Source of the DNA: Escherichia phage MN01
Reading direction: 5' to 3' (one strand)
Sequence record: MT129652.1
DNA length: 64,000 nucleotides
Part shown: positions 1 to 64,000 of the stretch, piece by piece
Layout: each line of letters begins with the position of its first letter
Numbering within the stretch: the stretch's first letter is position 1
Made by a program: the position numbers and the translations under genes
Notes under the pieces: model-generated
Seen by the model: only the letters and a program-made list of their open reading frames with translations
What the model was told of the DNA's origin: nothing
The model's database searches: none

Positions 1-272
1 ATAACCATAACCAACCAGATCTTCTGGCCGCAGTAAAAGAAATCCATGAAGCCATTCGCCGTGCTGAGGAAATTGCAGACAAATATGAGACTCATTTTAA
101 TATATACCCTGCTCGCGGTATGGGCGGTGACTATTATTCTCCTGGCGCCTTGAAAGCTGACCTTGCTCATTGGGAAGAAGATGGTCATCCTGAATGGGCC
201 ATTGTTAATACTCATGACTACACAACCGACCTGGAAAATGGCGGTTGGGTGTCCTCTTCTTCTGAATGTTAA
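1..272 (+). CDS. Partial CDS (3-prime end); small protein ending GWVSSSSEC, first member of a tandem paralog family
   Basis: Open frame from window edge to TAA at 270-272; C-terminal W-x-SS-x-C motif shared with the next three ORFs; AAGGAA SD for next gene follows. Confidence 0.5.
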   Translation, partial: NHNQPDLLAAVKEIHEAIRRAEEIADKYETHFNIYPARGMGGDYYSPGALKADLAHWEEDGHPEWAIVNTHDYTTDLENGGWVSSSSEC

Positions 273-280
273 GGAATTAT

Positions 281-478
281 ATGTCTCGTGAATTAGATTG
301 TGCAATCCGTACTGCCGCAGCAGCTATTGAAAACGTTATCCAGATTTGCAAAGAAGAACGCGAAGAAGCTGATATCTATATCGATGGTGTTCGTGACCTA
401 GACCGACATATTACGCTTTATAATGGTTGTATTACTATTAGTGGTACCTCTTGGGTGTCCTCCTCTTACGAATGCTAA
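281..478 (+). CDS. Hypothetical small protein, W-x-SS-x-C C-terminal family
   Basis: ATG at 281 with AAGGAA 5 nt upstream; ends SWVSSSYEC; the C-terminus-plus-SD DNA block is repeated at 449-490 and 677-718. Confidence 0.55.
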   Translation: MSRELDCAIRTAAAAIENVIQICKEEREEADIYIDGVRDLDRHITLYNGCITISGTSWVSSSYEC

Positions 479-487
479 GGAAATAAA

Positions 488-706
488 ATGACTACTAAAA
501 CTGTTAAAGAAATCGAAGACCAAATCCGTGCACTAATCTGTGAAGGTCTGACTGCGGCGGATGAAACCGGCGAACACTTCCGCGCCGGTGGCGAAGAATA
601 TATTCCAGCTTCTAGCCCGGAATATGACGATTATGAATGGGTTCGTGATGAATATTGTATTCCAGAAGGTGAAGGTTTCTGGTTTAACTCCTCTATGTCT
701 TGCTAA
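488..706 (+). CDS. Hypothetical small acidic protein, W-x-SS-x-C C-terminal family
   Basis: ORF track 72 aa; ends FWFNSSMSC; SD AAGGAAA upstream. Confidence 0.55.
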   Translation: MTTKTVKEIEDQIRALICEGLTAADETGEHFRAGGEEYIPASSPEYDDYEWVRDEYCIPEGEGFWFNSSMSC

Positions 707-715
707 GGTGATAAA

Positions 716-949
716 ATGACTACTACTGTTGAACATGCTGAATTAGAAAAAGCTGCCCTTGAACTGGCCGCGCTGTATAAGAAAGTAAAAGATATGGCTT
801 TTGCTCAAGATTTCGGTGTCGAGCTTGATGATTATGACGGCGAAGTCCGTCTTGAAGACTGGTTGAACAGCTCTTGTTATGGTGAAGAAGCTGGGCGTAC
901 CTTCGTTGCTCGTGCCGATGGTAAAATCTGGTACCCAAGTTCATGTTAA
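716..949 (+). CDS. Hypothetical small protein, W-x-SS-x-C C-terminal family
   Basis: ORF track 77 aa; internal DWLNSSC and terminal IWYPSSC motifs. Confidence 0.55.
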   Translation: MTTTVEHAELEKAALELAALYKKVKDMAFAQDFGVELDDYDGEVRLEDWLNSSCYGEEAGRTFVARADGKIWYPSSC

Positions 950-1170
950 AATTAAAGAAAAGATATATTCGTAAAATAAATGGTCTTCGTGATTACGCCA
1001 AAGGTTGGCCGTTAAGTATTATTATGGCTGATAGACATCCACGTTACAATACCGAGTTGACTTATTACAAAAAGTATGATTCGTATTGTCGGTCTAAAGC
1101 GGGTCGTTTAGATGGTTCCTATGAAGAATATTTCGGTAAAAAACCTACTCGTATTTCGTTAGGAAAATAA
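943..1170 (+). CDS. Hypothetical basic protein
   Basis: 75 aa ORF overlapping previous stop; lysine/arginine rich; no recognisable motif. Confidence 0.3.
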   Translation: MLKLKKRYIRKINGLRDYAKGWPLSIIMADRHPRYNTELTYYKKYDSYCRSKAGRLDGSYEEYFGKKPTRISLGK

Positions 1171-1273
1171 TTTAATCACAAGGATGTGATAGGAGGACTT
1201 ATGCGCAGAAATTTAGTGTACAAGCTCAAAGAAACGTAGTATCATTATCTTGTCAACTAATGAGGAAACCATT

Positions 1274-1504
1274 ATGTGGTATTATGCCCCAATGGCTGAT
1301 GAGCCTGTAAAAATTAGCCGTGCTAAGTTTACAAAGATTTACGGTCTCGTTTATAAAAAGTCTGATTACGGTGTGCGTTTTGAAGATGCACACTGTATCA
1401 ACGACCCTTATAATGAAGACCTCTATGGCAAATTGGTTCCTATCGTTAAGGGGTCCGCCTCTGAGATGATAGATGAATCTAATATATCTGCTGCTGAAAT
1501 TTAA
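1274..1504 (+). CDS. Hypothetical protein
   Basis: Second in-frame ATG of ORF 1250..1504 has GAGGAAA SD; promoter-leader cassette (GTGTACA ... ATCATTATC) directly upstream. Confidence 0.45.
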   Translation: MWYYAPMADEPVKISRAKFTKIYGLVYKKSDYGVRFEDAHCINDPYNEDLYGKLVPIVKGSASEMIDESNISAAEI

Positions 1505-1523
1505 GTTATCTGAGGAAAATATT

Positions 1524-2483
1524 ATGATGTTAGTTATTGGTTCTCGTGCATTACATAACGCTGGCCTGATTGAAAGTCAGAAAATTGAAAACTCTGATTG
1601 GGACTTCATCGCTGACCAAGGTTCCTGGAACCACTTTAAAGCACGTATGTTCGGTGCTCATGTTCCTGTGGATAACCCTGATGTCCAAGCTTTTAAATGT
1701 ATGTACAATGGCAAAGAAACTTATTTTGAAGCTTATATTGTCCGTGCCCTGACCAACGTACGAGAAATTACTGGTGAGCTTCAAGACGAAGATTTCACCT
1801 CAAGTTATCGTCTCTTGAAATACGCTGAAAATCATATTAAGAAAGACCGTCTTACAGGTTTCTATTGGGCAACTCCTGATATTTGTCTGGCAATTAAACT
1901 GTCTCATCGTTACCTGAAGAACAATCCATTCTTCCTGAAGACCATGAGCCATATTAATTACCTTCGTAATAAGGGTGTTGTTCTTAATGATGAACTGCAG
2001 AAAATCATGCTGCAACGGCAGGCAGAAACACTGTCATACAGCCACCCTAAACTAGACGTGGGCAAGAAAACTTTCTTTAATGATACAATCTATACCCTTG
2101 ACCATGACTCCATCCACGAGGCCGTGGCGCTTGCTGATAAGCCTGCATATAAGTTCTATATGAAGGATGATTCAGAAGTCATGACCTCGCGTGAAAAATT
2201 TGAAGCACTCCCTGATGTTATTAAACTGGCAGGTGTTTATGAAGAAGCATGTGTACTTGCTCTGGAGCGTTCGCAGGTTCCCAATGAGTTTAATATCTCT
2301 CCATCCGTGAGCTTCCATATTGCTCTGGAAAAAGTCTGCACCTCCATTACTTCTGGATGGTTCCGTGAGTATGCCTGGGAACATTACCAGGAAGTGGTTA
2401 ATATGTACAACACCCTGGGTCGCGAAGACTATGTTAAACGTTTCAAGGCTAACCAACATTTAATTCGTCCTTTCACAAAATAA
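1524..2483 (+). CDS. Hypothetical protein (319 aa)
   Basis: Internal ATG at 1524 preceded by GAGGAAAAT SD; long open frame typical of phage coding density. Confidence 0.6.
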   Translation: MMLVIGSRALHNAGLIESQKIENSDWDFIADQGSWNHFKARMFGAHVPVDNPDVQAFKCMYNGKETYFEAYIVRALTNVREITGELQDEDFTSSYRLLKYAENHIKKDRLTGFYWATPDICLAIKLSHRYLKNNPFFLKTMSHINYLRNKGVVLNDELQKIMLQRQAETLSYSHPKLDVGKKTFFNDTIYTLDHDSIHEAVALADKPAYKFYMKDDSEVMTSREKFEALPDVIKLAGVYEEACVLALERSQVPNEFNISPSVSFHIALEKVCTSITSGWFREYAWEHYQEVVNMYNTLGREDYVKRFKANQHLIRPFTK

Positions 2484-2542
2484 GTGTGTACATCCAAGTG
2501 GGACTATGACACAATGGTCCCACAATCAATGAGGAAAATATT

Positions 2543-3229
2543 ATGAACGGTCCAAAAACTTTTAATTCTCAAGCTCATGCAGTAGGCAGTTTCGCTGGTA
2601 AAATTTCTAATGATAAAATCAAAAACGAAACTATGTTCTTTAACAGCTCATTGGCTTTCGCTTTTGACAATGGTGGCCCTATTACTCGTAGCTTTATCAT
2701 GAGTCTGCCGGATGATTGGAACACTGACCAGGTTGTATTTGATTCTCGGGTTCATATGCTTATGCCTGGTTGGTATCCTGCTATCCCAGGTTATCACCAT
2801 GATGATGTACCACGCCCGGATATTCCGGTTGGTCAACACTTTATTACTGCAGGGCAACCTGATTATGATAATCCTCGTTACCATTCTGAACATATTCTTG
2901 GTCTTGTTAACGCTGATGTGTGTCCTACTTATTTTGCAACCGGAACTGCGCAATTTAGTCAGATTCCTGAAGGCGAACTTATCTATCGCCAGTGGCATAA
3001 AGAAGTTCTGGAAAAAATTGAGTCCAATGAATTAACCAAGTGGGATGCTCCTGACCGCACGTTGCTCCAGTTTGATTGGCAGACATGGCATACAGGTTCT
3101 CGCGCAGTAAGTAATGGTTGGCGCTGGTTTGGTCGTGTGTCTCGTAATACTGACCGTGTTAAAAAGATTACAAATGAAATCCGCGTCAATGCTCAAGTAT
3201 ATCTGGAATTCCCTATGGAGGGCTGGTAA
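2543..3229 (+). CDS. Hypothetical protein, possible 2OG-Fe(II) oxygenase/cupin-like
   Basis: 228 aa; His/Asp cluster GYHHDD followed later by WHTGSR...RVSR, resembling an HxD...H...R triad; promoter-leader with inverted repeat upstream. Confidence 0.55.
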   Translation: MNGPKTFNSQAHAVGSFAGKISNDKIKNETMFFNSSLAFAFDNGGPITRSFIMSLPDDWNTDQVVFDSRVHMLMPGWYPAIPGYHHDDVPRPDIPVGQHFITAGQPDYDNPRYHSEHILGLVNADVCPTYFATGTAQFSQIPEGELIYRQWHKEVLEKIESNELTKWDAPDRTLLQFDWQTWHTGSRAVSNGWRWFGRVSRNTDRVKKITNEIRVNAQVYLEFPMEGW

Positions 3230-3816
3230 TGGCCCTTTATGAACCCGGCTGCATGGGTGTTGATGTAAACTTCATCCGCCGGGCAGAAAATACAGGTATA
3301 ATTGTATCAAGAGACGAATTTATGATTACCAAAAAATATTGGGCGAACCTTGATGATGGTGATGAAGGAATCAAGGTGGAAAATGTTGATTGGTCGCGAT
3401 GCAATCGTCATGTGAAAGAGCTTTTAATTAAGGAATATAAAATGGGATACATCATTAATGGGCATCAACCAGAACCGCTCAAAGAACAGACACCCGACCC
3501 ATTAATTTCTTATAGCAAGAAATATGGATTTCGTACCTGGAGTGATGAATTTGATAAGTTGATTTGTTCCAGGTTTTATGCCTGGGCTGGAATCTTATTT
3601 TTACCATTCCTGTGGTTTTTCTTGACAGGCAAAAATGAAGCACCCGTAGCTGTAATGGGCGCGTGCTTTTCTACTGCTCTTGCTGGGCTTATTGCATCAT
3701 TTTTATGGACTATGGTTATTGAAGTACCTTTTCGTATTTCTAAAGTTAAAAAGGTATATGACGATATCACTAAGAAAAATACATTGAACTCCTTTATTGA
3801 GGAATGCCGTAAATGA
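3229..3816 (+). CDS. Hypothetical membrane protein
   Basis: 195 aa; TAATG overlap with upstream stop; C-terminal hydrophobic helices (WAGILFLPFLWFFL, ALAGLIASFLWTMVI). Confidence 0.55.
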   Translation: MALYEPGCMGVDVNFIRRAENTGIIVSRDEFMITKKYWANLDDGDEGIKVENVDWSRCNRHVKELLIKEYKMGYIINGHQPEPLKEQTPDPLISYSKKYGFRTWSDEFDKLICSRFYAWAGILFLPFLWFFLTGKNEAPVAVMGACFSTALAGLIASFLWTMVIEVPFRISKVKKVYDDITKKNTLNSFIEECRK

Positions 3817-4049
3817 GTATTGCAATTTATATTAAATCCGAGTCATGTGATTCTTATCTGTATTCCTATGACACTGGAACACCAGAAGAGAAAATCAAAG
3901 ATGATTTAGAAACTGATTTAGATATGTTCCGCCCGATTTCTGAATACAGAATTCAAACTTCTGATAGTGAATCTCCTTCATTGGAAAACAGACTTGAATT
4001 TTTAATGAGTGATATTTTTAACCAATCATGGAAACGTGACGATGAGTAA
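3813..4049 (+). CDS. Hypothetical acidic protein
   Basis: 78 aa; ATGA start/stop overlap with upstream gene. Confidence 0.45.
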   Translation: MSIAIYIKSESCDSYLYSYDTGTPEEKIKDDLETDLDMFRPISEYRIQTSDSESPSLENRLEFLMSDIFNQSWKRDDE

Positions 4050-4500
4050 GAAAAACAAGGTGAAAGAATTATCTGCTGGCATTATTTTCATGACTGAAGA
4101 TAAAGAGTTATTCATGGGTCGTGTGACTGGTTCTCGTAAACCAGGTATGCCTGCACACAAATGGGACATCCCTAAAGGTCATGTTGAAGCTGGTGAATCC
4201 CCGATTGAAGCGGCTATCCGTGAAACCGAAGAAGAAACCGGGTTTACTCAATACGACCCGGCATTCTTAAAGGACCTGGGCGAATTCCGTTATTCAGATA
4301 ACAAAAATCTTCACCTGTTTTTGTACACGGTTCCGGTCGAGCATGAGCAGTTCAGACATAGTAAATGCTCTGCCTATCATACCTTCCCGGATGGTAGTTC
4401 GATTCCAGAGTTCGATGCATTTGCTCTGATTAAACCAAGTCAATGGCAGTATGTGATGGGCAAATCGATGTACAAGGTACTGACTCAAATTTTCGGATAA
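4042..4500 (+). CDS. nudE: Nudix hydrolase NudE (e.1)
   Basis: Nudix box GHVEAGESPIEAAIRETEEETGF; position immediately upstream of lysozyme as in T4. Confidence 0.8.
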   Translation: MSKKNKVKELSAGIIFMTEDKELFMGRVTGSRKPGMPAHKWDIPKGHVEAGESPIEAAIRETEEETGFTQYDPAFLKDLGEFRYSDNKNLHLFLYTVPVEHEQFRHSKCSAYHTFPDGSSIPEFDAFALIKPSQWQYVMGKSMYKVLTQIFG

Positions 4501-4526
4501 TAAATACCCCTATATAAGGGGGTATT
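4497..4526 (+). promoter_or_regulatory. Late-promoter-like TAATAAATA plus hairpin sequestering the lysozyme SD
   Basis: AATACCCC (4503-4510) pairs with GGGGTATT (4519-4526); SD AGGGGG sits in the 3-prime arm; ATG at 4527. Confidence 0.5.
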
Positions 4527-5018
4527 ATGAATATATTCGAAATGTTACGCATAGATGAAGGTTGTAAGTTGGATTTGTATAAAGATACTGAAGGCTATTG
4601 GACCATTGGTATCGGGCAACTGATAACTAAGAACCCATCAAAAGATGTTGCTCGTGCCGAGCTCGACAAACTCATGGGTCGCGTCTGTAATGGTCGCATA
4701 ACCCAGCACGAAGCTGAAACATTGTTTAACCGTTCGGTCGAAAAAGCTAAAGCCGGAATCTTGAGACACCCTGTCTTAAAACCTGTTTATGATGTGCTAG
4801 ATGAAGTTCGTCGTTGTGCACTCATTAATATGGTATTCCAGATGGGTGTTGCTGGTGTTGCTGGTTTTCCTAAGGGTATGCGACTTCTGAAGTCTAAATC
4901 ATGGGAAGCAGCTGCTAAGGAACTGGCGGACTCAAGATGGTATAAAGTCCAGACTCCGAACCGAGCCAAACGAGTTATAGAAACGTTCCGTACTGGAACT
5001 TTTAGCGCATACAAATAA
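4527..5018 (+). CDS. e: Endolysin (T4 lysozyme e, muramidase)
   Basis: N-terminus [12 protein letters not shown]...[13 protein letters not shown] and [12 protein letters not shown]...PNRAKRVI closely match T4 lysozyme. Confidence 0.95.
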
Positions 5019-5026
5019 GGTAAAAT

Positions 5027-5329
5027 ATGAAAACGTATAAAGAATTTATCACCGAAGCGCGCGTAAGTGCAGGTAAATTAGAAGCCGCTGTAAATAAAAA
5101 GGCCCATTCATTTCATGATTTACCAGATAAAGACCGTAAGAAACTTGTAAGCCTTTATATTGACAAAGAGCGTATTCTAGCTCTCCCTGGCGCTAACGAA
5201 GGTAAACAGGCCAAGCCTTTGAATTCTGTCGAAAAGAAAATTGATAACTTTGCTTCTAAGTTCGGCATGTCTATGGATGACCTTCAGCAAGCGGCTATCG
5301 AAGCAGCTAAAGCAATTAAAGGTAAATAA
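5027..5329 (+). CDS. Internal head protein (IPIII/IPII-like) with capsid-targeting sequence
   Basis: Starts [11 protein letters not shown], matching the T4 internal-protein CTS MKTYQEFIAE with an I-x-E protease site; 100 aa; adjacent to e as in T4. Confidence 0.7.
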
Positions 5330-5331
5330 CA

Positions 5332-5384
5332 GTTTACTTCCACGATACGTGTGATATAATGTTCTCCTACAAACATAGGAGAAC
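5332..5384 (+). promoter_or_regulatory. Sigma70-type early promoter followed by SD-sequestering hairpin upstream of denV
   Basis: GTTTAC (5332-5337), 17-bp spacer, TATAAT (5355-5360); then GTTCTCCT/AGGAGAAC inverted repeat (5361-5384) containing the SD. Confidence 0.5.
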
Positions 5385-5388
5385 AAAC

Positions 5389-5805
5389 ATGACTCGCATT
5401 AATTTGACCCTGGTATCTGAACTTGCTGACCAACATCTTATGGCCGAATATCGTGAACTTCCTCGCGTGTTTGGCGCTGTTCGTAAGCATGTGCAAAATG
5501 GTAAAAAGGTTTCTGACTTTAAAATCCCATCATCTTTTCTTTTAGGGACTGGTCATGTCACCTTCTTTTATGATAAGCTTTTGTTCCTTAAAAACCGACA
5601 TCAAGAACTTATTGCGGAATGTTTAAAGCGAGGGTTTAACATAAAAGATATTTCTACCCAAGACTTAACTGATATTCCTGATGAATGGAAGAATGATTAT
5701 CAACCATCAATCTGGTCAATTGAAATCAGTCAAGCTAGGCTGAATGAGAAAATTTCTCAAAAGCCCGCTTGGTACAAATACTATGGGAAAGCTGTGTACG
5801 CTTAA
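5389..5805 (+). CDS. denV: Endonuclease V (pyrimidine-dimer DNA glycosylase)
   Basis: [35 protein letters not shown]... near-identical to T4 endonuclease V; 138 aa. Confidence 0.92.
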
Positions 5806-5853
5806 CTACAAAGGTTGTATAATGATTTTATCAACCAAACAATGGAATATAAA

Positions 5854-6153
5854 ATGAAAACTTATCAAGAATTTATTACTGAAGCCAAAGCTCCTAAAGC
5901 ATTTCAAATTGGGGTTCAGGGTAATTTAGACCAACAATATGTTGATGCTATTGTAGCAAGCCTCGGTAAACAGGGTGTACAAGTGGATTTGGTTGATTTT
6001 ACTAAAGGTAATACTTTTAATATTGTTACATCTAAAGGTTCTTTAGCTAAAGTTAAAAAGGCCTTTGGTGTAGCACAAGCATACGAAATCGACCATTCTG
6101 AATTAGAAAATAAAGGTCGCCAGAACACAATTAAAGGTTCTGGTTCTTTCTAA
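5854..6153 (+). CDS. Internal head protein (IPII-like) with capsid-targeting sequence
   Basis: Internal ATG gives MKTYQEFITEAKAPKAF...; CTS identical in pattern to T4 IP proteins; 99 aa. Confidence 0.7.
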   Translation: MKTYQEFITEAKAPKAFQIGVQGNLDQQYVDAIVASLGKQGVQVDLVDFTKGNTFNIVTSKGSLAKVKKAFGVAQAYEIDHSELENKGRQNTIKGSGSF

Positions 6154-6313
6154 TAAAGGCAAGCCGGCCCTCTCCTCATGAACGTCGCGTCCTCTGAGTG
6201 ATGGACCTTTCCCTACCTGTAATAAGGTCGAGCCCAAGTGCGGTAAAGGGTTTACATACGGATACATGGATGAATTATGTGCCAAGGAACGGCCCCACAA
6301 TTAAGAGACAACT

Positions 6314-6841
6314 ATGAAATTTTTAACTCCAATTTATCTAACCTTAATGCACGCCTTCGCTGAACGCGCCATTGAACGCTTAGATTCAGACCAATACGCC
6401 TGGTATGAACCCGCTTCAAGAATGCAAGAGTTTGGTACTCTTAGACTTGATGGTGGAAGACAAACGGGTAAAACAAGTGCCATTGCGCAGTTTGCTGCGG
6501 ATTGGGTTTCTAAGGGTAATGATGTGATTGTTATGTCAAGTTCTTCGCATCGCTCACGAGAAATCTGTGATATAATAAAGCGGGTTTCTAAGGCACAGCC
6601 GCATCTTAATGTTGAACGACCTGGTTTTGTTGTATATGATACTGTTCGTTCATTTTTAGATGAAGATCATTTTCACAAGTATCGTGGACTGTCTGTTACC
6701 CGATTATTGATTATTATTGAAGAGCCTATTCGTCTCCCAGCGATGGATAAGTTCTATGAAGCTTATCAGACAATGATGAATAAATTTATGCGTCAGGGTT
6801 CTAAACCTCTGCCACTGTTCTTTGTGGTAGGAATGCAATGA
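6314..6841 (+). CDS. Hypothetical P-loop protein
   Basis: 175 aa; Walker-A-like GGRQTGKTS. Confidence 0.5.
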   Translation: MKFLTPIYLTLMHAFAERAIERLDSDQYAWYEPASRMQEFGTLRLDGGRQTGKTSAIAQFAADWVSKGNDVIVMSSSSHRSREICDIIKRVSKAQPHLNVERPGFVVYDTVRSFLDEDHFHKYRGLSVTRLLIIIEEPIRLPAMDKFYEAYQTMMNKFMRQGSKPLPLFFVVGMQ

Positions 6842-7137
6842 TGACTGATGAAGAACTTTTTGACAAAATCTACTTTATTCCAAAGGTTAGGTCTGAAGAT
6901 TTCGTAAAGAACTATGAAATCTTTAATAAAGCTAATTTCTTTGAGTATGTGTTTTTGTCTGGGCCTTTTATTGGGTCCAGATTTCGTTGCACTGCTCCGA
7001 GTATTCGCTTGATGAAGTTGGTTCCTTACTTTACTCTGGAATTTATTTCTGGACCGTGTAAGGGTATTATCACTCGTAGCCTCCTGACCTATGACCAGGA
7101 TGTGCGATTAATTAGTGACTGGAAAAAATATGTCTAA
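6838..7137 (+). CDS. Hypothetical protein
   Basis: 99 aa ORF; ATGA overlap with upstream stop. Confidence 0.45.
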   Translation: MMTDEELFDKIYFIPKVRSEDFVKNYEIFNKANFFEYVFLSGPFIGSRFRCTAPSIRLMKLVPYFTLEFISGPCKGIITRSLLTYDQDVRLISDWKKYV

Positions 7138-7344
7138 ATTGACTATTGAAGGTTCTGAAGAAGCTCTGAAGATGTTTGTTGACTGGTTCCACGAACAGGG
7201 CGAACAAGGCTTTATGGAATGTTGGGACGGCGGCCAATGGAATGGTAAAGAAATTGTTTACCCAACTACGTATATCTCCGTGCAAGGTTTGACTGAAGGC
7301 CTTCGTTTGGTAGAATACGATATCGCAACTGGCGAGGAAGTGAA

Positions 7345-7348
<4 letters not shown>
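7130..7348 (+). CDS. Hypothetical acidic protein
   Basis: Internal ATG at 7130 after GGAAAAAAT; 72 aa. Confidence 0.45.
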
Positions 7349-7928
<580 letters not shown>

Positions 7929-7984
7929 TGTACAAGCAGATTGAAATGAGTTATGATTATCCCATCAAACAAAAGGAGATAATC

Positions 7985-8443
7985 ATGACTACTATCGATT
8001 CAAGTGTTTACATTCGCCGCAATAAACTTCGTCGCATTTTTGAAACGGAGTTCCTCAAAATTAATAATGCTATCAACAAGGCTTGTAAAGAAGCAGGCCT
8101 TGAAGCATTCTTCATTAAGTACAGTCCGCACCTGTTGGACCGTGCAATCCAACGTGAAATTGATGAACAATATGTTTTTGACTTGTTTGGAAAAATCACA
8201 CCACATGTAAAAGAAATCGTTGAATTCCTGGAGATGAAACCACTCCCGGAAGTTGAAGCACAAATTGACCCGAATGTGAACTACCGTCCACTTCGTCTGG
8301 AAATCACAGACAAGAACCTGTGGTTAGGAATGACAGTTAACCCGGCTCTTCCTGGGAAGTCTCCAACCATGTGTTGTCGTATGGCGTTTGTTAACTCTAA
8401 TCGTCTGGAAGGAAAAATTAGCACAAAAGTAATTTATATCTAA
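7985..8443 (+). CDS. regB: Probable RegB-like sequence-specific endoribonuclease
   Basis: MTTIDSSVYIRRNKLRRIFETEF... resembles the remembered T4 RegB N-terminus; 152 aa vs 153 aa in T4; lies between denV and tk as in T4; AAAAGGAG SD. Confidence 0.5.
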   Translation: MTTIDSSVYIRRNKLRRIFETEFLKINNAINKACKEAGLEAFFIKYSPHLLDRAIQREIDEQYVFDLFGKITPHVKEIVEFLEMKPLPEVEAQIDPNVNYRPLRLEITDKNLWLGMTVNPALPGKSPTMCCRMAFVNSNRLEGKISTKVIYI

Positions 8444-8453
8444 TGGGGAATTC

Positions 8454-8996
8454 ATGAAAAAAGTAATCGCCACCTTACTATTGACAGTTAGTATGTCTGC
8501 CCATAGCGTAGAGCCTACTTTCAGTAATGAACAAATGGGAAACCTCCAATATGCTTATGCGTTTGGAGAACAGTTCCAGAAAAATGGTAAGTACAAAGAA
8601 AATCCGCACCAACATAATGGTTTGGGATATATCATGGCTGGTTTAGCCTGGCAGGAAAGTTCTGCCGGGATTAATACTGGATTAAATAAAGATAAGCACC
8701 ATGCATATGGTATATTCCAAAATTATCTTCCAACCATTCGCGAACGCGTGAAACAGGTTGGGTGGACAATGACAGATAAAGAAATAATCAAGATGATAAG
8801 CAAGAGAGAGAACAGCGCACGTTGGGCTTACATTGAGCTTTCATACTGGTTGAATATTCATAAGGGGGATATAAGAAAAACACTATCATCATATAACGCA
8901 GGGTGGAATGTGAAAGCTGGTAATACGTATGCTTCGCAGGTCCTAGAAAAAGCTAACTACTTAAAATCACGAGGCCTATTAAAAACGGTGGATTAA
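8454..8996 (+). CDS. Secreted lytic-transglycosylase-like protein
   Basis: N-terminal signal peptide MKKVIATLLLTVSMSAHS; motifs GLAWQESS, YGIFQ, SYNAGWN resemble family-1 lytic transglycosylase E-S / GLMQ / AYNxG. Confidence 0.55.
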   Translation: MKKVIATLLLTVSMSAHSVEPTFSNEQMGNLQYAYAFGEQFQKNGKYKENPHQHNGLGYIMAGLAWQESSAGINTGLNKDKHHAYGIFQNYLPTIRERVKQVGWTMTDKEIIKMISKRENSARWAYIELSYWLNIHKGDIRKTLSSYNAGWNVKAGNTYASQVLEKANYLKSRGLLKTVD

Positions 8997-8998
8997 AA

Positions 8999-9358
8999 AT
9001 GGTAAGAGTTATCACTTTAGCCATAGGGTTAGTATTCAGCATGGGAGGAATAGCTTCAGTACAGAGCGACGACAACAACAGCATCATAGAATATGCAACG
9101 AGGACGGCTAAAGATTATTGCGCAGCAAGCAATGTGGATTGTGTAATCCAGTTCAGCGCCAAGCTCACCGCAGCCTATAAAGACGGCCAAAATGATGTTG
9201 AACACACGCTTTTGAAAAAGAATGTATTGTCCAACAAATATGAAAAGAAATTATTTGAAATGGATTGCATTCTGTCAAGTGCAAAATATAAGGCGGCCTG
9301 CACCAGTATGGTGGACAGGTTAGTGGATTCATATAATAGAGGATTGAACTCTAAATGA
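8999..9358 (+). CDS. Secreted hypothetical protein
   Basis: 119 aa; signal-peptide-like N-terminus MVRVITLAIGLVFSMGGIASVQS; several Cys. Confidence 0.5.
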   Translation: MVRVITLAIGLVFSMGGIASVQSDDNNSIIEYATRTAKDYCAASNVDCVIQFSAKLTAAYKDGQNDVEHTLLKKNVLSNKYEKKLFEMDCILSSAKYKAACTSMVDRLVDSYNRGLNSK

Positions 9359-9828
9359 TTACCCAGTATATTAAGGGCGATATCGTCGCCCTCTTTCTTC
9401 AAGGCAATATTATTGCACATGGTTGCAACTGCTTCCACACAATGGGTTCTGGCGTAGCTGGACAGTTGGCGAAGGCTTATCCAAAAGTTTTAGAAATAGA
9501 TAAAACCACTACTGAATACGGTTCCAGAGAAAAACTCGGTGATATGTCTATTGTTTTTAAACATAAACCTATTGGGTTTGGTATGTGCTATAATTTGTAC
9601 ACCCAATATGAACCGGGCCCTAATCTTGATTATGGTGCTTTAGTAAATTGTATGATAGAATTAAATCTACAGGCAGAAACCCTTTTGTTTAAACCTGTAA
9701 TTTATATTCCTCGTATTGGTTGTGGTATTGCCGGTGGGGATTGGGAAAAGGTCTCTGTATTAATTGACATGTTTACTCCTGACATTGATTTAATAGTGGT
9801 GGATTATGAGCCAAGCTCGAATTCTTAA
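9355..9828 (+). CDS. Macro-domain (ADP-ribose binding/processing) protein
   Basis: Motifs AHGCNCFHTMGSGVAGQLAKAYP and IPRIGCGIAGGDW match the OARD1/TARG1-type macro-domain signature. Confidence 0.65.
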   Translation: MITQYIKGDIVALFLQGNIIAHGCNCFHTMGSGVAGQLAKAYPKVLEIDKTTTEYGSREKLGDMSIVFKHKPIGFGMCYNLYTQYEPGPNLDYGALVNCMIELNLQAETLLFKPVIYIPRIGCGIAGGDWEKVSVLIDMFTPDIDLIVVDYEPSSNS

Positions 9829-10012
9829 AACGGCCAAATGTGAAAAATGCGAATGGCCAGTAATCGCAGCTTTATGCAACGATGAAATGAATTGCGAATA
9901 TGATTACTGGTGGTACTGTTCTAATAAAGGATGTTCTAATCATAAGGGTGAAGGTTTTCATTCTGGTTATTGCGAACATCCTAAATTTGTGCGATATGGT
10001 GAACCGAAATGA
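9806..10012 (+). CDS. Hypothetical Cys-rich small protein
   Basis: 68 aa; CEKCEW...C...CEYDYWWYCSNKGCSNHKGEGFHSGYCEH suggests metal binding. Confidence 0.4.
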   Translation: MSQARILKTAKCEKCEWPVIAALCNDEMNCEYDYWWYCSNKGCSNHKGEGFHSGYCEHPKFVRYGEPK

Positions 10013-10194
10013 GTTTAAGTATTAGTCAGAAAAGTAGATTATTTGAGCTTATTCATGAGCTTTTGGATGAGCATGCAGAAGCAAACGCTTTTTACGATGA
10101 ATATGGCCCGATAGATGCCGAACATCAGGAAGAATTTGCTAATCGATTTGATGAGAAAGAAAACGAATTAATAGCTTATGTGAATACACTTTAA
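10009..10194 (+). CDS. Hypothetical acidic small protein
   Basis: 61 aa; ATGA overlap with upstream gene. Confidence 0.4.
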   Translation: MSLSISQKSRLFELIHELLDEHAEANAFYDEYGPIDAEHQEEFANRFDEKENELIAYVNTL

Positions 10195-10203
10195 GAAGGT
10201 GAT

Positions 10204-10776
10204 ATGGCGAGTTTAATTTATCATTACGCAGCAATGAATGCAGGCAAAACAGCTTCATTGCTGACTGCAGCTTATTCCTATAAAGAGCGTGGAATGAGTG
10301 TGCTTTTGCTAAAACCTGTTATTGATAATCGGGACTCGGAATCTGAAATTAAATCACGCATCGGTATTAGCCAGGAAGCAAACCTGGTAACGGCCGACAT
10401 GAACCTGTTTGAATTCTATAAATGGGCCGAGTCTCAAAAGGATATCCATTGTGTCCTGGTCGATGAAGCTCAATTTTTGTTACCAGAGCAAATTGACCAG
10501 TTAGCTCAAGTGGTTGATAATTACAATATCCCCGTTATGTGTTACGGGCTAAGAACAGATTTTCGGGGCCAATTATTTCCCGGTTCGGCCAGACTTCTGG
10601 CTATTTCAGATAAACTGGTTGAATTAAAAGGCGTCTGTCATTGCGGCCGGAAAGCAACCATGACCGCTCGAGTAATCGACGGTGCTGCTGTAAAGGACGG
10701 CGAGCAAGTATTGGTCGGTGGGAATGAATCGTACGTATCTTTATGCAGAAAACATTGGCTCGAATTAACAAGCTGA
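10204..10776 (+). CDS. tk: Thymidine kinase
   Basis: MASLIYHYAAMNAGKTASLL...KERGMSVLLLKP with P-loop and C-terminal CxxC...CRKH zinc site; 190 aa; matches T4 Tk. Confidence 0.92.
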   Translation: MASLIYHYAAMNAGKTASLLTAAYSYKERGMSVLLLKPVIDNRDSESEIKSRIGISQEANLVTADMNLFEFYKWAESQKDIHCVLVDEAQFLLPEQIDQLAQVVDNYNIPVMCYGLRTDFRGQLFPGSARLLAISDKLVELKGVCHCGRKATMTARVIDGAAVKDGEQVLVGGNESYVSLCRKHWLELTS

Positions 10777-10783
10777 GGTTCGC

Positions 10784-11059
10784 ATGGTATACAAGGTTTG
10801 GACGTATATCTCTATTTTGATATTTCTGGTTCTGGTTTTTGTTCCTATGCAACAGGACCAGGAAAGGTATGAGCGCGAAGTCGAAATCGTGGCAAGTACC
10901 TATCACTCGTTCAATAAAGAGTGTCCTAATAAAAATGGAATAAGCCTGCAACAAGCATACTATTTGTCAACGGTCACCAGTCCAAAACAACGGGTCTGGG
11001 TCGAACGTAATTTTGCAAGTTTATTTTCAGAGTACTGCTTTAATTTTAAACGTTTATAA
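10784..11059 (+). CDS. Hypothetical membrane protein
   Basis: 91 aa; N-terminal hydrophobic helix ISILIFLVLVFVP; late-promoter-like TATAAATA at 11055-11062 at its 3-prime end. Confidence 0.45.
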   Translation: MVYKVWTYISILIFLVLVFVPMQQDQERYEREVEIVASTYHSFNKECPNKNGISLQQAYYLSTVTSPKQRVWVERNFASLFSEYCFNFKRL

Positions 11060-11131
11060 ATACAGTTGCTAACTAGTATTCCGCTATGTTAAGGCTGCAA
11101 AGCGTAATCATGACCAACAATAGGAGTCCTT

Positions 11132-11425
11132 ATGGACCTTATTCGAGGACTTTCATTAAGTCTAATAATCCTGGGCTGTTTAGGTCCAAATCTGTCCTCT
11201 GCAGCAGAGGGGAAGTTTACCCAATATGCAGATAGTGCGATGAAGATTTATTCGCAATTCAAAGAACCAAGCGTACATCAATCCGAACAGTTCTGGGCAT
11301 TTATCAAGACTGAATGGAACAACAAAAGCCAATGCGAAACCGAAATCACCTGCAAAAGCGATGGTAAAGCTGCGGCGAGAGAGTATGCTAAATTAATGAA
11401 GGTAAAATTGGAAGATGAAATTTGA
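11132..11425 (+). CDS. Secreted hypothetical protein
   Basis: 97 aa; signal-peptide-like LSLSLIILGCLGPNLSSAAEG. Confidence 0.5.
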   Translation: MDLIRGLSLSLIILGCLGPNLSSAAEGKFTQYADSAMKIYSQFKEPSVHQSEQFWAFIKTEWNNKSQCETEITCKSDGKAAAREYAKLMKVKLEDEI

Positions 11426-11798
11426 TGATTTCGTAACGGGTCGTGGGTCTGAGGTGGATTCATACATTGGGTGGTTGTTAGTCTCTTTGGCTTATTTTAA
11501 GTCTGCCCATCTTGAAACCAAAAGTTACGCCCGCCATAAAGCTTATGATTTCTACTTCACAGAAATCCAAGGTCCACTCGACCAGTTCAGTGAGCAATGG
11601 TTAGGTTACAGCGGGAAACAATACAAAGCTGCATTACCGTCCGCCTCGGACTTGCCGAAAGATACAATTTTGTTTTTAGATGAAATGATTAAAAGCTCGG
11701 AAAGAGTCTATAAAGTTGTACCCAAGGCTATTCAATCGACTCTGGACGATATCGTTGGAGTTTTCTTTCAGACTAAGTATCTGTTAACACTAGAGTAA
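11415..11798 (+). CDS. Hypothetical protein
   Basis: 127 aa; followed by an intrinsic terminator. Confidence 0.5.
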   Translation: MKFDDFVTGRGSEVDSYIGWLLVSLAYFKSAHLETKSYARHKAYDFYFTEIQGPLDQFSEQWLGYSGKQYKAALPSASDLPKDTILFLDEMIKSSERVYKVVPKAIQSTLDDIVGVFFQTKYLLTLE

Positions 11799-11803
11799 TT
11801 CAA

Positions 11804-11832
11804 AAGGTCTGCCTTCGGGTGGACCTTTTTTC
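11804..11832 (+). terminator. Rho-independent terminator
   Basis: AGGTCTGCCTTCGGGTGGACCT hairpin (UUCG loop) followed by TTTTTT. Confidence 0.6.
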
Positions 11833-11899
11833 ATTTAGGGGGTTTACATCCTCATAAAAAGGGTGTACTATTATCCCATCAACTACTGAGGAGAACACA

Positions 11900-12103
11900 A
11901 TGAGAATTAAAAATATTAAGATTGATGCAGTTAATACTGGTGATGAGGTTGTTATCTATCTTAATGATTATGCAATCTTTATGGACAGTGCCACTGATGA
12001 AGAAGTGGTTGAACTCTTACAGAAAGCTCCATTTGAACTGTGTGAAGAAGATGCTACTCATCTTTCATCAGCAATTTTCTCATTATCATATGTGGTGGAA
12101 TAA
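11900..12103 (+). CDS. Hypothetical protein
   Basis: 67 aa; promoter-leader cassette (ATCCCATCAACTACTGAGGAG) immediately upstream. Confidence 0.5.
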   Translation: MRIKNIKIDAVNTGDEVVIYLNDYAIFMDSATDEEVVELLQKAPFELCEEDATHLSSAIFSLSYVVE

Positions 12104-12339
12104 TGAAACTTACAAATACCATGGTTTCATTGGAATATGAAACCAATAATCATATTCTTGAAATTAAGATATTTGATGACGGAAGCATATTTGCTGATTA
12201 CCGCGGATATAGAATTCGTCTGGAAAAGGACGAGCTCAAAGAGCCATGGCTCCTTAAAGACACTTTAAAGGGTTGTGGGTGTAAGCTGAAGACCACTCAA
12301 GCCCAAGAATTAATTTCTACCATCAAAAAATACTGGTGA
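12103..12339 (+). CDS. Hypothetical protein
   Basis: 78 aa; TAATG overlap with upstream gene. Confidence 0.5.
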   Translation: MKLTNTMVSLEYETNNHILEIKIFDDGSIFADYRGYRIRLEKDELKEPWLLKDTLKGCGCKLKTTQAQELISTIKKYW

Positions 12340-12343
12340 TATT

Positions 12344-12526
12344 ATGTTAACTACTGAACAGATTGAACAAATCCTTAAACTTGCTACTGCTATTGAACGC
12401 GATTCTTATGATAGTGCAGTAGAACATTGTGAAGGCTATTCATATTCCGGAATAGAGCAGTGTAAACGAGATTTAGCGAATTCTAAAGCAGCATTGGTTG
12501 AGTATCTGAATGAGTTGAAAGAATAA
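12344..12526 (+). CDS. Hypothetical protein
   Basis: 60 aa ORF; compact spacing. Confidence 0.45.
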   Translation: MLTTEQIEQILKLATAIERDSYDSAVEHCEGYSYSGIEQCKRDLANSKAALVEYLNELKE

Positions 12527-12783
12527 TGGCTGTTGGATTTGCAAAAGATGGTGCTGAACAGTTAGAGATGGAAGCGGTTGTACAAGCCGCTATCATCCAT
12601 GCGAGAGCACAGGTTACAGTTGAAAGGGAGTCTGCTGAATTCTGCTTTGACTGCGACGAAAAAATTCCTGAAGCGCGGAGACAAGCGATTAAAGGTGTGA
12701 TATATTGTGTTGGTTGTCAATCAATGCATGATGAAATTTTTAAACGTGAGCCACGTAACTGCTGGCATAGGAGCATGAGATGA
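12526..12783 (+). CDS. TraR/DksA-family C4 zinc-finger protein
   Basis: CFDCDEKIPEARRQAIKGVIYCVGCQ: CxxC-x17-CxxC spacing and IPE-ARR motif typical of TraR/DksA. Confidence 0.6.
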   Translation: MAVGFAKDGAEQLEMEAVVQAAIIHARAQVTVERESAEFCFDCDEKIPEARRQAIKGVIYCVGCQSMHDEIFKREPRNCWHRSMR

Positions 12784-12874
12784 TTTACTATCTTGAACCT
12801 TGGGCTTGGCTTACAATGCTTATTGGTCCAGTTTTAATAGGTTTATTCTTTTCATGGTTAGCGAGGAAACTGTA

Positions 12875-13072
12875 ATGTTATACGACCCAAGTGGTAATTC
12901 TGAAGACGGTATTATTGTCCTTTTGGCAGATGTTGAAGAGTCTGACGATGACATTTTTGTTAAAGATTGGGAAGAAAAAGGCGGAATAACAATCCAGCAA
13001 GAAAATGATATGATTTGTCTGAATGCGAGCCAAGTCGAAGAACTGTACAGTATTTTAAAACACAACCGTTGA
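12875..13072 (+). CDS. Hypothetical acidic protein
   Basis: Internal ATG at 12875 after GAGGAAA SD; 65 aa. Confidence 0.4.
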   Translation: MLYDPSGNSEDGIIVLLADVEESDDDIFVKDWEEKGGITIQQENDMICLNASQVEELYSILKHNR

Positions 13073-13082
13073 GGAACAGAAA

Positions 13083-13643
13083 ATGATTATTGAAACAACT
13101 GAATTGTTTGGCGAACTGACCGCTGAAGTAGTTAATAATGCAATTGAGCTTTGTCAAGAAGACGATAAAATCGTACTGACTATCCAAGATATTAAACCAC
13201 TTTATGATTTAAAGGTTTTGGATAAAGATGAATATCTTAGCGGTAGTTTTAGTGGTGTATTTGATATTAACGATGATGTATGTGCTCGCATTTATAAGAA
13301 CGATGGCGGGTTTAATATTGAAACAGATGAAAAATGCCTGAGCATTAGTAATTCTGATAAATTCTTTAAATGTATTTTCAAACTGTTCCAGGAAGAATGC
13401 AAGCCAGAAGTCGAATGGAAAGTCCCTGGACAAGATGCACTGATTCGCTCTAGTGAAACCTTTGACGGTGACGAAGAGGAATTGAATTATAATACCGAAC
13501 TGACTGTTGTTCAACATGACGGTCGTGACCAACTATGTATTACCCAAGTACACGATGGTTTTAATGAAGTGGTATTTACTAAAGACGAGCTAAAAGTTTT
13601 AGTCTCTTATCTGAACTCTGTTATCCCAACTATGAACTCTTAA
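13083..13643 (+). CDS. Hypothetical acidic protein
   Basis: 186 aa ORF. Confidence 0.55.
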   Translation: MIIETTELFGELTAEVVNNAIELCQEDDKIVLTIQDIKPLYDLKVLDKDEYLSGSFSGVFDINDDVCARIYKNDGGFNIETDEKCLSISNSDKFFKCIFKLFQEECKPEVEWKVPGQDALIRSSETFDGDEEELNYNTELTVVQHDGRDQLCITQVHDGFNEVVFTKDELKVLVSYLNSVIPTMNS

Positions 13644-13653
13644 GGAAAATATT

Positions 13654-14106
13654 ATGATTATCAATTCAAACTCTTGGCACGTTAAATTACACGACCGTTT
13701 TTATGACCGTCATTCTCGACCACACTCTTTGTGTGCTTATTTCTGGAAAATGATTTGGGCTTGTTTTGCTTGTGCTATTGTTGCAGGTAGTACGCTTTTT
13801 GGATTAACTGTTGCAGGCGCTGGTGTATTAGAACATTTCTTTGTATTAAGTACTCCTGTTCTGTTGAGTCTAGGGTTTGTTTTAGGGTTGGCTGCAATAG
13901 CTCTTATTATTGCGCTATCCATTGGTTTGGCATTAGGTGCGATGAATTTACACGCATGGTATGATGCACGTATAGAAGAAAAGGAATGGCAACGTATTCA
14001 AGCTGAGCGGGAAGGCCGAGAAATTAAAGAAAATATCGTTATTCAATACATTAAAGCTCGTAAATCTAAGATGTGCCCGGTAATCCATTTTGAGGCGAAG
14101 AAATGA
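13654..14106 (+). CDS. Hypothetical membrane protein
   Basis: 150 aa; two or three hydrophobic helices (MIWACFACAIVAGSTLFGLTVAGAG; VLLSLGFVLGLAAIALIIALSIGLALG). Confidence 0.5.
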   Translation: MIINSNSWHVKLHDRFYDRHSRPHSLCAYFWKMIWACFACAIVAGSTLFGLTVAGAGVLEHFFVLSTPVLLSLGFVLGLAAIALIIALSIGLALGAMNLHAWYDARIEEKEWQRIQAEREGREIKENIVIQYIKARKSKMCPVIHFEAKK

Positions 14107-15113
14107 GAACAGTTATGAAAGGCTACTTCGGTAGCCATCTTTATGGGACAAGTACTCCGGAATCTGATGTCGATTTTAAAGAAATCTTTGTTCCTCATCC
14201 GCGAGATATCCTGCTCGGAACCGCGATGAACCATACCAACCTGAACACAAATAACACGGCTACCAAAAATACAAAAGATGATGTTGACCATGAACTTTAT
14301 AGCCTGAAATATTTCTTTAAACTGGCAGCCGAAGGTGAAACCGTTGCCCTGGATATGATTCACACACCGGCTGACCTGGTAGTCAAATCCGATTTACCAG
14401 ATGTATGGAAGTTTATTCAAGACAACCGTTCGCGGTTCTATACAACTAACATGAAAGCCTATTTGGGGTATGTCCGTAAGCAAGCTTCCAAATATGGTGT
14501 TAAAGGTTCTCGATTGGCTGCACTGCGTGGTGTACTGGCAATCGTTAACCAGATTCCTGAACAGTGGGTCGACTATCAAGAAGGAATCCCTGATAAACTT
14601 CGTCGTACTAAGGTAGAAGATATCAAACATCGACTTCCTGAAAACGAGTTCTGTGAATGGGTATTCCATAACCATGAGAAAACAGGTCCTCAAACGTTCT
14701 ATACTGTCCTCGGACGTAAGTACCAAACTACTCTGTCATTGGTCGAGCTTAAGCAATCTCTGAATAAACTTGATGCCGAATATGGCGAACGTGCTCGTAA
14801 GGCTGAAGCTAATGAAGGTATTGACTGGAAAGCACTGAGCCATGCATATCGTGCAGGGTATCAATTGATGGAAATCTACCAAACAGGTGACTTGGTATTC
14901 CCATTGCGTGAAGCCTCTATCATTAAGCTGATTAAAGCTGGTGAATTACCATTTAAAGAAGTTCAAGAACTTCTTGAAGATACTGTCGATTTAGTTGAAG
15001 TTCTGGCCATCCAGGCTGCTAAGAATGGTATGCCTGCGAAGGTGGACATGAAGTTCTGGGACAAGTTTGTTGAAGAGGTATACCTTGACAACCACAATTC
15101 CTATTATCGTTAA
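14103..15113 (+). CDS. Pol-beta-superfamily nucleotidyltransferase-fold protein
   Basis: GS-x10-DxD motif (GSHLYGTSTPESDVDF) and downstream acidic VALDMIH; 336 aa with helical C-terminal domain. Confidence 0.6.
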   Translation: MRTVMKGYFGSHLYGTSTPESDVDFKEIFVPHPRDILLGTAMNHTNLNTNNTATKNTKDDVDHELYSLKYFFKLAAEGETVALDMIHTPADLVVKSDLPDVWKFIQDNRSRFYTTNMKAYLGYVRKQASKYGVKGSRLAALRGVLAIVNQIPEQWVDYQEGIPDKLRRTKVEDIKHRLPENEFCEWVFHNHEKTGPQTFYTVLGRKYQTTLSLVELKQSLNKLDAEYGERARKAEANEGIDWKALSHAYRAGYQLMEIYQTGDLVFPLREASIIKLIKAGELPFKEVQELLEDTVDLVEVLAIQAAKNGMPAKVDMKFWDKFVEEVYLDNHNSYYR

Positions 15114-15309
15114 CAAAGAAATCAAGGTCTTCTTATCATACGGAAGACCTCATAAAGGCCGCCGATGGTATCTCGAAGCAGTCTGTCGAGAAACTGGTCG
15201 TCGAATCAATATCAAGTACACATGCAAACCAACACCCAAGCAAACTCGCAGGTTTGCTAATTGGGCTATCAATAATATCAGATTCCATAATTTTTGGAGT
15301 GCAATCTAA
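15067..15309 (+). CDS. Hypothetical basic protein (uncertain)
   Basis: 80 aa ORF overlapping the previous gene by 47 nt; no alternative in-frame ATG; ends just before a terminator. Confidence 0.3.
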   Translation: MLKRYTLTTTIPIIVNKEIKVFLSYGRPHKGRRWYLEAVCRETGRRINIKYTCKPTPKQTRRFANWAINNIRFHNFWSAI

Positions 15310-15332
15310 GGACCCTTCGGGGTCCTTTTTTA
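15309..15332 (+). terminator. Rho-independent terminator
   Basis: GGACCCTTCGGGGTCC hairpin followed by TTTTTT. Confidence 0.65.
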
Positions 15333-15393
15333 TTTTAAAGGTGTACAAACTTGTCTCTGTTGATGCATAATGAATTTTTACTAAGGAGCCATT

Positions 15394-15570
15394 ATGAATC
15401 ATATGAGACCTCGCGTATCCAAACAAACGCGAGAAGAAGCGATTGAACATTTTAAACGCCATCATGGAAGTCAATCATGCGAGGTGATTGTTGGTATCGA
15501 CATAGAAAAGATGAAGGAAACTGCCAAGCACTACCAGGGCAGGATTGATATTAAAAATTATATAAAGTAG
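15394..15570 (+). CDS. Hypothetical small protein (58 aa)
   Basis: ATG at 15394 with AAGGAG SD 7 nt upstream; below the ORF-track size cut-off. Confidence 0.4.
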   Translation: MNHMRPRVSKQTREEAIEHFKRHHGSQSCEVIVGIDIEKMKETAKHYQGRIDIKNYIK

Positions 15571-15639
15571 TGTACATCAGTATGGGGATAGACGTATAAT
15601 GTTCCCATACTGAGTTACCAAATAAAAACGGAGAATAAA
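15567..15639 (+). promoter_or_regulatory. Promoter-leader cassette, family A (GTGTACA...TATAAT in hairpin loop...CATACTGAGTTACCAAATA)
   Basis: Near-identical copy at 16154-16223; AGTATGGG/CCCATACT inverted repeat brackets the -10 TATAAT. Confidence 0.5.
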
Positions 15640-15846
15640 ATGTTAGAATTAATCAAAGCTGCTGGTGAAAAAGGTCTGATGGTTAACACTCGTGACCCTG
15701 AACAACGTCAAGCATTTGGTGAGTTAAAAGCTAAAGGTCTGGTTAAAGCATCCCTTGGTATTGGTAATGCTTTGCGTGTGACTTTGACCCCTGCTGGTAA
15801 AGCAATGTTCTTCCCTAAACCATTACCAAAACGTCGTCGCAAGTGA
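15640..15846 (+). CDS. Hypothetical small basic protein
   Basis: 68 aa; C-terminal PKPLPKRRRK. Confidence 0.5.
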   Translation: MLELIKAAGEKGLMVNTRDPEQRQAFGELKAKGLVKASLGIGNALRVTLTPAGKAMFFPKPLPKRRRK

Positions 15847-15852
15847 GGAATT

Positions 15853-16155
15853 ATGAAAAAGTATGAACTTGACATGATTGACGCATGTCTGAAATCTGCT
15901 GACCATTTTAAGTTGAAAATGCACAAGTTAAGAGGAATGGTCAAAACTCCAGAAGAGAAGAAGCGTTATGCTCTGAAGGAGAAATGTAAAGCTCTTATCA
16001 TGATGGATAAGATGCAAATGGTCGCCGCAGAAGCTCACAGAACACGTAAAGCTGAGGCCCTTGGTGTTTATATGGCGGAGCAGCTCCATCGCGCCCAGCA
16101 AGCCGTTAAGAGCGTCTGGTTCAGCGGTGAAAATACTGAAAGAACTTTTAATTAA
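15853..16155 (+). CDS. Hypothetical protein
   Basis: 100 aa; bracketed by the two family-A cassettes. Confidence 0.5.
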   Translation: MKKYELDMIDACLKSADHFKLKMHKLRGMVKTPEEKKRYALKEKCKALIMMDKMQMVAAEAHRTRKAEALGVYMAEQLHRAQQAVKSVWFSGENTERTFN

Positions 16156-16223
16156 ATGTGTACATAGTATGGGGATAGACGTATAATGTTCCCATACTGA
16201 GTTACCAAATACTGGAGAATAAA
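16154..16223 (+). promoter_or_regulatory. Promoter-leader cassette, family A (second copy)
   Basis: GTGTACATAGTATGGGGATAGACGTATAATGTTCCCATACTGAGTTACCAAATA; differs from the 15567 copy at only a few positions. Confidence 0.5.
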
Positions 16224-16748
16224 ATGGAAGCCAAATCAATCTTTAATCTGATTAATTACAATAATGGTAATTTTAAATCAGAAGCACAAAGCAAGTTCTT
16301 TAATGATGTTGCTTGTGCAGGTGAGATTACAGTATCAGGTGGCCAAACTTATAAAAACGCCTGGAACTGGATTGTGACTGTTGATTCAGTTGGTATTGTT
16401 GATGTGTATAAAAACACCAATAAAAACCGCTCTTTGTTCTGGTCAAGAGAGACTAATGCTGAGTATCAGGCAACAAGAGCAAAGAAAAATATGCCTACTG
16501 AATCTGATGTACAAAACATCAAATCAGATATCCAGTATTATGATGGTCTGATTGCTGAACAACAAGCGGTGCTTGATAAGTTCAATGAAATCAAAGCATG
16601 CAAAGAAATTCCTGAATTCATGCGGGAATCAGTTAATGAACAATACAATCTCACTTCAGAGCGTATTGAAACCTATACCAAACAAAGAGCAGAGCGCCAG
16701 GTACTCCTTCAGAAGTTTGAAGAGCGTTTAAAGACGGTTCTCGCATAA
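16224..16748 (+). CDS. Hypothetical protein
   Basis: 174 aa ORF. Confidence 0.55.
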   Translation: MEAKSIFNLINYNNGNFKSEAQSKFFNDVACAGEITVSGGQTYKNAWNWIVTVDSVGIVDVYKNTNKNRSLFWSRETNAEYQATRAKKNMPTESDVQNIKSDIQYYDGLIAEQQAVLDKFNEIKACKEIPEFMRESVNEQYNLTSERIETYTKQRAERQVLLQKFEERLKTVLA

Positions 16749-16811
16749 ACGCTTTATACCAAGGATGGTATAATGGTTCTGACCTTTGATTAATCTATTG
16801 AGGAAATTATT

Positions 16812-17660
16812 ATGTCACAAGCAATTAATGAAATTCGTTCTGAAGTTAAAAAAGCTATTAAATTTGGTCGTATTCCAAGCACCAAAGATGTGGTTTTAAA
16901 TGTTCTATATATGATGTGGAATAAGTTCAATGTTTGTACTAATTCCGCTGAATTCACTAAAATCTTTGAAAAGACCACTGGCCTTCTTACATTAGAAGAC
17001 CGAGTCATGAAAACTCTTCATCGTTCAGGTATGTTGTCTCGTGCTAATGCCAAAATTTTACTTAAAAATTATAACAAAGGCTATGACCTTTATGGTCGTG
17101 CGATTAGCACCATGACGTTTGATGAAGTGGTTAAAGACCTTTGGAAAAACCAGCGTCGTTTACTGGCATTAGGTGCTCGTTTAGCAAGCGGTCAAGATAA
17201 ACAAATGACCTTTAAAACCAATAATTCTTTAGATTATAAACTATTTAATGTTATTAAAGGTCAAAAAGAAGGCGAATACAGTATTTCTTCTTTTAGTGGC
17301 TGCCAATATGATAATTGGAAGTTCCATCTTCGTTTAGCATTGTCTGAACTGGAATGCCAGGGTGTTCTTACCTTTTATGATGTTCAAACTGGAGGTGTCC
17401 AGCGTATTAAATTATGTCAAATTAAAGACCAAGTTGAAGTCGAGAGCCCCATTGAACAAGCTCCTAAAATGGAACCTGTTCCAGTGCGAAGCAATGAAAA
17501 ATATTCAGAGCAAATTGAGCTTTTCACTAAACAGATTGAAGAGCTTAATATCACCATCCAGCAACAAGATGATGAAATTTTCCGTCTGGCGGGACTGAAT
17601 AACGCGGCGAAAGCCGAACGTCAGAAACTGATGAACGTTATTGAATTGCTTAAGGATTAA
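16812..17660 (+). CDS. Hypothetical protein with C-terminal coiled coil
   Basis: 282 aa; heptad-like C-terminus EQIELFTKQIEELNITIQQQDDEIFRLAG... Confidence 0.55.
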   Translation: MSQAINEIRSEVKKAIKFGRIPSTKDVVLNVLYMMWNKFNVCTNSAEFTKIFEKTTGLLTLEDRVMKTLHRSGMLSRANAKILLKNYNKGYDLYGRAISTMTFDEVVKDLWKNQRRLLALGARLASGQDKQMTFKTNNSLDYKLFNVIKGQKEGEYSISSFSGCQYDNWKFHLRLALSELECQGVLTFYDVQTGGVQRIKLCQIKDQVEVESPIEQAPKMEPVPVRSNEKYSEQIELFTKQIEELNITIQQQDDEIFRLAGLNNAAKAERQKLMNVIELLKD

Positions 17661-17744
17661 TAATGGAATGGCTTGCTGTTCTTGGTTATGTAATCGTCGC
17701 CACAGGTATTCTGTGGCTTATATTCTCAAATATTGTAGGTTAAT

Positions 17745-17960
17745 ATGACCATTTTGAGTATCAGTATTATTTTTGGCTATCTTGTGGTAGGATTTATTAC
17801 TACCCTGTTGCTCCACAAGTTTGATAGTCCCTACGAAAGTGGGGACGAGTATGATGCGGCGTTCACAACATTTTGCTGGCCTATATTCTGGGTAGTCGCT
17901 GTTATAATGTGTGTGACCTGGCCTATTGCTAAATTCTATGAAAAATTATTTGGACTATGA
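17745..17960 (+). CDS. Hypothetical membrane protein
   Basis: 71 aa; two hydrophobic helices. Confidence 0.45.
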   Translation: MTILSISIIFGYLVVGFITTLLLHKFDSPYESGDEYDAAFTTFCWPIFWVVAVIMCVTWPIAKFYEKLFGL

Positions 17961-17961
17961 T

Positions 17962-18861
17962 ATGAAAATTAAAACTCGTGCTGAATATGCTAGTAGTTAT
18001 GAACCACATGACGGTCGTGTGACTCGTCTTATCGCAATGAATTCTTTGGTTAACTTTGGCAAAATCAAATCAGGTTCTGCTACCCAGGGGTATGGTCAAC
18101 GTATTGTAAGAATTAACTCTCTGAATGATTACTGCCGCCGCCCAGCGTTTTTGTTTGGTGCCACGGTTCGTAAGAGTATCAAGGAAATTCTGGCCGGCGG
18201 ATTTCGTATTCGCAAAGCTCCGGTTAACATCAAGAACTATAATTTTAACTCTGACAACTTGATTATCAATATCAAGAATGATGGTGTACAGATTAAGTTC
18301 AAACCAACCACCAAGGGCGATGTTGCTCTTTGTCATAACTTTAAAGAGGTTATGGGTATTGCGCTGTTTTATATGCGCCATGCTGTTGAATCGTACACGT
18401 TTGATGAAGATACAAATTATATCCACCAAACGGAAAAATTCCTCAAAACTATAGCTATTGATATTAAATTAACTAAAGAATATCTTTTGTCTTATGCTCC
18501 TTATCAAGAGAAAAATGAACCAGAAGATAAAAAGGAACCAGAAATGGAACGTATCCCTACCGCATCATATGGCCCAGCATTTGCAGGTCAGTTTAAATCT
18601 TACGACCAGACTAAAATTTCACCACTGGAAGTTAAAAATATGTATCAATGGAAAATCCAGCCCGACAGCTCTCTTGAAATCTTTAACCCACCAATGAAGC
18701 CTATTGAGAGCTATCATGCTGATGCTATCCGGGAATCGGTTAACCGCTTAAATGGTCTGATTGAAGATGAGAAAAAGGGTATCCAGGATGTTCTGAATCG
18801 CATCAAGAATATGGAAAAACAACGCAATAAATTGCAAGCTGCAATCAAAGCATTAAAATAA
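17962..18861 (+). CDS. Hypothetical protein with C-terminal coiled coil
   Basis: Internal ATG at 17962 directly after upstream stop; 299 aa; C-terminus IQDVLNRIKNMEKQRNKLQAAIKALK. Confidence 0.55.
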   Translation: MKIKTRAEYASSYEPHDGRVTRLIAMNSLVNFGKIKSGSATQGYGQRIVRINSLNDYCRRPAFLFGATVRKSIKEILAGGFRIRKAPVNIKNYNFNSDNLIINIKNDGVQIKFKPTTKGDVALCHNFKEVMGIALFYMRHAVESYTFDEDTNYIHQTEKFLKTIAIDIKLTKEYLLSYAPYQEKNEPEDKKEPEMERIPTASYGPAFAGQFKSYDQTKISPLEVKNMYQWKIQPDSSLEIFNPPMKPIESYHADAIRESVNRLNGLIEDEKKGIQDVLNRIKNMEKQRNKLQAAIKALK

Positions 18862-18862
18862 T

Positions 18863-18892
18863 GTTTACTTCCAAGGATGGAGGGAGTATAAT
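18863..18892 (+). promoter_or_regulatory. Sigma70-type early promoter
   Basis: GTTTAC, 18-bp spacer, TATAAT; upstream of gene 18920. Confidence 0.45.
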
Positions 18893-18919
18893 GAATTCCT
18901 ACTTTATGAGGAGAACACT

Positions 18920-19912
18920 ATGACGCGTAACGAATATATCCAGGCCTTTAATACCACTATTGATGCAAAAGTAAAACCATTAATAGGTGAATCGGCTATC
19001 CTTTTAATTATCAATTACTGGTTAAATCAGATTGACTCGACGATTGTTGCATCCGGTCGCTTCAAGAAAGACATTGCGACTATTGCGAGTCGTGCCGGTA
19101 AAGATGATATCAAGAAAACTTTTAAAGGTTCCCGAGTCCTGGCATACCTAGTTAATAAAGACCTTCTTAATAAGTTTGGTGTTGAATCCAGACGTGGTAA
19201 AGGTACAATTGGATATCATTGGTTTGGTGATGTTGAAAAATACTACCTTGATAATCAAGGCTATACTGTTTCTGAATTCGCAAATTGCTGGGCTCGTGAA
19301 TTCAGAGATAACAAAATGTCTATCATCAAATCAGCGACAAAATTGATGGGTGGCGATTATCGCACTATCTCCCATTTGGCTGAGCACATGATAAAGGTTA
19401 AAGAGTCTGGTGCAAACCAGGTAATTATTACAGCTAAGTATGGATTCTTTACGCCAGTGGCTACCCCAGAAAATGTCAAAAAGTATTTTGATGCTGCAAG
19501 TACGCTTACTTCACAGATGCAGTGTGCCCTTAATTATATGCGTACTGTTGAAAAAATTAAAGTAGACCCTATCACCAGTACTCATGGTTGGAAAGGTTGG
19601 AAAATTGTGGTGACATTACGCGAAGTTAAATGTGCAAAGCAACCAACTGTTGCAGAAATCCATAAAAAGAAAAATGAGGAAATTATGAACGCTCCGCATG
19701 AAGTTACCACCCTTGAAGACCTGATTGATAATCTGAATAATGAGCCAGTGAAACAAAAAGCGCCTGAAATTGTTGCCCTGGAAACAGCGTATAATGAAGC
19801 TCTTGCTGTTAATAAAAAAGCAACTGAAGACTATACAAAAGCCAAGCGACTTTGGGAAGAATCAACCAATCGTCTGGATAAACTGGAACAGGCCCTGGAG
19901 CTGCTGAAATGA
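18920..19912 (+). CDS. Hypothetical protein with C-terminal coiled coil
   Basis: 330 aa; C-terminus ...ESTNRLDKLEQALELLK. Confidence 0.55.
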   Translation: MTRNEYIQAFNTTIDAKVKPLIGESAILLIINYWLNQIDSTIVASGRFKKDIATIASRAGKDDIKKTFKGSRVLAYLVNKDLLNKFGVESRRGKGTIGYHWFGDVEKYYLDNQGYTVSEFANCWAREFRDNKMSIIKSATKLMGGDYRTISHLAEHMIKVKESGANQVIITAKYGFFTPVATPENVKKYFDAASTLTSQMQCALNYMRTVEKIKVDPITSTHGWKGWKIVVTLREVKCAKQPTVAEIHKKKNEEIMNAPHEVTTLEDLIDNLNNEPVKQKAPEIVALETAYNEALAVNKKATEDYTKAKRLWEESTNRLDKLEQALELLK

Positions 19913-20247
19913 AACAACGTTTAGCTGAAGATATTGCAGAAACTGCATTTCCAGAATGGACCCCCGCTGTGGGGGTTAATAAAGGTCTTTTAAAATTTAT
20001 TGAAAACGCCGAAGGCGAAGACCTTGTACAGTTAGGAAAGATTCATGGCTGTGATGATTATAGTCAGGTTCCCGATTGGGATATGGTAATGGCTATGGTT
20101 CGCCGCCGTGAACGCGCTTCTAAGAGCGTTCCAAACTGTCCAGAATGCGGAACTGAACAGGTCCAGTTGGTCCATTGGCAGACTAGCAATCTTCGTTATA
20201 AATGCAGACATTGTAAACACAAATTTGAGCGAGAAGAAAATGATTAA
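19909..20247 (+). CDS. Hypothetical zinc-ribbon protein
   Basis: 112 aa; CPECG-x17-CRHCKHKF zinc-ribbon pattern. Confidence 0.5.
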   Translation: MKQRLAEDIAETAFPEWTPAVGVNKGLLKFIENAEGEDLVQLGKIHGCDDYSQVPDWDMVMAMVRRRERASKSVPNCPECGTEQVQLVHWQTSNLRYKCRHCKHKFEREEND

Positions 20248-20419
20248 TTTAGACGAATTAAAAAAGCTTAAAGAAAAATGTGCTTTGGATATAAATGACT
20301 TCGCAAAACAAATTTGTGAAGTCCAGCCCATGCCGGATAATTTAGTGTCAGACATCCTGGAAGCACTTGATGGTAAATCACTTGTAATCAGTCCGCGAGA
20401 AGAAAATGGCAAAGCGTAA
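20240..20419 (+). CDS. Hypothetical small protein
   Basis: Internal ATG at 20240; 59 aa. Confidence 0.35.
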
Positions 20420-20648
20420 AGAATATCTTGAGACTGCTGATAAGGTGGTCCGTGAATTAACTCTGGCCTATTATAAAGAACACGGTAAACTTCCGGATAG
20501 TTATTCAGTATTGAAATCTGCTTTAACTCGTTCATATAATAATATGCGTTCAGAAGTTTATGGTATTATGGTCAAACATAAAGAACAAACCGGTCAATAC
20601 CCCGATTATACTGAGACCTTCAAACAAGTATTAGGAATTAAGGAATAA
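20406..20648 (+). CDS. Hypothetical protein
   Basis: 80 aa ORF. Confidence 0.45.
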
Positions 20649-20649
20649 T

Positions 20650-20913
20650 ATGTTTAAAGTATATGGTTATGATTCATCTATTCATCGCTGCGTTTTCTGC
20701 GATAATGCAAAACGTCTACTTGACGTTAAAAAACAACCTTACGAATTCATCAATGTTATGCCGGAAAAAGGTGTGTTTGATGATGAGAAGATTGCTCAAC
20801 TCCTGGCTGCACTTGGTCGCGAATCCCAAATTGGTTTGACCATGCCGCAAGTATTTGCCCCTGACGGAAGTCATATTGGTGGCTTCGACCAACTGCGAGC
20901 ATATTTCAAATGA
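20650..20913 (+). CDS. nrdC: Thioredoxin/glutaredoxin NrdC
   Basis: MFKVYGYDSSIHRCVFCDNAKRLL...TMPQVFAPDGSHIGGFDQLRAYFK closely matches T4 NrdC; CVFC active site; 87 aa. Confidence 0.92.
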   Translation: MFKVYGYDSSIHRCVFCDNAKRLLDVKKQPYEFINVMPEKGVFDDEKIAQLLAALGRESQIGLTMPQVFAPDGSHIGGFDQLRAYFK

Positions 20914-21077
20914 TTGAATTATTGTTGGGTATTTTGTATCTTATCATCGGTATTGGTTATGCTAAGACCCTAGCTAAATTAGATGATTTCGGTGCAGGTG
21001 ACTTTTGCTGGTGGCTAACGTCTATGATTTGTTGGCCTTTATTTCTGGTTGGTGCTTCATTCTGGAACTTTAAATGA
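20910..21077 (+). CDS. Hypothetical small membrane protein (55 aa)
   Basis: ATG overlapping the nrdC stop; two hydrophobic segments; below ORF-track cut-off. Confidence 0.35.
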   Translation: MIELLLGILYLIIGIGYAKTLAKLDDFGAGDFCWWLTSMICWPLFLVGASFWNFK

Positions 21078-21099
21078 TTGACAAATTTATGGTGGAATT

Positions 21100-21408
21100 A
21101 TGAGTGAATTAGACGGACAAACAATTTATCTGGGTGACGGTAAAGAAGACGACCTGGAATATAAACTATACGAATACATGGTAGCCCTGGCAAAGGAAGA
21201 AGGTATTGACTTTGCTGTGGCTAACCCGTATGGTGAGAACACTGTTGTAATTGGCGGCACTGCTTATGAAGTCCAATGGCAATACGTTGGCCTTGAATCT
21301 GAAGTATATGAAGAAGATAAGCATGGCGATTGGCATCCCATGGGCCCTTGGTACTGGGACGACGGCGAGCCTGATTTTGAAGTATCAAGCTATTGGAGTG
21401 ACCAATGA
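21100..21408 (+). CDS. Hypothetical acidic protein
   Basis: 102 aa ORF. Confidence 0.5.
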   Translation: MSELDGQTIYLGDGKEDDLEYKLYEYMVALAKEEGIDFAVANPYGENTVVIGGTAYEVQWQYVGLESEVYEEDKHGDWHPMGPWYWDDGEPDFEVSSYWSDQ

Positions 21409-21725
21409 CTATTGAAAATGAATTAGATGTTGATGCTGTTTTAAGCGAAATCATTGAAGACCATGATGCGTTTACTGAATCATACGAGTTTGAATTTTCG
21501 GACTACCTGGTTCCGGTTGAATTAGGCGAATGGACACAAACCGGCAAATACCAATATCGCCAAGCAATTTATTTCAGCAAGAAACATAACGTGCATGTGG
21601 CCGTAAACGAAACTCGTACTGGTTCTTATCATACTGACTGGGACCATATGGTCCCGACTGTTGAACTGGTCAAGCTCCAAGAACGTGTCGTAACCCAAAC
21701 TATCAGAGAATGGATTACGCTATAA
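21405..21725 (+). CDS. Hypothetical acidic protein
   Basis: 106 aa; ATGA overlap. Confidence 0.5.
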   Translation: MTIENELDVDAVLSEIIEDHDAFTESYEFEFSDYLVPVELGEWTQTGKYQYRQAIYFSKKHNVHVAVNETRTGSYHTDWDHMVPTVELVKLQERVVTQTIREWITL

Positions 21726-21772
21726 AACCATGGTATACCGCTCGATGGGAAACCGTCGAGCCAGAGGAACCT

Positions 21773-21802
21773 GTTTACAACGATTCCGAAATAGATTATA
21801 AT
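21773..21802 (+). promoter_or_regulatory. Sigma70-type early promoter
   Basis: GTTTAC, 18-bp spacer, TATAAT. Confidence 0.4.
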
Positions 21803-21840
21803 GAACCTTCAAACAATGATTTAATCGATATGGAGTTTGG

Positions 21841-22014
21841 ATATGAGTACCAAAATTGAAATCGGCCGTCATAAAGGCCGTCTGATTGAACATTCGCTTT
21901 ATGAATTGTCGGATTCTCGTAAGTTACCCGATGAAGAATCTGCTTTGATTTTTGCCGCAGCTGACTACATTCATTGGCTTGAAGCCCAACTCCGCTTTTC
22001 TGATGAGGCCTTCT
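21841..22014 (+). CDS. Hypothetical small protein (57 aa)
   Basis: ATG at 21841; stop overlaps next ATG (TGATG). Confidence 0.35.
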
Positions 22015-22015
22015 G

Positions 22016-22318
22016 ATGAATTTATTTGAATTTGAAGGTAAAACTATTCGTATTACTGAAGAAGATGTCGACCATTATGTTGACTGGCCTGAATTAAACG
22101 GCAATCGCGGTTTTGAGTCAGGCGAGCTCTGTGAAGGTGCTGAAGTTAAAATCTTGAAGGTGGAGATTTCTCCATGGGGCAATCCTGAAATCATTGGCGT
22201 AACTGCTATCGAATTCAATGGTAAGGTATACGAATACACTAAAGAAATGTTTGAAGATACTAAAGCTTCATTCTGGTGTTTTTGGACTAACGATGATAAT
22301 GAATTTGAGGTCGCATGA
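22016..22318 (+). CDS. Hypothetical acidic protein
   Basis: 100 aa ORF. Confidence 0.5.
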   Translation: MNLFEFEGKTIRITEEDVDHYVDWPELNGNRGFESGELCEGAEVKILKVEISPWGNPEIIGVTAIEFNGKVYEYTKEMFEDTKASFWCFWTNDDNEFEVA

Positions 22319-22491
22319 AAACTGCATTAGTCTATACCGAAAAGTTAAACGGTGACAAGGTCTGGAAACTTCTTATCAAAGGAAGCCCTACTGACCAGTT
22401 TATGGCCACCTGTGTGGGATTGTATACTCGTCCTACCAAAAAGATGATTCGTCAATTTAAACGGTTGCACCGTTCGTTCTACGGGGTCTGA
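22315..22491 (+). CDS. Hypothetical small protein (58 aa)
   Basis: ATGA overlap with upstream stop; basic C-terminus. Confidence 0.35.
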   Translation: MKTALVYTEKLNGDKVWKLLIKGSPTDQFMATCVGLYTRPTKKMIRQFKRLHRSFYGV

Positions 22492-22582
22492 TATGGATGC
22501 TCTTATTACGGTATTTTGGGTCGGAGTTGTTTTATTCGGATTGTTGTTAGTGCTAAGTTGCACTGCTAAACTATTAGGATAT

Positions 22583-22620
22583 TAATAAATACCCTTATCT
22601 AATAATGGTAAGGGTTTATT
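22583..22620 (+). promoter_or_regulatory. Late-promoter-like TAATAAATA plus hairpin sequestering the gene 49 start region
   Basis: AATAAATACCCTTA pairs with TAAGGGTTTATT immediately 5-prime of the ATG at 22621; same TAATAAATACCC motif as upstream of e. Confidence 0.5.
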
Positions 22621-23094
22621 ATGTTGTTGACTGGCAAATTATACAAAGAAGAAAAACAAAAACTTTATGATGCACAAGCTGGTAAGTGTCCAATTTGCCA
22701 CCGTGATTTGGACTCTGATGTTCAGGCCAACCATCTTGACCATGACCACGAATTGAACGGGCCAAAAGCCGGTAAGGTTCGCGGGTTACTATGCAATCTG
22801 TGCAATGGAACAGAAGGGCAAATGAAGCATAAGTTCAGCCGTTCGGGTCTGAAAGGTCGTGATGTTGACTACCTGGAATGGTTAGAGAGTTTGCTTGTCT
22901 ATCTGAAATCTGATTATACCGAAAACAATATTCACCCTAATTTTGTGACAGACAAAGCTAAAGAGTTCGGTCGCCTGGGGAAAGAAGAAATGATTCAGGA
23001 AATGCTTTTGAACGGCATGACTTATAATGAATCTGATACGAAGCCTAAACTACAAGCTTCATTTAAAAAACAACTGAGGAAATCGCTTAAATGA
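22621..23094 (+). CDS. 49: Endonuclease VII (Holliday junction resolvase)
   Basis: MLLTGKLYKEEKQKLYDAQAGKCPICHRDL...HLDHDHELNGPKAGKVRGLLCNLCN...KKQLRKSLK closely matches T4 gp49; 157 aa. Confidence 0.93.
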   Translation: MLLTGKLYKEEKQKLYDAQAGKCPICHRDLDSDVQANHLDHDHELNGPKAGKVRGLLCNLCNGTEGQMKHKFSRSGLKGRDVDYLEWLESLLVYLKSDYTENNIHPNFVTDKAKEFGRLGKEEMIQEMLLNGMTYNESDTKPKLQASFKKQLRKSLK

Positions 23095-23179
23095 TTAATT
23101 TTTATGGAATTATTGTATATTGTATTGGCGAAGCTATAAACAATTTAATACGATTGATGGGTGAGGAGTATCCTTCTCA

Positions 23180-23431
23180 ATGGCTATTCCTCGTAACCAA
23201 TACAGGACCTTTCTAATGAACAAATTTCGTAATGCTGTTTCTGATATCCTGGCCAATATTACATTTGTCTTGTTTATTGTGTGCCTTTTAATTCTGGTCG
23301 TCCCATTTGGATTGCTGTTTGTGATGATTGGCGCCCTGAGTACTGAAAAGGGCCTTGAAGGGTCTGAGTTCGACAAACGAATCCAGGCTGTCCATAGTGT
23401 TATTGCTAAAATGATGAAGGTGAAAGAATGA
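23180..23431 (+). CDS. Hypothetical membrane protein
   Basis: 83 aa; central hydrophobic helix ITFVLFIVCLLILVVPFGLLFVMIGAL. Confidence 0.4.
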   Translation: MAIPRNQYRTFLMNKFRNAVSDILANITFVLFIVCLLILVVPFGLLFVMIGALSTEKGLEGSEFDKRIQAVHSVIAKMMKVKE

Positions 23432-23727
23432 AACGTTTTGAAGAATATGTAGCTACTAATTGGACTGCATGGGACAAGTTCGGTGATGAATGGTACTTCC
23501 ACGACTGTGACCTGGACCCGAAATTCTTTGCTGATAAAGAAGAAGACCTTAAAGATATCTATGCTCTATCTGAGATTCATGGAATCAAACCGACGGTTTA
23601 TTTCTCTTTCGATGACACAGGTTTCCTTATTCAGATTTATGTCCCGTACGCAACTTCCAGCGATGAAGAAGTTATTAAAACCTGGAACTACCAAGGAGTG
23701 ATTTCCTGTGGGCCAAAACTCGACTAA
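23428..23727 (+). CDS. Hypothetical acidic protein
   Basis: 99 aa; ATGA overlap. Confidence 0.5.
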   Translation: MKRFEEYVATNWTAWDKFGDEWYFHDCDLDPKFFADKEEDLKDIYALSEIHGIKPTVYFSFDDTGFLIQIYVPYATSSDEEVIKTWNYQGVISCGPKLD

Positions 23728-24025
23728 GATTGAAATCTATGGTATTCCCGAAGAAGTCGGTCGATGCCCAGGTTGTATGCACGTCAGGAGCCTTCTGGGC
23801 TCCTTAAACCTTCCTTATACATTCTATTCAGTCCTTAACAAACAAGGCTCTGAAATCGCTTATGACAGGCCTTTAATCGTGTCTCTGGCCAAGCGTGCTG
23901 GATATCCTACCCTTAACATTCGTTACCCGGTGATTTTTGTCAATGATGAAAAAATGACCAATATTCCTGCCTTTAAAACAAAACTGATATCCCTGGGGTA
24001 TGACCAGGACTTAATTGAAGATTAA
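23708..24025 (+). CDS. Glutaredoxin/NrdH-like thiol-disulfide oxidoreductase
   Basis: GTG start with AAGGAG SD; KIEIYGIP-x5-CPGC active-site pattern and later YPVIFVND resemble a glutaredoxin fold. Confidence 0.55.
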   Translation: MGQNSTKIEIYGIPEEVGRCPGCMHVRSLLGSLNLPYTFYSVLNKQGSEIAYDRPLIVSLAKRAGYPTLNIRYPVIFVNDEKMTNIPAFKTKLISLGYDQDLIED

Positions 24026-24030
24026 AAAGG

Positions 24031-24092
24031 GGTGTACAAGCCCCTTTGAATGATGTATCATTATCCCATCAACTACTGATGAGGAAAACATA
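24031..24092 (+). promoter_or_regulatory. Promoter-leader cassette, family B (GTGTACA in hairpin loop, TATCAT -10, ATCCCATCAACTACTGATGAGGA leader)
   Basis: GGGG-TGTACAA-GCCCC hairpin; leader motif recurs at about 11862, 43640, 50280, 54410 and in degenerate form elsewhere. Confidence 0.5.
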
Positions 24093-24269
24093 ATGACTAT
24101 CCAAGATAAAGAAATTAAAGTCAACCAGTATTATTCAATCAACGGCAAAGCTGTTCTAGTAACTGAAATATCTAGCCTGGATGTGTGGTATACCATAATT
24201 GACCTTAATATTAAAATGATTTGTGACCGTGGTGTATTTTGTTCGATAGCTAAGGAAATTAAATTATGA
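24093..24269 (+). CDS. Hypothetical small protein (58 aa)
   Basis: ATG at 24093 directly after the family-B leader; stop overlaps next ATG. Confidence 0.4.
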   Translation: MTIQDKEIKVNQYYSINGKAVLVTEISSLDVWYTIIDLNIKMICDRGVFCSIAKEIKL

Positions 24270-24520
24270 GCCTGAAATTACACTCAATGAAAAATATCAT
24301 TACCCTTAATCTGGATGATGAGCGCCTAATTTTTCTCACCGTCACTGATAAGAATATTGAAATTGCAAATGGTCCTAAGACTTATTGCTGCCCAGTGAAG
24401 AATTGGAAGCATGTAACCTTTTTGACCCTGTGTGACCGTCTGAAAGACCTTAAGTTGGATTTGGATGTCAAAGATATCCAGTACATTAAAAATCTTATTG
24501 GATACAAACTGTTGAGGTAA
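24266..24520 (+). CDS. Hypothetical protein
   Basis: 84 aa ORF. Confidence 0.45.
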   Translation: MSLKLHSMKNIITLNLDDERLIFLTVTDKNIEIANGPKTYCCPVKNWKHVTFLTLCDRLKDLKLDLDVKDIQYIKNLIGYKLLR

Positions 24521-24522
24521 CT

Positions 24523-24816
24523 ATGGGTAAAACTATTCGTCGTAAAGATTTGTCTTCTAAAGATTTTAATTGCATAGCTAGACGTAAAGCGCCTGATGGT
24601 GTATCAGAAGAAACTTTAAACGAAAATATCTTCCGTTCAGACAAATGGAAGCGCATGAGCGGTGTTGATTCTGAAGTTAAGAATGAAATGAATCGTCAAC
24701 TGCGTAAAGAAGTTCGTCAGTTGAAAAAAGATGTATACGTTGAGGATGATTTGGATTATAATACTTCTCACCGTGTTGCAAAGCGTAAATCAAACGAATG
24801 CTATCGTTACAGCTGA
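24523..24816 (+). CDS. Hypothetical basic protein
   Basis: 97 aa; lysine/arginine rich. Confidence 0.45.
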   Translation: MGKTIRRKDLSSKDFNCIARRKAPDGVSEETLNENIFRSDKWKRMSGVDSEVKNEMNRQLRKEVRQLKKDVYVEDDLDYNTSHRVAKRKSNECYRYS

Positions 24817-24823
24817 GGAAAAT

Positions 24824-24955
24824 ATGAATATCAAACGTATGCTTTTTAAACAAGGGTTATACACTTTAAATTCTGCTCCAAAAGGCGATACAACCAAGTG
24901 GTCAGTAAATGACTGGATTGAATTTATTGATGAAAACGGTAACTGGAAAATTTAA
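24824..24955 (+). CDS. Hypothetical small protein (43 aa)
   Basis: ATG at 24824 after GAGGAAAAT SD. Confidence 0.3.
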   Translation: MNIKRMLFKQGLYTLNSAPKGDTTKWSVNDWIEFIDENGNWKI

Positions 24956-24956
24956 A

Positions 24957-25154
24957 ATGAATCCACAATCTAAATTGTCACAACGTATTGCAGAAGAACG
25001 TGCCAAATTTTTCCAGAACATGAAACACTCTGGCATTGAGGATGAAGTTTTTCTGAACTGGTTTTGGAATAATAAGTATGCAGCATGTGAAGGCGCACTG
25101 CTTTTGTCCGTTGCAATGATGTATGAAGGCTGGAAAGCGGCTAAAGCGCAATAA
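24957..25154 (+). CDS. Hypothetical small protein
   Basis: Internal ATG at 24957 directly after upstream stop; 65 aa. Confidence 0.4.
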   Translation: MNPQSKLSQRIAEERAKFFQNMKHSGIEDEVFLNWFWNNKYAACEGALLLSVAMMYEGWKAAKAQ

Positions 25155-25226
25155 AAACCAACGGGGTCATGGTATAATGACCCCAGGATAATAAAATTTT
25201 AATTTAATGAGACTGAGGAATATATC

Positions 25227-25553
25227 ATGACTGCATCTATCACTAACATCATCGCTAATTTCGCATTTGCTAAAGTTAACACTCTGATGAAATCTGGTTT
25301 TGTTACCCCTGAGATTCTGGACCAGTGGGAAGGCGATGTACAGAAACTGATTATTGCGGAAGGTCAGACAATGGGTAAAGCGCGTATTCGTGAAAGCCTT
25401 GTCCAGTATATCCTGAATGAATTTGATGTAGTAGCGTTTGGTTTACCGCTTCTGCGTGAAAACAAAGAAGTTTCTGATAAAGCTATCAAGCGTATGAAGT
25501 CCCAACGCAAGAAGGGGTTTGTTGACCTGAAAATTGTTAAGGGTGCAAAATGA
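25227..25553 (+). CDS. Hypothetical protein
   Basis: 108 aa; upstream GGGGTC-ATGGTATAAT-GACCCC hairpin with TATAAT in the loop. Confidence 0.5.
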   Translation: MTASITNIIANFAFAKVNTLMKSGFVTPEILDQWEGDVQKLIIAEGQTMGKARIRESLVQYILNEFDVVAFGLPLLRENKEVSDKAIKRMKSQRKKGFVDLKIVKGAK

Positions 25554-25813
25554 TGTGCCCTGCTATTGAATTACCTGAAGGTGTTGCGGTAATAGTATCT
25601 TACAAACATACGTATGCTAATGGAATTCGCCGAGCTCATAAAATTAGTCACGGTTACTATTTACAAAGGACTTTAAATTATTTCATTTCAATGGGATATG
25701 AATTCAGAATCTATCCTATGTGTACTAAAACCAAGTACACTAAAATCGATGCTTGGGAAGCTTGGGCGGAAGGCATGACATTAGACGAATTCCTGGACTA
25801 CTTAAATGATTAA
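25550..25813 (+). CDS. Hypothetical protein
   Basis: 87 aa; ATGA overlap. Confidence 0.45.
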   Translation: MMCPAIELPEGVAVIVSYKHTYANGIRRAHKISHGYYLQRTLNYFISMGYEFRIYPMCTKTKYTKIDAWEAWAEGMTLDEFLDYLND

Positions 25814-26072
25814 AATAAAACTCTCTAATTACGATAAAAACCTGGAAATGATTACTATGAAAGAAGAACTCCTGAATGATGTCCGCTTTACGGGTTATGC
25901 AGTTCAATTTAATAATGCTGGTGTTCTCCAGATTGAAGGTGACCACTTTATTATCGAATATGAATTTAAACAGTATTGGTTGTATGCCAAAGATGAAGTA
26001 GGTGGGATTGATTATGTTGACCAGTTTGATAAGCTTGACGATGTTTTAGAAGCTGCTCAGATGGTGTACTGA
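25806..26072 (+). CDS. Hypothetical acidic protein
   Basis: 88 aa ORF. Confidence 0.45.
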   Translation: MIKIKLSNYDKNLEMITMKEELLNDVRFTGYAVQFNNAGVLQIEGDHFIIEYEFKQYWLYAKDEVGGIDYVDQFDKLDDVLEAAQMVY

Positions 26073-26338
26073 TGCACATCAATCATACAATGATATCCAT
26101 CCAGGACCTGGGAACGTTTTGTGTGGATGAATTCATGAAAATAACATTCTTCCCGCATGCAGAAGGATATGGCTCTTGGGAGTCTCATATCGGCATGTTG
26201 AATGAAGGACAATACCGCAACGAGCATGACCGTCTGATGGAATTCATTAGTGATGCCGAGGTTATTCCTTATATTGACATTCATGAATTTAAGGCAATTA
26301 TGGAGAAGGTCTTTCAGGCTTACTGTTTACTTCGCTAA
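26072..26338 (+). CDS. Hypothetical protein
   Basis: 88 aa ORF. Confidence 0.45.
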   Translation: MHINHTMISIQDLGTFCVDEFMKITFFPHAEGYGSWESHIGMLNEGQYRNEHDRLMEFISDAEVIPYIDIHEFKAIMEKVFQAYCLLR

Positions 26339-26386
26339 TGCTTTGTATCAAGGATGATATAATATTCATATACTAAGTGAGGCGAT

Positions 26387-26944
26387 ATGAACGAAATTAA
26401 ATTAACTAAGAATAACTATGTAAATAATAAAGAGCTTTTGAAAGCTATTTCGGAGTGGAAACAGAAGCTGAATGCGAACACCGACCCGAATAAAATTATT
26501 CGCCAGAACGATGTTATTGGTCTGGCAATTATGCTTATAGCCGAAGGTCTTAGCAAACGTTTCAACTTCTCCGGATATACCCAATCTTGGAAGCAAGAAA
26601 TGATTGCAGACGGAATTGAGGCCGCAATAAAAGGTCTTCACAACTTCGACGAAACAAAATACGATAATCCACATGCTTACATAACAATGGCTTGCTTCAA
26701 TGCTTTCGTTCAGCGTATCAAAAAAGAACGTAAAGAAATGGCAAAGAAATATAGCTACTTCGTCCATAACGTGTATGATTCACGTGACGACGATATGGTG
26801 GCTCTGGCTGATGAAACATTTATCCAGGACATCTATGACAAAATGACACAGTACGAATCCTCTTTAGTTAAAGCGCCAGGGTCTGATAAGAGCGCCAAAG
26901 ATAAAGAAGGTGATTTGGATTTTTTATATGGAACATCAATTTGA
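26387..26944 (+). CDS. 55: Late-transcription sigma factor gp55
   Basis: [16 protein letters not shown]...[40 protein letters not shown]... near-identical to T4 gp55; 185 aa. Confidence 0.93.
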
Positions 26945-27161
26945 TATTACCGATTTTTTAGATAAAATCGAGGAAGACTTTACTGCGCTCCCATATTTCA
27001 TTAAACTTTATCTGCGAGACATAAAAGGTCTTCCAATTGATATCGACCCTTTAAACGTCCGGAATCTGGAATTTACTTCACCGGATAATAACGTTGATTA
27101 CCGTTATCATGTGGATAATGCTAATCTATATTTTACAATTGAGTTAACTCCCAAGGATTAA
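26928..27161 (+). CDS. Hypothetical protein
   Basis: Internal ATG at 26928 overlapping the gp55 end; 77 aa. Confidence 0.4.
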
Positions 27162-27162
27162 T

Positions 27163-27474
27163 ATGCAAGCTCCAGATATTTCTCAACTGACCGATAAGCA
27201 GATTGAAGAAGCACAGGAACGTCTCGAAGAAGCGAACGCGCTCGAAGCACAGAGTCAAGCAGCAAAGATTCTGAAAAAGAATGCTCGTGAAATTGCACGA
27301 CTGAATAAGCATGCTCAAGGGGCAGTGCTGGAAAACAATTTTGAAGCATACAAATACGCTTTAGCTAAACTGCGTGGGATTTACCGCCAACCCGTTACGG
27401 AAGACCTGATTAAGTTGATGTGGGATTCTACTCGCAAACAAATTTGGGAAATCGTAAATGGCATTAGTAAATAA
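27163..27474 (+). CDS. Hypothetical protein
   Basis: 103 aa; helical, Ala/Glu rich. Confidence 0.5.
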   Translation: MQAPDISQLTDKQIEEAQERLEEANALEAQSQAAKILKKNAREIARLNKHAQGAVLENNFEAYKYALAKLRGIYRQPVTEDLIKLMWDSTRKQIWEIVNGISK

Positions 27475-27658
27475 ACCCTTTAAACGGCTTCTTATTGGAG
27501 CCGCTTTCAGACTTCGCTCATATGGTAATATCTGTATCAAGCAGACTGAAACCGAATATAAAATGGTTGGGCAGTATTCCGATGAAATTTTTCGGATTGA
27601 ACCTGTGGCCAAGGTTTGGGTGGATTCACATCAACTTAAGAAGTGGTGGCAACGATGA
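27458..27658 (+). CDS. Hypothetical basic protein
   Basis: 66 aa ORF. Confidence 0.35.
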   Translation: MALVNKPFKRLLIGAAFRLRSYGNICIKQTETEYKMVGQYSDEIFRIEPVAKVWVDSHQLKKWWQR

Positions 27659-27748
27659 TAACGTGGACAGGTGGCTAATGAAAGACGAACATCCGGATTT
27701 TTAAGCTTATGAATGACGAATACGAAAAAGTTTAAGAGGTCATATGAA

Positions 27749-27922
27749 TGACGAATTCGACGGATTTTGATAAGATTAAATCTGACAAAAATGAGATGAT
27801 ACTTCAATTTGAAGCCGCTCGCATTAAAGCAGAAAATGAAGGTACTATTACCTATAAGCCTATCAAGTTCAGGTCTTCTCATGAACCTCTGTATGGTGTA
27901 TTAATTGGAAAGGAAGCCTAGT
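27749..27922 (+). CDS. Hypothetical small protein (57 aa)
   Basis: ATG at 27749 after AAGAGG; preceded by a short duplicated pseudo-start ATGAATGACGAAT. Confidence 0.3.
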
Positions 27923-27958
27923 GCTTCCTTTTTTGCTTTATATTCGGGATGATAAAAT
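27911..27958 (+). promoter_or_regulatory. Terminator hairpin immediately followed by a MotA-box middle promoter
   Basis: GGAAGC-CTAGT-GCTTCC + TTTTTT; then TTTGCTTTA, 12 nt, TAAAAT. Confidence 0.5.
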
Positions 27959-27978
27959 GAACCAACTGAGGAGATTAT

Positions 27979-28122
27979 ATGGAATTATTTTTAGGATATG
28001 TTGTGTTATTCATGGCATTCTACACATTCACACGAGCTTGTTGGATAGGATTCTTTTCTACTCCTGACGGGTTCATTTCAATAATTTTATTTTGCACTGC
28101 GATAACGGCGCTTGGCTTATGA
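27979..28122 (+). CDS. Hypothetical small membrane protein (47 aa)
   Basis: ATG after GAGGAG SD; hydrophobic; stop overlaps the gene 47 start (ATGA). Confidence 0.35.
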   Translation: MELFLGYVVLFMAFYTFTRACWIGFFSTPDGFISIILFCTAITALGL

Positions 28123-29138
28123 AAATTTTAAATTTAGGTGATTGGCACTTGGGTGTCAAAGCTGACGACCCATGGGCTCAAAACATTCAACGTGATGGTA
28201 TTTTACAGGCGATTGCATATTCCAAAGCGAATGGAATTAAAGTCTGGATTCAATATGGTGATATTTTTGACGTCCGTAAGGCCGTAACGCATAAGACGAT
28301 GGAATTCAGCCGTGAGATTATGGAACTCCTTCGTGAAGCAGGAATTACTATGCACACGATAGTCGGGAACCATGACATGAATCTGAAGAATAAGATTCAT
28401 CCTAATGCTATCACTGAACTCCTGAATAAGTATGACCATGTTAAAATCTACGACAAGCCAACGACTGTTGATTTTGACGGTTGTCAGATTGATATGATTC
28501 CATGGATGTGTGACGAGAACGCGACTGACATTCATCAACACATCAAAACTTCTGGTGCCGAATATTGCATCGGTCACTGGGAATTAACCGGGTTTTATTT
28601 CTATAAAGGATTGAAATCCCACGGGCTTGAGCCTGATTTCCTTAAGAAGTACAAGCAGGTTTGGTCTGGACACTTCCATACCATTTCAGAAGCTGCAAAC
28701 GTTAAGTACATCGGGACACCATGGACATTAACGGCAGGTGATGAGAACGACCCGCGCGGGTTCTGGGAATTTGATACCAAAACCGAAGAGATGAAATTTA
28801 TTCCGAATGAAACCACCTGGCATCGGAAGATTTTCTATCCAAACGAAACTATTAACTACGACGACTTCAAAGACTTATCAGTCCGTGTTATTGTAGAAAA
28901 AGTCGATAAAGACCTGACCAAGTTCGAATCCGAATTAGAAAAGCGTGTGCATGAATTGCGTGTTGTCAATAAGGTTGATAACAGTGTTGATACGACTGAC
29001 TCCGAAGAAGAGTTAGATATAAAACGCTTAACTGATATGATGGCAGAATATATCGATGCATTACCTGACGCCAATGAGAAAGAATCAAAAGCTCTCAAAG
29101 CATTGGCCAACAAATTATACCTTGAGGTGCAACCATGA
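28119..29138 (+). CDS. 47: Recombination nuclease subunit gp47 (Mre11/SbcD-like)
   Basis: MKILNLGDWHLG phosphoesterase motif I, GDIFD, GNHD motifs; 339 aa as in T4. Confidence 0.92.
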   Translation: MKILNLGDWHLGVKADDPWAQNIQRDGILQAIAYSKANGIKVWIQYGDIFDVRKAVTHKTMEFSREIMELLREAGITMHTIVGNHDMNLKNKIHPNAITELLNKYDHVKIYDKPTTVDFDGCQIDMIPWMCDENATDIHQHIKTSGAEYCIGHWELTGFYFYKGLKSHGLEPDFLKKYKQVWSGHFHTISEAANVKYIGTPWTLTAGDENDPRGFWEFDTKTEEMKFIPNETTWHRKIFYPNETINYDDFKDLSVRVIVEKVDKDLTKFESELEKRVHELRVVNKVDNSVDTTDSEEELDIKRLTDMMAEYIDALPDANEKESKALKALANKLYLEVQP

Positions 29139-29398
29139 GACTTTATGATTTTAATGAAGCGGGGCTTGAGCATATCCGCGAATGTGATGTGGTTGACGAC
29201 GATAATCAACCGAATACTATTAAGTATTGGTTTGAAGCTATCACTGACCGGGAAACCGGTCAACTTATCAAAGTCTATGTAGTCACCGATTGGGCCGTGG
29301 AATTTAGCTTTAATGTAATGGAAGATGATACTCCAGAGACATTAATTCATATGGCTGAATCATGCATCAAGGATGCTTATTATGATGAAGACTTTTGA
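29135..29398 (+). CDS. Hypothetical acidic protein (46.2 position)
   Basis: 87 aa; ATGA overlap; synteny between 47 and 46. Confidence 0.5.
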   Translation: MRLYDFNEAGLEHIRECDVVDDDNQPNTIKYWFEAITDRETGQLIKVYVVTDWAVEFSFNVMEDDTPETLIHMAESCIKDAYYDEDF

Positions 29399-29591
29399 AT
29401 TTAATCTTGACGATGAATTTGTAGCAAATATTGATTATACCGAAGAAGATTCTAGATATATCGGAATAATTTATATCACATCAAAAACGGCGCAGGGAGT
29501 GGTTTGCATGGCTGAATTTGATGAATGCTTTTTAGATTATGATGATATGATAGAATGGTCTAAAAGATACATTAAAAGGAATCTTTTGTGA
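29373..29591 (+). CDS. Hypothetical acidic protein (46.1 position)
   Basis: 72 aa ORF. Confidence 0.45.
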   Translation: MLIMMKTFEFNLDDEFVANIDYTEEDSRYIGIIYITSKTAQGVVCMAEFDECFLDYDDMIEWSKRYIKRNLL

Positions 29592-31270
29592 AGACTTTTA
29601 AGCTTAAGAAAGTTATCTATAAAAATATTATGTCGGTTGGTGCTCAACCGATTACTGTTGAACTGGATAAAGTCCAGAAAACTCTGGTCACCGGCAAGAA
29701 TGGTGCGGGTAAATCTACGTTCCTTGAAGCGGTTACTTTTGCTATGTTCGGTAAGCCTTTCCGTGATGTAAAGAAAGGCCAGTTGATTAACTCGAGCAAC
29801 AAAAAAGATATGCTCGTTGAATTGTGGATGGAATATGATGGAAAAGAATACTATATCAAACGCGGGCAAAAACCCAATGTTTTTGAAATCTCTTGTGGCG
29901 GTAAACGTCTTGATGAATCTGCCAGCAGTAAAGACTTCCAAGCGGAATTTGAACAGCTTATCGGAATGTCATACGCCAGTTTCAAACAAATCGTCGTACT
30001 CGGCACAGCTGGATATACCCCTTTTATGGGCCTATCCACTCCTGCAAGAAGAAAACTCGTCGAAGACCTGTTAGAGGTTTCTGTACTGGCCGATATGGAT
30101 AAGCTGAACAAATCTCTTATCCGCGAAGTCAATAGCCAAATCCAGGTTATGGATGTACAGCATGACGGTATCGTTCAACAGATTAAAATCTATCAGGACA
30201 ATGAAGACCGTCAAAGAAAATTGTCAGGTGATAATCTGTTGCGACTGCAAACGATGTATGATGAACTTGCCACAGAAGCACGTGGAATCAAGGCAACTAT
30301 CGAAGAAGCAACGACAAGACTGACTGAAATAATCTTGGGAGAAGACCCCGAGCATGAACTCACGAAGTTAAAGCAGGAATCATTCCTGATTAAATCGAAG
30401 ATTGACGATTATCGAAAGGTTGTCAGCCTGTACGAGAAAGGTGGTTGTTGTCAGACTTGTGCTAGTCAGTTGCATCCAGGAGACCCTATTGTCGCCAGGA
30501 TTGAGTCAAAGATTGAAGAATGTAATGCATCGGCTGATAAGCATAAAGCTCGTCAGAATGCTGTTCAGGAGCAATTTGATACGTATTCTGCTGCAAGACA
30601 AAACCAGCGTACAATAGCACAAGACATTCAAACTAAGAAACAAACCTTAGTCCAGACTGTCGAAAAGGCTAAAAAGGTTAAAGCATTAATCGAGCAAGCC
30701 AAGTCAGAATTCATTGACCACGCAGCAGACATTAAAATGCTTCAAGACCAGCTTGATAAAATAGTCAAACAGAAATCTGACCTTGTGATGGAAAAATATC
30801 AACGTGGTATCCTAACGGATATGTTGAAAGATTCTGGTATTAAGGGCGCGATTATTAAGAAATATATTCCTATCTTTAATAAGCAGATAAACGCTTATCT
30901 TAAAGTTATGGAAGCTGATTATAGCTTTACGTTAGATGAAGAGTTCAACGAAACGATTAAATCTCGTGGTCGTGAAGACTTCAGCTATGCATCATTTAGC
31001 CAGGGTGAAAAAGCTCGTATCGATATTGCATTGCTGTTTACATGGCGCGATATTGCTGCAAAAGTATCTGGTGTGCAAATTAGTACGTTGATTCTGGATG
31101 AGGTCATGGATTCAGCCACTGACGCCGAAGGCATCAAAGCTATCCAGGCAATTATCAATAAATTGGAAGGTCAAAACGTGTTTATCATCAGTCACCGAGA
31201 CCATGACCCAGAAGCATATGGACAGCATCTTCAAATGAAAAAAGTCGGTCGATTTACTGTTCTGGAATGA
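29588..31270 (+). CDS. 46: Recombination ATPase gp46 (Rad50/SbcC-like)
   Basis: GTG start; Walker A TGKNGAGKST, central coiled coil with CxxC zinc hook (GGCCQTCASQ), signature SQGEKARI, Walker B LILDEV; 560 aa as in T4. Confidence 0.93.
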   Translation: MKTFKLKKVIYKNIMSVGAQPITVELDKVQKTLVTGKNGAGKSTFLEAVTFAMFGKPFRDVKKGQLINSSNKKDMLVELWMEYDGKEYYIKRGQKPNVFEISCGGKRLDESASSKDFQAEFEQLIGMSYASFKQIVVLGTAGYTPFMGLSTPARRKLVEDLLEVSVLADMDKLNKSLIREVNSQIQVMDVQHDGIVQQIKIYQDNEDRQRKLSGDNLLRLQTMYDELATEARGIKATIEEATTRLTEIILGEDPEHELTKLKQESFLIKSKIDDYRKVVSLYEKGGCCQTCASQLHPGDPIVARIESKIEECNASADKHKARQNAVQEQFDTYSAARQNQRTIAQDIQTKKQTLVQTVEKAKKVKALIEQAKSEFIDHAADIKMLQDQLDKIVKQKSDLVMEKYQRGILTDMLKDSGIKGAIIKKYIPIFNKQINAYLKVMEADYSFTLDEEFNETIKSRGREDFSYASFSQGEKARIDIALLFTWRDIAAKVSGVQISTLILDEVMDSATDAEGIKAIQAIINKLEGQNVFIISHRDHDPEAYGQHLQMKKVGRFTVLE

Positions 31271-31275
31271 GCCTC

Positions 31276-31992
31276 TTATTGAGGCTTCATTTTGCAGTTA
31301 TCAAAATGCCAACGTTTCATATTAGCTGGCATACCGACTACATTACAGTGTGGACACTGAATTTTGGGGTCCACCTTTTTCTTCCGGTTTGGATTGGATT
31401 TGCAGAATTGTTGGTGAGTGGATATAACACACTTTTTACCTTCAAGCCCGCAAAATTCACAATTTAAAATTTCATGTTTAGCTTGTTTTAAACCTACTGA
31501 AATTTTTTGCTTTTGCTTTTCCGGAATAGTATGAACAACCTTGTTTGGACCTTTGGAACAGTTATCAAAATGCCAACGATTCATATTGCCAGCGAGACCG
31601 GTTTTTCCACAGTGTGGACATTCGACTCTCGGTTTTAATTTGGCGGATTCTGACATTTTCTTTCTGGTTTCATCGGAGAAAATTTTATTTTGTTGAGCTT
31701 CCAAGTTTTTACGACGAAGCCATCCAAATAATTTGTTTTTGCTTCTGTCGGCATTTGGTGCAGAAACTGTCATCATGCGCGCGGCATAGACCAAAGAAGC
31801 GTTATTTGGATGCATTTTGACCAACAGTTGATGGCAAACGAAATGTTCCTCGGGAGTTAAATCAACAAGATTTGAAGCGTCGTCAGCCCCACCCATACAA
31901 CGGGGTATAATGTGATGGCTTTCAGAGTATGTGGTTAATTTGCGATTCAATGCTCTGCTAATAAGCTTTTGGTAAATGATGTTATAATTCAT
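31276..31992 (-). CDS. HNH homing-endonuclease-like protein with duplicated C-terminal zinc fingers
   Basis: Only long minus-strand gene in the region; HNH core SESHHIIPRCMGGADDASNLVDLTPEEHFVCH; repeats CPHCGKTGLAGNMNRWHFDNC and CPHCNVVGMPANMKRWHFDNC; start taken at internal ATG (MNYNIIYQ). Confidence 0.7.
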   Translation of the reverse strand: MNYNIIYQKLISRALNRKLTTYSESHHIIPRCMGGADDASNLVDLTPEEHFVCHQLLVKMHPNNASLVYAARMMTVSAPNADRSKNKLFGWLRRKNLEAQQNKIFSDETRKKMSESAKLKPRVECPHCGKTGLAGNMNRWHFDNCSKGPNKVVHTIPEKQKQKISVGLKQAKHEILNCEFCGLEGKKCVISTHQQFCKSNPNRKKKVDPKIQCPHCNVVGMPANMKRWHFDNCKMKPQ

Positions 31993-32005
31993 ATCAGACC
32001 CTTGT

Positions 32006-32224
32006 TTGATACTGCAACGGATAATATTATTTATGAGCAATTTTTTAACCGGGCAGCATTTACTGGCTGTCCCTGAAATTAAACGGTATGTGTTAGTTAA
32101 TACCTTTTCGAAAGATGAACACCTTGTCACTGAACGTGACTTGCAAAACGCTTTCGGTGAAGAATATGTTAAAATAATCGCGAACAGACACAATGCCTGG
32201 TTCGCATATGAATACTTTGATTAA
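32006..32224 (+). CDS. Hypothetical protein (uncertain; 45.2 position)
   Basis: 72 aa ORF between the HNH gene and rpbA; no motif. Confidence 0.3.
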   Translation: MILQRIILFMSNFLTGQHLLAVPEIKRYVLVNTFSKDEHLVTERDLQNAFGEEYVKIIANRHNAWFAYEYFD

Positions 32225-32248
32225 TTGATAATGAATAGAGAGAATATT

Positions 32249-32656
32249 ATGAACAACGTAACTGCTAAAGATATCCAAGTTAAAACCATCCGCACTGACG
32301 CTAACCCGCATAACCAAAACCGTGTGCGCAAATCCTGGGTTCTGGCCTGTGATGAAGCATCTGCTACCCGTCTGCAGTCTCTGCCGCAAGAAATTAAATT
32401 CATGCTGTACGGTGTGATTGATACTGATGTATCTGATAAGTGGATTGAACTGATGCGTAATCACTACAACGATTCACTGGCTGCTGGTGCTAAACTGGTT
32501 ATCGACCGTGACGGTTCCGAACGTCTTGAAGATGATTATTGCGTTAACTCTGACGACCATCTGGTGCAAGCTGGTTCTATTATTGCTGCACAACTTCCAG
32601 AGTATATTGAATCTCTTCCGGAAGCTATCCGCAAACAAATGGCAGTTGTTGCTTAA
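32249..32656 (+). CDS. rpbA: RNA polymerase-binding protein RpbA
   Basis: Synteny between 46 and 45; about 135 aa; internal ATG after AGAGAGAAT SD. Confidence 0.55.
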   Translation: MNNVTAKDIQVKTIRTDANPHNQNRVRKSWVLACDEASATRLQSLPQEIKFMLYGVIDTDVSDKWIELMRNHYNDSLAAGAKLVIDRDGSERLEDDYCVNSDDHLVQAGSIIAAQLPEYIESLPEAIRKQMAVVA

Positions 32657-32686
32657 TTAATTTTGATTTGAATAAAAGGTAATTAA

Positions 32687-33382
32687 ATGAAATTCTCTAA
32701 AGACACTATCGCAGTTCTGAAAAACTTCACTTCCATTTACTCTGGCATTATGCTTAAGCCAGGTAATACCATCCTGACTCGTTCCGTAACTGGAGCGTCA
32801 TATGGCGAATCTGAAATCAATGATACAATTGACTTTGAAGCTGCGATTTATGACCTGAACGGCTTCTTAAGTATCCTGGGCCTGGTAACTGACCAAGCTG
32901 AAGTATCTCTGGCTGAAGACGCATCAAACATCATTATCAAAGACCAACGTTCAACGATTCACTGGCCTGCAGCAGACCCGAGCACTATCGTGTTCCCTGC
33001 TAAGAAGATTCCTTTCCCGGTAGCTAAGGTTATCTTCGACCTGAAAGGTAGTGACCTGCAGCAGCTTCTGCGCGTGGCTGGTGGTTTGTCTCTGGATACT
33101 TTTGCAATCACCAACAAAGACGGTAAGATTGTTATCCATGGTTATAATCAGCTCGAAGATAAAGAGTTGGCGCGTCCATTGTATTCCCTGGTGTGTGGCG
33201 ACTACGAAGGCGATGCAGCGTTTAAATTTATCATTAACAAACTGAACATGAAAATGATTCCGGCTGATTACCGTGTTATGCTTTGGGCGAAAGATGATAA
33301 ATTTGCTACGAAGTTTGAAGGCACACAAGCAAGCTATGTGATTGCAATGGAACAAGGCTCTAGCCACGAATTCCAAGATTAA
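32687..33382 (+). CDS. 45: Sliding clamp gp45
   Basis: MKFSKDTIAVLKNFTSIYSGIMLKPG...TIHWPAADPSTIVFP...LLWAKDDKFATKFEG closely matches T4 gp45. Confidence 0.95.
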   Translation: MKFSKDTIAVLKNFTSIYSGIMLKPGNTILTRSVTGASYGESEINDTIDFEAAIYDLNGFLSILGLVTDQAEVSLAEDASNIIIKDQRSTIHWPAADPSTIVFPAKKIPFPVAKVIFDLKGSDLQQLLRVAGGLSLDTFAITNKDGKIVIHGYNQLEDKELARPLYSLVCGDYEGDAAFKFIINKLNMKMIPADYRVMLWAKDDKFATKFEGTQASYVIAMEQGSSHEFQD

Positions 33383-33405
33383 TAAATGGGGCTTCGGCCC
33401 CATGG
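33383..33405 (+). promoter_or_regulatory. Intercistronic RNA hairpin between 45 and 44
   Basis: TGGGGC-TTCG-GCCCCA stem-loop with no trailing T-run. Confidence 0.4.
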
Positions 33406-33438
33406 AGTACAAAGTAGAAACTAATATGAGGAAAATAT

Positions 33439-34398
33439 ATGTTAACGGTTAATGACAAAGAATTCATGTGGGAACAAAAATACCGCCCAGGTACATTATC
33501 AGAGTGTATTCTTCCTGCTCATGATAAAGAAACATTAGAGGCGATTGTTAAAAAAGGTTTGATTCCTAACTTGATTCTGGTCAGTAGTTCCCCTGGTACT
33601 GGTAAGACAACAGTTGCGAAAGCTATGTGCGCGGATACAAATTCTGATATGCTGTTTGTTAACGGCTCCGATTGCCGAATTGACTTTGTGCGTAATGAAT
33701 TGACTCGCTTTGCATCGTCCAAATCAATCGAAGGACGCCGCAAGGTAATCGTTATCGATGAGTTTGACCGTGCAGGTCTGGCTGAATCACAACGACACCT
33801 TCGCAGCTTTATGGAAGCTTATTCAAGCAACTGTTCAATCATTATGACCGCGAACAATATCGATGGCATCATCACTCCGTTGCAGTCTCGTTGTCGCGTA
33901 ATTAAGTTTGGTGAAGCAACTCCGGCTGACCAGACTACTATGATGAAAGAGATGATTCATCGCGCAGTCGCGGTATGTAAAAATGAAGGCGTTGAAATCG
34001 AAGACCTGAAAGTTGTTGCTGCTCTGGTTAAGCATAACTTCCCGGACCTGCGTAAGACAATTAACGAACTTGACCGTTACTCTGCAAAGGGTGTTATCGA
34101 TTCCGGTATTCTGAGTATCGTGACAAACAATCGCACGCCAATTGATGATGTGATTGATGCCCTTAAGGACCGCAACTTTAAAGTTCTCCGTGGTCTGGCT
34201 CCTAAGCATGCAAATGATTATTCAAACTTCATTGCAAAGCTGGCTGATGAAATGTACGGCAAACTGACTGGTGCAAGCATTATCCGTATGTATGAGATTG
34301 TGGGTGAGAATAATCAGTACCATGGCATTGCAGCCAATACCGAAGTTCACTTGACTTATCTGTTTGCTCAACTGGCTGGGGAAATGAAATGGCTGTAA
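33439..34398 (+). CDS. 44: Clamp loader large subunit gp44 (AAA+ ATPase)
   Basis: Walker A SPGTGKTT, Walker B VIVIDEFD, SRC motif; closely matches T4 gp44; 319 aa. Confidence 0.95.
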   Translation: MLTVNDKEFMWEQKYRPGTLSECILPAHDKETLEAIVKKGLIPNLILVSSSPGTGKTTVAKAMCADTNSDMLFVNGSDCRIDFVRNELTRFASSKSIEGRRKVIVIDEFDRAGLAESQRHLRSFMEAYSSNCSIIMTANNIDGIITPLQSRCRVIKFGEATPADQTTMMKEMIHRAVAVCKNEGVEIEDLKVVAALVKHNFPDLRKTINELDRYSAKGVIDSGILSIVTNNRTPIDDVIDALKDRNFKVLRGLAPKHANDYSNFIAKLADEMYGKLTGASIIRMYEIVGENNQYHGIAANTEVHLTYLFAQLAGEMKWL

Positions 34399-34967
34399 GT
34401 CTCTTTGATGATGACGTTCAATTAAACGAACATGAGGTTGCGTGGAAATCACGCGACTTTAACAAAATTCAGGAATTGTCCGATTCATACAAAGAGAAAG
34501 CAGAAAATGAATTGTTCGCGATTCTTAATGACATAACCGTTAGCAAAAAACCACGGAACCTGATTCAATCGGAAAACTACAATAAATTCTGGTTGGAAAA
34601 CGCATTGAGTCAACATGTCGATTGCATTATGCAGGTGAATGTGATGAACTTAATCGGTTCCGGGTTAACAGACCAACAGCATTATAATTATTTGCTGCAT
34701 GCAGTTCCACAAGGCAAGCGTTATGGCAAATGGGCAAAGGCTGAGCCGGATGTGGTCAACGTCCAGCTTGTGTTAAAGCTTTTAATGAAATATTATACAA
34801 TTAATGCAGATGATGCTTTGATGTATATGGAAACATTGAAAGTCAAAGGTAGTCTTAAAGATGTTTTGAAAAAGACAAAAGGTCTGGTAACGGATGAATT
34901 CTTAAAGACCGTTACCAGTAATGTGAAAGAACAAAAAGAAATTAAAAAACAAATATTGGAATGGTAA
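34389..34967 (+). CDS. 62: Clamp loader small subunit gp62
   Basis: QLNEHEVAW...KRYGKWAK...GLVTDEFLK...VKEQK matches T4 gp62; overlaps the gp44 stop. Confidence 0.9.
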   Translation: MAVSLFDDDVQLNEHEVAWKSRDFNKIQELSDSYKEKAENELFAILNDITVSKKPRNLIQSENYNKFWLENALSQHVDCIMQVNVMNLIGSGLTDQQHYNYLLHAVPQGKRYGKWAKAEPDVVNVQLVLKLLMKYYTINADDALMYMETLKVKGSLKDVLKKTKGLVTDEFLKTVTSNVKEQKEIKKQILEW

Positions 34968-34968
34968 A

Positions 34969-35337
34969 ATGATTGAAATTACATTAAAGCAACCTGAAGA
35001 CTTCCTGAAAGTTAAAGAAACTCTGACCCGTATGGGCATCGCAAATAATAAAGACCGTGTACTGTACCAGAGCTGCCACATCCTCCAGAAGCAAGGTCGT
35101 TACTATATTGTTCACTTCAAAGAAATGCTGCGTATGGATGGTCGTCAGGTGGATATTGATGGCGAAGACTATCAGCGCCGTGATTCCATCGCTCAACTGC
35201 TCGAAGACTGGGGCTTAATCGCTATCAAAGAAGAAGAGCATAATGAATTGTTCGCAGTAACAAACAACTTCCGTGTTATCTCCTTTAAACAAAAAGACGA
35301 CTGGAAGCTCGTAGCCAAATATACAATTGGTAATTAA
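34969..35337 (+). CDS. regA: Translational repressor RegA
   Basis: MIEITLKQPEDFLKVKETLTRMGIANNKD...; 122 aa as in T4; between 62 and 43. Confidence 0.9.
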   Translation: MIEITLKQPEDFLKVKETLTRMGIANNKDRVLYQSCHILQKQGRYYIVHFKEMLRMDGRQVDIDGEDYQRRDSIAQLLEDWGLIAIKEEEHNELFAVTNNFRVISFKQKDDWKLVAKYTIGN

Positions 35338-35346
35338 TTTAAAGCA

Positions 35347-35367
35347 AAGGGACTTCGGTCCCTTTTG
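35347..35367 (+). terminator. Rho-independent terminator (followed by TATAAT)
   Basis: GGGAC-TTCG-GTCCC + TTTT, then GTAGTATAAT. Confidence 0.55.
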
Positions 35368-35427
35368 TAGTATAATAGCGTCAAGTCATAAAACAAAAGT
35401 CAATCACTCGACTATAAAGGAAACCAA

Positions 35428-38142
35428 ATGCAAGAATTTTATTTAACTATCGAACAAATCGGTGACAATCTGCTCGAACGATATATTGACAAGAACGGTC
35501 ATGAACGTGTTCGTGAAATCCCTTATGCTCCATGCTTGTTTATGCACGCCCGCGAAGACCAGGCTGCAAAGTATACAGACATCTATAATAAAGGTTGTGT
35601 GAAAAAAGAATTCGATTCCATGCGTGATGCATCCCAGTGGATGAAGCGAATGAATGAAATGGGTCTCGAAGCTATGGGTATGGATGACTTTAAACTCGCA
35701 TACTTGTCCGACCGTTACCCGCACGAAATCAAATACGATTCAAGTAAAATCCGTGTGGCTAACTTCGATATCGAGGTGACATCTCCTGATGGGTTCCCTG
35801 AGCCGTCTGAAGCACGTCACCCTATTGATGCCCTGACACACTATGATTCGGTAGACGATAAATTCTATGTCTTTGACCTTTTGAGCTCACCATACGCCAC
35901 TGTGGAGCAATGGTCTATCGATATTGCTGCCAAGCTGCAAGAAGATGGCGGCGATGAAGTCCCTGAAGAAATCCTGGAAAAAATTGTTTATATGGCTTTC
36001 GATTCAGAAGAAGAAATGCTCCAGCAGTATTTGGTATTCTGGAACGAGAAAACTCCGGTTATGTTAACTGGTTGGAACATCGAGAAGTTTGATATTCCAT
36101 ATATCTACAACCGCCTTAAAAATGTATTTGGTGAAGCTACGGCAAAACGTCTGAGTCCACATCGTCGTACAAAAGTTAAGGTCATTAACAACGGTTTCGG
36201 TGAAGAACAAGAAATCATTCAGATTCTGGGTATCTCTGTTCTGGATTATCTGGACCTGTATAAAAAGTTCAGCTTCACAAACCAACCGTCTTATTCGTTG
36301 GATTATGTTGCGGAATCTGAACTGGGTGTTGGTAAACTCCCGTATGATGGTCCGATTTCTAAACTGCGTGAATCAAATCACCAGCGGTATATTTCTTATA
36401 ACATCATTGACGTTTATCGTGTTGTGCAGATTGACCGTAAGCGGCAGTTTATTAACCTGAGTCAGTCAATGGGTTATTACGCAAAAATGCAGATTCAGTC
36501 TGTATTCAGCCCAATCAAAACTTGGGATGCGATTATCTTTAACAGCCTGAAGACTCAAAACAAAGTCATTCCGGAAACCAAATCGCATGTTCGTCAATCG
36601 TTCCCTGGTGCATTTGTTAAGGAACCGATTCCGAACGCATACAAATATGTAATGAGCTGTGACTTAACATCTCTGTATCCGAGCATCATCCGACAGATTA
36701 ACATCAGTCCAGAAACGATTGCCGGGTCATTTACACCAGCGCCGATGTATGAATACATTGCAGGAACTGCTGACCGCCCATCTGATACATTTAGTTGTGC
36801 TCCAAACGGTATGATGTATTTTAAAGATGTTGCGGGTATTATTCCGACAGAAGTCACCAAGGTGTTTAATCAGCGTAAAGAGCACAAAGGTTATATGCTT
36901 GCGGCTCAACGTAATGGTGAACTGATTAAGGAAGCCCTGCGTAATCCAGGAACTGGTACAACCGAGCCTGAAGTTGATTATCGTTATGACTTCGATGACA
37001 ATATGAAAACAACCTTGCACGGTCTGAATCAAACAGTTCTGAATGGTATGTTGTACAAAGCGCAGATGGAAGAAGTTGCAGGCATGACCGCACAGATTAA
37101 CCGTAAACTGCTTATCAACAGTTGTTATGGCGCTCTGGGTAATATCTGGTTCCGTTACTTTGACCTGCGAAATGCAACCGCGATTACATCTTTCGGACAA
37201 CTTGCATTGCAGTGGATTGAGCGTAAAGTTAACGAATATTTTGATAGTGTTTGCGGTACAAGTGGTGAAACATATGTATTCTATGGTGATACTGACTCCA
37301 TTTATATCCAGTGCGATAACCTGATTAAAAAGGTTGGTGGTGAATCTAAATTCCGCGATACAAACCACCTGGTTGACTTCATGGACAAGTTTGCGAAAGA
37401 CCGTTTGGAACCGGCAATCGATAAAGCTTTCCGTGAGCTGGCTGAATACATGAACAACAAACAGCACCTTATGTTTATGGACCGTGAAGCGATTGCATGT
37501 CCTCCGCTTGGTTCTAAAGGTGTTGGTGGATTCTGGACAGCGAAGAAGCGTTATGCTCTGAACGTGTACGATATGGAAGGCACACGATATGCTGTTCCGA
37601 AACTGAAAATCATGGGTCTGGAAACTCAAAAGTCGAGCACACCAAAAGCATGTCAGAAAGCTCTGAAAGAATGTATCCGCCGTATGTTGCAAGAAGGTGA
37701 AGAATCTCTGCAGACATACTTCAAGGAATTCAATAAGGAATTTAATGAGCTTAACTACATGACCATTGCAGGTGTATCATCGGTTAACAACATCCAGAAA
37801 TATAATGAAGGTGGTTTCCCTGGATTTAAGTGTCCGGCTCATATCAAAGGCGTGCTCGCTTACATGCGTGCAACCAAAGGGTTGAAGACTGTTCCACAAA
37901 TCATGGAAGGGGAAAAGGTGTATGTGCTTCCTCTTAAAGTTGGTAACCCGTTTGGCGAAACCGTGATTGCATGGCCATCAGGGATTGAACTCCCGATTGA
38001 AATTCGTGACCAAGTCTTGCAATGGATGGACTACAACACACTGTTCCAGAAGACTTTTGTTAAGCCATTGACAGGGTTCTCTGAAGCAGCTAAGGTTGAT
38101 TACGAGAAAAAAGCATCTCTTTTTGATATGTTTGACTTTTAA
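35428..38142 (+). CDS. 43: DNA polymerase gp43 (family B, with 3-5 exonuclease)
   Basis: Exo motif FDIEV, polymerase motifs SLYPSII and YGDTDS; 904 aa; strong similarity to T4 gp43. Confidence 0.97.
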   Translation: MQEFYLTIEQIGDNLLERYIDKNGHERVREIPYAPCLFMHAREDQAAKYTDIYNKGCVKKEFDSMRDASQWMKRMNEMGLEAMGMDDFKLAYLSDRYPHEIKYDSSKIRVANFDIEVTSPDGFPEPSEARHPIDALTHYDSVDDKFYVFDLLSSPYATVEQWSIDIAAKLQEDGGDEVPEEILEKIVYMAFDSEEEMLQQYLVFWNEKTPVMLTGWNIEKFDIPYIYNRLKNVFGEATAKRLSPHRRTKVKVINNGFGEEQEIIQILGISVLDYLDLYKKFSFTNQPSYSLDYVAESELGVGKLPYDGPISKLRESNHQRYISYNIIDVYRVVQIDRKRQFINLSQSMGYYAKMQIQSVFSPIKTWDAIIFNSLKTQNKVIPETKSHVRQSFPGAFVKEPIPNAYKYVMSCDLTSLYPSIIRQINISPETIAGSFTPAPMYEYIAGTADRPSDTFSCAPNGMMYFKDVAGIIPTEVTKVFNQRKEHKGYMLAAQRNGELIKEALRNPGTGTTEPEVDYRYDFDDNMKTTLHGLNQTVLNGMLYKAQMEEVAGMTAQINRKLLINSCYGALGNIWFRYFDLRNATAITSFGQLALQWIERKVNEYFDSVCGTSGETYVFYGDTDSIYIQCDNLIKKVGGESKFRDTNHLVDFMDKFAKDRLEPAIDKAFRELAEYMNNKQHLMFMDREAIACPPLGSKGVGGFWTAKKRYALNVYDMEGTRYAVPKLKIMGLETQKSSTPKACQKALKECIRRMLQEGEESLQTYFKEFNKEFNELNYMTIAGVSSVNNIQKYNEGGFPGFKCPAHIKGVLAYMRATKGLKTVPQIMEGEKVYVLPLKVGNPFGETVIAWPSGIELPIEIRDQVLQWMDYNTLFQKTFVKPLTGFSEAAKVDYEKKASLFDMFDF

Positions 38143-38211
38143 GTGTTTACAACGGCAAAGGACTGCCGTATGATTACTCCATCAACTGATGATTAAATTA
38201 AGGATATTAAA

Positions 38212-38454
38212 ATGGAAACATTAATTGCAGGTACTGTTGTTCTTGGCGCTGGTTCTTTCTTCCTGGCTGCACTGGCATATTTTCTGCCGTGGATTATCGC
38301 ACTACTGCGAGGAACCAAAAGTAATTGCGGAATCTTCTTTGTTAACCTCCTGTTAGGTTGGACAATGGTCGGATGGTTTATTGCATTTATCTGGGCACTC
38401 GTTGCTGAGCGTAAATCAAACGCACAAGTAATTATCATCAAGGAAACCAAATGA
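38212..38454 (+). CDS. imm: Imm-like superinfection immunity membrane protein
   Basis: 80 aa, two TM helices, LLGWTMVGWFIAFIWAL motif; immediately downstream of 43 as in T4. Confidence 0.55.
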   Translation: METLIAGTVVLGAGSFFLAALAYFLPWIIALLRGTKSNCGIFFVNLLLGWTMVGWFIAFIWALVAERKSNAQVIIIKETK

Positions 38455-38594
38455 AGATAATTACAATTATTGTACTGACTGCATTTTTTAGTATGTCAAT
38501 CTATTGGGCAATAATGACTCCGCATATGATTCCAACTTTAATTTTGGGTTGGGTATTTTTGGGACTCCAAGCTCGCTATGAATGTTTTAATTGA
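38451..38594 (+). CDS. Hypothetical small membrane protein (47 aa)
   Basis: ATGA overlap with the imm stop; hydrophobic. Confidence 0.3.
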   Translation: MKIITIIVLTAFFSMSIYWAIMTPHMIPTLILGWVFLGLQARYECFN

Positions 38595-38604
38595 GGAAAA
38601 TACA

Positions 38605-39108
38605 ATGAAAAAGTTAGCTATCGCAGCTGTTATGCTGCTATCTGGTTGTGCTTACCAGGGTGATGTTGTTAATGCCAACGAGATTGGTAAAGCGCGAATT
38701 GCTGCAGACCGTCAGGTGCATAATGGTTCCTTTGATTTCAAAGGTGGTACTGGACTTATCTACAAACGCGACAACAATCAATGTGGAAATAACTGCGCGA
38801 AATATGCTCAACGTGAAGTTGAATATCAGCGTGAACAAGCCGCGAAGCATGATGAAGTAATCGCTAAATTGGAAGCAGAAACCAAGCGACAAAATGACCT
38901 GGATACTGTTAACCAGATTTCACAGGTCTGCATGTCATATATCAATATGCAGATAAACATCATGCGTGCAGAAGCTTATCAGGCAGCGGAGACGGGTTCT
39001 CCAAAAGCCAATGAGTATCGCGATATGTATCAGCGTTCTGCTCAAAACCGTCTGAGCTATATTAATAAATGTGTAGCTAAAGAGAAAGCACGCCAAGGTA
39101 TTAACTGA
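38605..39108 (+). CDS. Putative lipoprotein
   Basis: Signal peptide with lipobox MKKLAIAAVMLLSGC after GAGGAAAAT SD; helical/coiled C-terminal region; 167 aa. Confidence 0.55.
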   Translation: MKKLAIAAVMLLSGCAYQGDVVNANEIGKARIAADRQVHNGSFDFKGGTGLIYKRDNNQCGNNCAKYAQREVEYQREQAAKHDEVIAKLEAETKRQNDLDTVNQISQVCMSYINMQINIMRAEAYQAAETGSPKANEYRDMYQRSAQNRLSYINKCVAKEKARQGIN

Positions 39109-39215
39109 TGCTATTATTACTTCTGATTGTTGGAACAGTAATTGGTTTGCTGCTATTAGAAAAGCGTAATAAGCATTTGGCTGAAGAAAACTGGAAACGT
39201 GGAAACGTTTACTAA
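39108..39215 (+). CDS. Hypothetical single-pass membrane peptide (35 aa)
   Basis: MLLLLLIVGTVIGLLLL... ; ATG overlaps the lipoprotein stop. Confidence 0.3.
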   Translation: MLLLLLIVGTVIGLLLLEKRNKHLAEENWKRGNVY

Positions 39216-39242
39216 ATTACTCTGAACTGCGAGAAAAATATT

Positions 39243-39371
39243 ATGATTGGTACGCTATTGATTAGTCTGTGGCTGTTGTCTGCATTTGGTATTGGTTTTA
39301 TGTACTGGTGGGACAAACGTCAGACCCGGAAGATTGTTGAACGTGCAATTAATCGTGGATTCAATCGTTAA
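39243..39371 (+). CDS. Hypothetical single-pass membrane peptide (42 aa)
   Basis: MIGTLLISLWLLSAFGIGFMYWW... hydrophobic N-terminus, basic C-terminus. Confidence 0.3.
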   Translation: MIGTLLISLWLLSAFGIGFMYWWDKRQTRKIVERAINRGFNR

Positions 39372-39450
39372 TTGCTCTAAAAATACAGTGATATAATTAT
39401 CCTATCTTAAACCTGTGAGAAAAATATAATGGTGCCTATGGAAAAAATGA

Positions 39451-40629
39451 ATGTCTATTGCAGATTTGAAATCCCGTTTGATTAAAGCTTCTACATCTAA
39501 AATGACTGCGACTCTTACCAAGTCCAAGTTTTTTAATGATAAAGATGTAGTTCGTACAAAAATCCCGATGCTGAACATTGCAATCAGCGGTGCACTAGAT
39601 GGTGGTATGCAGTCAGGTTTGACTATTTTTGCTGGTCCGTCAAAACACTTTAAATCCAATATGGGTTTAACGATGGTCTCTGCATATATGAACAAATACC
39701 CCGATGCAATCTGTTTGTTCTATGATTCAGAATTTGGTATCACAGAAGCATATCTTCGTGCAATGAAAGTAGACCCGGAACGTGTTATCCATACACCAAT
39801 CCAGTCGGTTGAACAATTGAAAGTTGATATGGTTAACCAGCTTGAAGCAATTGAGCGTGGTGAAAAAGTCATTATCTTTATTGACTCAATCGGTAACATG
39901 GCGTCGAAAAAAGAAACAGAAGATGCGATGAACGAAAAAGTCGTTGGCGATATGACTCGTGCTAAATCCCTGAAATCTCTGTTCCGTATTGTTACCCCAT
40001 ATTTTAGTATCAAGGATATTCCTTGTGTCGCGGTTAACCATACAATCGAGACGATTGAGATGTACAGCAAAACCGTTATGACCGGTGGTACAGGTGTTAT
40101 GTATTCTGCGGACACAGTATTCATTATCGGCAAACGCCAGATTAAAGAAACTGGTAAAGAACTTGAAGGTTTCCAATTTGTTCTGAACGCCGAAAAATCT
40201 CGTATGGTCAAAGAGAAAAGTAAATTCTTCATTGATGTAAAATTCGATGGTGGTATTGACCCGTATTCTGGTCTGCTTGATATGGCAATGGAAATCGGAT
40301 TTGTGGTGAAACCGAAAGTTGGTTGGTATAACCGTGAATATCTTGATGTTGAGACCGGTGAAATGGTCCGCGAAGAAAAATCATGGCGTGCAAAAGATAC
40401 TAACTGCACCGAATTCTGGGGTCCGTTGTTCAAGCACGAACCTTTCCGCGATGCAATCAAACGCCATTACCAACTGGGTGCAATCGATAGCAATGCTGTT
40501 GTTGATGCCGAAGTTGATGCGCTTATTGCCTCCAAGGTTGAAAAATACTCTGCTCCTGAAGGTAAGACAAAACCGTCTGCTGCAGATATCGAAAACGATT
40601 TAGATATGATGGAAGACCTTGATGAATGA
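39451..40629 (+). CDS. uvsX: Recombinase UvsX (RecA-like)
   Basis: MSIADLKSRLIKASTSKMTATLTKSKFFNDKDVV..., Walker A GPSKHFKS; 392 aa vs 391 in T4. Confidence 0.95.
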   Translation: MSIADLKSRLIKASTSKMTATLTKSKFFNDKDVVRTKIPMLNIAISGALDGGMQSGLTIFAGPSKHFKSNMGLTMVSAYMNKYPDAICLFYDSEFGITEAYLRAMKVDPERVIHTPIQSVEQLKVDMVNQLEAIERGEKVIIFIDSIGNMASKKETEDAMNEKVVGDMTRAKSLKSLFRIVTPYFSIKDIPCVAVNHTIETIEMYSKTVMTGGTGVMYSADTVFIIGKRQIKETGKELEGFQFVLNAEKSRMVKEKSKFFIDVKFDGGIDPYSGLLDMAMEIGFVVKPKVGWYNREYLDVETGEMVREEKSWRAKDTNCTEFWGPLFKHEPFRDAIKRHYQLGAIDSNAVVDAEVDALIASKVEKYSAPEGKTKPSAADIENDLDMMEDLDE

Positions 40630-40963
40630 TATCGATTTATCTGATTTAGATAATTTCGAGAAAGATGCGGAGGGAGCTAAGGCTCCTTCTGTACCTTACT
40701 ACGAAAAAAGTTTGGAGATTATCCGGCAATCCATGGGAACTGTACGACAGGAAATTCTGTTATCACTCCCTGATGGGTCCAGTCACATCGTGTACGTAAC
40801 CGGAATTAAAATTGAACCATCTGGAAAAGTTTCAGTTGATTTCGGCACCCCTTCTGAAGACCGCAAAGCGGAGCTTGCAGTGCATGTAGAAAAGTGTGTT
40901 ACAATGCAAATACAAGATGAAATTGATAAGATTAAAATGAAAAAGAGGTGGTGGAAGTGGTAG
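40619..40963 (+). CDS. 40: gp40-like protein (head vertex assembly chaperone position)
   Basis: 114 aa; synteny between uvsX and 41. Confidence 0.55.
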   Translation: MMNDIDLSDLDNFEKDAEGAKAPSVPYYEKSLEIIRQSMGTVRQEILLSLPDGSSHIVYVTGIKIEPSGKVSVDFGTPSEDRKAELAVHVEKCVTMQIQDEIDKIKMKKRWWKW

Positions 40964-42387
40964 AAACTATTTTATCCCAGCTACTCTTTAACAAGGAATA
41001 TTTTGTTAAAGTCTGGCCATATCTGAATAACACATATTTTGAAAAGGGTCCAGCGAAGACCCTTTTCAATACGATTAACGAACACGTAAAAGAATATCAA
41101 GCGGTACCAACTAAGACTGCACTTGATATCGCGCTCGACAGCTCTGACCTTTCTGAAGTCGAATATGAAGGCACAAAGAAACTCTTAGGAGTCCTGGCCG
41201 ATACTCCAGAAGACCAGGAATGGTTGGTTAAAGAAACCGAGAAGTATGTACAGAAGTCTGCGATGTTCAATGCCACATCCAGGATTATCGAAATTCAGAG
41301 CAATGCCGAACTTCCGAAAGATAAACGTGATAAACGAATCCCGGATATTGGTGCTATCCCTGATATCATGCGGGATGCATTATCTATCTGTTTTGACTCT
41401 GCCCTGGGCCATGACTGGTTAAACGATTACGAAGCTCGATTCCAGACTTATCTGAACAAATCGAAAAAGGTTCCGTTTCGCATTAACATCCTGAATAAAA
41501 TCACGAAGGGTGGAGTTGAGTATGGTACAGAGAACGTTTTACTGGCCGGGACAAACGTCGGGAAATCTCTAGGACTTTGTTCATTAGCCGCTGACTATCT
41601 TCAGACTGGTCATAATGTGCTTTATATAAGCATGGAAATGGCTGAAGAAGTATGTGCCAAACGTATTGATGCCAACTTGCTGGATGTGTCTCTGGATGAT
41701 ATTGATGAAGGTCATATATCATGGGCGGAATATAAAGCTAAGATGGAAAAATGGCGTGCTTCCGGGACTCTTGGGACTCTGAAGATAAAACAATATCCAA
41801 CTGGTGGTGCTCATGCGGATACCTTCCGCGCATTGCTGAATGAATACAAACTGAAGCAGGGGTTTGTACCGGATGTGATTATTGTTGACTACCTGGCAAT
41901 CTGCGCAAGCTCAAGACTGAAAACGTTTACCGAAAATAGTTACGGTCTGATTAAGATGGTTGCAGAAGAACTTCGTGGTCTGGCAGTCGAGAAAAATGTG
42001 GTTCTATGGACCGCGGCGCAGACAACCAGGGGCGCGAACGTTGCAGCTGAGATTGATATGGCTGATATCGCAGAATCCTTTGGTATTGCTCACACGGCTG
42101 ACTTTATGTTGGGTGTTGTTGAGACCGAAGAATTCGCTCAAATGGGGCTGCAGTTAATCAAACAGCTTAAGTCTCGTTATGGCGATAAGAACTACTATAA
42201 TAAATTCAAGATGGGCGTTAAGAAAGGCAATCAGCGCTGGTATGAGGTTGATGATGATTCGGCTCCTAAACAAGGCCCTACGGTTAAAGAAGCCACCGGT
42301 GAGATGAATCGCCAGGCTGAAATGAATAGACAAACCAGGGTCAACAGGAGCGACCTGGACGACCTCGCTGCTCAAATGAAATTTTAA
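40957..42387 (+). CDS. 41: Replicative DNA helicase gp41 (DnaB-like)
   Basis: GTG start (40948, 40951 or 40957; T4 begins MVEIILS); Walker A GTNVGKS; strong similarity along the whole length. Confidence 0.95.
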   Translation: MVETILSQLLFNKEYFVKVWPYLNNTYFEKGPAKTLFNTINEHVKEYQAVPTKTALDIALDSSDLSEVEYEGTKKLLGVLADTPEDQEWLVKETEKYVQKSAMFNATSRIIEIQSNAELPKDKRDKRIPDIGAIPDIMRDALSICFDSALGHDWLNDYEARFQTYLNKSKKVPFRINILNKITKGGVEYGTENVLLAGTNVGKSLGLCSLAADYLQTGHNVLYISMEMAEEVCAKRIDANLLDVSLDDIDEGHISWAEYKAKMEKWRASGTLGTLKIKQYPTGGAHADTFRALLNEYKLKQGFVPDVIIVDYLAICASSRLKTFTENSYGLIKMVAEELRGLAVEKNVVLWTAAQTTRGANVAAEIDMADIAESFGIAHTADFMLGVVETEEFAQMGLQLIKQLKSRYGDKNYYNKFKMGVKKGNQRWYEVDDDSAPKQGPTVKEATGEMNRQAEMNRQTRVNRSDLDDLAAQMKF

Positions 42388-42403
42388 AATATTTTTAAAA
42401 AAG

Positions 42404-42485
42404 GGGTGTACAAGCCCCTTGTCTTAGGACATAATGATTCCGTACTGAGTTACACAATAAACCAACTGTTAAAAAGGAAAACCAT
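42404..42485 (+). promoter_or_regulatory. Promoter-leader cassette (GGGG-TGTACAA-GCCCC hairpin, CATAAT -10, CGTACTGAGTTACACAATA leader)
   Basis: Hybrid of the family A leader with the family B style hairpin. Confidence 0.45.
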
Positions 42486-42788
42486 ATGTTTAATCAAACC
42501 GATATGAACCGTTACTATTTTGGTCAGTTCGCTCGCCGTGATGAAAACTGTGCTGCTCTTATCGCATCAGGCATTCAAACTGGTAAATTAATAAAGCTCA
42601 AAAGCGATGTTCAACCTTCATCTGTTCGCAGCTCTCTTCGTGAGTATCTGCTTGCAGGCGGTGAAGTATATGTTATCGCTGAACCTTTTGTTAACGTGTG
42701 TGATGATTACACAATTAGTGTGACTGTTATGCACCCAACTACTGGGAAAATTCGTTGTCTGACTATGCACAACTATGAGTTGGCGTAA
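42486..42788 (+). CDS. Hypothetical protein
   Basis: 100 aa; terminator follows. Confidence 0.5.
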   Translation: MFNQTDMNRYYFGQFARRDENCAALIASGIQTGKLIKLKSDVQPSSVRSSLREYLLAGGEVYVIAEPFVNVCDDYTISVTVMHPTTGKIRCLTMHNYELA

Positions 42789-42795
42789 GTGAACA

Positions 42796-42818
42796 AAGGG
42801 GCTTACAGCCCCTTTTTC
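42796..42818 (+). terminator. Rho-independent terminator
   Basis: GGGGC-TTACA-GCCCC + TTTTT. Confidence 0.6.
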
Positions 42819-42856
42819 TTATGTTATAATGACTCTATCAACTACTGGAGAATAAA

Positions 42857-43174
42857 ATGAAAACCATTGATTGCAAGGCAGAATACAAAGTTTATTATCA
42901 TGGGTCAAGCTCTAATGCTGGAATCCAAAATATGCTTTGTCCTCCTGATGCAACTGGTGTTCTGTCAGAAGTTGGACGTAAGAAAAATTTAGGGCGTGTG
43001 TTTTTTACTGAAGATATTGGTTTGGCGCGTATCTATGCAGGAAGAGCAGCTCGCTCATATGGAGGAGAACCCCGTCTTTATCGTGTGATTGCACCGGTTG
43101 ACGTGGTTTGTTTAAATGATACTAAAGGCGCAACAGTTTATCACGCTGCCTGGGCCTTTTGTGAGGAAATCTAA
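42857..43174 (+). CDS. Hypothetical protein
   Basis: 105 aa ORF. Confidence 0.5.
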   Translation: MKTIDCKAEYKVYYHGSSSNAGIQNMLCPPDATGVLSEVGRKKNLGRVFFTEDIGLARIYAGRAARSYGGEPRLYRVIAPVDVVCLNDTKGATVYHAAWAFCEEI

Positions 43175-43378
43175 ATGTATAAATTAGAGAACGTAGTGTT
43201 TATTGGTTGGTTTGAAAATGGTAATATGTTTACCAAAGAAACCGCCCTGGATGTCAGTGACAAAAATATGATTGAATGGGTTACAGTGCAGTATGCAGAA
43301 GTGAATAATGCGCTGGTTAAAGCCTTTGTTAATGACAATAAAGTTTTTGAATATGATGCCCGCATTGAGGAAATTTAA
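43175..43378 (+). CDS. Hypothetical protein
   Basis: 67 aa; TAAATG junction. Confidence 0.45.
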   Translation: MYKLENVVFIGWFENGNMFTKETALDVSDKNMIEWVTVQYAEVNNALVKAFVNDNKVFEYDARIEEI

Positions 43379-43618
43379 ATGAATATCGCATTAATGAAAC
43401 CTACCCCTAGTTCTTTTTGGAATAAATCTTTTGGTAAGCATAATATGTTTATCCAACGCACCGTAAGCAGCTGGGAACTAGTTCTTTCAGTCGGCCACAA
43501 TGATTATGAACAAGAATACGTAGAGTTCTTCGATTTTCCTGTGAAACCTACCAAGCGTCAGATTCGTCAGACAAAACGCAAATTCCGCAAAATTTATCTG
43601 GAAGATGCATTAAAATAG
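43379..43618 (+). CDS. Hypothetical basic protein
   Basis: 79 aa ORF. Confidence 0.45.
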   Translation: MNIALMKPTPSSFWNKSFGKHNMFIQRTVSSWELVLSVGHNDYEQEYVEFFDFPVKPTKRQIRQTKRKFRKIYLEDALK

Positions 43619-43675
43619 TGTACAACAAAGGGATAATGCTGTATATTATCCCTATCAACTACTGAGGAGATTGAA

Positions 43676-43969
43676 ATGAAAAAGTTATTAATCGCGGCAA
43701 TTCTTACCGTAGCATCATGTGGTACAGCTCCAGTTACTGCTGGACTTGATAAAGACCTTTGTGAGTGGTCTATGACTGCCGACCAGACTGATGTTGAACA
43801 TCAGATTTATGCTGATATCATGAACATAACTAAACGTGACCGCCCTGATATGGTTAAAGAAGTATCTGACCAATTGACTTCTGGTGACGTTATGCAGTAT
43901 AACTATGTTCTGTATTGCGATGCTTCATTTGACAATAGCAAAATTGTTCAATGGGTTACAGGTGAATAA
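43676..43969 (+). CDS. sp: Spackle-like periplasmic protein (possible superinfection exclusion)
   Basis: 97 aa with signal peptide MKKLLIAAILTVASCGTAPVTA; same size and position (between 41 and 61) as T4 Spackle. Confidence 0.5.
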   Translation: MKKLLIAAILTVASCGTAPVTAGLDKDLCEWSMTADQTDVEHQIYADIMNITKRDRPDMVKEVSDQLTSGDVMQYNYVLYCDASFDNSKIVQWVTGE

Positions 43970-43970
43970 A

Positions 43971-44408
43971 ATGATTAACAGAAATTTAGTTATCAAAAAA
44001 CTTCGCTGTAAAAATCCAAATGCACAGGCATACCGGGTGTTTTGGAGCGATGAAATTCAATACCTGGGTTATTTTCTTGTTGATAGTGATGACAGAATTA
44101 CGTTTGCTCATAAGCTTCTTAACAAAGAATTAAACCATTGGCAAGAACTTATTGCAGTCAAGTCTAAATTATTTTCGCGCAATACAATGCACCAATTGGT
44201 TTATTTTTTCGCTGATGGTATTCCTGACAAGGTTGAATTTGATGGGTTTGAATTTAAAGACATCAACCCTGACAATGAATTGAATGACAGTATTGTTAAT
44301 ATGGGTATCCCAGGTAAGTACATTAAAAACAGTCTTTTGAAACTTCTGGAAACCCCTGTATATTCAGTAGACGACCAAATTTTTAATGCCTTTATGAAGC
44401 GAGATTAA
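43971..44408 (+). CDS. Hypothetical protein ending DDQIFNAFMKRD
   Basis: 145 aa; C-terminal 11 codons plus junction repeated at the end of the next gene. Confidence 0.5.
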   Translation: MINRNLVIKKLRCKNPNAQAYRVFWSDEIQYLGYFLVDSDDRITFAHKLLNKELNHWQELIAVKSKLFSRNTMHQLVYFFADGIPDKVEFDGFEFKDINPDNELNDSIVNMGIPGKYIKNSLLKLLETPVYSVDDQIFNAFMKRD

Positions 44409-44409
44409 T

Positions 44410-44778
44410 ATGTATATTCAAAGCGATTTATCTTATCTGAATTTTGAATTAGTTAAAAATAATGATGGTAATGCTCATTATGAATTCCGTGAACCCAGGT
44501 TTAATCAGGCGATTGGTTATATCATCGTTAAAGATGATGTTATCATAAAGGCTCGCTCATTTATGGTAATGAATGGGCCTTATGAAGATACTCGTGGCTA
44601 TCCATTTGATAAAAAGAATGTACGCGATTGTGCAGCATGGATAACCGGAAACCCTGAAATTGGGGTCATGTTATCTACTGAAGCAAATGACATTCTGGAT
44701 GCTGGCTGGGTTAAAGCTCAAGAACCGCCTACTGATATTGATGACCAGATTTTTAATGCTTTCATGAAGCGAGGTTAA
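44410..44778 (+). CDS. Hypothetical protein ending DDQIFNAFMKRG
   Basis: 122 aa; shares only the C-terminal block with the upstream gene. Confidence 0.5.
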   Translation: MYIQSDLSYLNFELVKNNDGNAHYEFREPRFNQAIGYIIVKDDVIIKARSFMVMNGPYEDTRGYPFDKKNVRDCAAWITGNPEIGVMLSTEANDILDAGWVKAQEPPTDIDDQIFNAFMKRG

Positions 44779-44779
44779 T

Positions 44780-44971
44780 ATGACTGCAATGTGTACGGGC
44801 TCTAAGATTTCGGTCTTCCAGATTTTTGAAGAATATGAAATCGTGTCGCAAGACCAAGAAGCAATCCATGTTATTGCTGATGATGGGGTTACCTGGATTA
44901 TTCCGTTGTATCATGAAGACACTTATGAAGTGACTGATGCAAATGGTGATAAAGCTATCTTCGTTGTATAA
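44780..44971 (+). CDS. Hypothetical small protein
   Basis: 63 aa ORF. Confidence 0.4.
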   Translation: MTAMCTGSKISVFQIFEEYEIVSQDQEAIHVIADDGVTWIIPLYHEDTYEVTDANGDKAIFVV

Positions 44972-44974
44972 ATA
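44967..44974 (+). promoter_or_regulatory. Late promoter (TATAAATA)
   Basis: Exact T4 late-promoter consensus 17 nt upstream of the ATG at 44991. Confidence 0.45.
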
Positions 44975-44990
44975 GCGGAAAGGGGGTGTT

Positions 44991-45158
44991 ATGAAAACAT
45001 TCAAAGATTTTATCAACGAAGATATGGTTGCCGGTGATGCAGGCGGAAACCCAACTAATATCGCAACAGGTACCACTTCCGGGGCAGTTGTCAATAAAGG
45101 CCCTGAACAAATCCCATCAAAAAAGCGTAAGAACAAAGACGATAAACCTACAGTATAA
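44991..45158 (+). CDS. Hypothetical small protein with CTS-like N-terminus (MKTFKDFINED)
   Basis: 55 aa; N-terminus resembles the internal-protein capsid-targeting sequence; late promoter upstream; reading frame depends on the A-run at 45117-45124. Confidence 0.35.
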   Translation: MKTFKDFINEDMVAGDAGGNPTNIATGTTSGAVVNKGPEQIPSKKRKNKDDKPTV

Positions 45159-45190
45159 TGGTCCTTCGGGGCCATTGAAATGAGGAAACT

Positions 45191-46219
45191 ATGTCATATA
45201 TTGATAAAGAATTTGCAGTCAGAGCTTTATCGTATCAACCACGTTATAGAGAAGTCACCGGGAGCACATTTAAGGCAAACTGTCGTTGCAAGGTTTGCGG
45301 TGACTCTCAGAAAGATTCACACAAGGCCCGATTCTGGGCGTATACCAATCCGGCTGACGGTGCGGTTTACGTGAAATGTTTTAACTGTGACTACTCCACG
45401 CATATAAGCAAATACATAAAAGAGTTTGAGCCTGATTTACATCGGGAATATATGGTTGAGAAGTATAAGGAGAATGCCTTTGGCAGACAACGTAATGAAG
45501 TTGCAGAAACTCCGAAAGAACCAGAAAAAACTCCGGTTATTGAGCAACTTGCTTTTTGCGAAAGAATCGATACTTTACCAGAAGCGCATCCGATAGTTAA
45601 GTATGTAAAAAGTCGGTGTATTCCGAGCAATGTTTGGAACCGGTTATGGTTTACAAACAAATGGCCTGCATTAGTTAACTCCGTTAATCCTGGGACGTAT
45701 AAGAATGAAACGAATGAACCACGCTTGGTTATTCCTATCTTCAACGGCAAAAAAGAAATCGAATCTTTCCAAGGACGAGCTCTTCGCAAAGATGCACCAC
45801 AAAAATATATCACAATCAAAGCCCACCCAGAAGCTTCCAAAGTCTATGGTGTAGACAAGATTGACGAACGCAAGCGCGTGTGGGTAATGGAAGGTCCGAT
45901 TGATAGTTTGTTTATCCCTAACAGCATTGCGATAACCGGTGGAACATTAGCATTGGAAGCCGTTCCTTATGCAGAAACCCGAGTATGGGTAATGGACAAC
46001 GAGCCAAGACATCCTGATACGATTAAACGTATGAAGAAACTTGTTGAAGCCGGTGAAGCCGTTATGTTCTGGGACAATGCACCATGGCATACGAAAGACA
46101 TAAATGAGATGGTTAAATCAGAGGGTGCAACCCCTGAACAAATCGAATCATATATGGCCGATAACGTTACTCAAGGGCTGCTGGCGAGAATGCGACTTTC
46201 GAAGTACGCAAAAGTTTAG
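45191..46219 (+). CDS. 61: DNA primase gp61
   Basis: N-terminal zinc-binding CRCKVCGDS...CFNC, TOPRIM-like core; 342 aa as in T4. Confidence 0.9.
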   Translation: MSYIDKEFAVRALSYQPRYREVTGSTFKANCRCKVCGDSQKDSHKARFWAYTNPADGAVYVKCFNCDYSTHISKYIKEFEPDLHREYMVEKYKENAFGRQRNEVAETPKEPEKTPVIEQLAFCERIDTLPEAHPIVKYVKSRCIPSNVWNRLWFTNKWPALVNSVNPGTYKNETNEPRLVIPIFNGKKEIESFQGRALRKDAPQKYITIKAHPEASKVYGVDKIDERKRVWVMEGPIDSLFIPNSIAITGGTLALEAVPYAETRVWVMDNEPRHPDTIKRMKKLVEAGEAVMFWDNAPWHTKDINEMVKSEGATPEQIESYMADNVTQGLLARMRLSKYAKV

Positions 46220-46416
46220 GAAGGGATTCCGGTAAAGTAACCGATGATGGAATGGATATGTTCCATTGTGACCTGGGGTAAGTGTACCCCTTGTGATGCA
46301 GCGATAGGCACAACCAGTAAGTTCCACAGAAAAACATCAAGAGCTAAAAAGCCCATGATTAGTTTTTTGTCTTTCTTACTGGTTAATTTCCAAATCTGAT
46401 AGAATAATGTTCCCAT
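46216..46416 (-). CDS. Hypothetical small membrane protein, minus strand (paralog 2)
   Basis: 66 aa; GGTGG SD on the minus strand; LWNLLVVPIAASQG motif shared with the neighbouring minus-strand gene. Confidence 0.45.
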   Translation of the reverse strand: MGTLFYQIWKLTSKKDKKLIMGFLALDVFLWNLLVVPIAASQGVHLPQVTMEHIHSIIGYFTGIPS

Positions 46417-46424
46417 AGTTCCAC

Positions 46425-46622
46425 CTATACAAGGCCGATTAATGCCAGTGAAACATCTACAACCGATTCGAGCGCGACGACTGGTAATATAATACCATAT
46501 GTCAATGCAACAGGAGCAACAATGAAGTTCCAGAGTAGAACTGAACAGAGCACCGAAAGGACCAGAATCGTTCGCTTACGACTGCCTTTGATGGCTTGAA
46601 TTAGACTAGATAGTTTTAGCAT
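46425..46622 (-). CDS. Hypothetical small membrane protein, minus strand (paralog 1)
   Basis: Start at internal ATG with AGGAGG SD 6 nt upstream (minus strand); LLWNFIVAPVALTYG motif; 65 aa. Confidence 0.5.
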   Translation of the reverse strand: MLKLSSLIQAIKGSRKRTILVLSVLCSVLLWNFIVAPVALTYGIILPVVALESVVDVSLALIGLV

Positions 46623-46706
46623 ATATCCTCCTTTCTTGTATTTATGCTTCAAACCAATACGATATAATTAACATACAAATAACATGAATTGATAAGGAAA
46701 AATATA

Positions 46707-47225
46707 ATGGCTCATTTTAACGAGTGTTCTCAACTGATTGCGGGTGTTGATAAAGCTGAAGAAGCTTATGACAATGCAATTATCGAAGGTACTGACCCGC
46801 TGCAGATTATGCTTGATATGCAGAAATCTTTGCAGGTCCGGTTGGCTACTGAAAAACCAGAATATAACTCACATCCAGATGAATTGGCTACTGCAGGTGA
46901 TGTTGTTACCTGGCTCCGCAACCAGAAAGATTATATTGATGATGAATTCCGCGAACTGATTACTGCATTAGGTGGCATGTCCAATGGCGAGAAAGCTGCC
47001 TCGGCCGTATGGAAACCATGGAAAGCACAACATGGTGAAATGCAGCAAACCCTGATTAACGATTTGTCTCCTGAAGACCAGCTCGAAATTAAATTCGAAA
47101 TGATTGATATCCTGCACTTTGTTCTGAACATGTTCCATGGTCTTGGTCTATCTGCAGAAGAAATCTTTAAACTGTATTACCTGAAAAACGCTGAGAACTT
47201 TGCTCGTCAGGACCGAGGTTATTAA
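46707..47225 (+). CDS. 56: dCTP pyrophosphatase gp56 (MazG-like)
   Basis: MAHFNECSQLIAGVDKA...DPLQIMLDMQ...EDQLEIKFEMIDILHFVLNMF...NFARQDRGY closely matches T4 gp56. Confidence 0.9.
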   Translation: MAHFNECSQLIAGVDKAEEAYDNAIIEGTDPLQIMLDMQKSLQVRLATEKPEYNSHPDELATAGDVVTWLRNQKDYIDDEFRELITALGGMSNGEKAASAVWKPWKAQHGEMQQTLINDLSPEDQLEIKFEMIDILHFVLNMFHGLGLSAEEIFKLYYLKNAENFARQDRGY

Positions 47226-47506
47226 TGGCTCGTTTAAATAAACGTCAGCTTAAGAAAGCTCGTAAGAAGCATATTAATGATATAATTGAAAACGCTAATG
47301 TTGAAATCTTTGTAGAACTTTTAGCCAATCAACTAAAAAATTTATCTAAACAAGAAATTGCTATGAATACTGAAAATGCTAAAAATGTAATCGAAACTCA
47401 TAATGTTTTTGCCCAAGCTACTGCTGAATACATTGCTAATCCTACTGCTGAAAATCTAGCTAAAATGACCGAAGCCAATAAAGCAGTCCAAGCCGCCAAA
47501 TTGTAA
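47225..47506 (+). CDS. Hypothetical protein
   Basis: 93 aa; basic N-terminus. Confidence 0.5.
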   Translation: MARLNKRQLKKARKKHINDIIENANVEIFVELLANQLKNLSKQEIAMNTENAKNVIETHNVFAQATAEYIANPTAENLAKMTEANKAVQAAKL

Positions 47507-47508
47507 GT

Positions 47509-47516
47509 TATAAATA
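47509..47516 (+). promoter_or_regulatory. Late promoter (TATAAATA) for soc
   Basis: Exact TATAAATA about 32 nt upstream of the soc ATG. Confidence 0.55.
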
Positions 47517-47547
47517 CACCTGTAATTAAACATCAAAGGAGATAATT

Positions 47548-47781
47548 ATGGGTGGTTTCGTTAATATCAAAACCTTTACGCATGCAGCTGGTGAAGGTAA
47601 AGAAGTTAAAGGTACTGAGGTTTCAGTTCCATTTGAAATCTATTCTGATGCGCATCGTATTGCTAATGCTCATTATCAGACTTTCCCTTCGGCCGTTGCA
47701 GCCTATTCTACTGTAGTGACTGATGCTGCTGACTGGAAGACCAAGAATGAGGCAATGTTTACGCCGACCGATATTGTTTAA
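47548..47781 (+). CDS. soc: Small outer capsid protein Soc
   Basis: GFVNIKTF...EVSVPFEIYSDAHRIANAHYQTFPSAVAAYSTV matches T4 Soc; 77 aa. Confidence 0.85.
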   Translation: MGGFVNIKTFTHAAGEGKEVKGTEVSVPFEIYSDAHRIANAHYQTFPSAVAAYSTVVTDAADWKTKNEAMFTPTDIV

Positions 47782-47785
47782 TTAT

Positions 47786-47832
47786 AGGGACTCTTCGGAG
47801 TCCCTTTTTGCTTTTAATAGAAGCGGTATAAT
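47786..47832 (+). promoter_or_regulatory. Terminator hairpin followed by a MotA-box middle promoter
   Basis: AGGGACTC-TTCG-GAGTCCCT + TTTTT; then TTTGCTTTT, about 11 nt, TATAAT (47827-47832). Confidence 0.55.
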
Positions 47833-47857
47833 TATTTCAATTACAGAGGAGAATACT

Positions 47858-48055
47858 ATGTTAAACCGTTGGATTAAACCAAATAAAGCTTTAGATGAAA
47901 TTATTGCTCATGATGTCCATTTTAAGTATGGATTGGGTGTGTTTGATGAGGTTATCGTACATTCATTCATGATGCATGACGATGACTCTTTAGAATTCAA
48001 TATTGAAATCCGATGTGATGATGGTAAAGTTGAATTTAAACGAGGTTTCCTATGA
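47858..48055 (+). CDS. Hypothetical protein
   Basis: Internal ATG at 47858 after GAGGAGAAT SD; 65 aa. Confidence 0.4.
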   Translation: MLNRWIKPNKALDEIIAHDVHFKYGLGVFDEVIVHSFMMHDDDSLEFNIEIRCDDGKVEFKRGFL

Positions 48056-48393
48056 TTAGTTGGCTCAAGAATTTATTCAAGACTAAACCTGGTGAGGGTG
48101 TGGTTCCAGTTAACGTGCCAGATGTTAAGCTAAGAGAATATGTTTACATGGGCGACGGCATGATGGAAGAAGTGGTCAAATCGAAATCAAAAGACCTATA
48201 TTCTACAATGTCAGAAGAAGACTTACAAAAACGTTTAACTCGACTGCAAGAACAAAGAGCTCAAGCGCAAAGCAGTATCGATACTACTTCGATTGTGGTC
48301 ACCGCTGCTGCAGTCAGTTCGTGGACCGGTGATTCGTCTTATTCCTCCTATGATTCGGGAAGCTGTGATTCGTCTTCCAGCTCGTGTGATTAA
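48052..48393 (+). CDS. Hypothetical protein with Ser-rich C-terminus
   Basis: 113 aa; C-terminal SSWTGDSSYSSYDSGSCDSSSSSCD. Confidence 0.45.
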   Translation: MISWLKNLFKTKPGEGVVPVNVPDVKLREYVYMGDGMMEEVVKSKSKDLYSTMSEEDLQKRLTRLQEQRAQAQSSIDTTSIVVTAAAVSSWTGDSSYSSYDSGSCDSSSSSCD

Positions 48394-48588
48394 ATGAGAA
48401 TTACAAGTTGGCTTAAAGATTGGTTGGTTACTCCAGGGATTGATGATTCCTGGGTGGCCAGAGCCGAGGAAGAAATGCAGCGCGAAGCCGAAGAATGGGC
48501 CGTTAACGGGCTTAAAGCCATGCAGGAAAAGAAGACCGAACGAGCAGCGCTTAAACTGATGCGTGATATCTACGGAGATAAATCATGA
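48394..48588 (+). CDS. Hypothetical protein
   Basis: 64 aa; N-terminus [10 protein letters not shown] resembles MISWLKNLFK of the upstream gene. Confidence 0.4.
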
Positions 48589-48734
48589 CACAAGAAGACG
48601 CTGAACGCCGGGCAAAAGAAGCGCTGGATTTGCTTTTGAAAATTGGCAGTAAAATGATGGAAGAAAACGAAAAGTACATCAAGGAAAATAAAGTTCCTGA
48701 TGGTCCATTAGTTGGTAAGAGGAAATCATTATGA
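48585..48734 (+). CDS. Hypothetical small protein (49 aa)
   Basis: ATGA overlaps at both ends. Confidence 0.35.
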
Positions 48735-49219
48735 AAGTATATGAATTAGAATTCTATGTCCGTGATTCCGCTGGACAGACACGACCTTACGATGCTACCG
48801 CATGCCTTATCATGGTTTACAATGGCATGGATTCGGTCACTGCATTGGAAACAAAATTAATGAACCTGACGATGCCAGAAAACGTTATGCTGAAAGTATT
48901 TCATAGAAAAAACGTTAATGTGGCCGAAGGGTGCCCGTTTACTGTTTCCGAAGCTCTGCACATCAAAGGCTATCGTTATCCGGACCATTATGCAGAAGGA
49001 ACCGCGGATATTTTCTATAAAGATACTGATAAAAATTCCAATGAACGTCTTCAGGGTCGCACTTATCTGATTTCTGCACCTGAAGACCTTACTGAAGTCG
49101 AACGTCAGATTTGGAAACACTTTGATATCGGCTTGCGCTTTACTTTAACAGAAGAAGCTCTGCGCGATACTAAAATGCGTGCTCGTATGTATGGTTACGG
49201 TCCTATCGGTGGTTACTAA
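48731..49219 (+). CDS. Hypothetical protein (mrh position)
   Basis: 162 aa; position between soc and the modA/modB-like genes. Confidence 0.5.
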
Positions 49220-49398
49220 TGGATTTATTTGAACTTTTTGAAGAGCCTAAAGCTCCTACGGAAGCCCGTGTTGACCTAGTTGACGAACTTGATGCGATTA
49301 TACAGAAGCACGGTTTTAGCCTCCCAATGGAAGTTCTACGCGACCTGGCCTCATATTATGACGACCCACCTCCATGGGCACCATGGGTGAAACAATGA
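49219..49398 (+). CDS. Hypothetical small acidic protein (59 aa)
   Basis: TAATG overlap; ends PPPWAPWVKQ. Confidence 0.35.
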   Translation: MDLFELFEEPKAPTEARVDLVDELDAIIQKHGFSLPMEVLRDLASYYDDPPPWAPWVKQ

Positions 49399-49649
49399 AC
49401 TGGTTAACAAATATTCCCACATCGGCGCTGGATATCGACCGTAAACATGCTCATAAGGAAATCGAGCAACAAAAAATTAATCGGTTACAAAGGCTTAAGA
49501 CTGAATCCGAGACAATTAAAGCCGAACGACCGACAGAATCGAAAAGTTCTTACTCATCATATCAATCTCCTAACTCATCATATCAATCTCCTATTGGCAT
49601 GGCCGTAGACATTGCAGTCTTTGGCGTTCCACTTGGAGTGTTTAAGTAG
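49395..49649 (+). CDS. Hypothetical protein with SSYSSYQSPNSSYQSP repeat and hydrophobic tail
   Basis: Internal ATG at 49395; 84 aa. Confidence 0.35.
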   Translation: MNWLTNIPTSALDIDRKHAHKEIEQQKINRLQRLKTESETIKAERPTESKSSYSSYQSPNSSYQSPIGMAVDIAVFGVPLGVFK

Positions 49650-49705
49650 TTTACTTACTCCCCTCCTAATGACATAATGGTCTTTCTTACAACAGAGAGA
49701 CCATT

Positions 49706-50266
49706 ATGAACATCATCAAATCTGATACCGAACCCAACCAGTTAAAATTTAGTGAAATGGAGATAGCTTCATTATTTGAATGCCGCACATCAAAGGTTGA
49801 TAAGACCTTGCATTCAAATGTCAACTCAATCATCAAGTCAAGGTTGTCTATACCCGATACAGTCTTGTGGCGCGGAGTAACCCAGCAAGAGATTGATTTG
49901 TTAGATGAAGCAAAAGAATCAATGCAACCTTTTGAATTTGGACGGGTAACCTCCTTTACAGAAGACTATGGTATTGCCAGGGATTTTGCTGCAATGGAAT
50001 ATGTGACTAGGACTATCGTCAGATTGAATCAGACCAAAGCTTTTTGTTACCATGATGCGATGCGCAAAATCGCGCTTGACGTTCCACTGGAATTCTTCAA
50101 TACAGCTTCTGGTTCCGCCCGGGCAGCTACATTAAGGCGCGAAGAATACATGGACATGATTGATTCTGAGCTTGAATGGTTTGTTCCAGTTGACCAGAAA
50201 TTCGTGGTAGTTGACGCTGGATTTGTTGGTGATTATTATGTTCTTGACTGTGTACAAGAGCAATAA
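49706..50266 (+). CDS. ADP-ribosyltransferase, ModA/ModB-like (first copy)
   Basis: R-S-ExE triad candidates LWRGVT, TSFT, ELEWFVP; 186 aa; tandem with a paralog. Confidence 0.6.
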   Translation: MNIIKSDTEPNQLKFSEMEIASLFECRTSKVDKTLHSNVNSIIKSRLSIPDTVLWRGVTQQEIDLLDEAKESMQPFEFGRVTSFTEDYGIARDFAAMEYVTRTIVRLNQTKAFCYHDAMRKIALDVPLEFFNTASGSARAATLRREEYMDMIDSELEWFVPVDQKFVVVDAGFVGDYYVLDCVQEQ

Positions 50267-50310
50267 GACACGTTAAGATGTTCCTATCAACTACTGATGA
50301 GGATAATAAA

Positions 50311-50925
50311 ATGCTGTACACTGATGACGTTTTGAATGGAATTATTGACACTGCCGCTTCTAGCGAGTCTTTTCGTGACCAATGTCAAGCTGAGATTGAT
50401 GCTCTTTATACAGATAATGAGCAATCAGTACTCTGGCAGTGTATGGAAAATAAACCCGACCTGATTCAAGAAGACTTGTCCAGGATTATCCGCAACAATC
50501 TGAATACTGCACCGCCGGCAGCATTGTTCCGTGGTATATCAAAGAAAACCATGGAATACCTGGAAGATTTAAGATATGTTGGTGCAATAATTGAGTTCAA
50601 CCGTGTGATGAGTTTTTCCAGAGACTGGCAGGTTGCAAGAAATTTTGCATCATACAGTTTCTATGGCACAAGGAACATTTTCTGTATAAACAATGCACCA
50701 TATGCGTATAACTATCAGGAAGCAATCTTCAAAATGATTTGCGGTGCTCCTCCCGAAGAGTTCAATGGTGCATATCCAGAAGCAACCAGGAAGTCAAACC
50801 TACACCTGGTTAATGATGAGGATGAGTTTATGTTTCCCGCTGGGACTACGCTTCGCGTAGACTTGATTGAAACTCACCCATTGAATAACCTTTATACTGT
50901 TTGGCATTTGACTGTTTTGAACTAA
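50311..50925 (+). CDS. ADP-ribosyltransferase, ModA/ModB-like (second copy)
   Basis: LFRGIS, MSFS, DEDEFMFP motifs; 205 aa; family-B leader upstream. Confidence 0.6.
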   Translation: MLYTDDVLNGIIDTAASSESFRDQCQAEIDALYTDNEQSVLWQCMENKPDLIQEDLSRIIRNNLNTAPPAALFRGISKKTMEYLEDLRYVGAIIEFNRVMSFSRDWQVARNFASYSFYGTRNIFCINNAPYAYNYQEAIFKMICGAPPEEFNGAYPEATRKSNLHLVNDEDEFMFPAGTTLRVDLIETHPLNNLYTVWHLTVLN

Positions 50926-50982
50926 CCAAAGACCTTAGAACCATTATACGCAGTAAAAATAAAAGCGTTAAAGGTGAAAAAG

Positions 50983-51060
50983 TAGTGTACATGAAAGATG
51001 AACAGTGTATAATAATTTCATACTGAGTTACCAAATCGTCCGTAAGATGAGAAAAATAAC
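50983..51060 (+). promoter_or_regulatory. Promoter-leader cassette, family A variant
   Basis: GTGTACATGAAAGATGAACAGTGTATAATAATTTCATACTGAGTTACCAAAT. Confidence 0.45.
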
Positions 51061-51804
51061 ATGAATATGTCAAAAGAAGAGTTTGAATTAAAAGTTTACA
51101 AACGTCGCGAGCATACCAAAACGTCTGCAAAACGTCGTAACAAGGATTTCAATCTGTCTAGTAAGTATATTGCTAATCTTTTGAAACAAGAATTCTGTGC
51201 GTATTCTGGTGAACGTTTTGATGAAAATTCAACTCAAGATAAAGTTTCCTTTGAACGCTTTAACAATGATATAGGTTATATTGAAGGCAATGTTATCCCT
51301 GTCAAAACTAAGTACAACGGTTTACGTGCTGATTTATCTCTTGATGAACTTAAACGTGCACAGACTCGTTTGGCGGTGCGTATTAATGGCGGTTCTAAGA
51401 TGCCCAATAGTTTTAAAGTAACTCCTGATGGCTATTATAAAATTCGCAAAATTGTTAAAAATATTAAAGATACTGAACGTGGAATCAAGAAGCGTCAAAA
51501 ACATTTAAAAGAGCTTTATAAAAGTGGCGCTAAAGATACCACCCCTTCTGTGATTGCAGTCAAGGCTCGTATACATGGACAAATGGCTTCCATTGGAACT
51601 AGTCAACGTGGACTGAAAATGGTTATGGGTGGTCCTGACTGGCGTCTGAAAATGAAATCATCTGACGCTGAAACGCGTTACGATATGTATGATAAAATTA
51701 TTCAAGGTCTGGAGCGTTTAGATAAGTTGTCATTCATTGACCGTCTTAAACTGAAACGTGGCCTGCCTTTGAACGCGTCAATTTTTAAACTGATTAGAGG
51801 TTAA
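51061..51804 (+). CDS. srd: Srd-like protein
   Basis: 247 aa basic protein at the T4 srd position (between the modA/modB-like genes and dda.1/dda); no motif confirmed. Confidence 0.4.
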   Translation: MNMSKEEFELKVYKRREHTKTSAKRRNKDFNLSSKYIANLLKQEFCAYSGERFDENSTQDKVSFERFNNDIGYIEGNVIPVKTKYNGLRADLSLDELKRAQTRLAVRINGGSKMPNSFKVTPDGYYKIRKIVKNIKDTERGIKKRQKHLKELYKSGAKDTTPSVIAVKARIHGQMASIGTSQRGLKMVMGGPDWRLKMKSSDAETRYDMYDKIIQGLERLDKLSFIDRLKLKRGLPLNASIFKLIRG

Positions 51805-51805
51805 T

Positions 51806-52105
51806 GTGATGTACTACGCATATGTGCTGGTCCACAAAGATAAAGATGGTTTTGAACACCCATTGGAGTATAATGGAAAGGTTACCTTATACACCACAAA
51901 AGCGGGCGCAGAATATGAACTTGCCAACTATTCATATACTACAAACCGATATTTAAGTATGGGACGTATTGAAACCAGTTACATTCCCAGGAAGTGGTGG
52001 TTTGATAAACGGGAAACAAAAACAGTTTTTCCTACTGAAGAACACGCACGAGAATTGAAACAGGTTTTATATACTTTATATGTTAAGCGAGTAAAATTGG
52101 CATGA
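51806..52105 (+). CDS. Hypothetical protein (dda.1 position)
   Basis: 99 aa; ATGA overlap with the dda start. Confidence 0.5.
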   Translation: MMYYAYVLVHKDKDGFEHPLEYNGKVTLYTTKAGAEYELANYSYTTNRYLSMGRIETSYIPRKWWFDKRETKTVFPTEEHARELKQVLYTLYVKRVKLA

Positions 52106-53430
52106 TTAAATTTGAAGACTTGAACACAGGACAAAAAGAAGCTTTTGATTATATCACTGAAGCTATTCAGCGACGTTCAGGGGAATGTATCACTCTGAAT
52201 GGTCCAGCTGGCACAGGTAAGACCACTCTGACAAAATTTGTCATTGACCACTTAGTGCGTAATGGAGTTATGGGAATTGTGCTCGCTGCACCAACTCACC
52301 AGGCGAAAAAAGTTTTATCTAAATTGTCTGGTCAAACAGCGAATACAATCCATAGTATCTTGAAGATTAACCCGACCACATATGAAGACCAAAACGTTTT
52401 TGAACAGCGCGAAATGCCTGACATGTCAAAATGTAATGTTCTGGTTTGCGATGAAGCAAGTATGTATGACGGGTCTCTGTTTAAGATTATTCTTAACTCT
52501 GTTCCTGAATGGTGTACTATTCTTGGGATTGGTGATATGCACCAGCTGCAGCCGGTTGACCCAGGAAGTACACAACAAAAGATAAGTCCATTCTTTACGC
52601 ATCCTAAGTTCAAACAGATTCATTTGACTGAGGTCATGCGAAGCAATGCTCCTATCATTGAAGTGGCGACAGAAATTCGCAATGGTGGTTGGTTCCGCGA
52701 CTGTATGTATGAAGGTCATGGCGTGCAAGGTTTCACCTCACAAACTGCTTTAAAGGATTTCATGGTAAACTATTTCAGTATTGTAAAAGATGCTGATATG
52801 TTGATGGAAAACAGGATGTATGCATACACGAATAAATCAGTTGAAAAACTGAACAATATTATTCGTCGCAAGCTATATGAAACGGATAAAGCATTTTTAC
52901 CGTATGAAGTCCTGGTTATGCAAGAGCCGCACATGAAAGAGCTGGAATTTGAAGGTAAGAAATTCAGCGAAACCATTTTTAATAATGGTCAGTTGGTTCG
53001 CATCAAGGATTGCAAATACACTTCCACCATTCTCCGTTGTAAAGGCGAATCGCACCAGTTAGTGATTAATTACTGGGACCTGGAAGTTGAGTCAATTGAT
53101 GAAGATGAAGAATATCAGGTTGACCGCATTAAAGTTTTACCAGAAGACCAGCAACCAAAATTCCAGGCATATCTGGCGAAAGTTGCTGACACATACAAAC
53201 AGATGAAAGCCGCTGGTAAACGTCCAGAGTGGAAAGACTTCTGGAAAGCGCGCAGGACCTTTTTGAAAGTTCGTGCTCTTCCGGTCAGTACAATCCACAA
53301 GGCCCAGGGCGTTTCAGTGGACAAAGCATTCATCTATACTCCATGCATCCATATGGCCGAAGCTTCATTAGCGAGCCAGTTGGCTTATGTTGGAATCACA
53401 CGAGCGAGGTACGACGCATATTATGTATAA
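52102..53430 (+). CDS. dda: DNA helicase Dda (SF1B)
   Basis: Walker A GPAGTGKTT; LAAPTHQAKKVLSKLSG...; C-terminal TIHKAQGVSVDKAFIYTP; strong match to T4 Dda; 442 aa. Confidence 0.95.
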   Translation: MIKFEDLNTGQKEAFDYITEAIQRRSGECITLNGPAGTGKTTLTKFVIDHLVRNGVMGIVLAAPTHQAKKVLSKLSGQTANTIHSILKINPTTYEDQNVFEQREMPDMSKCNVLVCDEASMYDGSLFKIILNSVPEWCTILGIGDMHQLQPVDPGSTQQKISPFFTHPKFKQIHLTEVMRSNAPIIEVATEIRNGGWFRDCMYEGHGVQGFTSQTALKDFMVNYFSIVKDADMLMENRMYAYTNKSVEKLNNIIRRKLYETDKAFLPYEVLVMQEPHMKELEFEGKKFSETIFNNGQLVRIKDCKYTSTILRCKGESHQLVINYWDLEVESIDEDEEYQVDRIKVLPEDQQPKFQAYLAKVADTYKQMKAAGKRPEWKDFWKARRTFLKVRALPVSTIHKAQGVSVDKAFIYTPCIHMAEASLASQLAYVGITRARYDAYYV

Positions 53431-53668
53431 AGTACATAAAGAAGATTTAGATAATCTTATCTATGGTATTCAGGACGCGGTTGAATTTTTCGAAGATAAT
53501 CCGACTATCGTCGTGCAGGGTAATTACGTTTTGCTGGAACTGAATCTTATTCGGAAACGTATGGCCGCGATTGAATATTTTAACAATGAAGAGCCAGGGA
53601 TTTTTATCTCCGACTATGTTGCTGGTGAAATTCAGAAATTAAAAGAGATGTGCGATGGTTGCTGGTGA
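53423..53668 (+). CDS. Hypothetical protein (dexA.1 position); C-terminus altered by tandem duplication
   Basis: Internal ATG at 53423; reading frame runs into the second copy of the 40-bp repeat and ends ...EMCDGCW. Confidence 0.45.
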   Translation: MYKVHKEDLDNLIYGIQDAVEFFEDNPTIVVQGNYVLLELNLIRKRMAAIEYFNNEEPGIFISDYVAGEIQKLKEMCDGCW

Positions 53669-53697
53669 AATTCAAAAATTAAAAGAGATGTGCGATG
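53618..53697 (+). repeat. 40-bp tandem direct duplication (2 copies, 1 mismatch)
   Basis: GTTGCTGGTGAAATTCAGAAATTAAAAGAGATGTGCGATG at 53618-53657, repeated at 53658-53697 with CAG to CAA; spans the upstream stop and the dexA ATG. Confidence 0.9.
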
Positions 53698-54378
53698 ATT
53701 GATGCTATTATTGACTTTGAAACTCTGGGAAACGGCTCGAAGGGAGCCGTTATTGACCTGGCTCTGATTACATTCGAATCTGACCCTGCTATTGTGGAAT
53801 CATTCGAAACCCTGGTTAATCGCGGCAAACGTATTAAGTTCAGTCTCGAATACCAAAAAGGTAAGCGGTTGTTCGACACAACAACCATGGGTTGGTGGAA
53901 AAAGCAATCAGCGGAAGCCCGTGTTAACTTGGCTCCTTCTGCACAAGATGTTGATACTCTGACCGGTATCCAACAAGCAATTGATTATCTGAATGGTAAT
54001 GGAATTAACAAATACGAAAGCCTTATGTGGTGTCGTGGAATGTCTTTTGACTTCCCGTTGTTTGTTGACCTTATCCGCGACCTGCAACGCAATGAGGGGA
54101 TTCCTGAGCGCGAATTGAATACCTATGACCTGGAGCCGGTTGTATTCTGGAACCAGCGAGATATCAGGACAGCCATCGAAGCCCTATCACTCGTCCGTAA
54201 GATGTGTGAAACTCCATTACCGAAGGGGACTTTAGATGGATTTGTGGCGCATGATTCGGTGCATGACTGCGCGAAAGATATTTTGATGTTGAAGTATGCC
54301 CAGCGCTATGCTCTTGGTTTAGATGAAGTTCCTTCCGAAGAAGATGCAGACCCATTATCTTTACCGAAAAAACGATAA
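53695..54378 (+). CDS. dexA: Exonuclease A (DexA, DEDD family)
   Basis: MIDAIIDFETLG...WCRGMSFDFP...GFVAHDSVHDCAKDILMLKYA matches T4 DexA; 227 aa. Confidence 0.92.
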   Translation: MIDAIIDFETLGNGSKGAVIDLALITFESDPAIVESFETLVNRGKRIKFSLEYQKGKRLFDTTTMGWWKKQSAEARVNLAPSAQDVDTLTGIQQAIDYLNGNGINKYESLMWCRGMSFDFPLFVDLIRDLQRNEGIPERELNTYDLEPVVFWNQRDIRTAIEALSLVRKMCETPLPKGTLDGFVAHDSVHDCAKDILMLKYAQRYALGLDEVPSEEDADPLSLPKKR

Positions 54379-54445
54379 AAAGTAGTGTACAAGGCCAATG
54401 GAAAGAGACATAATTATCTCATCAACTACTGATGAGGATAACAAA

Positions 54446-54703
54446 ATGATTACTTCTTTTGAAATTGGCCAACAATATGAAATGTCTGCTCTTCAAGCTG
54501 CTGAAGCAGGTCTGACTAAAGCGTTTGAATGTGCATTTACAAATATTCGTGGTAAAATCTTTACTGTCAATAAAATTGCGGTATATGATAAAGAAACAGA
54601 CATGAACAAAGGCATCTACTTGAACGTGTCAAACGCAAAAGGTCGTCGTGAAATTATGGTTGTACAACCTAACCAACTGGCGATGTTCAATAAGGTTGCA
54701 TAA
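54446..54703 (+). CDS. Hypothetical protein
   Basis: Internal ATG right after the family-B leader; 85 aa. Confidence 0.45.
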   Translation: MITSFEIGQQYEMSALQAAEAGLTKAFECAFTNIRGKIFTVNKIAVYDKETDMNKGIYLNVSNAKGRREIMVVQPNQLAMFNKVA

Positions 54704-55458
54704 TGAAACCAGAATTTATTGACTTTGATGTTGTAAGCATGTATGTTCGCCCAATTAAACCATTAAAACTTGAGAAACAAAATATGACTATTGAAATTAA
54801 CAAAACTTATCAACTGATTGAACCTATTATTCAAAACGCAGCTATGGTTTCTGGGTATAATACTCTGACTGATGCTTTAGGCGAAGGTGAATTTATTGTT
54901 GAAACTTTTGTAAAAAGTAACTGGTTTGATAAAGCATATATTCTACATGCACGTCGCCTTGATACAAATGAAGTAGAAAAAATTACGGTTTATGAAGCTG
55001 AGATTGAACTCTTCAAAGAAGTTGAAGAAACTCCTATCAAAGTTGGTAAAACCTATCAGCTTATTGAAGATGCTAGTCAGTTTGGAAAGACCGTTGCAAT
55101 GCATGCTGGTTGGCGCGTACTGAAAGGTATTTTTGGATTTGCTCCATTTACCGTTAAAACAGTTAAGTACCACAATCACCAAAGCATCTTTGAATTTACT
55201 GCGGTCAATGAATCAGGTGACAATCTTGAAGCTATCCTTTATCCGCGTGAATCTGTACTGCTGGAAGAAGTTAGCGAACTGGGTGACCCTATTGACTTGC
55301 TGTGTAAACCAGTTCAAATCAAACGCCCATTTAACAGTTCCATTTGTGGTTGGGTAACAGACCAGTGGATTGAAGAGGGTGTTGAACTCCTGAACGTTGT
55401 TCATGCTGGTGAATTTACTGTTGTACCACGTTCCATGGTTGTTGAAATTTTTAATTAA
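54703..55458 (+). CDS. Hypothetical protein with internal repeat; paralog of 55538..56098
   Basis: 251 aa; repeated NKTYQLIEPIIQNAAMVSG / GKTYQLIEDASQFGKTVAMHAG; C-terminal GWVTDQWIEEGVELLNVV...FTVVPRS shared with the next gene. Confidence 0.55.
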   Translation: MKPEFIDFDVVSMYVRPIKPLKLEKQNMTIEINKTYQLIEPIIQNAAMVSGYNTLTDALGEGEFIVETFVKSNWFDKAYILHARRLDTNEVEKITVYEAEIELFKEVEETPIKVGKTYQLIEDASQFGKTVAMHAGWRVLKGIFGFAPFTVKTVKYHNHQSIFEFTAVNESGDNLEAILYPRESVLLEEVSELGDPIDLLCKPVQIKRPFNSSICGWVTDQWIEEGVELLNVVHAGEFTVVPRSMVVEIFN

Positions 55459-55537
55459 ATTTAAAGTGTACAAACTCTTGGGGTCGGAGTATAATGACCC
55501 CACTGGAGAATAAACTTATTAACCAAGAGAGAAAATT

Positions 55538-56098
55538 ATGAAAGTTGAAGCTGGCGAAATCGTTCGCGTATCCAAAAAATCTCGTTCAAGAGCTGCTGGA
55601 CGTTTTGTTGAGGTTGTCAGTATTCGTGCTGATATTTTTGTTGACCATCCTGATAATGAAGTAAAGGTGCGTATCATTCCCAAAAATGGTCAGACTGAAA
55701 CTCAATTCGCTTATGTACGTGCTAAATTCCTGGAATCAACTGCTATCACTGCCACCAACCTCCCTGTGGTTGAAGAAGTTGAATCCCATGATGGATATGT
55801 GTGCGAAAGCAATGATATTCGTGGCGTAATTGCTCAAGACGTTGAAACCATTGACCAGTCTCATGTTGGGGTTGATTTTAAATGGAAATTGGGCAAAGGT
55901 GTCTTTTTTGTTTCACCTAAACCGTTTGAATATGTTGACGAACCTTTTGGTACTTATGAAACCACTAGCATGTCTGGTTACATCACAGACCAGTGGGTTG
56001 AAGAAGGCGTTAAGCTCTATAACATCGTGTTCCTTGGAACCTTTAAGGTGGTTCCTGAAAGCTTTATCGTTGAGTATGCTGATATTCATCGTGCCTAA
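55538..56098 (+). CDS. Hypothetical protein; paralog of 54703..55458
   Basis: 186 aa; C-terminal GYITDQWVEEGVKLYNIVFLGTFKVVPES. Confidence 0.55.
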   Translation: MKVEAGEIVRVSKKSRSRAAGRFVEVVSIRADIFVDHPDNEVKVRIIPKNGQTETQFAYVRAKFLESTAITATNLPVVEEVESHDGYVCESNDIRGVIAQDVETIDQSHVGVDFKWKLGKGVFFVSPKPFEYVDEPFGTYETTSMSGYITDQWVEEGVKLYNIVFLGTFKVVPESFIVEYADIHRA

Positions 56099-56146
56099 AT
56101 TATAAAAATGATAGGGTAATTTTGCCCTATCAATGAGGAGAATATT

Positions 56147-56371
56147 ATGTTTAATGAAGATTGTGTAACCACTTCCCTGACCGCTGAAGAGTTTTGGGAT
56201 ACTGCTGAAAGTGATAAAGTGATTGTGAAGAAAAACATCAATGAATTTCTTTGCACCACTGATATCATTTATGTGTATGCAGACAAAGACGCAGAACTAC
56301 CTAGCTATGCACTGTTCCGCGAAGAATCAGAAAATGGTACAGATTTTTGGAAGGAGATTTATAATGTCTAA
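56147..56371 (+). CDS. Hypothetical acidic protein
   Basis: 74 aa ORF. Confidence 0.4.
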   Translation: MFNEDCVTTSLTAEEFWDTAESDKVIVKKNINEFLCTTDIIYVYADKDAELPSYALFREESENGTDFWKEIYNV

Positions 56372-56735
56372 ATTTGAAACTGATAAGTGGTATTATTTTA
56401 AAGATAATGTTGCTGAAAGCAGATTCCGTTTGTTATGCTCTGATAATGATAATATAGCCAATGCTATAATCAATGGCGAGGGATTTAGACCAGTCAGAAT
56501 TGAAGATGGTGATGTGTATAAAATGGAATTATCAACTGGTGAATTTGTGAGCCTATTCATAAAGGAAGATGAATTCCGTTTCTTTGAAGAAGAAAAAGAT
56601 GACGATACTGAAGATGAATGCGAAGACGCAGCTCCATCTGAGCCAAGCGAATTCCCTTTGACTAAAATCACCATCTCTAATAACTCCGAAGCCTGGACCG
56701 TTTACCAGATGTTGAAAGCACACTTTAAGGAATAA
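56364..56735 (+). CDS. Hypothetical acidic protein
   Basis: Internal ATG at 56364 after AAGGAG SD; 123 aa; Asp/Glu-rich stretch. Confidence 0.45.
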   Translation: MSKFETDKWYYFKDNVAESRFRLLCSDNDNIANAIINGEGFRPVRIEDGDVYKMELSTGEFVSLFIKEDEFRFFEEEKDDDTEDECEDAAPSEPSEFPLTKITISNNSEAWTVYQMLKAHFKE

Positions 56736-56736
56736 C

Positions 56737-56913
56737 ATGCCACTTTATGATTACAAATGTCAATCTGATGACTGCGCGAAAGAATACGAAAAAATCAAGA
56801 AAATCTCTGAAAGAGATAATGATGTTTGTCCTGATTGCCATCGGCTGGCTGTTCGGTTAGTCTCGGCTCCTAAACATGTTAATGGCGGTTTTTACGACCT
56901 GCTGACTAAGTGA
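56737..56913 (+). CDS. FmdB-like zinc-ribbon small protein (58 aa)
   Basis: MPLYDYKCQSDDC...CPDCH pattern typical of the FmdB/regulatory zinc-ribbon family. Confidence 0.45.
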   Translation: MPLYDYKCQSDDCAKEYEKIKKISERDNDVCPDCHRLAVRLVSAPKHVNGGFYDLLTK

Positions 56914-56919
56914 GAAATT

Positions 56920-57180
56920 ATGAAATACATTAATCGTTCTATTGCCGCGCTGGTGCTGGCGGTTTCATTGGCTGGTTGTACTGATGCAGATAACGCCATT
57001 CGTGTATTAGATGCAAACGGCTATGAGCAAATCCAAATCACCGGTTATAACTGGTTGGGTTGCTCTGAAGATGATTTTCAGCATACTGGTTTTACAGCCG
57101 TAGGCCCAACTGGTAAGAAAGTTAAAGGAACTGTTTGTTCTGGTTTGCTGTTTAAGAATTCAACCATCCGATTTGAATGA
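56920..57180 (+). CDS. Putative lipoprotein
   Basis: Signal peptide with lipobox LAVSLAGC; 86 aa. Confidence 0.45.
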   Translation: MKYINRSIAALVLAVSLAGCTDADNAIRVLDANGYEQIQITGYNWLGCSEDDFQHTGFTAVGPTGKKVKGTVCSGLLFKNSTIRFE

Positions 57181-57592
57181 GGCTATTATGTTTAAAATTG
57201 GAAAGAGTTATTGCATTAAAGATTTAGATGGCTTCCTTAAACATGTCGGTATGCCCGGTAGCATTTTGAACCAACAAGGAACCTCTATTATTGATTTGGT
57301 TACTACCAAAGAGTTTTCAGTCACTAAGATGGAAGCAAATGTTGTTACGGAATTTAGTACTATCGATGGAACTGGATTTTCTTTCCATAGTCGTAATGGA
57401 ACCGGTCTTATTTTTGGTGATGAATTTAAATATTTTGAAGAAACCCCGATAAAGGAATGTGATTCTGAAATAACCGAACAGGAATCAAAAGAGGATATCG
57501 TTGTTACCGGTGGCGATGTTATTATTACGGTTAAAACTGAAGTCGGACGCCTACAAGCTATTAAAATGTTAGAGCAGCTTCGATTCAAATAA
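57173..57592 (+). CDS. Hypothetical protein
   Basis: 139 aa; terminator follows. Confidence 0.45.
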   Translation: MNEAIMFKIGKSYCIKDLDGFLKHVGMPGSILNQQGTSIIDLVTTKEFSVTKMEANVVTEFSTIDGTGFSFHSRNGTGLIFGDEFKYFEETPIKECDSEITEQESKEDIVVTGGDVIITVKTEVGRLQAIKMLEQLRFK

Positions 57593-57635
57593 AAGGCCTT
57601 CGGGCCTTTTTGCTTTAAAATATGTGACTTATAAT
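57593..57635 (+). promoter_or_regulatory. Terminator hairpin followed by a MotA-box middle promoter for gene 39
   Basis: AGGCC-TTCG-GGCCT + TTTTT; TTTGCTTTA, 12 nt, TATAAT (57630-57635). Confidence 0.55.
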
Positions 57636-57657
57636 ACCTCCATACACAAGAGGAAAG

Positions 57658-59490
57658 ATGATGATTAATAATGAAATTAAAGTACTCTCGGACGTTGAGC
57701 ATATCAAAAAACGTTCCGGGATGTATATTGGTTCCAGTTCAAATGAAGCGCATGAGCGATTCTTGTTTGGTGAATATAAGTCCGTAAGCTATGTTCCTGG
57801 TATTGTAAAACTGATTGATGAAATTATCGATAACTCTGTTGATGAAGCAATTCGCACCAGTTTTAAATTTGCCAATAAAATTGATGTCCAAATTAAAGAT
57901 AATCAGATTTCGGTTTCCGATAATGGCCGTGGTATTCCACAGGCAATGGTTACAGACCAAAACGGTGAACAAATCCCTGGCCCTGTTGCAGCATGGACTA
58001 TTCCAAAAGCTGGTGGTAACTTCGGCGATGATGCTGAACGTAAAACTGGCGGGATGAACGGCGTCGGGTCTTCTCTGACCAATATTTTCTCTGTATTGTT
58101 TACCGGGATTACCGCTGATGGTGCAAATGAAATCACCGTTAACTGCTCCAATGGTATGGAAAACAAATGTTGGTCGACTAAGAAATCAAAAGGTAAAGGT
58201 ACGACTGTTATATTTATTCCAGACTTTAGTCACTTTGAAGAAAATAGTCTGTCCCAGATTTATCTGGATATTACATTGGACCGTCTGCAGACTCTTGCGG
58301 TTGTTTATCCGGATATTCAGTTTACCTTTAATGGTAAAAAGGTTGATGGTAATTTCAAAAAGTTTGCCAAGCAATTCGGAACCGAAGTTGTTATCCAGGA
58401 AACTGATACAGTATCGATGGCCTTTACGACTAGTCCGGATGGTTTCCGTCAGTTGACTTATGTCAACAACATTCATACAAAGAATGGTGGGCACCACGTT
58501 GAATGTGTTATGGATGATATCTGTGAACATCTTCAACCAGCCATTAAACGCAAATATAAAGGCATTGAGGTGACCAAGGCACGAGTTAAAGAATGTCTCA
58601 CCATGCTTATGTTCATCCGCGATATGAGCAACATGCGATTTGATTCCCAGACTAAGGAGCGATTGACTTCTCCGGCTGGTGAAATTCGAAATCACATTAA
58701 GATTGATGCCAAGAAAATCGCGCAAGCTATTCTGAAAAATGAACCGCTGATTATGCCGATTGTTGAAGCTGCATTAGCCCGTAAATTGGCAGCAGAGAAA
58801 GCAGCAGAGACAAAGGCGAATAAGAAAGCTTCGAAGGCCAAGGTGCAGAAACATATCAAGGCAAACGAATGGGGTAATGATAAACTGGAAACGACTCTGT
58901 TCCTGACCGAAGGTGATTCCGCAACCGGTCCATTTATCAAGGTTCGCGACCGTGAATTGCAAGGTGCTTATCCGTTACGCGGTAAGTTCAAAAACACATG
59001 GGGTCTGAAAGCTGTTGACGTTATGAAGAACGCCGAAGCCTTTGATGTGTGTGCGATTACTGGTTTAACGATTGGACAACCGGCCGAGAATATGAATTAC
59101 CGAAACATTGCTATCATGACAGATGCGGATGTGGATGGTGTCGGTAGTATCTATCCATCGTTATTGGCGTTTTTCAGTAACTGGCCAGAGTTGTTCCATG
59201 AAGGACGAATTCGCTTTGTGAAAACTCCTGTTATTATTGCGCAGCTCAAAGATAAACAAGAATGGTTCTATTCTCTTCCTGACTATGAAGAAGCTAAGGA
59301 TAAACTTCCGAAGCACACCATCCGATATATCAAGGGGCTTGGTTCTCTGGAAGATGCCGAGTACAAACGCGTATTGCTCGAACCGGTATTCGAAGTTGTT
59401 GAATTACCTGACAACTGGAAAGAACTGTTCGAAATGCTCTTCGGTAAAGATTCCCAGCAGCGTAAAGATTGGATGAATGCGACACTATAA
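57658..59490 (+). CDS. 39: DNA topoisomerase II large subunit gp39, fused with the gene 60 portion
   Basis: GHKL ATPase motifs (IDNSVDEA, DNGRGIP, GGMNGVGSS) and C-terminal TOPRIM region in one 610 aa frame; close match to T4 gp39. Confidence 0.95.
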   Translation: MMINNEIKVLSDVEHIKKRSGMYIGSSSNEAHERFLFGEYKSVSYVPGIVKLIDEIIDNSVDEAIRTSFKFANKIDVQIKDNQISVSDNGRGIPQAMVTDQNGEQIPGPVAAWTIPKAGGNFGDDAERKTGGMNGVGSSLTNIFSVLFTGITADGANEITVNCSNGMENKCWSTKKSKGKGTTVIFIPDFSHFEENSLSQIYLDITLDRLQTLAVVYPDIQFTFNGKKVDGNFKKFAKQFGTEVVIQETDTVSMAFTTSPDGFRQLTYVNNIHTKNGGHHVECVMDDICEHLQPAIKRKYKGIEVTKARVKECLTMLMFIRDMSNMRFDSQTKERLTSPAGEIRNHIKIDAKKIAQAILKNEPLIMPIVEAALARKLAAEKAAETKANKKASKAKVQKHIKANEWGNDKLETTLFLTEGDSATGPFIKVRDRELQGAYPLRGKFKNTWGLKAVDVMKNAEAFDVCAITGLTIGQPAENMNYRNIAIMTDADVDGVGSIYPSLLAFFSNWPELFHEGRIRFVKTPVIIAQLKDKQEWFYSLPDYEEAKDKLPKHTIRYIKGLGSLEDAEYKRVLLEPVFEVVELPDNWKELFEMLFGKDSQQRKDWMNATL

Positions 59491-59517
59491 ATAGATACGG
59501 GAGAATATTCTCCCGTC
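59486..59517 (+). promoter_or_regulatory. Late promoter (TATAAATA) overlapping the gene 39 stop, followed by a hairpin
   Basis: TATAAATA at 59486-59493; inverted repeat ACGGGAGAATATTCTCCCGT at 59498-59517. Confidence 0.4.
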
Positions 59518-59532
59518 TTATAGGAGAAGTCC

Positions 59533-59685
59533 ATGAAAAAGTGGTGGGTTACGTTGTCAAATGGCGAATACGGTTATCTGTGGGCCGATACTAAACCTCT
59601 GTTTGCATCCTTTGTCACCATTATGTGCGAGACTTGGGATGGCGAATACTATACCGCATATGGGCAAGTCTATAAAGTTGAGTAG
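59533..59685 (+). CDS. Hypothetical small protein (50 aa)
   Basis: ATG after AGGAGAAG SD; Trp/Tyr rich; terminator follows. Confidence 0.3.
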   Translation: MKKWWVTLSNGEYGYLWADTKPLFASFVTIMCETWDGEYYTAYGQVYKVE

Positions 59686-59688
59686 CCA

Positions 59689-59711
59689 AAAGGACCTTCG
59701 GGTCCTTTTTT
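59689..59711 (+). terminator. Rho-independent terminator
   Basis: GGACC-TTCG-GGTCC + TTTTTT. Confidence 0.65.
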
Positions 59712-59761
59712 ATTATGTACAAGCCACAAAAATTACGTTAAGATATCCTTGAGGTGAACAT

Positions 59762-60061
59762 ATGATTATGTCTGACGGAAGTTTAGTTAATCTGCAGAAT
59801 GTTGCACGTTGTATTATGGAAGCTGGTCTGAGGAAGGTACAGGAGCTCCCAGATAGCGACAGGAAGCGAAGTTACTTGTTGGCTGTAAGAGCATCAGCCA
59901 TGAGCATTAAGGCTGGCCAGAAGGTTCCTGAGGAGCGAATTGAAGCACTCCTTGCATTGATATACCATGGCCAAGAACATAAAGCTACCATGCGTAGTAT
60001 GAGAAAAATATTGCAGGAGATTGGAAATGACAAACTTCAAAGTGAATATGGAACTGTTTGA
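59762..60061 (+). CDS. Hypothetical protein
   Basis: 99 aa ORF. Confidence 0.45.
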   Translation: MIMSDGSLVNLQNVARCIMEAGLRKVQELPDSDRKRSYLLAVRASAMSIKAGQKVPEERIEALLALIYHGQEHKATMRSMRKILQEIGNDKLQSEYGTV

Positions 60062-60230
60062 TAAGGCTATCCATAAAGAATACCGTGTTATCCAACGATT
60101 TTTTGATATAAGAGAAGCTGAAGAGTTTAAAGAACGCTTCAAAGAAATCCGTATTAAAATAGCTTCAGACACCGCAACAAAGGATGAACTTCTTGAAGTT
60201 GCAGAATTAATCAAACGTAACATAAAGTGA
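60021..60230 (+). CDS. Hypothetical protein (start uncertain)
   Basis: 69 aa ORF overlapping the previous gene; alternative ATG at 60048. Confidence 0.35.
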   Translation: MEMTNFKVNMELFDKAIHKEYRVIQRFFDIREAEEFKERFKEIRIKIASDTATKDELLEVAELIKRNIK

Positions 60231-60237
60231 GAAAAAC

Positions 60238-62472
60238 ATGATTTTAGAAACTGAAAAGGAAACAATCCTTGGTAATGGTGCCAAGGCATCAGCATTCACA
60301 ATCCAGGCATCTCCAAAGGTGTTTAAGATTCTGACCAGCGACCTTTACACAAATAAGGTGCGTGCAGTTGTTCGTGAGCTGATTACCAATATGATTGATG
60401 CTCATATGCTCAATGGCTGTCAGGATAAATTCATTGTCCAAGCTCCTGGTGAACTGGACCCACGTTTTGTGTGTCGTGACTTTGGTCCGGGTATGAGTGA
60501 TTTCCAGATTCGTGGTGATGAAAATACTCCAGGTCTGTATAACAGTTTCTTTGCATCATCCAAGGCTGAATCCAATGATTTTATTGGTGGCTTTGGTCTG
60601 GGTTCTAAATCTCCGTTCAGTTATACAGAGACGTTTAGCCTGATTTCGTATCATGATGGCCAAGTTAATGGTTATGTCGCTTATATGGATGGCGATGGTC
60701 CACAGATTAAGCCGACCTTTAGCGAACCAATGAAACCCGGTGACCGTACGGGGATTGAAGTTGTTGTCCCGGTTGATAGTAATGATTTTGGTAAGTTCCG
60801 CCACGAGATTTCATATATCATGCGCCCATTTGCTGGACTGGCTGAAGTACAAGGCGTAGGCGAAATTAATTACTTCCCGGAATTTGATGATTATTATGCT
60901 CCAGAGCGTATTGATTATAGCAGCCCAGAACGTTATGGTCTTTATGCAATTTACGGTGGAATTGTTTATCCAATTGCCGACGGTTATACAAAGAAAACCT
61001 GGATGACCGCCAAAAATGATGTTGTCTTTATTAAGTTCCCGATGGGTTCGTTGGATATTGCACCTTCTCGCGAAGCATTATCACTGGATAAACGTACGGT
61101 CGCAAATATCGTTGAACGTATTGAATCCCTTGATAAGAAAGTCATGGAAGATGATTGTAAGAAATGGCAGGAATCAGAATGTATCCGCCACACGTATCGC
61201 GAATTACAGAGTCTGAGTTATGAAGCTCGTAATTTTCTGAAAGCTCGTAATGCTGAAACGAAATTTACGAAATCGCAATTGACCTTTAACCAGATGTATG
61301 AAATGTTCGAGCTGGACAAAGACCTTATTAATGCCGGGGTTGTCTATGATATCTATAGCACTACCCGTCTGAAACGTCTGCGTAACTCAAGCTCGAACAC
61401 GAATACTGCAAGCCTGACGAGCATGTTTGGTATTCAGAATAATACCTTGAACATTGTTATTGACGATGCTAAAGGGCGAATTGCGATGATTCGGGGCATC
61501 AGTTCAATGCTGTATGACACCAGCGCGAAAGCCAAAAAGCTCAAAGCATCTGGTAAAGTCCCGACTGTACAAGGTAGTAGTCTATTGTTCGTTGACCCAA
61601 CCAGCGAAATTCAAACACGTCTGATGGTTCAACTTCAAGAACGATTTAAAGGCGATACAGTTAATATCTATCGTACGTCTGAACTGACCGCCCTTGTAAA
61701 AGACTGGATTCCGGTTGCTGACCCGAAAGCGCGCGTTAAGTCAAAGACTCCATCATTGATTCGTTGGACTAAAACTAATGGCAAATGGCAGTCTGTTGAA
61801 GAATTTACATGTGCAGCTGATGCAGAGGAAATCGATGGTTATGCTGTATTCATTAACCGCAGTAGCATTTCCCCGTTGAATCAAGAATATGGCACCACGA
61901 CCTTCGGGACCCAGACATTGTGTAAACTGGCAAACCTGTTGGAAATCAATGAATTCTGTGTTATTCGTCCACAGCTTCAGAAAAAGGTTACCAAGCTGGC
62001 GCAGTGTGATTGTTTGATTGAAGCTGCAGTCAATCGTTATGTGGAATTGATTGATTCAGTTGATGCGGACCAGTACATTGCCGCTTCAAGCCGTTCGCGT
62101 TATTATATTCCTATCCTGTCTGAATATGCGGAACTGAATTTTATGTTCAAGTATTTTTATGCAAAAGATGTTCAGAAAGATGTGAATACTGACTATGCCG
62201 AACTAATGCAGTTCAATAAGTTCTTTGCTTATAACGCATATAACAGTGGAACGGTTGATAAGACCATGCAGGAAACTCTGGTCCTTTGTAATAAGATTTA
62301 TGACGACCTGACCAAAAACGCTTCGGTAACAAGTGATAAAATGGTTTTTGAATTTGAAAAGAATCACCCGATTGTTTCACACTTTTTATATAACCGTAAC
62401 GCCATGTCAACTGAACAAGTACAGAACGTTGCTCAAATCATGAAGGCCGTGGAAGCGGCCAATAAGGAATAA
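60238..62472 (+). CDS. rIIA: rIIA protein (membrane-associated, GHKL-type ATPase domain)
   Basis: N-terminal N-box ELITNMIDAH and G-box DFGPGMS; 744 aa (T4 rIIA about 725 aa); followed directly by an rIIB-like gene. Confidence 0.8.
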   Translation: MILETEKETILGNGAKASAFTIQASPKVFKILTSDLYTNKVRAVVRELITNMIDAHMLNGCQDKFIVQAPGELDPRFVCRDFGPGMSDFQIRGDENTPGLYNSFFASSKAESNDFIGGFGLGSKSPFSYTETFSLISYHDGQVNGYVAYMDGDGPQIKPTFSEPMKPGDRTGIEVVVPVDSNDFGKFRHEISYIMRPFAGLAEVQGVGEINYFPEFDDYYAPERIDYSSPERYGLYAIYGGIVYPIADGYTKKTWMTAKNDVVFIKFPMGSLDIAPSREALSLDKRTVANIVERIESLDKKVMEDDCKKWQESECIRHTYRELQSLSYEARNFLKARNAETKFTKSQLTFNQMYEMFELDKDLINAGVVYDIYSTTRLKRLRNSSSNTNTASLTSMFGIQNNTLNIVIDDAKGRIAMIRGISSMLYDTSAKAKKLKASGKVPTVQGSSLLFVDPTSEIQTRLMVQLQERFKGDTVNIYRTSELTALVKDWIPVADPKARVKSKTPSLIRWTKTNGKWQSVEEFTCAADAEEIDGYAVFINRSSISPLNQEYGTTTFGTQTLCKLANLLEINEFCVIRPQLQKKVTKLAQCDCLIEAAVNRYVELIDSVDADQYIAASSRSRYYIPILSEYAELNFMFKYFYAKDVQKDVNTDYAELMQFNKFFAYNAYNSGTVDKTMQETLVLCNKIYDDLTKNASVTSDKMVFEFEKNHPIVSHFLYNRNAMSTEQVQNVAQIMKAVEAANKE

Positions 62473-62473
62473 T

Positions 62474-63451
62474 ATGTTTAATATCAAATGTATGTCTAAA
62501 GCCGAACAAGCTGATGTGGTCCAGATGTATTCAACGGGCAATTATACCCAGCCTGAATTGGCAGAATATTTTGCTGTGTCCGTTGACACCATTCGCCGCG
62601 TTTTGAAAAATGATAAAGAATCAAAATTAGCTAGAACCATTTCCGCATCACTGAAAGCAGCTGTTGGTGTGGCGATTAATGCTCCGGTGACAGTAACGGT
62701 TGAAGTCCCGGTTGCTGATACAATCGGCGGTAGCCGCCCGGAAATCGTATGGAACGCATCAAGCAAATTCGTTTCCATCACCGAAGGCCGCACGGTCTGG
62801 AACGCAACAAAAGACCATAAACACTTTGATGATATTATTCAGGCATTGATTGAATTCCGGTATGAAGATGCTATCGAGTTTATCTCTATCAAAGCTGCAG
62901 TGCAAAAATATGTGAAAGGTGATGTGCGTATTGAAGGTGGTAGCCTGTTCTATCAGGGAATTGAACTGCGCTCTGGTTTGGTTACTCGTATCATCGATTC
63001 AATGCAAAATGGCGAAGACTTTGAATTCTATCTGCCATTCCTTGAAAATCTCCTTGAGAACCCGAGTGAGAAAGCTGTACAGCGTTTGTTTGACTTCTTG
63101 GTTGCTAACGATATCGAAATCACCGAAGATGGCCATTTCATCGCCTGGAAAATGGTTCGTTCAACCTACAAAGATTGCCACTCAAATACATTCGACAACA
63201 GCCCTGGTCAATATGTTAAAATGCCGCGCTCTCGTGTGAATGACAATGACGAACAGACCTGTTCAACTGGGCTGCACGTTTGTTCTAAAGGTTATATCGG
63301 AAGTGGCTTTGGTCATGGTGATGGGCGCATCGTATCCTGTAAAGTTCACCCGCGCGATGTTGTAAGCATCCCGGTGGATTATTCCGATAGTAAGATGAGG
63401 GTTTGCGGTTACCTGGTTCTTGAAGATGTGACCGAACGTTTCAATGATTAA
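62474..63451 (+). CDS. rIIB: rIIB protein
   Basis: 325 aa directly downstream of rIIA with N-terminal helix-turn-helix-like segment (ELAEYFAVSVDTIRRVL); synteny. Confidence 0.7.
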   Translation: MFNIKCMSKAEQADVVQMYSTGNYTQPELAEYFAVSVDTIRRVLKNDKESKLARTISASLKAAVGVAINAPVTVTVEVPVADTIGGSRPEIVWNASSKFVSITEGRTVWNATKDHKHFDDIIQALIEFRYEDAIEFISIKAAVQKYVKGDVRIEGGSLFYQGIELRSGLVTRIIDSMQNGEDFEFYLPFLENLLENPSEKAVQRLFDFLVANDIEITEDGHFIAWKMVRSTYKDCHSNTFDNSPGQYVKMPRSRVNDNDEQTCSTGLHVCSKGYIGSGFGHGDGRIVSCKVHPRDVVSIPVDYSDSKMRVCGYLVLEDVTERFND

Positions 63452-63935
63452 ACAAACAATTGCTAAAGATGGCTCGGCTCGTGGTATTGTCCACGGGCTA
63501 GGTCACACGCCTGAATACATTGTATGGATTGGCATGAAAGCTCGGTGTTGCAATCCAACACATATTAGTTATTCTCGATATGGCGGTCGGGGTATCACTG
63601 TTTGCGATGAATGGCTGCATGATTTTGAAAGATTTTATACAGATATGGGGCCACGACCCACTGACAAACATCAACTTGACCGAACAGATAACGATAAAGG
63701 GTACTCTCCCGATAACTGCAGATGGGTTAGTCCAGGCGAGAATGCTTTAAATAAGCGCCCGTATAATAACAACAAGTCTGGATTTAAAGGAGTCTCGTTT
63801 GATAAACGAGCTTTGAATAAACCATGGCGAGCCACTATTATGCGAAATAAAAAACAAATTCAAGTCGGAGCTTTTGCAACTCCAGAAGAAGCAAATGAAG
63901 CTCGATTAAAATATATGGAAGAACACAATGTCTAA
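63444..63935 (+). CDS. HNH endonuclease domain protein with C-terminal AP2-like DNA-binding domain
   Basis: YSPDNCRWVSPGENALNK (HNH_3-like) followed by NKSGFKGVSFDKRALNKPWRA...GAFATPEEANEA (AP2-like); 163 aa. Confidence 0.6.
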   Translation: MIKQTIAKDGSARGIVHGLGHTPEYIVWIGMKARCCNPTHISYSRYGGRGITVCDEWLHDFERFYTDMGPRPTDKHQLDRTDNDKGYSPDNCRWVSPGENALNKRPYNNNKSGFKGVSFDKRALNKPWRATIMRNKKQIQVGAFATPEEANEARLKYMEEHNV

Positions 63936-64000
63936 AGAAATGTTAGGTTTCCAAGCACGTGTAGTTGAAGAATATGACCAGCTGGTTTTGAAAATCAATG
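63928..64000 (+). CDS. Partial CDS (5-prime end), hypothetical
   Basis: ATG overlapping the upstream stop; open to the window edge (MSKEMLGFQARVVEEYDQLVLKIN...). Confidence 0.35.
   Translation, partial: MSKEMLGFQARVVEEYDQLVLKIN

Follow-up and report, generated by a model that had tools for sequence, protein, structure and literature searches.

In bacteriophage T4, maturation by gp21 strips 65 residues from the major capsid protein gp23 (PMC9546572), and residues 66-91 of gp23* make up the N-fist (PMC7136217). With its 25 residues, this element touches four subunits and has a part in building the Soc site (PMC9958956). Before the head expands, the same region is disordered and internal, and it is thought to touch the scaffold (PMC9546572). 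The small internal head proteins of T4, and Alt, are directed to the head by a capsid-targeting sequence (CTS). Within it, residues 4 and 7 chiefly determine targeting, and residues 8 and 10 determine processing (Mullaney and Black 1996, reviewed in PMC9026906). The T4 internal proteins IPII and IPIII both begin MKTYQEFIAE.

Gene 61.1 of T4 was listed, with no function, among the ORFs conserved in T4 and five relatives (Nolan et al. 2006). Time-resolved omics of T4, the only family member with such data, class the 61.1 transcript as 'early' and leave its protein undetected in the whole-cell proteome (PMC9697503 Table S2); in the same study, the ipII and ipIII transcripts are 'early' and their proteins 'late' (PMC9697503). 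The T4 head reviews consulted do not include gp61.1 among the components that they give (PMC3012670, PMC9958956). In the literature searched, no virion proteome mentioning gp61.1 was found, the gene otherwise appearing in genome tables only, and no paper was found that describes a similarity to gp23 or a role for gp61.1.

The window analyzed here is a stretch of 64,000 nucleotides from Escherichia phage MN01 (MT129652.1). Its positions 44400-46300 match the Gaprivervirus phages TH44, P479, VR20, SP18, and VR7 at 95-97% DNA identity (megablast), and its source is a VR7/SP18-like T4-type coliphage (Gaprivervirus). The annotated gene order in VR7 and SP18 is 41 - dmd - sp - 61.2-like - small ORFs - 61.1 - 61 (primase) - 56 - soc, and the ORFs of the window follow the same order. 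The 55-codon ORF upstream of the primase gene (Table 1) matches phrog_1823, the T4 gene 61.1 family, over residues 1-52 (E 1e-32), that is, over the whole short protein; its identity to VR7 gp61.1 (annotated 'conserved hypothetical protein') is 100%, and to T4 gp61.1, over residues 1-42, 86%. Position leads to the same assignment: 61.1 immediately precedes primase gene 61 in the cluster 41-dmd-sp-61.2-61.1-61. On similarity and gene order, the ORF is the ortholog of T4 gene 61.1. A primase-like ORF begins 2-47 nt past 61.1 in nearly all loci compared; in L016 the next large ORF is not primase-like. An earlier note on this DNA had placed the ORF in an early/middle replication region, which its position in the 41-61 cluster bears out; the ORF is no orphan peptide, being already annotated as gp61.1 in VR7. 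Gene 61.1 is therefore not a new element, and it is its reading as a free, tagged and cleavable copy of the N-fist that is absent from the literature searched.

The reality of the ORF, likewise proposed earlier, is borne out by the VR7 identity and by the distribution of substitutions. Pairwise comparison of 13 orthologues gave differences in the ratio 348:123:1440 at codon positions 1:2:3, which marks the + frame as coding sequence subject to purifying selection. The frame had been thought vulnerable to an A-run at 45117-45124; the run consists of six A at 45119-45124 (codons TCA AAA AAG), and the frame across it is right, given the identical VR7 protein and the Lys-rich tail in every homologue. 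An antisense ORF of 137 aa (44762..45175, - strand) covers all of 61.1 and is set aside as a shadow ORF by the codon-position pattern; the matching antisense frame stays free of stops across the 61.1 body at the 12 orthologous loci inspected. The heptamer A_AAA_AAG at 45119-45125 is of the dnaX type, slippery for -1 shifts and in frame (UCA AAA AAG), and such a shift would end the protein ...PSKKA. Frameshifting was discarded because T4 lacks the heptamer, reading CCU AAA AAG there, and there is no structure at the usual spacing; these are probably merely Lys codons.

Two further observations concern the neighborhood. The adjacent ORFs 43884..44408 (phrog_8539) and 44410..44778 (phrog_4122), both on the + strand, share the terminal motif DDQIFNAFMKR[DG], also the C-terminus of T4 gp61.2 (DDQIFNAFMNRG); from their sequences they look like tandem paralogs or carriers of a common C-terminal module. 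At 42795-42830 (+), about 400 nt past gene 41 and right after a 100-aa ORF (42486..42788), a hairpin with a T-run (AAAGGGGCTTACAGCCCCTTT TTCTT) resembles a terminator; it overlaps a sigma-70-like promoter (CTTACA-17-TATAAT) ahead of an ORF at 42857.

Table 1. Gene 61.1 of the window, its modules and flanking signals, and related features elsewhere in the window.
Feature	Position	Strand	Remarks
Upstream 63-aa ORF, phrog_3249, function unknown	44780..44971	+	TAA stop (44969-44971) inside the late-promoter motif
Exact T4-type late promoter motif TATAAATA, gp55-dependent, positions -13 to -6	44967..44974	+	predicted start ~44980
Shine-Dalgarno AGGGGG	44981..44986	+	4 nt before ATG at 44991; direct reading
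Gene 61.1 ortholog, 55 codons + TAA stop	44991..45158	+	protein MKTFKDFINEDMVAGDAGGNPTNIATGTTSGAVVNKGPEQIPSKKRKNKDDKPTV
Codons 1-10, MKTFKDFINE, capsid-targeting-like, ends in I-x-E	44991..45020	+	predicted cut after E10; aligns with gp23 F59..E65
Codons 11-38, DMVAGDAGGNPTNIATGTTSGAVVNKGP, N-fist homolog	45021..45104	+	corresponds to gp23* residues 66-93; profile and PDB searches
Codons 39-55, variable Lys-rich tail EQIPSKKRKNKDDKPTV	45105..45155	+	holds the A-run; sequence, homologues
Predicted semi-tryptic peptide DMVAGDAGGNPTNIATGTTSGAVVNK			free Asp11 N-terminus
9-bp C(UUCG)G hairpin over the stop codon, then no T-run	45156..45177	+	-12.8 kcal/mol, z -2.45
Primase gene 61, conserved downstream neighbour	45191..46219	+	ORF list, phrog match, annotated relatives
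Other exact TATAAATA	11055-11062, 47509-47516, 59486-59493	+	70, 32, 40 nt before rI (lysis inhibition), soc (capsid decoration), 39.1-like ORF (phrog_4369)
Internal head protein genes	5027..5329, 5854..6153	+	phrog_7857 'internal virion protein', phrog_2667 'internal head protein'; both with a canonical CTS

The central result is that residues 4-46 of the ORF are homologous to residues 59-101 of gp23. A profile of 72 non-identical family cores was searched against 1331 six-frame ORFs (window and T4 pieces) together with 81 gp23 N-termini. The gp23 proteins of T4, Gaprivervirus, Acinetobacter (Acj9), and RB43-type phages, among others, scored 42-50 bits (E 1e-14 to 3e-12), and no other among the 1331 ORFs rose above 6 bits; the cyanophage-type gp23 sequences compared gave no match to this profile and lack the N-fist motif. 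A narrower profile searched against all PDB chains recovered T4 gp23 chains only (E 2e-5, residues 3-39 against 58-94), and tblastn with the 55-mer reached the start of mcp/gp23 in KVP20, Aeromonas, and Proteus phages (E 6e-4 to 1e-5). Neither Pfam nor NCBIfam matched the gp61.1 protein of the window or that of T4, even at E 10. Some family members are named 'major capsid (domain-containing) protein' in NCBI and UniRef.

The family consensus fkeflnE/emVAGDsGGnpenIAsGttSGavvnkGP aligns gap-free to gp23 F59-GSFLTE65/AEIGGDHGYNATNIAAGQTSGAVTQIGP93 (slashes mark the cut), so that the gp23 cut E65/A66 (FLTE/A) falls exactly on E10/D11 (FINE/D). A hydrophobic-x-Glu ahead of MVAGD is kept in almost all short and long forms of the family examined by eye, across indels (FIKE, KLNE, PLFE, LSE). 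Divided by similarity in this way, gp61.1 comprises three modules: a capsid-targeting-like tag with a predicted gp21 site, an N-fist homolog, and a Lys-rich tail. The earlier note had proposed, from the tag, a small peptide packaged into the head; as judged from these alignments, the strongest tie to the head is the homology to the gp23 maturation site and N-fist in the rest of the ORF, not the tag.

The CTS-like character of the tag, including the I-x-E ending, had been noticed before, and the match to MKTYQEFIAE extends to all four mapped positions (F4, F7, I8, and E10 against Y4, F7, I8, and E10), which places it with the CTS-type propeptides; 7/10 residues are identical to the start of T4 IPII and IPIII, and the N-termini of T2/T6-type 61.1 are 8/10 identical to the tag. 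The likeness is specific: a relaxed CTS pattern run over six frames of the window found 3 ORF matches against 0.07 expected, a number never reached by shuffles, and the other two are the internal head protein genes at 5027 and 5854, the latter encoding a protein that starts MKTYQEFITE. Neither of these genes has an exact TATAAATA upstream. The second (5854) lies behind a sigma-70-like TATAAT, and an ORF from ~5390, between the two, reads like denV. Tags differ within the 61.1 family: JS98-type proteins begin MKSFKEVMNE, a weaker match with V7 and M8, and the Krischvirus-type short forms (MTLLEKYKQSLSE/MVAGD) have no MKTY-type tag.

The pattern is also displayed by gp23 before its cut (F59 at P7, F62 at P4, L63 at P3, E65 at P1) and by gp24 (MAKINELLRE). 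These correspondences suggest that one recognition pattern is common to the targeting tag and the gp23 propeptide end, namely Glu at P1, I/L at P3, and hydrophobic residues, for the most part aromatic, at P7 and P4.

Transcription signals were judged against the consensus and spacing reported for T4-type late promoters (PMC1524935). The exact TATAAATA announced in the earlier note is present at 44967-44974 on the coding strand, with 16 nt rather than 17 separating it from the ATG at 44991, and its placement is conserved across lineages. The bare count of exact motifs in the window is not above chance (4 found, 4.3 expected), but where they stand departs strongly from random. All four lie on the coding strand, 16-70 nt ahead of the start codons of rI, 61.1, soc, and the 39.1-like ORF, and at 2/3 of the other sites the motif overlaps the stop codon of the upstream gene, as it does at 61.1. 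Among rI, soc, and the 39.1-like ORF, two are classic late-acting genes.

A survey of 43 loci (42 related IMG/VR loci and the window), covering 135 kb around 61.1, placed 18 of its 19 coding-strand TATAAATA motifs 15-45 nt upstream of the 61.1 ATG. The exact motif stands 21-35 nt ahead of the 61.1 ATG in five sequence contexts, and the genes upstream of it are of at least two unrelated kinds. In most other lineages the site holds xxTAAATA variants, e.g., AATAAATA, GATAAATA, CATAAATA, and ATTAAATA, which fit the reported first-position looseness of T4-like late promoters (PMC1524935). In T4-type phages, no TATAAATA occurs in 5 kb at the 61.1 locus, and the 61.2 stop abuts the 61.1 ATG. From its flanking motifs, gene 61.1 looks in many lineages like a self-contained late unit within the early/middle replication cluster. 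The proposal that the ORF is driven by a late promoter thus gains from the conservation of the motif ahead of 61.1, but T4 has no such motif and its 61.1 transcript is classed early.

A hairpin follows the 61.1 stop in most lineages, its position kept and its stems quite different. In the first 40 nt past the stop, loci L008-L046 share a conserved T(A/G)ATATAATGG lead-in, followed by the hairpin, with stems such as GGCTCT/AGAGCC, GGCCTTA/TAAGGCC, GGAACCA/TGGTTCC, and GGGTCTCT/AGAGGCCC; the stem differences between lineages look like compensatory change. A T-run follows the hairpin in L016, L019, L038, L045, and L046. The window hairpin has none, was not called by the terminator scan and does not classify as an intrinsic terminator, so a late transcript may run on into primase gene 61. 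The TATAAT after the 61.1 stop could, as read from the sequence, double as a -10 element for gene 61. The T4 locus has neither TATAAATA nor hairpin at 61.1.

The family is conserved in phages of Escherichia, Klebsiella, Acinetobacter, Aeromonas, and Vibrio, with ~1450 records and 56 clusters at 50% identity. The clusters come from a profile search of 1.84 billion representatives with a narrow alignment (A1), which gave 56 matches, in short (50-70 aa) and long (120-185 aa) forms, none of them a full-length capsid protein at E <= 1e-3; to bring out the link to gp23 took the broader core profile or the PDB search. A word-indexed search with the long form added 143 more, from phages of Salmonella, Citrobacter, Yersinia, Serratia, Cronobacter, and Acinetobacter. 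The KVP40 'gp61.1' has 159 aa. RB69-type (Mosigvirus-like) phages carry the long form, and T4, JS98-type, and VR7-type phages the short one.

The N-terminal domain of the long form bears the motif W..A....IID..G.V.K.P.T..E...Y..FH..R..K and is modeled by AF2 as helical (residues 1-100, e.g., L032 and P0078; pLDDT 77-88); a Foldseek search of the long-form model against the PDB gave nothing better than E 4, and Pfam no useful match. The Glu right before MVAGD (E109) is invariant in 24/24 aligned long forms. AF2 gave pTM 0.18 for the window ORF and pLDDT <50 for the long-form core, and the core is predicted to be disordered in short and long forms alike. In tblastn with gp61.1, no cyanophage host was among the main match groups, whereas the search with gp23 did list cyanophages; on this evidence, gene 61.1 seems to go together with gp23 proteins bearing the N-fist motif, a relation that is correlation only.

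Taken together, these features are consistent with gp61.1 being a late-made, disordered substrate of the prohead protease that enters the prohead core and is cut after Glu10 to free a peptide of ~45 residues, a reading that we hold to be evenly poised between right and wrong. Under this model, gp55-RNA polymerase would transcribe 61.1 late, from ~44980, and the product would join the assembling prohead core via determinants common to the internal proteins and the gp23 N-terminus (aromatic P7 and P4). At prohead maturation, gp21 would cleave it after Glu10, and the freed peptide (DMVAGD...KKRK...) would stay with the DNA or exit with other core fragments. The long relatives (~155 aa) would take the same route, with a helical pro-domain of ~100 residues replacing the 10-residue tag. 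The location of the copied gp23 segment in the unexpanded head, inside and thought to touch the scaffold (PMC9546572), fits this model.

A bolder extension, to which we assign a low probability, is that gp61.1 would be a free-standing, protease-activated copy of the N-fist, loaded by a CTS or a pro-domain, released by gp21 and acting in trans on the shell, Soc, or the protease, either as a hitherto unrecognised factor in head maturation or as a decoy against immunity that senses proteases.

The alternative that survives best, though we still consider it improbable, keeps the link to the shell and drops the cargo. In it, gp61.1 would work outside or on the shell as a free mimic of the N-fist that competes with or replaces the gp23 N-terminus and tunes head assembly, length, or decoration, with the prohead scaffold gp22, the N-fist docking sites between capsomers, and Soc as candidate partners. 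The homology of residues 11-38 to the N-fist speaks for such a role, as do the contacts of the N-fist with four subunits and its part in the Soc site, and the head-length mutations of gp23, one within the aligned stretch (A66D) and two just downstream of it (A94V, G97S) (PMC9958956, PMC9546572). The soc gene, also behind TATAAATA, lies 2.4 kb downstream of 61.1, and the cyanophages, whose gp23 sequences compared have no N-fist motif, are not among the main groups matched by gp61.1 in tblastn. However, mimicry leaves the conserved P1 Glu, the hydrophobic P3, and the CTS-like tag unexplained. Moreover, the cryo-EM reports consulted describe no unassigned N-fist-like density, the sole extra density being helical and under gp24 (PMC9546572).

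The same conserved cleavage-site copy, in a protein predicted to be disordered, might instead serve against host defences, which we regard as distinctly less probable than mimicry. Free T4 gp21 cuts I/LxE motifs within a disordered CBASS cyclase loop and thereby triggers immunity (bioRxiv preprint, PMC12991175); by analogy, an abundant disordered copy of the best natural gp21 site could sequester protease that acts outside proheads, or keep a host sensor of gp23 or gp21 occupied, and so blunt 'tripwire' defences. The argument is one of analogy alone, no defence system was found to be genetically linked, and a decoy would need neither the 28 conserved residues past the cut nor a CTS-like tag. 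A decoy for Lit was dropped: the Gol region of gp23, which Lit senses, is taken to lie downstream of the segment copied in gp61.1, past the end of the similarity.

Slightly less credible again is an early role beside the primase-helicase, in which gp61.1 would be a replication accessory and TATAAATA would serve mainly the late transcription of primase gene 61. That gene 61 comes right after 61.1 in nearly all loci compared (not L016) agrees with this, as do the early T4 transcript, with no T4 promoter of its own, and the likely read-through into gene 61 past the window hairpin. The homology of gp61.1 is nevertheless specific to a capsid segment and extends to no replication protein, and in several lineages the hairpin between 61.1 and 61 carries a T-run, so that a late unit there would stop before the primase gene. 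That 61.1 is a non-functional remnant of a partial gene 23 duplication behind a chance TATAAATA is very hard to credit, for although the exact 8-mer is as frequent in the window as chance predicts, conservation contradicts it: the family is large and diverse (~1450 records, 56 clusters at 50% identity), substitutions are strongly concentrated at third codon positions, and the promoter motif is found again in the same place within dissimilar sequence.

Few small ORFs are conserved, as gene 61.1 is, across T4-likes of enterobacteria, Acinetobacter, Aeromonas, and Vibrio. If the prohead-substrate model is true, a pathway of head assembly believed to be fully inventoried would gain a component, and the model offers a cheap hypothesis in the best-studied phage. 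The putative common recognition pattern bears on the design of T4 protein-packaging vectors and on the ways in which host tripwires may mimic gp21 substrates.

Set beside the known constituents of the T4 head, gp61.1 holds ~43 residues of gp23 and no HK97-fold body (A, P, and I domains), and therefore cannot be a shell subunit; with 55 residues and homology limited to gp23 59-101, it falls outside the gp23 family (HK97 fold, Pfam Gp23). The known gp23 paralog gp24 shows the reverse, keeping the fold and lacking the segment copied in gp61.1. The prohead core proteins gp67 and gp68 are small, partly charged or low-complexity gp21 substrates that are cut into peptides; gp61.1 would resemble them in gp21 processing only if the model holds, and it differs in that no similarity is evident on reading and in that their genes lie in the late head cluster, not in the replication cluster. 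Within its own family, the window protein shares with T4 gp61.1 (NP_049649, MKTFKEFIKEDMVAGDSGGNPENISIGTTSGAVVNKGPEQIPKKKKEESKEKEE) the MVAGD...IA.G.TSG.V.NKGP core, the Lys-rich tail, and the place between 61.2-like genes and gene 61, whereas the T4 copy is without the exact late promoter motif and the C(UUCG)G hairpin; the long relatives (KVP40/Acj9 'gp61.1', phrog_2086) have a helical N-terminal domain of ~100 aa instead of the 10-residue tag. The internal proteins IPI, IPII, and IPIII, like gp61.1, are small and begin with a decapeptide matching at positions 4, 7, 8, and 10 and ending in I-x-E; the transcripts of ipII, ipIII, and 61.1 are all early in T4. Past the predicted cut site the resemblance ends, and gene 61.1 lies outside the variable internal-protein locus and is conserved over a far broader range of phages than any of the internal proteins.

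Follow-up and report, generated by a model that had tools for sequence, protein, structure and literature searches.

The window analysed here, 64,000 nt of Escherichia phage MN01 (MT129652.1), derives from a Gaprivervirus-like relative of T4. Two small leftward genes, P1 and P2, sit in it between gene 61, which encodes DNA primase, and gene 56, which encodes dCTPase. The features of the locus are:

45191–46219, plus strand: gene 61, DNA primase, an ORF that is annotated in relatives; convergent with P1 and P2
46216–46416, minus strand: P2 gene, ATG start, 66 aa (MGTLFY...GIPS), second cistron; phrog_2024 member of the Dhakavirus/Klebsiella-phage type
46421–46426, minus strand: AGGTGG, Shine-Dalgarno-like sequence of P2, overlapping the P1 stop codon TAG (46425–46427) in the sequence ...GTATAGGTGGAACTATG
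46425–46622, minus strand: P1 gene, ATG start, 65 aa (MLKLSS...IGLV), first cistron; phrog_2024 member of the T4 type
46627–46632, minus strand: AGGAGG, Shine-Dalgarno sequence of P1 as read from the DNA, 4 nt before the ATG
46639–46646, minus strand: CATAAATA, late-promoter-like motif ending 16 nt before the P1 ATG
46645–46668, plus strand: TGCTT-N13-TATAAT, candidate MotA-box-like middle promoter of gene 56, likewise read from the DNA
46707–47225, plus strand: gene 56, dCTPase, beginning with the ATG at 46707; annotated in relatives

All other sizeable ORFs between 43.3 and 49.6 kb lie on the plus strand, in agreement with a preliminary description of this DNA that had reported two minus-strand ORFs of 65 and 66 aa amid rightward genes. 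The same description had called the ORFs a convergent pair. P1 and P2 are in tandem on one strand; it is the pair as a whole that converges with gene 61, the stop codons of P2 and gene 61 overlapping by 4 nt. The automatic call of the P1 ORF runs from a TTG (46425–46652, 75 aa), and the 65-aa form starts at the ATG at 46622. We rejected the TTG start, since the likely promoter motif is downstream of it; the true P1 coding sequence is accordingly 46425–46622. MN01_00182, annotated as a hypothetical protein in Escherichia phage MN01, is 100% identical to the P1 product.

P1 and P2 match the protein family phrog_2024 end to end (P1: E 2.3e-26, residues 1–65 on profile positions 1–65 of 65; P2: E 1.1e-27, residues 1–64 on positions 1–64 of 65), and BLASTP aligns the two with each other at 38% identity over 42 aa (E 9e-10), bearing out the proposal that they are paralogues. 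Both carry a W-N-x4-P ... G-x2-L-P-x4-E core after a basic N-terminus. Of the LLWN motif that had been ascribed to the pair, LWN-x-(I/L)V-x-P-(V/I)A is common to both; P2 reads FLWN. W31, N32, P37, A39, G43, L46, P47, and E52 are invariant in our family alignment (A1). Among the 17 most divergent members W31 and P37 remain invariant, and N32 and P47 are present in at least 90%.

The genes are conserved in relatives. In tblastn searches P1 matches 694 records and P2 126, and the family is found in about 700 T4-like phage records, tail-to-tail with gene 61. This opposite-strand position is seen in T4, JS10, Marfa, PM2, CGG4-1, Kosakonia 305, PEi20, RB69, L018, and metagenomic T4-likes; the neighbours in the T4-like phages checked are the primase gene plus dCTPase or dam genes. 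About 690 records have an uninterrupted reading frame, and the invariant residues persist at 25–50% identity. The family was not found in the more distant T4-like phages examined. The phrog_2024 gene is an accessory gene in most T4-like phages of enterobacteria. A profile search of 1.8 billion representatives returned only 14 clusters; one of these, P0073 (449 aa), was discarded as a repetitive false positive, and for P0074 no viral contig was found and the phage match was only marginal. Some family proteins are called ‘DNA packaging ATPase’ or ‘dCTP pyrophosphatase’ in databases; these names are mis-annotations, and hundreds of relatives label the T4-type gene merely ‘hypothetical’. A literature search covering the motif, RB69ORF029w, phrog_2024, and T4 Ribo-seq and small ORFs returned nothing on a gene of the P1/P2 type.

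T4 itself has a copy. A 66-aa homologue, 46–48% identical to P1, is encoded at 17739–17939 on the plus strand between dam and gene 61, and this ORF is absent from the annotation of both reference records (AF158101.6 and NC_000866.4). The preliminary description had assigned dam to the T4 interval, which is correct and incomplete, the unannotated homologue being located there as well. The T4 ORF, RB69ORF029w, and VR7 gp033 resemble P1 and P2 in length, in the W-N...P...G..LP....E motif, and in position relative to gene 61. Both reference records of a closely studied genome therefore omit a conserved, apparently late membrane-protein gene. We know of no genetic phenotype that has been attributed to the dam-61 interval of T4.

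Signals upstream of P1 point to expression late in infection. The motif CATAAATA matches the T4 late consensus TATAAATA at 7 of 8 positions, and TAAAT is the late-promoter signature in a dRNA-seq study of T4 (bioRxiv 10.1101/2024.04.04.588121). An (A/T)TAAATA sequence lies 12–21 nt before the ATG in 12/12 lineages, with unconserved flanking sequence; the chance of finding one in a 30-nt stretch is ~0.004. In most lineages the 8-mer starts with C, G, or A, not T. ATAAATA is rarer in the window than expected (9 occurrences vs 21 ± 4.9), with only three on the minus strand, and the known late gene soc has the full consensus TATAAATA upstream of it, at 47509. On the plus strand of T4, GATAAATA is located at 17701–17708, upstream of the unannotated ORF. 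The P1-type Shine-Dalgarno sequence is kept as AGGAGG or GGAG in every lineage examined, so that relatives share with the window phage both a late-promoter-like motif and a strong ribosome-binding site. P1 and P2 are probably expressed late. The opposite strand, the late-like motif in all 12 lineages, and the absence of the family from distant T4-like phages support the earlier view of the locus as a separately regulated accessory module.

No separate promoter motif precedes P2. The P2 ATG is 8 nt from the P1 stop codon, and the overlap between the AGGTGG of P2 and that stop codon is identical in UPEC01 and VR25. Because P2 lacks a motif and its ribosome-binding site lies over the end of P1, the pair resembles a single late bicistronic unit, in which translation of P2 would be coupled to that of P1.

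Both products are predicted to be inner-membrane proteins. In keeping with the small membrane proteins of the preliminary description, they show a single clear hydrophobic helix (about residues 18–41), preceded by a K/R cluster and followed by D/E, and a 12-residue helix near the C-terminus; the C-terminus of P2 is not hydrophobic. Hydropathy averaged over 19 residues peaks at 2.1–2.7 in P1, P2, and the PEi20 protein and at 1.9 in the T4 protein. An AlphaFold2 model (pLDDT 71) consists of a helix spanning residues 4–41, a loop, and a second helix spanning residues 51–62. The charge pattern suggests that the N-terminus is cytoplasmic and the C-terminal helix periplasmic. A Foldseek search of the model against viral structures retrieved only family members plus noise, and Pfam and NCBIfam scans of P1 and P2 found no relevant family.

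How did one phage come to carry two members? Relatives carry one, and nearly all have one type only, whereas in the window phage, as in a few other Gapriverviruses, two divergent members stand in tandem. The P1 type occurs alone in T4 and Tequatrovirus, the P2 type alone in Dhakavirus, Marfavirus, Mosugukvirus, and Gelderlandvirus. By sequence, P1 groups with the T4 protein and P2 with those of JS10/PM2; P2 is 77% identical to the single copy of JS10 and 79% identical to that of Marfa, and the overall identity between P1 and P2 is 25%. Judged by these alignments, P1 and P2 are the two deepest branches of phrog_2024, standing side by side in the window phage. We rejected a recent tandem duplication because of the 25% identity and the lack of a DNA-level repeat; the absence of such a repeat argues that the duplication is old. 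Three different lesions inactivate P2 in the sister phages SP18, EAWsc9, and DK-13, where P1 is intact, and P1 is intact in 5/5 Gapriverviruses aligned. With dN/dS values of 0.02–0.08 for P2 and 0.34–0.63 for P1 (vs sister phages), both genes are under purifying selection. The two proteins appear largely redundant.

A homology lead comes from prophages. In an hhalign comparison the T4-like family matches a 96-aa enterobacterial prophage family with 98.5% probability (E 2e-15), and tblastn links the prophage family directly to S16-type T4-like phages (E 8e-4). The prophage protein, exemplified by P0107 and present on ~940 contigs of E. coli, Klebsiella, Serratia, and others, is itself uncharacterised. 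Its C-terminal 50 residues are clearly homologous to phrog_2024: the region in common runs through the transmembrane helix bearing WN...P and the LPP.P..E loop to the last helix. Unlike P1 and P2, the prophage protein has a further helix at its N-terminus and about 28 residues of polar linker. In its siphovirus-type prophage the gene follows the tail genes, at the cargo end, and is 1.4 kb from a GH24 lysozyme gene on the other strand, whereas P1 and P2 lie beside the primase gene. This prophage has another holin candidate immediately beside the lysozyme. Complete E. coli genomes yielded no megablast match to the prophage locus.

Through this prophage protein a fainter trail leads to holins. 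PF11351 (GTA_holin_3TM), to which the Rhodobacter capsulatus gene-transfer-agent holin belongs, is the top Pfam match of 14/20 prophage members (E up to 0.1). The best of these relatives scores 20.5 bits (E 7.2e-4), under the gathering cut-off of 24.8 bits, and the matches span profile positions 39–114 of 123, the membrane part. P0080, a distant member that is an incomplete call of a prophage-type protein, matches the holin family phrog_3427 (E 5e-4). P1 and P2 themselves do not match PF11351 at E up to 10. ICP1 TeaA, whose holin activity has been measured, was placed in PF11351 by its authors through remote homology. Neither ICP1 ORF136-139 nor Oceanospirillum phage PD0307 ORF26 has a Pfam match by hmmscan, and hhalign found no similarity between the prophage family and ICP1 ORF137 or PD0307 ORF26, two proteins that have been reported to be PF11351-like, so the PF11351 link stays sub-threshold. 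Like the holins of this family, P1 and P2 are small membrane proteins, late by our reading of the promoter motif; unlike members of GTA_holin_3TM, they are about half as long, have one confident transmembrane helix rather than three, and lack an adjacent endolysin gene. Kinship of P1 and P2 to the 3TM holins, as judged by way of the prophage protein, is weak.

Tentatively, and at somewhat less than an even chance, we interpret P1-P2 as a late leftward unit encoding inner-membrane accessory proteins that most plausibly adjust lysis timing. RNA polymerase directed by gp55 would read one short leftward unit late in infection from CATAAATA at 46639–46646, and P2 would be translated by coupling to P1. 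At the inner membrane the basic amphipathic N-terminus of each protein would stay in the cytoplasm, followed by one transmembrane helix with the invariant W-N...P motif, the G-x-x-L-P-x-x-x-x-E loop, and the short periplasmic C-terminal helix. The proteins would be non-essential factors that act late and tune lysis timing around the T holin; any role of P1 and P2 in lysis is a guess.

The lysis and lysis-inhibition proteins of T4, holin T and antiholin RI, and its exclusion proteins, Imm and Sp, resemble P1 and P2 in being inner-membrane proteins, small or bitopic, and they have the envelope as their site of action; T and RI are expressed late. No sequence similarity of P1 and P2 to them was detected (phrog_2024 was the only match in the PHROG scan), and they are encoded elsewhere in the genome. 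T4 t mutants do not lyse, their metabolism is not stopped, and phage production continues; no mutation from the classical r-mutant screens is known to lie in the dam-61 interval. These two observations together argue that the T4 copy does not suffice by itself as a holin and is not among the major genes of lysis inhibition. A more specific version, in which the phrog_2024 proteins would be shortened relatives of the 3TM holins, a missed part of the T-even lysis clock that partners T (or RI) and tunes timing or inhibition, seems quite unlikely to us. If it were true, the T4 ORF between dam and gene 61 would be a new lysis-control gene and the tandem P1 and P2 two specificity variants kept together. 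If lysis timing or inhibition were affected, a textbook system would gain a component; with no effect on lysis, the family would be one more non-essential accessory gene. In either case its anatomy is now defined, late expression is likely, and homology provides a first lead, to the prophage family and weakly to the 3TM holins.

The distribution of the family bears on another reading, in which P1 and P2 are each a single-component late factor for envelope protection or superinfection exclusion, for example against DNA entry or lysis from without, with two copies widening the range. Small inner-membrane proteins confined to phages of one host group, with variable copy number and fast divergence, would fit an arms-race gene, and the prophage relative occupies a common add-on site at the cargo end after the tail genes. 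However, P1 and P2 show no similarity to Imm or Sp (phrog_2024 is their sole PHROG match), the known T4 exclusion genes are early while the P1/P2 unit has a late motif, and the dN/dS of 0.02–0.08 for P2 indicates very strong purifying, not diversifying, selection. We consider this reading unlikely.

It is distinctly improbable that P1 and P2 are true holins or pinholins that make holes or collapse the proton-motive force late in infection, as a second lysis trigger beside T. The weak similarity of the prophage relatives to PF11351 and phrog_3427, the size and membrane character of P1 and P2, which fit small holins, the late-promoter-like motif, and two public records that call family members holin all point this way; those labels are unreferenced database annotations. 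Yet every holin-family match is sub-threshold and P1 and P2 have none of their own, one confident transmembrane helix is present in proteins too short for three, and no endolysin gene neighbours the family in T4-like phages. The established behaviour of t mutants, which neither lyse nor stop metabolism, also means that the T4 copy is not an independent holin.

Equally doubtful is a role of the locus in transcription, with the peptides secondary. Late transcription would run antisense into gene 61 and early read-through antisense over P1-P2; the further proposal, of the same low probability, is that the former shuts off primase mRNA late and the latter silences late genes early. Different genera retain the tail-to-tail overlap with gene 61, and there is no convincing terminator between the converging units: the only intrinsic terminator predicted on either strand from gene 61 to gene 56 is a weak minus-strand candidate inside P2. 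Rfam and repeat scans of the region were negative. Moreover, TATAAATA also occurs 17 nt before a 61.1-like ORF on the plus strand, and late transcription may therefore converge at the gene 61/P1-P2 region. Against a mainly transcriptional role, the protein sequence is conserved, with frames intact in the roughly 690 records noted above and dN/dS down to 0.02, and a related prophage protein exists with no gene 61 nearby.

Still less probable are membrane-bound assembly helpers, such as late anchors of heads or tail fibres at the inner membrane. T4 head assembly begins on the inner membrane, and the late motif and membrane location of P1 and P2 would suit such a function, but the proteins have no similarity to morphogenetic families, are missing from other T4-like phages with the same virion design, and include one dispensable copy. 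Lastly, the toxin/immunity (or toxin/antitoxin) or two-part exclusion pair of the preliminary description, in which one paralogue harms the membrane and the other neutralises it, is scarcely credible and can be dropped: the genes are adjacent, small, and apparently both co-transcribed and translationally coupled, as such a pair would be, but P1 and P2 belong to one family, almost all relatives have a single type, P2 was lost in three separate ways while P1 was retained, and there is no PADLOC match at E up to 1.

On the opposite strand, TGCTT-N13-TATAAT upstream of gene 56 is a candidate middle promoter with a MotA-like box, by comparison with the T4 consensus; it was not listed by a sigma-70 promoter scan. 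This candidate promoter and the late motif of P1 are arranged back to back and have one base in common.

The preliminary description of a minus-strand pair of paralogous small-protein ORFs is confirmed: P1 (65 aa) and P2 (66 aa) are both present in the ORF listing between genes 61 and 56, and their sequences indicate that they most likely form a late bicistronic unit whose two products are redundant, diverged long ago, and belong to one conserved family of small inner-membrane proteins. The phage is a T4-like Gaprivervirus; phages TH41, UPEC01, and VR20 share 93% identity with it in this region, and a hypothetical protein of Escherichia phage MN01 matches P1 at 100% identity. Among sizeable ORFs from 43.3 to 49.6 kb, P1 and P2 are the sole exceptions to the plus strand, in line with the claim that the region is otherwise rightward. 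The pair had also been called convergent; it does converge with gene 61, the stops of P2 and gene 61 overlapping by 4 nt, but P1 and P2 themselves lie in tandem on the same strand.

Features of the P1–P2 locus and related motifs in the window
46216-46416, minus strand: P2, ORF of 66 aa
46425-46652, minus strand: P1 ORF as listed, with a TTG start upstream of the 65-aa ATG form
46622, minus strand: ATG of the 65-aa P1 form, 4 nt downstream of AGGAGG
46639-46646, minus strand: late-promoter-like motif CATAAATA, ending 16 nt before the P1 ATG
45191-46219, plus strand: gene 61, primase (annotation in relatives)
46707, plus strand: ATG of gene 56, dCTPase (annotation in relatives)
46645-46668, plus strand: TGCTT-N13-TATAAT, read from the sequence, candidate middle promoter of gene 56
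44967-44974, plus strand: perfect TATAAATA, 17 nt before the ATG of a 61.1-like ORF (44991-45158)
47509-47516, plus strand: perfect TATAAATA, 32 nt before a soc homologue (47548-47781)
31276-32034, minus strand: HNH-type homing-endonuclease-like ORF (MNYNIIYQKLISRALNRK...HHIIPRCMGG...), with ATAAATA ~36 nt before its ATG (~31992)

The longer P1 form was rejected because its TTG is situated beyond the likely promoter; this, together with the AGGAGG preceding the ATG at 46622, argues that the 65-aa form is correct.

Judged from sequence, P1 and P2 are real genes and true paralogues, as had been proposed. BLASTP aligns them at 38% identity over 42 aa (E 9e-10), and both match phrog_2024, a PHROG family of unknown function, end to end (P1, E 2.3e-26; P2, E 1.1e-27). 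Compared with its counterparts in sister phages, P2 has a dN/dS of 0.02-0.08; the value for P1 is 0.34-0.63. Pfam, NCBIfam, and PADLOC gave no relevant match for either protein, a repeat scan found no DNA-level repeat in the region, and Rfam had no family fitting it. Each protein comprises a basic amphipathic N-terminus, one strongly hydrophobic helix, and an acidic tail, a charge distribution that suggests a cytoplasmic N-terminus and a periplasmic C-terminus. Over 19 residues, the window proteins and PEi20 peak in hydropathy at 2.1-2.7; for T4 the peak is 1.9. An AlphaFold2 model of P1 (pLDDT 71) contains helix 4-41, loop 42-50, and helix 51-62. The family core, W-N-x4-P...G-x2-L-P-x4-E, contains W31 and P37, which are invariant, and N32 and P47, which almost never vary.

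In 12 of 12 lineages examined, (A/T)TAAATA lies 12-21 nt before the ATG and is followed by a strong ribosome-binding site, and the sequence around the motif varies from lineage to lineage. Its chance occurrence in a given 30-nt stretch is ~0.004. ATAAATA occurs 9 times on both strands of the window (only three on the minus strand) versus 21 ± 4.9 expected from shuffles, every one of which held at least 9; this scarcity looks like selection against stray late-promoter motifs. The TATAAATA preceding soc, a known late gene, is consistent with late soc expression and served as an internal motif check, and TAAAT is reported as the late-promoter signature in a T4 dRNA-seq study (bioRxiv 10.1101/2024.04.04.588121). 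From the conserved, rare motif, the soc check, and this signature, we infer gp55-type late transcription. P2 lacks a separate late motif, the P1 stop codon shares bases with the AGGTGG of P2, and the gap between the ORFs is only 8 nt; these observations point to one bicistronic unit with translational coupling. The conserved late-promoter-like motif and the opposite strand thus support the suggestion that the pair is independently regulated.

A terminator scan found no convincing terminator between the converging units; early rightward transcripts would probably cross the pair antisense, and late leftward transcripts would probably run on into gene 61. By its sequence, the 46645-46668 element is a candidate MotA-type middle promoter of gene 56; it adjoins the leftward late motif, one base being common to both, and would thus place promoters of two timing classes back to back. 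The TATAAATA before the 61.1-like ORF could act as a late promoter for rightward transcription across 61.1 and 61, in which case late transcription would run head-on against the P1–P2 unit. Elsewhere in the window, ORF 31276-32034 is a second reverse-strand, apparently late-driven gene amid a rightward region.

P1 groups with T4-type members (46% identity) and P2 with the JS10, PM2, and CGG4-1 types (55-77%). The pair could have arisen by a duplication long ago, followed by losses, or by the coming together of versions from two lineages; recent duplication is rejected by the P1–P2 identity of only 25%, equal to the widest divergence between any two family members. Only some Gapriverviruses carry both genes, and in sister phages P2 is wrecked in three different ways with P1 intact.

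P2 pseudogenes in sister phages
L031 (SP18 locus) 701-817: 97-nt deletion at the 5' end
L003 (EAWsc9 locus) 1820-1939: ATG lost and two deletions
L030 (DK-13 locus) 1601-2521: stop at codon 2 and a deletion, beside an inserted homing endonuclease

The inserted DK-13 endonuclease (249 aa) separates what is left of P2 from gene 61. The stretch between genes 61 and 56 is an insertion hot spot, with dam there in T4 and segF nearby in VR26. Other genera have the P1 or the P2 type by itself, showing that neither depends on the other; this rules out an obligate toxin/immunity pair and suggests overlapping functions. The repeated loss of P2 with P1 kept likewise leaves the proposed toxin/immunity reading unsupported. 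The pair would be transcribed late as one leftward unit, yielding mutually redundant inner-membrane proteins.

The ORFs are conserved in relatives. By tblastn, P1-type genes are found in 694 phage records, mostly Tequatrovirus and including T4 and T2, and P2-type genes in 126 (Dhakavirus, Marfavirus, Mosugukvirus, Gelderlandvirus, Kanagawavirus, Gaprivervirus); a further branch takes in RB69 (RB69ORF029w) along with many Klebsiella phages. All inspected loci place the gene directly against the gene 61 3' end, with its neighbours on the other strand. The family is narrowly distributed: it is absent behind gene 61 in T4-like phages of Serratia, Acinetobacter, Proteus, and Shewanella, and a profile search run exhaustively against 1.8 billion representative proteins matched 14 clusters. 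The preliminary description correctly placed dam in the T4 interval but was incomplete, since a 66-aa P1 homologue (MVQKLMALVNAIKGNKKR...) lies at 17739-17939 on the plus strand (2739-2939 of T4 locus L004), within the 309-bp dam-gene 61 gap, with GATAAATA and AAGGAGG upstream. It is annotated in neither AF158101.6 nor NC_000866.4; its homologues are annotated in RB69 and hundreds of other relatives.

Distant relatives lead to holins, a link that is not secure. P0080, a remote member of the family and a truncated call of the prophage-type protein, occurs on non-T4 viral contigs and in enterobacterial prophages; the complete gene in these prophages specifies a protein of 92-97 aa. Profile-profile comparison relates the T4-like and prophage families over the C-terminal 50 residues (98.5% probability, E 2e-15), and a direct tblastn match joins the prophage protein to T4-like phages of the S16 type (E 8e-4). 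A GH24 lysozyme lies 1.4 kb from the prophage gene, itself the final gene of a siphovirus-type prophage. This prophage end (L022-L025, Enterobacteriaceae chromosomes, 4200-7300; L015, 1800-4180) carries, besides the 96-aa relative, a lysozyme whose closest likeness is to the T4 gp5 tail-lysozyme domain; a SegE-like GIY-YIG protein is also present. These form a small T4-flavoured cluster within a siphovirus-type prophage, and a KAP NTPase follows.

PF11351 (GTA_holin_3TM), named after a Rhodobacter gene-transfer-agent holin, is the best Pfam match for 14 of 20 prophage members, the best score being 20.5 bits, below the 24.8 cut-off; P0080 weakly matches the holin family phrog_3427. ICP1 TeaA, assigned to PF11351 by remote homology, has measured holin activity. 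P1 and P2 have no PF11351 match of their own in Pfam. The prophage family shows no similarity to two proteins reported as PF11351-like, another holin candidate sits next to the prophage lysozyme, and P1 and P2 lack the length for three TM helices. T4 t mutants do not lyse and continue to produce phage, which means that the T4 copy cannot serve as a holin on its own. As a low-confidence working guess, P1 and P2 would tune lysis or some other late event at the envelope.

Novelty is limited, since the family has been catalogued before as hypothetical; worth recording are the T4 reference annotation gap, the conserved late motif, the prophage homology, and the weak holin-family lead. Two public records label family members 'holin' without reference, and other records carry plainly wrong names: in UPEC01, SAKp28, and vB_YenM_P8 (P2-type) and in CGG4-1, members wrongly bear the label 'DNA packaging ATPase' or 'dCTP pyrophosphatase', and these annotation errors could propagate.

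Follow-up and report, generated by a model that had tools for sequence, protein, structure and literature searches.

A dCTPase kept without a hydroxymethylase: the thymidylate synthase of Gaprivervirus may supply 5-methylcytosine

Introduction

The gp56 pyrophosphatase of phage T4 cleaves dCTP and dUTP and spares hmdCTP and dTTP; it is annotated as a dCTPase which also removes dUTP/dUDP. Why should a T4-like phage keep such an enzyme when no synthase of a substitute nucleotide is found? The question arises at the gp56 locus of Escherichia phage MN01, of which we analysed a stretch of 64 kb (the window), and it has been published for the genus Gaprivervirus as an open puzzle in 2021 and again in 2025. 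Nikulin and Zimin (2021, PMC8056088) noted that the genus has no known synthase of a non-canonical base, yet carries DenA, DenB, Alc and a dCTPase, and suggested that an unknown protein is involved. A table of 2025 lists Gaprivervirus as positive for dCTPase, denB, denA, ndd and alc and as negative for hmC (PMC12115623).

Results

Gene order in the window

The window belongs to the T4-like genus Gaprivervirus and covers an early-gene region, with its plus strand in the direction of early transcription. It is collinear over the full 64 kb with phage VR20, a close relative at 93% nucleotide identity. Within the 6 kb around gp56, the best genome matches were TH54 (95.7%) and TH41, UPEC01 and VR20 (93%). 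The genes follow the order known from T4, which is gene 55, 47, 46, 45, 44, 62, regA, 43, imm, uvsX, 40, 41, 61, 56, soc, modB, modA, dda, 39, rIIA and rIIB. The gp56 locus and its synteny anchors are as follows:

45191..46219, plus strand: DNA primase gp61, upstream synteny anchor (collinear with VR20 gp030 and T4 gene 61)
46707..47225, plus strand: gp56 homolog, a predicted pyrophosphatase for dCTP/dUTP in the all-alpha NTP pyrophosphohydrolase superfamily (T4 homology, Pfam, conservation, AF2/Foldseek)
47548..47781, plus strand: small outer capsid protein soc, downstream synteny anchor (Pfam Soc, 1.9e-20)

Several other features lie away from this locus. VR20 has nrdG and nrdD for the anaerobic ribonucleotide reductase (38830-41230). 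Both are missing from the window at 23091-23216, leaving about 125 bp between a 55.8-like ORF and endonuclease VII (22621-23094); Dhakavirus VR5 is likewise without both genes at the same spot. Between gene 46 and 45.2/rpbA, an insert specific to the window and missing from VR20 (31268-32042) harbours a free-standing HNH homing endonuclease (31276-32193, minus strand), which shows the pattern SHHIIPRCMGG...EEH...H followed by repeated Zn-ribbon motifs and probably starts at an internal Met. Immediately 3' of rIIB, where VR20 has denB.1, an ORF of 163 aa (63444-63935, plus strand) with a weak match to the AP2 domain (E 2e-4) suggests an insert of the homing-endonuclease type. The variable region upstream of e.2 encodes a 336-aa protein (1473-2483, plus strand; counterpart VR20 gp128) which consists of the recently defined domains DUF7277 (4.8e-26) and DUF7275 (1.1e-75).

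The gp56 gene is intact and highly conserved

The gp56 ORF encodes 172 aa with the N-terminus MAHFNEC as in T4 gp56, and a ribosome-binding site (AAGGA) is located 6 nt upstream. In a tblastn search, T4 gp56 matched it over residues 1-171 of 171 with 67.4% identity (E 1.5e-77), and the position between gp61 primase and soc is the same as in T4. Two Pfam families were recognized above their cut-offs, namely dUTPase_2 (PF08761; 29.5 bits versus 22.9, E 1.1e-6), which covers residues 140-172 only, and PRA-PH (22.3 bits versus 21.3, E 1.7e-4).

Values of dN/dS were in the same range within Gaprivervirus (0.02-0.16), between Gaprivervirus and Dhakavirus (0.09-0.16) and between Gaprivervirus and T4 (0.12-0.15). 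Aligning gp56 from T4, Dhakavirus and Gaprivervirus left 111 of 173 columns invariant, including IDDEFREL and SPEDQLEIKFE(M/L)(I/V)DI(L/F)HFVLNMF. Across 40 homologs, 64 columns were still invariant, among them the acidic residues D79, E80, E83, E127, E131 and D134, which are putative metal ligands by comparison with the superfamily. Across T4-like phages, identity in the gp56 family declines smoothly between 96% and 69%, and no step marks the border of the genus. By these sequence measures, gp56 is intact and under strong purifying selection. An earlier, sequence-only reading of the window had called the gp56 dCTPase retained and highly conserved, and the full-length T4 homology, the dN/dS values and the invariant acidic motifs bear this out.

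The AF2 model of gp56 is all-alpha with six helices (pLDDT 85.9). Its top Foldseek matches in the PDB were the mammalian dCTP pyrophosphatase DCTPP1 and the MazG-like DR2231, which belong to the expected superfamily, although both scores are weak (E at least 0.16, TM 0.33-0.64, probability up to 0.99); for RB69 gp56, Lee et al. (2026) likewise obtained this top match. A PDB search by sequence returned 1w2y only (E 0.59), a marginal match to a dimeric dUTPase. Among the closest folds are the DCTPP1 structures 2oig and 6sqw, in which 5-methyl-dC nucleotides are bound, so the likeness in fold is uninformative on discrimination at C5.

The alleles of gp56 in Dhakavirus (VR5) and Gaprivervirus are 85-92% identical. 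At residues ~108-118, the window and VR20 read GEMQQTLINDL, and TH54, TH40, P8 and Dhakavirus VR5 read AEFRNRRIDEL. Judged from the sequences, these mosaic alleles indicate recombination of segments across the border between Gaprivervirus and Dhakavirus.

Two paralogous ORFs for small membrane proteins of 66 and 75 aa (46216-46416 and 46425-46652, minus strand), which have ...LWN(L/F)(L/I)V(V/A)P(I/V)A... in common, occupy the interval between genes 61 and 56, where T4 has dam; a dam methylase was not found in the 64 kb window. Downstream, the ATG of a lysine-rich 93-aa ORF without a Pfam match (47225-47506, plus strand) overlaps the gp56 stop (ATGA), and the segment 47256-47491 is missing from VR20. 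Scanning for promoters and terminators around gp56 gave nothing beyond the shuffled expectation.

The sites of gene 42 and of both glucosyltransferase genes are empty

In T4, the interval between imm and uvsX is taken up by gene 42, beta-gt and segA, and that between a-gt.2 and 47.1 by a-gt together with mobB. The corresponding sites in the window contain:

27748..28122, plus strand: a-gt.2 (27748-27921) and 47.1 (27979-28122), the empty alpha-gt site, with a gap of 57 nt between the ORFs
38212..38454, plus strand: imm, which bounds the gene 42/beta-gt site on its left side (collinear in VR20 and T4)
38605..39108, plus strand: lipoprotein at the gene 42/beta-gt site (MKKLAIAAVMLLSGC lipobox; no Pfam family)
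39451..40629, plus strand: uvsX, which bounds the gene 42/beta-gt site on its right side (likewise collinear in VR20 and T4)

Besides the lipoprotein, the imm-uvsX interval encodes only small membrane ORFs. By tblastn, none of the T4 proteins gp42, beta-gt and alpha-gt found a homolog in the 64 kb window; their best E-values were 0.12, 0.56 and 2.3. The negative searches and the two empty syntenic sites confirm that gene 42 and the glucosyltransferases are missing at the expected loci, as had been read from the sequence. The complete VR20 genome was also negative for gp42, alpha-gt and beta-gt, using the three T4 proteins and the divergent Dhakavirus VR5_043 as queries; a gp42 elsewhere in the genome, which together with hmC had been proposed as a refutation, was thus not found anywhere in VR20.

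In Dhakavirus VR5, a cluster of five genes (VR5_042-046) is present between imm and uvsX. It encodes a TS homolog, a P-loop kinase, a HAD-type phosphatase, a nucleotidyltransferase-kinase fusion and a 297-aa putative transferase; the TS homolog, VR5_043, is 24% identical to T4 gp42 and has the residues D177/E143/N169. Dhakaviruses have been assigned a modification of the 5-hydroxycytosine-arabinose type, for which RB69 gp48 is the 5hodCMP synthase (Lee et al. 2026). Gaprivervirus resembles this system in gene order and in the 85-92% identity to VR5 gp56, but the cluster is wholly missing: no homologs of VR5_042-046 were found in the window or in VR20, and the lipoprotein VR5_047 is the only shared neighbour.

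The ORF at 38578/38605-39108 was considered as a replacement of gene 42 and rejected on account of its LSGC lipobox and the lack of a Pfam family. In addition, the 52% identical counterpart of this lipoprotein, VR5_047, adjoins the modification cluster of Dhakavirus and does not stand in its place.

Cytosine in Gaprivervirus DNA is probably modified

The sequence-only reading started from the possibility that the cytosine of this phage is unmodified, a premise that is probably wrong. According to Gordeeva et al. (2019, PMC6326788), the DNA of phage VR7 'has modified cytosines' that are non-glycosylated, as concluded from restriction digests in which T4 beta-glucosyltransferase was either included or left out, and VR7 is described there apart from the 'hydroxymethylated' T4(147). 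The propagation host of VR7 was BL21. The annotation of VR20 includes alc, denA, denB, ndd, cd, frd, td and gp1.

If cytosine were unmodified, the loss of gene 42 would be a return to ordinary DNA and gp56 would act as a dUTPase in house-cleaning or in the supply of dCMP/dUMP, as in phages of the RB49/RB43 type. These phages, which are treated as having canonical DNA and as able to transduce it, do encode gp56 homologs (PMC8056088), so gp56 alone is no proof of modification. In addition, T4 gp56 acts on dUTP/dUDP, too, and the annotations of the genus do not include any known synthase. However, an active dCTPase without a substitute nucleotide would starve replication, genes directed against dC DNA are retained in the genus (alc, denB, denA and ndd; PMC12115623), and the restriction analysis of PMC6326788 found modified cytosines in VR7. 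Moreover, the sole TS of the genus carries Asp177, whereas RB49 has Asn177 (see below). Because of the VR7 cytosines, the retained anti-dC genes and Asp177, we regard ordinary cytosine as quite improbable. The same three observations, with Asp177 located in the sole TS-fold gene, support the other option that had been raised, a different modification pathway encoded elsewhere.

The thymidylate synthase of Gaprivervirus carries Asp at position 177

The only TS-fold gene of VR20 is annotated as td; neither a second TS nor a ThyX motif was found in its genome. The protein reads ...YQRSVDVFLGLPFDIGSY..., which places Asp at the position of Asn177 in E. coli ThyA, and the motif of Gaprivervirus td is GLPFDIGSY. 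All eight translated td genes of the Gaprivervirus type have Asp177 (VR20, VR7, VR26, TH54, TH41, TH40, CJ20 and Yersinia phage P8). Since td lies outside the 64 kb window, Asp177 in phage MN01 is expected from these 93-96% identical relatives. The 32 phage records with a td of this type are the same set that has the imm-lipoprotein-uvsX junction of the window, and all top matches of the window are included.

Lee et al. list 12 residues that lie no more than 6 A from C5; among these, position 177 is the sole difference between Gaprivervirus Td and T4-type Td. Leu143, Asp169, His147, Cys146, the residues on the folate side and the C-terminal ...MAV are all kept, and about 30 substitutions, including E82Q, A179G and A182G, are specific to the clade. 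In a database of 5.8 billion proteins, the four clusters nearest to VR20 Td (98-86% identity) have GLPFDIGSY, after which identity is at most 70%; the other T-even Td clusters have GLPFNIASY in 115 of 116 cases. Among the nearest 150 TS representatives (clusters at 50% identity), 138 have Asn and 8 have Asp at position 177, and by this count the exchange of Asn177 for Asp is rare yet recurrent in TS.

Td of Dhakavirus is 83% identical to that of T4, while the values for Gaprivervirus are 69% with Dhakavirus and 66% with T4, so that Gaprivervirus Td forms a long branch. For 12 other genes, Gaprivervirus and Dhakavirus were the closest pair in all except uvsX (11/12).

According to published residue rules, Asp177 leads to a preference for dCMP, Leu143 is associated with transfer of a methyl group and Asp/Glu143 with that of a hydroxymethyl group, whereas Asn169 is found in 5-hydroxy-dCMP synthases (PMC13326640; see also PMC8670742). 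Under these rules, the combination of Asp177, Leu143 and Asp169 predicts that Gaprivervirus Td is a 5-methyl-dCMP synthase. Deaminase-linked TS homologs have previously been predicted to be dCMP methylases from the residue at the N177 position, and five out of seven made 5mdCMP when co-expressed with T4 gp1 (bioRxiv 10.1101/2024.12.05.627091). As stated in PMC8670742, N177D in E. coli and N229D in L. casei turn TS into a dCMP methylase; Gaprivervirus Td resembles these engineered enzymes in having the same lone substitution in an otherwise canonical TS site. It differs in that the change is natural and fixed in the genus, that it recurs in Acinetobacter phages and that it comes with the ~30 clade-specific substitutions, which may tune activity. 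The laboratory N177D enzymes are poor catalysts.

In the literature searched, a Td turned into a dCMP methylase through Asn177Asp is a candidate that we did not find. The search, whose coverage was incomplete and did not extend to the original VR5/VR7/VR20 papers (Arch Virol), also returned nothing on the base identity of Gaprivervirus or on a link between td and 5mC.

Td-Asp177 might use dCMP and still not lead to plain 5mC, either because the end base is 5hmC or a derivative or because the enzyme accepts both dUMP and dCMP and C is replaced only in part. A few exchanged residues do decide whether a TS homolog yields a methyl, a hydroxymethyl or a hydroxyl product (PMC13326640), two of the seven predicted homologs mentioned above did not make 5mdCMP, and E82Q, A179G and A182G are additional changes of this clade. 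We nevertheless consider such an outcome unlikely: Leu143, Asp169 and His147, like the C-terminus and the residues on the folate side, are as in a TS that transfers methyl, and in PMC6326788 VR7 is set apart from hydroxymethylated T4(147) after the T4 beta-glucosyltransferase test. Furthermore, glycosyltransferase, TET-like and kinase genes were not found in the window or VR20, using T4 and VR5 queries and Pfam on 20 ORFs.

Asp177 recurs in Acinetobacter phages without gp42

Acinetobacter phages 133 and ZZ1 have been named as gp42-less but positive for alc, denB and dCTPase, and Aeromonas phages AS-szw, AS-zj and Asswx_1 and Morganella phage MP1 were flagged, too (PMC8056088). The td genes of 133 (L013:30517-31464) and ZZ1 (L014:27347-28279) encode Asp177 together with Leu143, and cd is annotated in both phages as well as in VR20. 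Going by these residues, 133 and ZZ1 may likewise carry 5-methylcytosine. Both td genes are annotated as plain thymidylate synthase and have Met at position 165, as in T4 gp42.

As controls, Bp7 (Dhakavirus), Acinetobacter phage Acj61, chosen as a presumed representative of the gp42-type pathway, and RB49 all have Asn177. RB49 (Krischvirus) is treated as a phage with canonical DNA (PMC8056088), and no alc or denB is annotated in the region examined. Asp177 goes with the gp42-less, alc- and denB-positive state in three lineages, and the five comparators have Asn177 (T4-type, Bp7, Acj61, RB49 and E. coli ThyA).

This distribution also bears on the suggestion of Nikulin and Zimin, by which a non-TS enzyme encoded in the ~106 kb beyond the window would make the new base and Asp177 would be unrelated or secondary. 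Many genus-specific ORFs have no assignable function, and the DNA of Krischvirus phage SAP contains glucosyl-methyl-dC in spite of having no known synthase (PMC13390438), from which it follows that hidden pathways exist in Straboviridae. On the other hand, when 20 ORFs of the window and VR20 that are unassigned or specific to the genus were scanned against Pfam, they gave DUFs only and nothing enzyme-like, and the association of Asp177 with the gp42-less state is hard to understand if the residue is incidental. We therefore assign this explanation a low probability.

Discussion

A proposed route to 5-methylcytosine

The reading we favour, and hold to be rather likely, is that gp56 keeps its T4 role and Td-Asp177 makes 5mC in place of hmC. 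The enzyme activities, the identity of the base and the resemblance of MN01 td to that of its relatives are what we infer from comparisons of sequence. In the proposed scheme, Gaprivervirus would have lost the TS-homolog and sugar cluster that its sister Dhakavirus keeps between imm and uvsX. The gp56 protein would convert dCTP/dCDP to dCMP and dUTP/dUDP to dUMP, thereby keeping unsubstituted dC out of the DNA and supplying dCMP. From dCMP and CH2-THF, Td-Asp177 would form 5-methyl-dCMP, with Frd recycling DHF. Phosphorylation of 5-methyl-dCMP by gp1, a step for which T4 gp1 has been employed in co-expression work (bioRxiv 10.1101/2024.12.05.627091), would give the diphosphate and host Ndk would then produce 5-methyl-dCTP for incorporation into DNA. 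The Cd deaminase would turn part of the 5-methyl-dC nucleotide pool into dT nucleotides, to which host ThyA may add. Finally, 5mC would label the DNA as self, to be spared by Alc and EndoII/IV of the phage. Such DNA is a target of the E. coli type IV restriction systems McrA/McrBC/Mrr and thus an odd choice for a coliphage. As to Alc, the enzyme is blocked by CpG methylation (PMC8056088).

In Xp12-type phages, 5mdC nucleotides are turned into dT nucleotides by the deaminase, and a second TS is unneeded; pyrophosphatases of the PRA-PH type, a family that gp56 matches, are among the commonest domain neighbours of such deaminases (bioRxiv 10.1101/2024.12.05.627091). The idea that gp56 supplies dCMP holds up in a changed form, in that the dCMP would feed a dCMP methylase, but the setting of unmodified cytosine in which it had been placed is improbable. 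The substrate range of T4 gp56, which spares hmdCTP and dTTP, fits an exclusion of any C5 substituent. No change in gp56 would then be needed in the 5mC scheme, and this would explain the mosaic and 85-92% identical alleles of Gaprivervirus and Dhakavirus. The closest solved folds (DCTPP1), however, do accept 5-methyl-dCTP.

Compared with the hmC pathway of T4 (gp56, gp42, gp1, DNA, alpha/beta-gt), Gaprivervirus has an orthologous gp56 (67%) at the same place between gene 61 and soc, and its relatives have the companions gp1, cd, frd, alc, denA, denB and ndd. In contrast to T4, gp42 and glucosyltransferases are missing and the Td ortholog is the predicted C5 modifier, adding methyl instead of hydroxymethyl. 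The 5mC system of the Xanthomonas phage Xp12 type (5mdCMP synthase, deaminase and MazG/PRA-PH) and the one predicted for Gaprivervirus follow the same logic and have in common Asp177, a methyl-type site, an enzyme of the dCMP-deaminase family and a putative all-alpha pyrophosphatase. Unlike Xp12-type phages, Gaprivervirus is a T-even myovirus with the anti-dC functions Alc and EndoII/IV, its putative synthase arose recently from T4-type Td (66-69% identity) with 1 of 12 C5-lining residues changed, and the deaminase and TS genes are not adjacent, being about 11 kb apart in VR20.

Implications

More broadly, Gapriverviruses and, independently, 133/ZZ1 could be the first T4-like phages with 5mC for cytosine, made by a T4-type TS that was switched by a natural Asn177 to Asp exchange. 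One TS plus the deaminase would then be the source of 5mdCTP as well as of dTTP, and the anti-dC machinery would work with any C5 substituent that marks the DNA as self. We see the chances for and against this wider proposal as evenly balanced.

The papers of 2021 and 2025 left the base of Gaprivervirus open and hence did not judge the transduction risk for therapy (PMC8056088, PMC12115623). The Asp177 td gives a specific and cheaply checkable prediction, namely 5mC by a re-purposed Td. If it holds true, nature repeats a TS mutagenesis result of 1992, and every 'thymidylate synthase' annotated in a phage should be inspected at the ThyA positions 177, 143 and 169. The phages would be expected to be sensitive to 5mC-dependent defences (McrBC, Mrr, MspJI-type, BrxU) and resistant to those specific for hmC or glucose, which would bear on the sequencing, cloning and host-range engineering of Gapriverviruses. 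It would also mean that a phage which has lost its modification cluster can swap the 'self' mark of its DNA through a single exchange in a housekeeping enzyme.
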